DNA from: Reclinomonas americana ATCC 50394
Taxonomy: Eukaryota
Assembly: GCA_048213135.1 (NCBI GenBank)
Contig: PS015195.1
Coordinates: forward strand, 93,917-113,916
Length of the DNA: 20,000 bases
Direction of reading: 5' to 3'
In this document: piece by piece, positions 1 through 20,000 of the stretch
Numbering within the stretch: position 1 is the first letter of the stretch
How the letters are laid out: every line of letters starts with the position of its first letter
Translations under genes and position numbers: made by a program
Notes under the pieces: generated by a model
What the model was told of the DNA's origin: nothing
The model's input: only the letters and a program-made list of their open reading frames with translations
Database searches by the model: none

Positions 1-425
1 CCTCAAGTTCTTGCTCTTTGTGGCACAACTCGTGATACGCTGTCCCCTGCTGGCACGGGTGTGATGGCTCTCGTGTCCTCAAGTTCATGCTCTTTGTGAC
101 ACAACTCATGGTGCACCGTCCCCTGCTCCCTCTGCTGGTGCCGCTGTGATGCCTCTCGTACCCTGCAGTTCTTGTTCTTCGCGGCGCAGCTCGTTGCGCA
201 CTGTCCCCTGCTCCCTCTACTGGTACCGCTGTGATGCCTCTCGTACCCTGCAGTTCTTGTTTTTCGCGACACAGCTCATGGTGTACCGTCCCCTGCTCCC
301 TCTGCTTGTTCTGCTGTGATGCCTCTCATGCCCTCAAGTTCTTGCTCTTTGTGACACAACTCGTGATGCACTGTCGTGCCTGCTACCGTTGATGCGATGC
401 CTCTCGCGACTTGAAGTTCTTGTCA
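1..425. repeat. Degenerate ~85-bp tandem minisatellite, about 5 copies, probably intronic
   Basis: Units start at 1, 77, 162, 247, 332 and ~411 (cctcaagttctt/cctgcagttctt...cccctgctccctct...gtgatgcctctcgtac). The 85-bp period is not a multiple of 3. Confidence 0.85.
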
Positions 426-607
426 CTGCTTTGCGCTTCCCTCTGCTGGCACTGTGGCGGCTCGCCTTGCTCTGCTCTTGCATCATCTAGCACCCTTTCT
501 CTCTCCTCGTCCCCGTTGTTTCTTCCCTCCTCTCGTGTCTTGCTCTTCCTGTCCCGTGCGCTTTCCTCCTCCTCCTCACCTGTATCTCTGTTCTCGCCTC
601 GATGCAG

Positions 608-721
608 CTCGCTGGACTCACGCAGGCCAGCAGCAGCGACTACGGAACTATGACCGCCGCCGGCTACGGTGCTCTGCAGCTGCCGACCTCGTCGGTGAAC
701 AGCTGGACCGGCAATTGCTGA
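608..721 (+). CDS. Possible terminal exon of an upstream gene (LAGLTQASSSDYGTMTAAGYGALQLPTSSVNSWTGNC*)
   Basis: Follows a long pyrimidine tract ending tgcag (607), has GC3-rich codons, and ends at TGA 719-721. Frame is uncertain and no homology was recognised. Confidence 0.35.
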   Translation, partial: LAGLTQASSSDYGTMTAAGYGALQLPTSSVNSWTGNC

Positions 722-885
722 TGGATGCCACTGAGTGTTGCCTCTACCCGCCCCCCCTCGCTCCCCTCAATCCCCTTCCCCTCTCCGAATGCGTTTGGCA
801 CAATGAAGCATCAGCGCCGGGAGAGTTTTGTACGCAGTGTCCCACAAGCAGCTCTTGTTTTCTTATTCGTCACCGAGCACACATC

Positions 886-1756
886 ATGTCTGGCATTCCC
901 GCTCTGATTGACCCTGTGGGCCCGTAGTTGCGCTTGAGTGCTTCTTGTGTGCCTCACGCACACGCATGCGCTCAGAGAGTGTGTGTGAGAAGAAACACTT
1001 GATTAAGAATACGTGTCCGCGGAAGGCGAATAAAGAGAGAGAGAGAGAGAGAGAGAAGGAGGAACGGAGAGAGAGAGAGTGTGTGTGCGTGTGTATATGA
1101 GAGTCAGCGCATTTGTCAATGCGGTCAAACTCATTTCGTTCGGACACCTCGCTCTGTGCAGTGGTGGTCACTACGTGGCGACCGCCGGCACCATGTTGGG
1201 CCTTGACAACACTGTCATGTCGCAGTCGAACGTGAGTACACAGCACTCCCTGCTTTCGCTTGTTTGCGTGTACGTGTCACATTCTCTTACTTACCTCTGA
1301 TGAGGTGTTCCTTCTCTTGCTCTCTCTTTCTCTCTCTCGCTCGCTCTCCGCCTTCGCTTGTTTGCGTGTTCATGTTGACTTCCCTTGCAATTGCTCGTGT
1401 TCTCTCACATTCTCCGCCTTTCCCTGTCCTCGTGCTTCATGAGGTTTTCCTTCATTGTTCTCTCTCGCCTTCCCTTGCTAATGTTTCATGTCGCCTGCTT
1501 GCGCTTCCACTCGTGCCTTCTCTTGTTCATGTTCCGTTCTCCGGCTCGTGGTTGCTTCCTCCATTCTTTCTCCACCTTCACCTGACCTTGCCTGGTCCCC
1601 ACTCTCTTTTACCCATCTCATTCTCACCTATCGCCACCCCACCAGATCTACAACCCGGCCTACCAGCAGATGACGCTGTCGTCGGTGCAGAACCTGTCGA
1701 CTGGCTACGTCAACTTCCTGAAGGAGGGCGCCGCCGACGAAGCCGCCGGCTACTAA
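886..1756 (+). CDS. Small 3-exon hypothetical protein (~73 aa)
   Basis: Exons 886-926 (or 886-923), 1162-1231 and 1646-1756, joined by GT-AG introns with consistent phases. Protein: MSGIPALIDPVGP(Y)GGHYVATAGTMLGLDNTVMSQSNIYNPAYQQMTLSSVQNLSTGYVNFLKEGAADEAAGY*. Codons are coding-like amid CT/GA-rich introns. Confidence 0.6.
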
Positions 1757-1909
1757 GCGCATTCTAACACCTGAGCGGCTGTGTGTACAAGCCGCATTCT
1801 TGCCTCTCTCCCTACTCCCTTGTTCTCTCGCGCACTGGCGCGTTGAGTGAAGAGCGAGCTTGTCTGTCCCCTCCTCCATTTGCGCCTCTCGTTTCACTAC
1901 ACCCGCCCA

Positions 1910-2772
1910 TCAGCGAAACAGGGAGGAGAAAAAGTCGGCCACGGGGTTGGCGTTGGGCGGTGGTGGCCGTCCGCCCTGCAGCTGCTGCTGCTCTACACCC
2001 TCCGCCAACATGTCCAACATGTGCGGCGGCAGCAGCTCCAGATCGTCCGGGTGCACGCCGGCCAGCGCATTGTGCGTAAAGAGCGAGTTGTCGATCACTG
2101 TCAGGATGCCACCTGCACACCGCCACCACCACAACAGCACAAATGAGAGACCAGAGCTTCTCTACGAGCGATTCGCCGCCACGCGCTCACCTTCTTGATG
2201 AACGACCTTGTAGACATTGTACTGCGGCGACTCGGCCAGCTCATTGACGAGCGACTGACAGTTTTGCGCGGCATCCTCCAGCGCATCAATCTCACACAGC
2301 TCAACCAGCAGGCGGTCGGTCATCGCGGCCACCTGTCGATCACCAGTCAGCGTACAAAGATCCATGACCCGTCTCCTTGCTATTGCCTCACCTCCGGCAT
2401 CTTCCAGAACTCCTCTTGCCGCTGCAGCGCCACATCCATTAACCGCTCGACCACCAGCGGCAGCACCACGGCCGACTCGCTCTCCCCAACCATGTTTGTC
2501 TCCTCGGCAAAGATCGACACGCGCTCCTTGGTGGCAGGTCGCAACAGCGACTCGCGATGCAGGAAGCGCGCCACCCACAGCAGCAGCGGCGGCAAATCAC
2601 GCACAGCCGTCGTCAGCCTCGTGCGGAACTTGGCCTCGTCGCCCGCCACGGCCGCGCCCACCGCACAGGCCAGTGAGAGCGACGGAATCGGAGGCAGGTT
2701 GCGGGCCCGTCGGTAGGCGTCAATGTCCTCCAGCGCGCTCAAGTGGCCAGATTTGAGGCAGGCAAAGTCGAG
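1910..2772 (-). CDS. TCF25: TCF25/Rqc1 ribosome quality control protein, C-terminal exons
   Basis: Exons 2772-2392 (LDFACLKS...FWKMPE), 2332-2191 and 2112-1910 (...NPVADFFSSLFR*). Continues the LLT|LDFACL motif (cf. human LLLIDHLALR). The C-terminal FFSSL resembles FFRSL. Confidence 0.8.
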
Positions 2773-3014
2773 CTGCGCAGGGAGGGCCAGGAGAAGGGTG
2801 AGAAGACAAGAGAAAGAGAGAGAGAAGGGCAGCGCCGGCAGCTGGAGGCACACGATAATACAAGTGAATGAAGCACAAAGGGGACACAGAATAAGAGCAG
2901 CGAGAGGCGAGTAACATGGAGAAAGAGCGAGTGAACTACTGGGTCGACGGCGAGTTAGTGAAGCAGGACGGATGAGGGAGAAGGTAAGAGGAGGTCACAG
3001 TATGGTAAGGAGTG

Positions 3015-3116
3015 AGTTGGAGAAAGAAGGAAAGAAGGAAGGAAGGAAGGAAGGAAGGAAGAAGGAAAGAAGGAAGGAAGGAAGGAAGGAAGAAAGGAAG
3101 GAAAGAAAGAAAGAAA
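3015..3116. repeat. (GGAA)n/(GAAA)n microsatellite at a contig end
   Basis: Seen directly. It is complementary to the (TTTC)n tract at 4280-4365. Confidence 0.9.
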
Positions 3117-3802
3117 NNNNNNNNNNNNNNNNNNNNNNNNNNNNNNNNNNNNNNNNNNNNNNNNNNNNNNNNNNNNNNNNNNNNNNNNNNNNNNNNNNNN
3201 NNNNNNNNNNNNNNNNNNNNNNNNNNNNNNNNNNNNNNNNNNNNNNNNNNNNNNNNNNNNNNNNNNNNNNNNNNNNNNNNNNNNNNNNNNNNNNNNNNNN
3301 NNNNNNNNNNNNNNNNNNNNNNNNNNNNNNNNNNNNNNNNNNNNNNNNNNNNNNNNNNNNNNNNNNNNNNNNNNNNNNNNNNNNNNNNNNNNNNNNNNNN
3401 NNNNNNNNNNNNNNNNNNNNNNNNNNNNNNNNNNNNNNNNNNNNNNNNNNNNNNNNNNNNNNNNNNNNNNNNNNNNNNNNNNNNNNNNNNNNNNNNNNNN
3501 NNNNNNNNNNNNNNNNNNNNNNNNNNNNNNNNNNNNNNNNNNNNNNNNNNNNNNNNNNNNNNNNNNNNNNNNNNNNNNNNNNNNNNNNNNNNNNNNNNNN
3601 NNNNNNNNNNNNNNNNNNNNNNNNNNNNNNNNNNNNNNNNNNNNNNNNNNNNNNNNNNNNNNNNNNNNNNNNNNNNNNNNNNNNNNNNNNNNNNNNNNNN
3701 NNNNNNNNNNNNNNNNNNNNNNNNNNNNNNNNNNNNNNNNNNNNNNNNNNNNNNNNNNNNNNNNNNNNNNNNNNNNNNNNNNNNNNNNNNNNNNNNNNNN
3801 NN

Positions 3803-4139
3803 CCGCATGGCCAACGACTTGATATCTGCCGGTGATGTGGTTGCGCGAGTTCTCTACGCTGTGGAAGAGTTGCGTGCGGTGGTCGAGGGAAAAAAGGTGC
3901 GAGAATAAGTGAGTGATTGACGGAAATGCGTGGCGCGCAGGTGTGCCCACGTGCGCTTCCGCTGGAACGGCGCGTGTCGCATCGATCCGTCGGTGCCGGA
4001 GAACAGGACACTCTTCCGCGCTCTCAGCTTGCACATGCAGCTGTTGGGTCGACGAGGGTGCCACAGGACGGCGGCGGAGGTCGGCAAGGTGTTGTTCAGC
4101 CTGTGGCCGAGTCGCGACACGACGGGCATCTTGCTGACG
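3803..4139 (+). CDS. TCF25: TCF25 central exons on an inverted contig
   Basis: Exons 3803-3868 and 3941-4139 encode RMANDLISAGDVVARVLYAVEE-CAHVRFRWNGACRIDPSVPENRTLFRALSLHMQLLGRRGCHRTAAEVGKVLFSLWPSRDTTGILLT. This matches the TCF25 core (GACRLDYRRPENR...KRGCPRTALE). Confidence 0.85.
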
Positions 4140-4177
4140 GTGAGCACCCTGCTCGAGAAGGGTTTTATGTCGCTGGT

Positions 4178-4316
4178 CACACACACATACACACACACAC
4201 ACACTCACTCACTCATCACTCACTCACTCACTCACTCACTCACTCACTCACTTACTCACTCTTTCTCTCCCTCCTTCCCTCTTTCTTTCTTTCTTTCTTT
4301 CTTTCTTTCATTTCAT

Positions 4317-4365
<49 letters not shown>
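4178..4365. repeat. (CA)n, (CACT)n and (TTTC)n microsatellites, intronic
   Basis: Seen directly. Confidence 0.9.
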
Positions 4366-4557
4366 NNNNNNNNNNNNNNNNNNNNNNNNNNNNNNNNNNN
4401 NNNNNNNNNNNNNNNNNNNNNNNNNNNNNNNNNNNNNNNNNNNNNNNNNNNNNNNNNNNNNNNNNNNNNNNNNNNNNNNNNNNNNNNNNNNNNNNNNNNN
4501 NNNNNNNNNNNNNNNNNNNNNNNNNNNNNNNNNNNNNNNNNNNNNCGTGCTGCGCAG

Positions 4558-4877
4558 GCGGCCGCGGAAAGCGAGGCGGCGGGTGGTGGTCGACGAGGCG
4601 GTGGTTCTTCGTCGCGCGGCTTCCGTCACCGTGCGGGAAGCCTCGTCGCCGCGCCGGGTGCCGACTGGCCGCCGGTCACAGGCGTCGGTCTCGGCATGCA
4701 GGAGTCGATGGGAGCAGATGGACGACCGGTGTACGCACTGACGCACACCGCCGACTACCAACGACAGACTCGCCGCCTGCAAATGTGTTTGGCCCGCCAC
4801 GATCCGGAAATGGTGGGCGTTCTGTTCCGCGAGAATCCCTACCACCTGGAGACTCTCATGCAGCTGGCGGAGATGGA
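4558..4877 (+). CDS. TCF25: TCF25 internal exon (5' part) on an inverted contig
   Basis: Acceptor gcgcag at 4557. Encodes ...DWPPVTGVGLGM...HTADYQ...HDPEMVGVLFRENPYHLETLMQLAEM, which contains the TCF25 WP..GLSM and PYHxxxLxQL motifs. Confidence 0.85.
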
Positions 4878-5265
4878 NNNNNNNNNNNNNNNNNNNNNNN
4901 NNNNNNNNNNNNNNNNNNNNNNNNNNNNNNNNNNNNNNNNNNNNNNNNNNNNNNNNNNNNNNNNNNNNNNNNNNNNNNNNNNNNNNNNNNNNNNNNNNNN
5001 NNNNNNNNNNNNNNNNNNNNNNNNNNNNNNNNNNNNNNNNNNNNNNNNNNNNNNNNNNNNNNNNNNNNNNNNNNNNNNNNNNNNNNNNNNNNNNNNNNNN
5101 NNNNNNNNNNNNNNNNNNNNNNNNNNNNNNNNNNNNNNNNNNNNNNNNNNNNNNNNNNNNNNNNNNNNNNNNNNNNNNNNNNNNNNNNNNNNNNNNNNNN
5201 NNNNNNNNNAGGTTTGGTGTGAGGGTGTGCGACATACAAACATACACATTGACACATATACACAC

Positions 5266-6146
5266 CAGTGCCTTGCTGCCGAATATCCGCTTCAGCTCGC
5301 CGGAAGGATCGAGCAGCGCAGTGTTCACGGCCAGCAGTGCATCGACCGCGTCGTAAAACTCCCCGCTTCCCGCAGAGGACGCCGCGGAGGGCGCTGATGC
5401 CGATCCACTGGCACCCTCGCTCACCGCCAGTTTGGCCATCTCTCTGTTGGGAGGGGGTGAGGGCATGAAGGGAGAAGGGAGAAGGCGAAGGGAGGGGAGA
5501 GTGCAGAAGGGTGAAGGAAGGAAGGGAGATAGCGAGTGTAGTGACAGAGAGACGTGCAAGACCAAGATCCACGCGCTGCACAACGACAACTCAACTCCAA
5601 GAACGCTTCATCCTCATCGATCGGTTCACCGTCAGCCGTCGCAGTGGGCAACGGCGGCGGCGGCGCCGCCGCTGCCTTCTTTACCTTGCCCTTGCCCTTG
5701 TTCTTGTTCTTCTTCTTTTTGCTGCTGCTCTTCTGCTGCGTCGTTGCTCTCGTTGGCGCTGGTTGTTGCTGCACAGGCTCCCGACGCAACGCATCGGCCA
5801 CCGGCATATCATCATCATCGTCGTCATCGTCCTCTTCCTCTTCCTCACGCCGCTGCATCTCACCATCAGAGCCGCAAATAGTCGCCAATCACAATGCATG
5901 CACACACACCTGACCAAATCGCACCACGCGAATCACCTCTTCCCCCTCGTCATCATCATCATCATCATCGCTGCCAGCAGCCGCGCGTCTCACAGGCGGC
6001 GGACGCATCACACGCATTCCCATGTCATCATCATCTTCATCATCATCATCATCACCAGCTGCGCGCTTGCTCTTGGCCTTGCTCATGGCCAGAGACAGCG
6101 CAGGATCATCCTCGCCACGGAGCTTCCTCAGTGCGCGACGCGACAT
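5266..6146 (-). CDS. TCF25: TCF25/Rqc1 N-terminal exons
   Basis: Starts MSRRALRKLRGE (human TCF25 starts MSRRALRRLRGE). Exons 6146-5910 (or -5937), 5852-5596 (poly-acidic, KKKKNKNKGK) and 5443-5266 ending LDPSGELKRIFGSKAL (cf. LNPDTELKRYFG). Confidence 0.88.
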
Positions 6147-6508
6147 CGTGAAAGTGGACAATGCGCGAGACAGACGAGGCTCGCGGGGACTGAACTGGCG
6201 AACAAGGCAAACCCCGGGCGTGGAGGCAGTGCGGAAGGACATCATCACGACGTCGAATGAGCGACGTTGTCTGTCTCAACGCGGAAGCACCCACGTTTGC
6301 AGCTGCATTTCGGAGTGGACAATACCGGTTCTCGAGCCGCGTTCGTTGGCGCAAAGAGAGAGAGAGAGAGCGCTGTCAGTGTTGCAAACACTGCATTCGC
6401 TTGCTAACAGAGTGCTTGCTGAAGTCCCCTGGGTTTGCCTACCATCAAAGTGGACAGTGGCTCGCGCTGCCTTCCAAATCAGGCAATTTTGTGTCGATTG
6501 AGAACGCG
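6147..6508. promoter_or_regulatory. Putative bidirectional promoter between TCF25 and the CDK
   Basis: 362 bp between head-to-head ATGs. Inferred from position only. Confidence 0.45.
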
Positions 6509-8774
6509 ATGGCAGTGCGACATGCGGATGCCGGCGGTCGCGCCTCCAAGTTCCTCAAGACGGAGAAGATTGGTGAGGGCACCTATGGTGTGGTGTACAA
6601 GGCAAGAAATGAGGTGCGTGCTTGTTTGTGATCGCACACTCGGGACACGCACGCGCTCACCTTGTTTGTGTGTGTGCTCTTTGTCTCTCTCTCTCTGTGC
6701 TGATAGGAGACTGGTGAGTACGCGGCACTAAAGCGCATTCGACTGGAGTCCGAAGAAGAAGGTTTGCCGAGGCACTTTGGTCGACTGCCTTTTCACTCTC
6801 TCTCTCACACACTCTCTCTTCCTCTCACACACACTCTCTCCCTATCTAATAGGTGTACCATGCACGGCCATTCGAGAGATTGCTCTGTTGCGCGAATTGA
6901 AGCACCCGAACATTGTGCGGTGCGTGCCACCATCGACATTGGTTGTCTCTCTGTCTCTTGTGTTGTCTCTGACACTCTCTCTGTGTGTGCCTCTGTGTGT
7001 GCGCAGGTTGCATGATGTGATTCACACGGACAAGAAGTTGACACTGGTGTTCGAGTTCCTCGACTATGATCTGAAAAAATTCTTGGATATGCACGAGGGC
7101 GACTTGCCACCACACATTATCAAGGTGTGTGTGAGAGAGAGAAGGGTCCTCTCTGTCTTCTGCTGCTGACATTTGCGTNNNNNNNNNNNNNNNNNNNNAG
7201 GGAGGGGGTGAGGGAGGGAGGGAAGGGGGGAGGGTGAGGGAGGGAGGGAGGGGGGAGGGAGGGAGGGAGGGACGGGGAGCGAGAGAGGGAGAGGGAGCGC
7301 GCGCATGCGAGATTGTTAGCGACTAGGGAGGCGCACAAGCAGGGAAGCAGTGATGTGGCAAGTGAAGAGTGCGGGGGTGGGTGTGGTAGAAACAGCGAAG
7401 CGGCACCGGTGGAAGGTGGAGAGCGTGTATGATGCACGAGGGTGTTTGCGTGTGAGAATGAGAAGGACGACTGGCGACGAGGGAGAAAAAGAGAAGAAAT
7501 GCGGAAAGCAGGGAGAGTGATGCGAGAAAGAGTGGCCGAAAGCAACTCTGAGAGACGGAGAGACACAGCAAGCTGAACTGATGCTTTGACGAGAAGACAG
7601 TAGCGTTGTGTCGCTGTCTCTCGTGTCGCTGTCTCTCTCGTTGCTGTCGCTCTGTATCTCTGTCGCTCTCGTCGCTGTCGCTCTCCCTCGCTGTCGCTCT
7701 CCCTCGCTGTCGCTCTCCCTCGCTGTCGCTCTCCCTCGCTGTCGCTCTCCCTCGCTGTCGCTCTCCCTCGCTGTCGCTCTCGTCGCTGTCGCTCTCGTCG
7801 CTGTCGCTCTCGTCGCTGTCACTCTCGTCGCTGTCGCTCTCGTCGCTGTCGCTCTCCTCGCCGTCGCTCTCCTCGCCGTCGCTCTCCTCGCCGTCGCTCT
7901 CCTCGCTGTCGCTCTGTGTCGCTGTCGCTCTCGTCGCTCTTGTCGCTGTCGCTGTTGCTCTTGTCGCTGTCGTGTGTCGCTGTCACTGTGTAGTTGTTAT
8001 TCTGTCGCTGTGTCTCTCCCCCAATCGCTCATGATGCCTCCTTTCCCTCGCGCGCTCTAATCTCTCCTCCCCTCTCCCTCGCGCAGCAAACGATGGAACT
8101 CAAACTGGCCGACTTTGGTCTCGCCCGTGCGTTTGGCATTCCCGTGCGCAAGTACACACATGAAGTTGAGTCGTCGTCGACAATGTTTGATATCATTTGT
8201 CACTCACCGCGCGCTGCAGGTCGTCACGTTGTGGTATCGACCACCGGATGTGCTTCTCGGCTCACAAAAGTACGGCACTCCTGTTGGTGAGTCGAGCGGG
8301 CATGATTTGGTGCCTCATCTCTGTCAAAGAGCTCGTGGGTGTTGCCAACTTGCAGATAGCACGTCCTAGTTATTTCTCTCTCTCTCTCTCTTAATCTCTC
8401 TCCTTTCTCCCTTTCTCACTCTCTCCTCTCCCTCCCCAGATGTCTGGTCCATTGGCTGCATCTTTGCGGAAATGATAACAGGCCGGCCGCTCTTCGCGGG
8501 CAAGACGGAGATGGATCAGCTTTTGCGCATTTTCAAGTTTCGTTGCTGCTCCCCCCACTGTATTCCCTCTCTCCATCACTCACGCACCCGCTGTGCAGGA
8601 TTCTCGGCACCCCCACGGAAGAAGTGTGGCCATCCATGCCCGAGATGCCACACTACCAGTCGCTATGCGGTCTGCCCGAATTCCAAGAAGTGTACCCACC
8701 GCAACCACTTGAGCGCTACGTGACGCGGCTGGAGGGCGACCCGAATGGACTCGATCTGTTGACGGTGTGTGGGG

Positions 8775-8850
<76 letters not shown>

Positions 8851-8939
8851 TAGTAGTAGTAGTAGTGGTGTGTAGTAGTAGTAGAGAGTAGAGAGAGAGA
8901 GAGAGAGAGAAGAACGAACGAACGAACGAACGAACGAAC

Positions 8940-8979
<40 letters not shown>

Positions 8980-9618
8980 ACGAACGANNNNNNNNNNNNN
9001 NNNNNNNNNNNNNNNNNNNNNNNNNNNNNNNNNNNNNNNNNNNNNNNNNNNNNNNNNNNNNNNNNNNNNNNNNNNNNNNNNNNNNNNNNNNNNNNNNNNN
9101 NNNNNNNNNNNNNNNNNNNNNNNNNNNNNNNNNNNNNNNNNNNNNNNNNNNNNNNNNNNNNNNNNNNNNNNNNNNNNNNNNNNNNNNNNNNNNNNNNNNN
9201 NNNNNNNNNNNNNNNNNNNNNNNNNNNNNNNNNNNNNNNNNNNNNNNNNNNNNNNNNNNNNNNNNNNNNNNNNNNNNNNNNNNNNNNNNNNNNNNNNNNN
9301 NNNNNNNNNNNNNNNNNNNNNNNNNNNNNNNNNNNNNNNNNNNNNNNNNNNNNNNNNNNNNNNNNNNNNNNNNNNNNNNNNNNNNNNNNNNNNNNNNNNN
9401 NNNNNNNNNNNNNNNNNNNNNNNNNNNNNNNNNNNNNNNNNNNNNNNNNNNNNNNNNNNNNNNNNNNNNNNNNNNNNNNNNNNNNNNNNNNNNNNNNNNN
9501 NNNNNNNNNNNNNNNNNNNNNNNNNNNNNNNNNNNNNNNNNNNNNNNNNNNNNNNNNNNNNNNNNNNNNNNNNNNNNNNNNNNNNNNNNNNNNNNNNNNN
9601 NNNNNNNNNNNNNNNNNN

Positions 9619-9688
<70 letters not shown>

Positions 9689-9730
9689 TCTCTACTACTC
9701 TCGTCGTGTTCTCTCTCTCTCTCTCTCCTC

Positions 9731-9781
<51 letters not shown>

Positions 9782-10095
9782 TTTCCTGTTTATTTTACCT
9801 GCCTTTCTTTCGCTCGCATGGGTCTTTGTTGTCGATTGTCGCTCACTCGACGGCTTCCTTCTCTCCCTTTCCTCCCCCTTCCCTCATTCCTCCCCTTCCC
9901 TCATTCCTCCCCCTTCCCCACACACAGCGCATGCTCCGATACGAACCCGCCGACCGCATCACGGCCAAGGACGCGCTGGAGCACCCGTTCTTTGATGATT
10001 TGGTGGGTGCCGGCAGCGGTGCACCGTACGTGCCGCCCGGCTCCTTCACCGTCGGAGGCGCCAGTTCATCGGCGGCGGCCGGCGGCGGTGTGTAA
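6509..10095 (+). CDS. CDK5: Cyclin-dependent kinase, CDK5-like with PCTAIRE motif (one exon missing)
   Basis: Exons 6509-6613, 6707-6761, 6853-6919, 7007-7124, [missing HRDLKPQN exon], 8087-8164, 8220-8286, 8440-8536, 8599-8764 and 9928-10095. Motifs [65 protein letters not shown] and [13 protein letters not shown]. Closely resembles Dictyostelium Cdk5/Crp as I recall it. Confidence 0.92.
7605..8012. repeat. Intronic minisatellite built from GCTGTC/GCTCTC units (15-18 bp period)
   Basis: Repeats of ctcgctgtcgctctccct and gtcgctgtcgctctc seen directly. Confidence 0.9.
8779..8987. repeat. Compound microsatellite (GA)n-(TAG)n-(GAAC)n-(GAC)n
   Basis: Seen directly at the 5' end of the last CDK intron. 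Confidence 0.9.
9619..9780. repeat. (CT)n microsatellite
   Basis: Seen directly in the 3' part of the last CDK intron. Confidence 0.9.
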
Positions 10096-10486
10096 ACTCG
10101 AGCCACTGAGTCGTGCGGATGTTTTTTTAGAGCGAGCGAATTGCGAAGGAGTTGCGAGTGCAGTGTACGGCATGTATGCAGCACACACGTGTGCGTGGGG
10201 TGGAGGGTTTCGTAAGCTACGACTGCCCGCTGATGAGAAATTGCCTTGTACGTGTTCGAATTCACTTGCGTTCGACTTCCTTTCCACCTCTCGCAAGAAT
10301 TCGACTCTGGTCGGTTATGCACGGGAGGCAGGCAACCTAGTGCACATTCCTGCCTTCCCTTTGGGCGGGAAGAGGAAGCCGACCTCGTGAACTGCACCTC
10401 GGACGGACGGTCGCGTCGAAAAACATAACCGTTTTGCAATTCAAGCATTGTGTGAGAGAAGAAGTGACGCAGTACCAACAAAAGCA

Positions 10487-12185
10487 ATGGGTGTCGAAGC
10501 AAGCAGCAGTTGCGCCTCTCCCACTTCCTTCCTCCGCTCGTACCTCCTCCCTGCTCACCCTGTCGCCCTCCTCAGTGACCTTTTCCGGCGGTGTGCGTGC
10601 CACTCCGCCTCTGACTGGCGACAACACACTCGGCCCCTCCACTGGAGGCCTCGTCAGTGGCATGGGCATGCTGGAGCCACAACCAAGCACTCTGCCGTGC
10701 CGCATGGGCGAGCTCGGGTGCGAGTGGTCGGGCATGAATGAGACGGAGGTGCGTTTGACAAAGGCACGCGTGCTCCCCCGTTCCAGTATGTGCGATTGAC
10801 ACCTCCCTCTCTCTCTCCCCCGCTGCGACTATAGCTTGGTGCCCATGAGAAGACGTGCGCGTATGTTCGTGCGGAGCGCCATTTTGAGCGACTTGTACGA
10901 CAGGTGTGTTTGTCGCGATCGGACCTCCGTTTCTCCTCCTCCTCGTTTCCCCTCTCATTTCGTGCTATGCAGTTGTACCAGTGTGAGACCACGATCGAGG
11001 AACTGCGCGGAGCACTGGCCTCACAAACGCGAGAGGTAGGGCAAAGCAAGGGCCATGAGTGTGTGTGTTTTGTTTTTAGTGCGTGTATGTGTGTGCGGAC
11101 TCACCTCATGCACAGCCAAGCTCATCAGTCCAGCCCGCTCACATTGTGCTCACAGCCGCGGATGCCTAGAGTTATCTCTCGCTGTGTGTGTATTATGCCA
11201 CGGGGATTGCATCTTTTTTCGTCGCCCATCACCAACGTGGTTCTCATTGAGTGCTGTGCCCCCCCTTTCTCTCTCTCCCCCCTCCTCTCGTTTCCCTCTG
11301 TGCCATGTGCGTGTGCCGCTCTGTTGCACGACGCATGCAGCTTCACGTTCTGCGACGATTGGCCAAGGAGCAAGATCGCCGTTCGGATCAACTCGAGCAG
11401 CAGCTGGGTGACTTGCAGCAGACGGTGTGCGAGTTGACGTCGGCTGCCGCGGCGACGAATGCTGCGCCCGGCGCCACCACCACCACCGCCGCCGAGCCAC
11501 ACTGCTGCAGTGGCGGCTCGTGCCACGCACACGTGCACGACCACGAGCACGTGCAACCACTCGTCGCCTCTGCATCGCCGGCAATCGCCAGTCGCGTTGA
11601 GTACCAGCTGCCGCTGGCGCCACCACCTGTGCAGCCGGCGTACGTGTCGCCACCAGTGGCACGGGCCGCTCCCCGTCGCTCGCGCGTGACGGTGGACACG
11701 GAGAGCACCACCGACATTATGGCGGCCTTCAACGGCGACTCGTCACCCATTTCCGCATCATCGGCACCGGCCTCAGGCTCCGGCTCGCCGACCAGCATTT
11801 TGGTTCTCGGCTCCCCACTGCCGTCGCCGTTCGGCTCCCCCAGCTCGTCCCCCGGCTCCTCCCCAACTTCGGCAGCACAGGCCGCCCGGACACCCTTCGT
11901 GTGCCGCAAGTGTCACGAGACCATTGACGGTCGCACACCACCCGGTCCGTGCCGCTTCCACCCCGGAGCACAGCTGAAGAATGTTGCGCGTCGATTGCGA
12001 TTTGGATGAAGGTCTCTCCATATATGTGCGCTCACTCCTTCTCTTTTGCACGGATGCAGTACGGACCACCGTACTGGCAGTGCTGCGGACAGGGTGTGGA
12101 CTCGCCGGGCTGCCGCGCCATGGAGCAGCATGCGCCGCCACGGCAACCCTCGAACCGACCGCGCACGGTGCGCATCGGTCAGTGA
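10487..12185 (+). CDS. Hypothetical protein (~364 aa): TRAF/SIAH-like Zn finger, coiled coil, Ser/Pro-rich linker, CHORD/BTK-like Cys-His domain
   Basis: Exons 10487-10508 (tentative), 10576-10748, 10835-10903, 10973-11035, 11341-11982 and 12060-12185, all GT-AG and in phase. Spliced motifs PCRMGELGCEWSGMNETELGAHEKTCAY and CRKC-x12-CRFHPG-x9-YWQCCG-x6-GC-x5-H. Confidence 0.7.
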
Positions 12186-12433
12186 GGATGATCCCGGTGT
12201 GTGTGTGTGTGGAGGGGAGAAAAAGACAGGGAGACAAGGCGGGCGAGACAGAAACCTACGCCGCCTCTTGTTTATGAAAACGGCAATGTAAACTGTAGAT
12301 TGTGTGGTATTGAGAATGTGCGCATCTGCCCGTGTCCGAAGACTGCACCGCATCTTTTCAATCTCTCGCTTTCCGCGCGCACAAACCACTCCCCCTCCAC
12401 CGCATCTTTTGCTTCCCTTCCCTTCCCTCCCTC

Positions 12434-14958
12434 ATGTCGACCCCGAAGAAGAGCCCACGCGCCCCGCGCAATGCCGATGCTGCCTCCGGTTCCGCTGGTG
12501 CAGCTCCGGATGCCACCGCCTCACTGCTCGCACAACCCTCCATGGCCTCGCAAGTGAGCACGGCAATGACTGCCGCGCGACTGGAGGCCGCCTTGCGCCC
12601 GGTCATCGCCTTCCGCGATGAGCAGCAGGCGGCCGCCGAGCGCATCATCTTTGAGACCATGCCGCAGAGGGTGGTGGAGCTCACGGAGCTGTTGGTATGT
12701 GGTGCACAGTGTGCGTGTGTGTGTGCGTATGTGTGGAGTGTGACTCATGTGGGGGCAGGCGGAGCGCTTCACCGATGAGACGGGCAAGACGGTGATTGTT
12801 AGCATGGAGGTTTGTTCGAATGTTCGCAAAGAGGAGAGAGGGGGAGGGGAAGGAGAAGGGGGAGGGAGGTAGGGAGCAACGCAGTGATGGTGTCGTCGTT
12901 GATGGTGTGGTTGAACAAGCATGAGCAGGTGGCAGCAGCAGTGATTTCAACACTGTGCACGCTCTCTATCTCTCTCTCTCTCTCCGAGATGTGATGCATT
13001 TCATCCTCTCTCTGTCTGTCTGTGTTTCTGCCTTGTTTATCTGTCTGTCTGTCTACCTGCCTGCCCCTCTCTATCTCTGTCTCGCGCGCTGTCTTTTTTG
13101 TTCATCTCTGTCTGTATTCTGTGTTCGTGTCTGTCTGTTTTGCTCATCTCCCTCCCTTCGCCCTGCACTTCGATGGTCTCTTTATCTGCATGCTGCGTCT
13201 CCTTTTTCTCTATCGCACCCAACCCCATTTACGTTTCAGCCTGGCACTCAATCCACCGTCAGCTTTCGTTCACTCTCTCACACGTCCGCAGTCACTCCTC
13301 CTTCCTTCTCTCCCCTCTCTCTCTTCCCTTTCTCCTTCCTTGCTTGCTGATCCCTTCACCTCCATCTGGAGTCTCACTCACCTCGCGTGCACGCACAGGA
13401 ATCGACCGAGAAGCTGGCGACGAACGAGGTGAAGTGGAGTTCACACCTGCTGCTGCTGCTTCTCCCCACAAAGTACTCACCCTTGTGCGTTCGTGCGCTT
13501 GCAGAAAGTCGTCGAGTTGCTGGAGCTGCTCAAGCGGCACCTTCTCGAGTTTGTGGCCTGCCTGCTGCCCGTCAAGACGTGGATCACGCTCAACATTCCG
13601 CGCATTGGTTTGTTTCCCGGTCGGGAGTCCGCGCCGTCGTCTTCGTCTGTTGCTGACACAGTGCGTGCGTGCAGAGGACGGCAACAACTTTGGTGTCGAG
13701 ATCCAACAGGAGACCGTTGCCGAGCTCAGCGCTGGCGAGGAGAGGTGAGTGGAGGGAGGAAGGGGAAGGGGAGAGGAAGAAGGGAGAGGGAGGGGAAGGA
13801 GGAGGAGGAGGAGGAGGAGATGGAGGAAAAGGAGGAAGAGGAAGGGGAAGGGAAGACGATTTGGAAGGGGACGATGGCGAAGACGGAGCAGGACGTGGAG
13901 GAGAAGGAGGAGCAAGAAAGAGGAGGAGAGGAAGGGGTAAGGGAAGATAAGAAGGGGAAAGGAAGACGATCTGGAATGGGAGGGAAAGGAGGAGCAGGAG
14001 GTGGAGGAAAAGGAGGAGAGAGAGAGGATAAGAAGGGGATGAGAAGACGATTTGAAAGGGGATGATGGCGAAGACAGAGCAGGAGGCAGAGCAGGAGGCG
14101 GAGGAGGAGGAGAGGAAGGAGATGGTGCAGGAGGAGAAGGAGAACAGAAGGGGGAGGAAGGGGGAGAGGAGAGAGGAGCAGGAAGACGTCAATAAGAAGA
14201 GGAAAAGGGAGAAGAAAGGCAACGACGCAGAGGAGGATGGAGAATACGAGCAAAAGGAGGAGGTGGAGGAAAGATGAAAAGCAGAGGAGATGAGGTAGGA
14301 GCTGGCGCAGGAGGAGGAGAAAAGAAGAAGGAAGAGGGAGAGAGAGAGAGGAGAGCGGAGCATGAAAGGGGAGAAGACGACGGCGAGTGTGTGAAGAAGA
14401 AGGACAACAACGCTGAGGAGGATGAGGGGAAGGAAAGTAAGATCAAAAGAAGGAGAAAGAGGAACGGAGAAGGAGGACGAGGAGTGAGAAAAGCAGCAGT
14501 ACTCGAACGAGAAGCGGTGGGCGGAAGAATCTGGCACATACTCACCTCCCGCCTACAGCGCCACCGACCTGATGGCCACCAACACCGGCTACTACCTCGC
14601 ACGCGCCAACATTGTGCGCAAAGTACGCAAGCACCCCGAGATCGAGGACTACCGCCGCGCAGTTGCGAAAAACCACACACACACACACACACACGCACAC
14701 ACACACAATTGTAGCAATGCTGACTCGCTGCCGATCCACAAGGTGTACGAGCTCGACGAGCGACAGTACCAGAACATCCGCTCGGCCATTATCGACCTGC
14801 GCACCGACTACGCAGTTGCGCATACGCTCACACCATCATTGCCACCAAATCACTCGCAGCTCACTCGCGCGACACAGACCATGGTCGACATGATCACGAA
14901 GAACCTGGAGCGCATCCGCACGCCACGCACCAACGCGCACATGGCCACAATGTTCTGA
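12434..14958 (+). CDS. PSME3: Proteasome activator PA28/REG (11S regulator, PSME3-like)
   Basis: Exons 12434-12694, 12759-12791, 13399-13428, 13505-13607, 13675-13744, 14559-14661, 14743-14814 and 14878-14958. Activation loop WITLNIPRIEDGNNFGVEIQQETVAEL, plus YYLARANIVRKVRKHPEIEDYRRAV and DMITKNLERIRTPR. Confidence 0.92.
13750..14520. repeat. Purine-rich low-complexity intron with an internal duplicated block
   Basis: (GGA/GAA)-rich. The block gaagacgatttg(g)aagggga(c/t)gatggcgaagac is repeated at ~13852 and ~14043, with a partial copy at ~13962. Confidence 0.75.
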
Positions 14959-15045
14959 AACACACACAACATAGTGAAATTTACAGAAACGCATTGAAAA
15001 TTGAAAGTGCGGCAATCCAACACACTCTTTACTTCTTTCTCTCAC

Positions 15046-15162
15046 ATGTCCTTGACGCACGCACAACGAGTGACGCGCCTGTACCGCGCCTCGCTGAAGA
15101 ATGCCCTCTCGTGGTGCATCAATCGTGACTTGTTCATGGAGGAGGCCACAAAACTGCGCGCG
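15046..15162 (+). CDS. NDUFB9: NADH dehydrogenase 1 beta subcomplex subunit 9 (B22, LYR family), exon 1
   Basis: MSLTHAQRVTRLYRASLKNALSWCINRDLFMEEATKLRA contains the LYR motif and SW. Donor gtgaga at 15163. Confidence 0.88.
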
Positions 15163-15172
15163 GTGAGAGAGA

Positions 15173-15223
<51 letters not shown>

Positions 15224-15942
15224 GAGAGAGAGAGAGAGAGAGTGTGTGTGTGTAGAGAGAGAGAGAGAGNNNNNNNNNNNNNNNNNNNNNNNNNNNNNNN
15301 NNNNNNNNNNNNNNNNNNNNNNNNNNNNNNNNNNNNNNNNNNNNNNNNNNNNNNNNNNNNNNNNNNNNNNNNNNNNNNNNNNNNNNNNNNNNNNNNNNNN
15401 NNNNNNNNNNNNNNNNNNNNNNNNNNNNNNNNNNNNNNNNNNNNNNNNNNNNNNNNNNNNNNNNNNNNNNNNNNNNNNNNNNNNNNNNNNNNNNNNNNNN
15501 NNNNNNNNNNNNNNNNNNNNNNNNNNNNNNNNNNNNNNNNNNNNNNNNNNNNNNNNNNNNNNNNNNNNNNNNNNNNNNNNNNNNNNNNNNNNNNNNNNNN
15601 NNNNNNNNNNNNNNNNNNNNNNNNNNNNNNNNNNNNNNNNNNNNNNNNNNNNNNNNNNNNNNNNNNNNNNNNNNNNNNNNNNNNNNNNNNNNNNNNNNNN
15701 NNNNNNNNNNNNNNNNNNNNNNNNNNNNNNNNNNNNNNNNNNNNNNNNNNNNNNNNNNNNNNNNNNNNNNNNNNNNNNNNNNNNNNNNNNNNNNNNNNNN
15801 NNNNNNNNNNNNNNNNNNNNNNNNNNNNNNNNNNNNNNNNNNNNNNNNNNNNNNNNNNNNNNNNNNNNNNNNNNNNNNNNNNNNNNNNNNNNNNNNNNNN
15901 NNNNNNNNNNNNNNNNNNNNNNNNNNNNNNNNNNNNNNNNNN

Positions 15943-16007
<65 letters not shown>

Positions 16008-16039
16008 CCTCCCTCCCTCCCTCTCCCTTGCCACGCAAC

Positions 16040-16145
16040 TCTTGTAGAGATCAGGATGCGAGAAATCAATCAACTTGCGCTCTCCATCGGCCAACAGCGC
16101 CGCAGCTGTCGCCGGATCCCGCGCCTTGGCATTCGCACGGAACTC
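16040..16145 (-). CDS. NDUFB9: NDUFB9 exon 2 on an inverted contig
   Basis: tttag|EFRANAKARDPATAAALLADGERKLIDFSHPDLYK-A|gttgcg. Phases match exons 1 and 3. Confidence 0.85.
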
Positions 16146-16557
16146 CTAAAAGAAAGAGAGAAGAGTCAGAGAGAGAGAAAGAGTGTGCGCCATGTCAACC
16201 ATCGACCTCACTCTCTCACTCGCGCACACACACGTGCATGCAGAGTGAGTGAGAGTGAGTGCATGTGCGTACGTAGTGAGAGAGAGAGAGAGCAGAGAGG
16301 AAAGGTGAACAAGACTGTCTCACACGCACACTCTCACACACACACTCTCTCGCCCTCTCACTCTCTCTCTCTCTCTCTCTCACTCACCACACACTCTCTC
16401 TTACACACACACATTCACACACTCTCTTGCTCTCTCACTCTCTCTCTCTCACGTGAGTGACTGCGTGTGAGAGAGACGAGTGCCTCACACACACACTCTG
16501 ACACACACCTTCACTCTCTCTCTCTCTTTCACACACACACACATTCTTCCTTCTTCC

Positions 16558-16606
<49 letters not shown>

Positions 16607-17181
16607 NNNNNNNNNNNNNNNNNNNNNNNNNNNNNNNNNNNNNNNNNNNNNNNNNNNNNNNNNNNNNNNNNNNNNNNNNNNNNNNNNNNNNNNNNNNNNN
16701 NNNNNNNNNNNNNNNNNNNNNNNNNNNNNNNNNNNNNNNNNNNNNNNNNNNNNNNNNNNNNNNNNNNNNNNNNNNNNNNNNNNNNNNNNNNNNNNNNNNN
16801 NNNNNNNNNNNNNNNNNNNNNNNNNNNNNNNNNNNNNNNNNNNNNNNNNNNNNNNNNNNNNNNNNNNNNNNNNNNNNNNNNNNNNNNNNNNNNNNNNNNN
16901 NNNNNNNNNNNNNNNNNNNNNNNNNNNNNNNNNNNNNNNNNNNNNNNNNNNNNNNNNNNNNNNNNNNNNNNNNNNNNNNNNNNNNNNNNNNNNNNNNNNN
17001 NNNNNNNNNNNNNNNNNNNNNNNNNNNNNNNNNNNNNNNNNNNNNNNNNNNNNNNNNNNNNNNNNNNNNNNNNNNNNNNNNNNNNNNNNNNNNNNNNNNN
17101 NNNNNNNNNNNNNNNNNNNNNNNNNNNNNNNNNNNNNNNNNNNNNNNNNNNNNNNNNNNNNNNNNNNNNNNNNNNNNNNNN

Positions 17182-17267
<86 letters not shown>

Positions 17268-17279
17268 AGAGAGAGAAGG

Positions 17280-18350
17280 GACTGCAGGGAGGCGTTGCAT
17301 GCATGCGTGAGTGAGGAGTCTGTTCGTCATGAAGCCTCGCGCATCTGTTCTCTCCTTGAGTGTGCAAGTGAAGGAGTGAGGGAGAGAGTGCACATGTGGT
17401 GCAGCCCAGAGTCTCTGCAGCACCCAGTCTCTTCTCTCCTCGTCTCTCCTTGGCTGTGCAAGTGAAAGGGAGAGGGAGAGAGTGTGCATGCGCTCGCAGC
17501 AGCAGACTGCGGCACCTCGTTGCGTTCACAGAGTCCTCAGTCTCTTCTCTCCTCGTCTCTCCTTGAGTGTGCAAGTGAAAGGGAGAGGGAGAGACAGAGT
17601 CTGTGGCACCTCTTTGGATTCACATAGTCCTCAGTCTCTTCTCTCCTCGTCTCTCCTTGGGGTGCAAGTGAAAGAGAGATGGAGAGCGTGCACATGTGGC
17701 GCAGCAGCAGACTGCGACACCTCGTTGGGTTCACAGAGTCCTCAGTCTCTTCTCTCATTTCCTTGAGTGTGTTGCCGAGAGAGAAGAGAGATGCAGCCCA
17801 GCGAATACGCTCGCAGCAGCAGACTGCGGCGCAGTCTCTTCTCTCCTCGTCTCTCCAGGTGTGCAGGTGAAGCCCAGAGTCTCCACTCGCAGCGAAAGAT
17901 TCGTTGGATTCGCAGAGTCGTCAGTCTCCTTCCTTCTCTCCTTTCCTTGAGTGTGCACCCGAGAGAGAAAGAGAGAGATCAAGAGTGCGCGCTTCAAATT
18001 GTGCAGTCCAGGGTATCCGCCCGCAGCAACAGAGTGGGATTCCCAGTGTGTTTTGCTCTCCTCGTCTCTCCTTGAGTGTTCCTGCATGCGATGCAGGCCA
18101 GGATATCTCGTGCGACCTCTCTGAGGGTTCACAGTGTGTCTTGTGTGTCTGCTCTCTTCCCATGGAGTGTGACGCAGGCAAGGATACCGCCCTCGTTTCA
18201 CACGTCTGTTCTCTCTCGCTATCTTCTCCTTGAGCGTGTGTCTGAGGGATAGAGCATGCGATGCAGGTCACTGTGTTTCTCAGCGAGAGCACGTGACCCT
18301 TCGTTGGAGTTTCTCAGAGCCTCGCACGTCTTTCCGCTCTCCTTGAGAGA
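17280..18350. repeat. Degenerate ~90-115-bp tandem repeat in NDUFB9 intron 2
   Basis: Core cagtctcttctctcctcgtctctccttgagtgtgcaagtgaa recurs at ~17345, 17425, 17538, 17632, 17743, 17832, 17922 and 18055. It alternates with cgcagcagcagactgcg and ttcacagagtcct motifs. Confidence 0.8.
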
Positions 18351-18471
18351 GGTGATTCTGACTCTCTCTCAACAGCTCTTTCGTCTGCTCTATTCTCTCC
18401 TCACCTCTCCCTCCCTTCCCTCCCTCCCACCCTCTCCCTTTGTTGCTCATCATTTGCCGTCCACCCCACAG

Positions 18472-18581
18472 CACCCGAGGCCGTCGGCGGCAGCAAGTAC
18501 ATGCGCAACCCGGTGCCGTACACCGAGGTGGTGCGGAATCACCCCGACCCCTCAGCAGGCGGCGCTCACCACCACCACTAA
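18472..18581 (+). CDS. NDUFB9: NDUFB9 exon 3 (terminal)
   Basis: cacag|(T)PEAVGGSKYMRNPVPYTEVVRNHPDPSAGGAHHHH*. Completes the HPDxYxxPxxxGGSKxxRNP signature of B22. Confidence 0.85.
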
Positions 18582-18667
18582 GCCAAGCCAGCCCCCCCGT
18601 GTGGCGATGCGACAGCGAAAGAAATGCCTCGTATAACGCTGGAATGGAGAGAGGCCTTGTTGTTCAA

Positions 18668-19486
18668 TCACGTCTTGGCCTTTTGATACACGACCTCGGC
18701 CTGCCCCTCGCGCATTGCACACACGCGCGCGGCCATGAACAGGTAGCTGCTCAATCTGCAAACAGCATGAGCGCGCAAGGCCACACTACGACAGGCGCAC
18801 AGACAGACAGACCTATTGAGGTACGCCTGCACCTCCACCTCCACATCACCCTCGCGCACCAACGGCGTCACATGCCGCTCCGCGCGTCGCGCCACTGCTC
18901 GCGCCACATGCAAATACGCGCTGGTGAATCCGCCGCCGGGCAGGATGAAATTCTTCAACGGCGGCACCTCCTCCTCCAACGCATCTGTCCACCTCTCCAC
19001 GAGCTGCGTGTGCTCGCCGCCCCGCGCAAAACACGCGCGCTGCACCTTGTCCGGCGTGCTCCGGGCGCTTCGCAGGGGCGTCGCCACCGCCGAGCCAATG
19101 TCCAGCAGCCGCGATTGAACTTCGACGAGCTGCGGGTGCACGTCGAGGTGGCCTCCGTTGAGACAATGCGCGGCGGCCACACTGATGATGCACAATGAGA
19201 GAGCGCAGGACGCCAAATGGGAGAATCGTCACACGCGCGCGCGTACCCAATGACCGAGTTGAGCTCGTCGACATCGCCCAGTGCCTCAAAGTGCACATCG
19301 TCCTTGCCACGTCGCTCACCGTTGAAGAGACCACTGGTGCCTGCACCACACACACACAAAAAAATGAACTTTTTTTCGCCTGTGGAGAGGATAGCGCGCT
19401 CTCTCACGCGCACCCTTATCGCCTGTGCGCGTGTAACCGACAAAGAAGCGCCGCTGCAAAGGCCGCACAAGACGCAGCATCATCAT
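18668..19486 (-). CDS. MMAB: Mitochondrial cob(I)alamin adenosyltransferase (PduO type)
   Basis: Exons 19486-19414 (MMMLRLVRPLQRRFFVGYTRTGDKG, Arg-rich targeting-like start), 19340-19247 (TSGLFNGERRGKDDVHFEALGDVDELNSVIG), 19181-18813 (FILPGG...LHVARAVARRAER...YLNR) and 18755-18668 (LSSYLFMAAR...*). Confidence 0.93.
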
Positions 19487-19574
19487 CAAAGTGTGAGTTC
19501 ATCGGTGCAATGGATCGCGTGCTTACTTCAATTGGGGTCGTCCATGTGGCGTCGCCTGTCGTTCTTTGGGCACA

Positions 19575-19666
19575 ATGGTGGAGGAGGAGAAGTGCTTCCG
19601 AGCTGGTTGGGTGCGAGTGCGTTTGTGCGGCAGTGGTTCTCGTCGAGTGCGAGGAATGTGGGCAGG
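19575..19666 (+). CDS. Possible first exon of a gene divergent from MMAB
   Basis: ATG...MVEEEKCFRAGWVRVRLCGSGSRRVRGMWA followed by GG|gtgagt and then intron-like GT/GA/CT tracts. No homology recognised. Confidence 0.3.
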
Positions 19667-19893
19667 GTGAGTGTGTGTGTGTGTGAGAGAGAGGGAGGGG
19701 AGGTGAAGGGATGCAGAGAGGGAGTGTTGTGAGGGAGGGAGAATGCGTTGGATGCAGATGCATTTACACAATGTGCATTGTGTTGCATGCACGCTTTCCG
19801 AGTTGCATTCTCACTCTTCTCTCTTTCTTCCTTGTGCGTTGTTGTGCATGCACTCTCTTCTGCCTCTGCCTCTTCATTTTATGCGTTGCATGA

Positions 19894-20000
<107 letters not shown>

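Follow-up and report, generated by a model that had tools for sequence, protein, structure and literature searches.

The locus described here raises the question of how a 5' splice site is read when its conserved motif stands one base further downstream of the cut than usual, and whether such donors form a class of their own beside ordinary donors of the same genes. It is well established that the place where U1 binds need not dictate where the cut is made, but work on this has dealt with a few rare human sites. The window, i.e., the whole 20-kb stretch of DNA that was analysed, comes from an intron-rich eukaryote and is ridden with assembly gaps. A table of 35 donors was compiled from rebuilt gene models of this single window; the donors were partly picked by eye, and several of the canonical ones adjoin assembly gaps, so that their introns are incomplete. 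The last exon base was A or T at ten donors, G at 24 and C at one. A first-pass annotation of the same DNA had counted 34 donors and 23 G-ending exons, and these totals are replaced by those given here.

The offset donors and the last exon base

Where the last exon base is A or T, the intron carries both T at +3 and a G three bases further on, at +6 (GTT..G), in 10/10 cases; where it is G or C, this layout is seen in 0/25 (Fisher p = 5.4e-9). When two tentative sites are left out, the split is 8/8 versus 0/25 (p = 7e-8). The ten GTT sites listed in the first-pass annotation are all present in the sequence, and its statement that every A/T-ending exon uses GTT holds in the rebuilt table. G is found at +5 in 23 of the 25 G/C-ending exons and in none of the ten A/T-ending ones; at +6, it is found in 3/25 and 10/10, respectively. 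The base at -1 of the GTT..G sites is A in nine cases, T in one and G in none. The class accounts for all but one of the 11 exons with a last base other than G; the exception is the sole C-ending exon, with its end at 1231, which is followed by GTGAGT. The same annotation had reported that G-ending exons never use GTTG, which stands (0/24), and that two of them use GTTT, where three cases of GTTTG were counted (first intron bases 6762, 12810, and 13608). CDK and PA28 have the best gene models of the window, and taken by themselves they give 4/4 versus 0/11 (p = 1/1365 by hand arithmetic).

The motif is also specific to exon ends. The genes contain nine sense-strand copies of AGTT[GT][CA]G, each of which is a donor at a frame-compatible exon end; elsewhere, one copy is antisense and one intergenic. 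The canonical hexamer GT[GA][ACT]G[TC] is used as a donor in 15 of 28 copies preceded by G and in none of the 23 copies preceded by A. Copies of the offset motif preceded by T are used in one case out of four within transcripts. Across both classes, the motif position opposite C9 of U1 is occupied by G in 34/35 donors. GTTGCG makes up 7/10 of the offset donors, and C is present at +5 in 8/10 of them, compared with 5/25 at the equivalent canonical position (+4). Such a C would be left unpaired by U1 in the shifted register, and the shifted model does not account for its prevalence. Overall, the sequence rule and its tie to the last exon base are confirmed in the window, and a donor layout that is rare in humans looks routine here.

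Junctions and introns of the offset class

Sites are labelled here by the last exon base, and the first-pass annotation gave the first intron base, on either strand; a slash marks the cut or junction. Five of the ten junctions are gap-free against homologous proteins. The first, GA/GTTGCGT at 3868..3875 (+) in TCF25, opens an intron of 72 nt (3869-3940). The donor lies on a small contig that is flipped within the scaffold and is the only in-frame GT nearby; the product spliced across 3868/3941 aligned with homologue P0001 with no gaps across the junction, and the exon downstream matches Pfam Tcf25 (E = 1e-17). P0001 is one of two matches in a representative-protein search with a TCF25 exon, and a cluster look-up of both matches gave no names. 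A canonical-looking site inside this intron, AAG/GTGCGAG (last exon base 3896), was rejected, as its frame does not agree with that of the TCF25 exon. The CDK gene contains two offset donors. AA/GTTGAGT at 8164..8171 (+) opens an intron of 55 nt (8165-8219), and its junction 8164/8220 falls gap-free between residues 160 and 161 of chain 1v0b_A. AA/GTTTCGT at 8536..8543 (+), also the only in-frame GT nearby, opens an intron of 62 nt (8537-8598); the exons joined at 8536/8599 correspond to residues 184-214 and 216-261 of the same chain, with the split codon as residue 215. PA28, whose gene model of 771 nt is in frame throughout, was matched to proteins by single-exon or read-through queries. Its donors are CA/GTTGCGA at 14661..14668 (+), with an intron of 81 nt ending in AAG (14662-14742), and CA/GTTGCGC at 14814..14821 (+), with an intron of 63 nt (14815-14877). 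The junctions 14661/14743 and 14814/14878 fall gap-free at residues 205/206 and 229/230 of PA28gamma chain 7yqd_A. A homologous-protein search in the 'longer' mode with the PA28 read-through or CDK exon 8 returned no matches, and an Atlas protein search returned nothing informative. At the level of aligned sequence, exact junctions are shown for these five introns.

The first-pass annotation had regarded six sites as pinned by protein spacing; the five above stand, and the sixth, in NDUFB9, has weak matches. This donor, GA/GTTGCGT at 16033..16040 (-), is on a flipped contig, and its intron enters an assembly gap, with the next exon from 18472 (+). The exon ending at 16040 matches Complex1_LYR (E = 0.0013) and NDUFB9 chains (E = 0.46 and 0.85), and the next exon matches other NDUFB9 chains (E = 0.8); no chain common to both exons was found, so the spacing is only roughly supported and the junction is unpinned. 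Two donors were placed by frame. GA/GTTGAGT at 5589..5596 (-) in TCF25 opens an intron of 152 nt (5595-5444); the other in-frame GTs around it have no donor-like motif, and the flanking protein is of low complexity and leaves the junction unpinned. AT/GTTGCGC at 11982..11989 (+), the sole T-ending case, opens an intron of 77 nt (11983-12059). It is the only in-frame GT nearby, and the unspliced reading runs into a stop at 12007-12009; a Pfam search gave no family that pins the spacing at this junction. The last two donors are tentative. TA/GTTGCGC at 926..933 (+) belongs to a small unnamed gene with exons 886-926, 1162-1231, and 1646-1756, for which a Pfam search (886-1756) found no family. 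Its intron (927-1161) is in frame with the next exon, as is a competing tandem donor, C/GTAGTT, three bases upstream. CA/GTTGCGC at 10508..10515 (+) would end a possible 22-nt first exon of a Cys/His-rich gene (10487-12185), with an intron at 10509-10575; it is in frame with an ATG at 10487, and an alternative donor 18 bases upstream, G/GTGTCGA, is likewise in frame.

All ten offset introns have GT...AG termini. A branch-like YTSAC motif was found in the last 45 nt of 8/9 offset-class introns versus 10/15 canonical introns. Seven of the nine complete offset-class introns were aligned, leaving out two of >150 nt, and the mean column identity was 41%. The invariant columns were G1, T2, T3, G6, the terminal AG, and one scattered C. 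Because only the ends are invariant, the introns are not copies of one element, and an origin from introners or repeats was rejected on the same ground. U12-type introns carry an extended, highly conserved minor-class donor motif. This identity was also rejected, as all ten introns start with GTT[GT][CA]G and none with the minor-class motif. Both classes look like ordinary GT-AG introns of the U2 type.

Register of U1 pairing and competing explanations

A scoring matrix derived from the canonical donors of the window (n = 25) was applied to the offset sites. The ten sites together scored -72.9 bits in the normal register and +40.1 bits when read one base downstream over all columns, rising to +75.4 bits when the column opposite C8 was omitted. 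The mean per site was 7.5 bits for the shifted offset sites, versus 6.1 bits for canonical sites scored by leave-one-out without the +1 column, which bears out the earlier observation that a reading one base downstream matches the local consensus. Given the shifted scores, both classes fit a single motif, (A)G[G/T]TNNG[T/C].

The reading preferred here, to which a probability of about 0.55 is given, is that two classes of U2-type introns share this one 5' motif, that the 5' end of U1 pairs alike with both, and that GU sets the cut. With G at the third position of the motif, the intron would start at that base, giving ..AG/GTNNGT (25/35 donors). With T at this position, the sole available GT would be one base earlier, giving ..A/GTTNNG(T/C) (10/35 donors). 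The U1 5' end, standard or lineage-specific, would pair identically with the motif in both classes, and its helix in the second class would be displaced one base downstream relative to the cut, which would be fixed later by GU via the U6/U5/Prp8 step. We infer both that U1 is the motif reader and that the cut falls at GU and not one base downstream.

Pairing with U1 gives a divided result, and the pair counts and energies reported here assume a standard U1 5' end that may not be that of the host. The ten sites form a mean of 6.8 base pairs in the shifted register versus 4.0 in the canonical register; nine of them pair more in the shifted register, and the site at 8536 ties with 5 and 5. The best predicted duplex has a mean of -1.8 kcal/mol for the offset sites versus -7.6 kcal/mol for the canonical sites (n = 25), and the mean over all 1014 plus-strand GT sites is -2.7 kcal/mol (sd 2.4). 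The ungapped shifted helix of the offset sites has a mean of +0.7 kcal/mol and is broken into three 2-bp pieces. Since the duplex energy of the offset sites is no better than that of random GT sites, pairing with standard U1 alone fails to explain the specificity of the motif. The proposal of a shifted U1 register made in the first-pass annotation is thus upheld by the matrix and pair counts and not by the duplex energies. Of the mechanisms proposed, a shifted U1 fits best.

These energies lend weight to a dedicated or co-evolved snRNA, which we consider unlikely. The offset class would be read by a second U1 isoform (e.g., changed opposite +2) or by a lineage-specific U1 5' end that forms Watson-Crick pairs with A/GUUGCG. 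The register would be identical to that of the preferred explanation, with a reader other than the universal U1. GTTGCG, as the donor of seven out of ten sites, points to a specific complement, and a hypothetical U1 in which position 8 is A and not C would strengthen the mean duplex of the ten sites to -4.8 kcal/mol and weaken that of the canonical sites to -3.4 kcal/mol. Even with this variant, however, the ten sites are weaker than canonical sites with standard U1, and an Rfam scan of the window at gathering thresholds gave 0 matches. The preprint of Roy and Bowser (10.1101/2022.06.08.495308) speaks for both sides: U1 5' ends of Entamoeba and Mastigamoeba have co-evolved with atypical donors, but Thecamonas and Mamiellales have a standard U1 despite donors that prefer C at +4.

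The preferred reading must also be weighed against a bulge, in which U1 and later U6 pair normally with GU(U)GCGU and one U is flipped out, so that the site acts as GUGCGU with an extra base. This would place G+6 and U+7 in the usual pairing with U6, and removal of the +3 U raises the ten sites to +31.6 bits on the canonical matrix; bulge registers at +2/+3 have been proven for human sites (Tan et al. 2016, PMC4856993). The shifted model is nevertheless ahead by 8.5 bits, even with the T opposite C8 penalised. A bulge would moreover leave the last exon base facing U1 C9, where G is expected (24/25 canonical donors) and A or T is observed in 10/10, and the G-ending exons, all 24 of them, have no G/GTTG donor. 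A bulged register is accordingly judged improbable.

There is a slimmer chance that the rule is an artefact of small sampling or model building and would dissolve genome-wide. The donors number only 35, they come from a gap-ridden window and were partly picked by eye, several canonical ones lie beside gaps, and four of the ten offset sites are either tentative (two) or placed on frame alone (two). Against this stand the five gap-free junctions, the clean split within CDK and PA28, and the 9/9 sense-strand motif copies located exactly at frame-compatible exon ends. A true cut one base downstream at both ends, so that introns would open with TT and close with the base that follows AG, is very improbable: although 34/35 exons would then end in G and the mRNA would be identical at 3868, 8164, 8536, and 14661, where the next exon begins with G, the 3' ends would become AGG, AGA, AGT or AGC with no shared dinucleotide, an in-frame TAG would be created at 926, and the codon at 14814, one of the junctions where the first-pass annotation had proposed to compare the two cuts, would encode Ala in place of the Thr that GT-AG gives, as in Thr230 of PA28gamma. 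The sites at which the mRNA would differ between the two cuts are 926, 5596, 11982, 14814, and 16040.

Implications and comparison with known systems

A two-register donor code that holds genome-wide for about a quarter of introns is doubtful as an extension of these results, the figure of a quarter being the 10/35 donors of one 20-kb window. Under such a code, introns of the offset class would be cut one base upstream of the position normally set by the U1 helix, the class may be served by another U1 isoform or by a U1 with a changed 5' end (e.g., at the base facing +2), the G paired with C9 would be near-obligatory, and GU would set the cut independently. If many introns of an organism belong to such a class, it would provide a natural system for studying what fixes the cut once U1 has left, the amount of pairing that U1 requires, and whether snRNAs co-evolve with donor motifs. 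Gene finders trained with a single donor matrix would score the offset sites very poorly (-73 bits over the ten sites) and, in a genome of this kind, could mis-model roughly one intron in four.

Human 5' splice sites at which U1 pairs one base out of its usual register were reportedly described by Roca and Krainer in 2009. As far as the accounts of these sites in Tan et al. (2016, PMC4856993) and the review PMC9311317 go, they resemble the offset class in keeping GU at the cut, in having U at +3 and a conserved G at +6 and not at +5, and in pairing more fully with U1 when the helix is set one base downstream; the mechanism proposed here is how these rare human sites are described as working. 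What would be new is an offset class that makes up a large share of donors and follows a nearly rule-like code. According to Tan et al. (2016, PMC4856993), the noncanonical registers that have been validated in humans add up to ~1.5% of 201,541 sites, whereas the offset class comprises 10/35 donors here. The helix predicted for the local sites, mostly GTTGCG, is also far weaker than that of the human test oligonucleotide in that study. The bulge and asymmetric-loop registers that it describes are alike in showing noncanonical U1/5' splice site geometry at true GT-AG introns, and a U bulged at +2/+3 would make GTTGCG read as GTGCG. They are unlike in that they predict no tie to a last exon base other than G and score lower here; the canonical preference for G at -1 that is expected of them is absent from all ten offset sites.

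A literature search found no lineage reported to have A/GTT as a major donor class, and a paper on F7 IVS6+1G>T and one on tunicates, as far as their excerpts go, have no bearing on the offset class. U12-type introns are alike in forming a second, less frequent class beside a major one, but the ten introns open with GTT[GT][CA]G, and their 3' ends, YTSAC...AG, are ordinary. The cases of Entamoeba and Mastigamoeba in Roy and Bowser (10.1101/2022.06.08.495308) indicate that the donor consensus can change with U1 in a lineage, and GC-rich protists are described there as preferring GTGCG donors, as does the canonical class here. In those two lineages, however, one consensus replaces the standard one, whereas here two classes, offset from each other, coexist within the same genes.

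Donor classes in the rebuilt gene models

Gene models rebuilt in the window gave a table of 35 donors, which follow 24 exons ending in G, one in C, nine in A and one in T; sites are named by the last exon base. All ten introns after A- or T-ending exons (nine A, one T) begin with GTT..G (GTTGCG in seven, GTTGAG in two and GTTTCG in one), against 0/25 after G- or C-ending exons. This offset class has G at +6 in 10/10 and at +5 in 0/10 donors, whereas the canonical donors have it in 3/25 and 23/25. Fisher's test of GTT..G against the last exon base gave 5.4e-9 for the 35 donors and 7e-8 without two tentative sites; restricted to CDK and PA28, the counts are 4/4 versus 0/11 (p = 1/1365 by hand arithmetic). 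The class accounts for 10 of the 35 donors and for 10 of the 11 exons that lack a terminal G, and as a sequence rule in this 20-kb window it is well supported. The ten GTT sites of the first-pass annotation, whose coordinates are those of the first intron base, were all found in the sequence, but its account held no C-ending exon, and it counted two G-ending exons with gttt where the table has three with GTTTG. These three GTTTG[CT] donors (first intron bases 6762, 12810 and 13608) combine T at +3 and +4 with a retained G at +5; the normal register thus also tolerates T at +3.

Within 13,829 called bases of genic sense strand there are nine copies of AGTT[GT][CA]G, every one of them a donor; elsewhere in the window there is one antisense and one intergenic copy. 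Canonical-looking hexamers are used in 0/23 cases after A and 15/28 after G, and one of four GTT motif copies after T is used. The offset-class introns are alike only at their ends and therefore are not copies of one element. AG ends are common to both classes, and a YTSAC branch-like motif was present in 8/9 offset-class and 10/15 canonical introns with valid rows.

The window is a eukaryotic scaffold stretch with densely packed genes and many introns (G+C 57% of called bases; 3097 N), in which microsatellites are the contig break points. An Rfam scan of the window gave no match. The models comprise a small unnamed gene (886-1756), TCF25 (6146 to 1910, mostly minus strand), CDK (6509-10095), a Cys/His-rich gene (10487-12185), PA28 (12434-14958, a 771-nt model in frame throughout), NDUFB9 (exons 15046-15162, 16145-16040 on the minus strand, and 18472-18581), a minus-strand gene near 18690-19486 that we take, from inspection of its translation by eye only, to be cobalamin adenosyltransferase-like, and the start of a further gene at 19540. 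TCF25 or NDUFB9 exons on three small gap-bounded contigs (3803-4365, 4546-4877 and 15943-16606) are antisense to the rest of their gene and in correct order along the protein; most likely these contigs were flipped in scaffolding. Several CDK exons have apicomplexan CDKs as best PDB matches, and the cyclin-binding helix motif (6853-6919) is a PCTAIRE-like version. Repeats include a tandem array at the window edge (1-375; 85/170-bp unit, 75-80% matches), a minisatellite in a CDK intron (7611-7972; 15-bp unit, ~24 copies) and units of ~110 bp at 17300-18100, seen by eye and absent from TRF output at score 150. The sense strand of the 814-nt PA28 intron 13745-14558 is nearly all purine-rich and GGA/GAA-like.

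Junction support and the position of the cut

Five junctions are fixed by gap-free homologue alignment. TCF25 junction 3868 aligns in this way with P0001, a metagenomic TCF25 homologue, and chain 1v0b_A places the CDK junctions at residues 160|161 and 214-[215]-216. The PA28 offset introns (14662-14742, 81 nt; 14815-14877, 63 nt) are multiples of three without an in-frame stop, so the read-through translation could be aligned to the PA28gamma chain 7yqd_A, which puts the exon ends at residues 205|206 and 229|230. Retention of either intron would leave the frame open (ORF 14488-14958). A sixth junction earlier described as pinned by protein spacing, NDUFB9 16040, is only roughly supported because its flanking exons match different NDUFB9 chains (E = 0.46 to 0.85). 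Sites 5596 and 11982 were placed by reading frame, and 926 and 10508 are tentative. At 923-933, C|GTAGTT and A|GTTGCG lie 3 bases apart, each in frame, as a possible tandem donor. Intron 3869-3940 contains a canonical-looking donor, AAG|GTGCGAG (3890-3903), 28 bases inside; the weaker-looking A|GTTGCGT is apparently preferred, since the former does not share the frame of the conserved TCF25 exon.

Cutting one base downstream, to give TT...N introns, would be indistinguishable from GT-AG at 3868, 8164, 8536 and 14661, where the next exon begins with G. Outside these four sites it is unlikely: it would create a stop at 926 and leave 3' ends with no common dinucleotide, while at 14814 the GT-AG cut gives Thr, as in PA28gamma.

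One motif with two cut positions, and proposed U1 pairing

Scored with a matrix derived from the canonical donors (n = 25), the ten offset sites reached -72.9 bits in the normal register and +40.1 bits one base downstream, or +75.4 bits there with the column opposite U1 C8 omitted; bulging the +3 U gave +31.6 bits. Without the C8-facing column the per-site score is 7.5 bits for shifted offset sites versus 6.1 for canonical sites (leave-one-out). (A)G[G/T]TNNG[T/C] thus accommodates both classes, with 34/35 donors having a G where U1 C9 would lie and the intron beginning at the GT that the motif happens to supply. In the offset class the last exon base occupies canonical -2, where A is commonest (14/25), which accounts for the link between that base and the donor form.

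The best reading of the offset class is the shifted U1 pairing proposed in the first-pass annotation, by which U1 would pair one base farther downstream of the cut than normal, and GU would determine where cleavage occurs at a later step. The better downstream matrix score favors it, as do the base pairs formed with a standard U1 5' end (mean 6.8 shifted versus 4.0 in the normal register). Against it, the mean best duplex is predicted at -1.8 kcal/mol for offset sites, weaker than the -2.7 averaged over all 1014 plus-strand GT sites and than the -7.6 of canonical sites, and 8/10 offset sites carry a +5 C that is mismatched in the shifted register (C in 5/25 at the matching canonical position). 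The mechanism thus falls short of demonstration, the predicted helix being very weak and the mismatched C preferred. The missing specificity may come either from proteins or context, or from this organism's U1, or a second U1, if either departs from the standard sequence. A hypothetical U1 with C8 changed to A is predicted to give -4.8 kcal/mol with the ten offset sites and -3.4 with canonical sites.

Comparison with known systems

The portions of a preprint consulted here (10.1101/2022.06.08.495308) report that U1 has co-evolved with atypical donors in Entamoeba and Mastigamoeba and is still standard in Thecamonas and Mamiellales, GTGCG-like donors notwithstanding. A full-text literature search, limited to main texts, found no lineage reported with such an offset donor class. 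Human shifted-register sites have been described likewise, with U1 displaced and the cut set by GU, in the sections of Tan et al. (2016, PMC4856993) used here. According to the same sections, all validated noncanonical U1 registers combined make up ~1.5% of 201,541 human donors, whereas the offset class makes up 10/35 donors in this one window.
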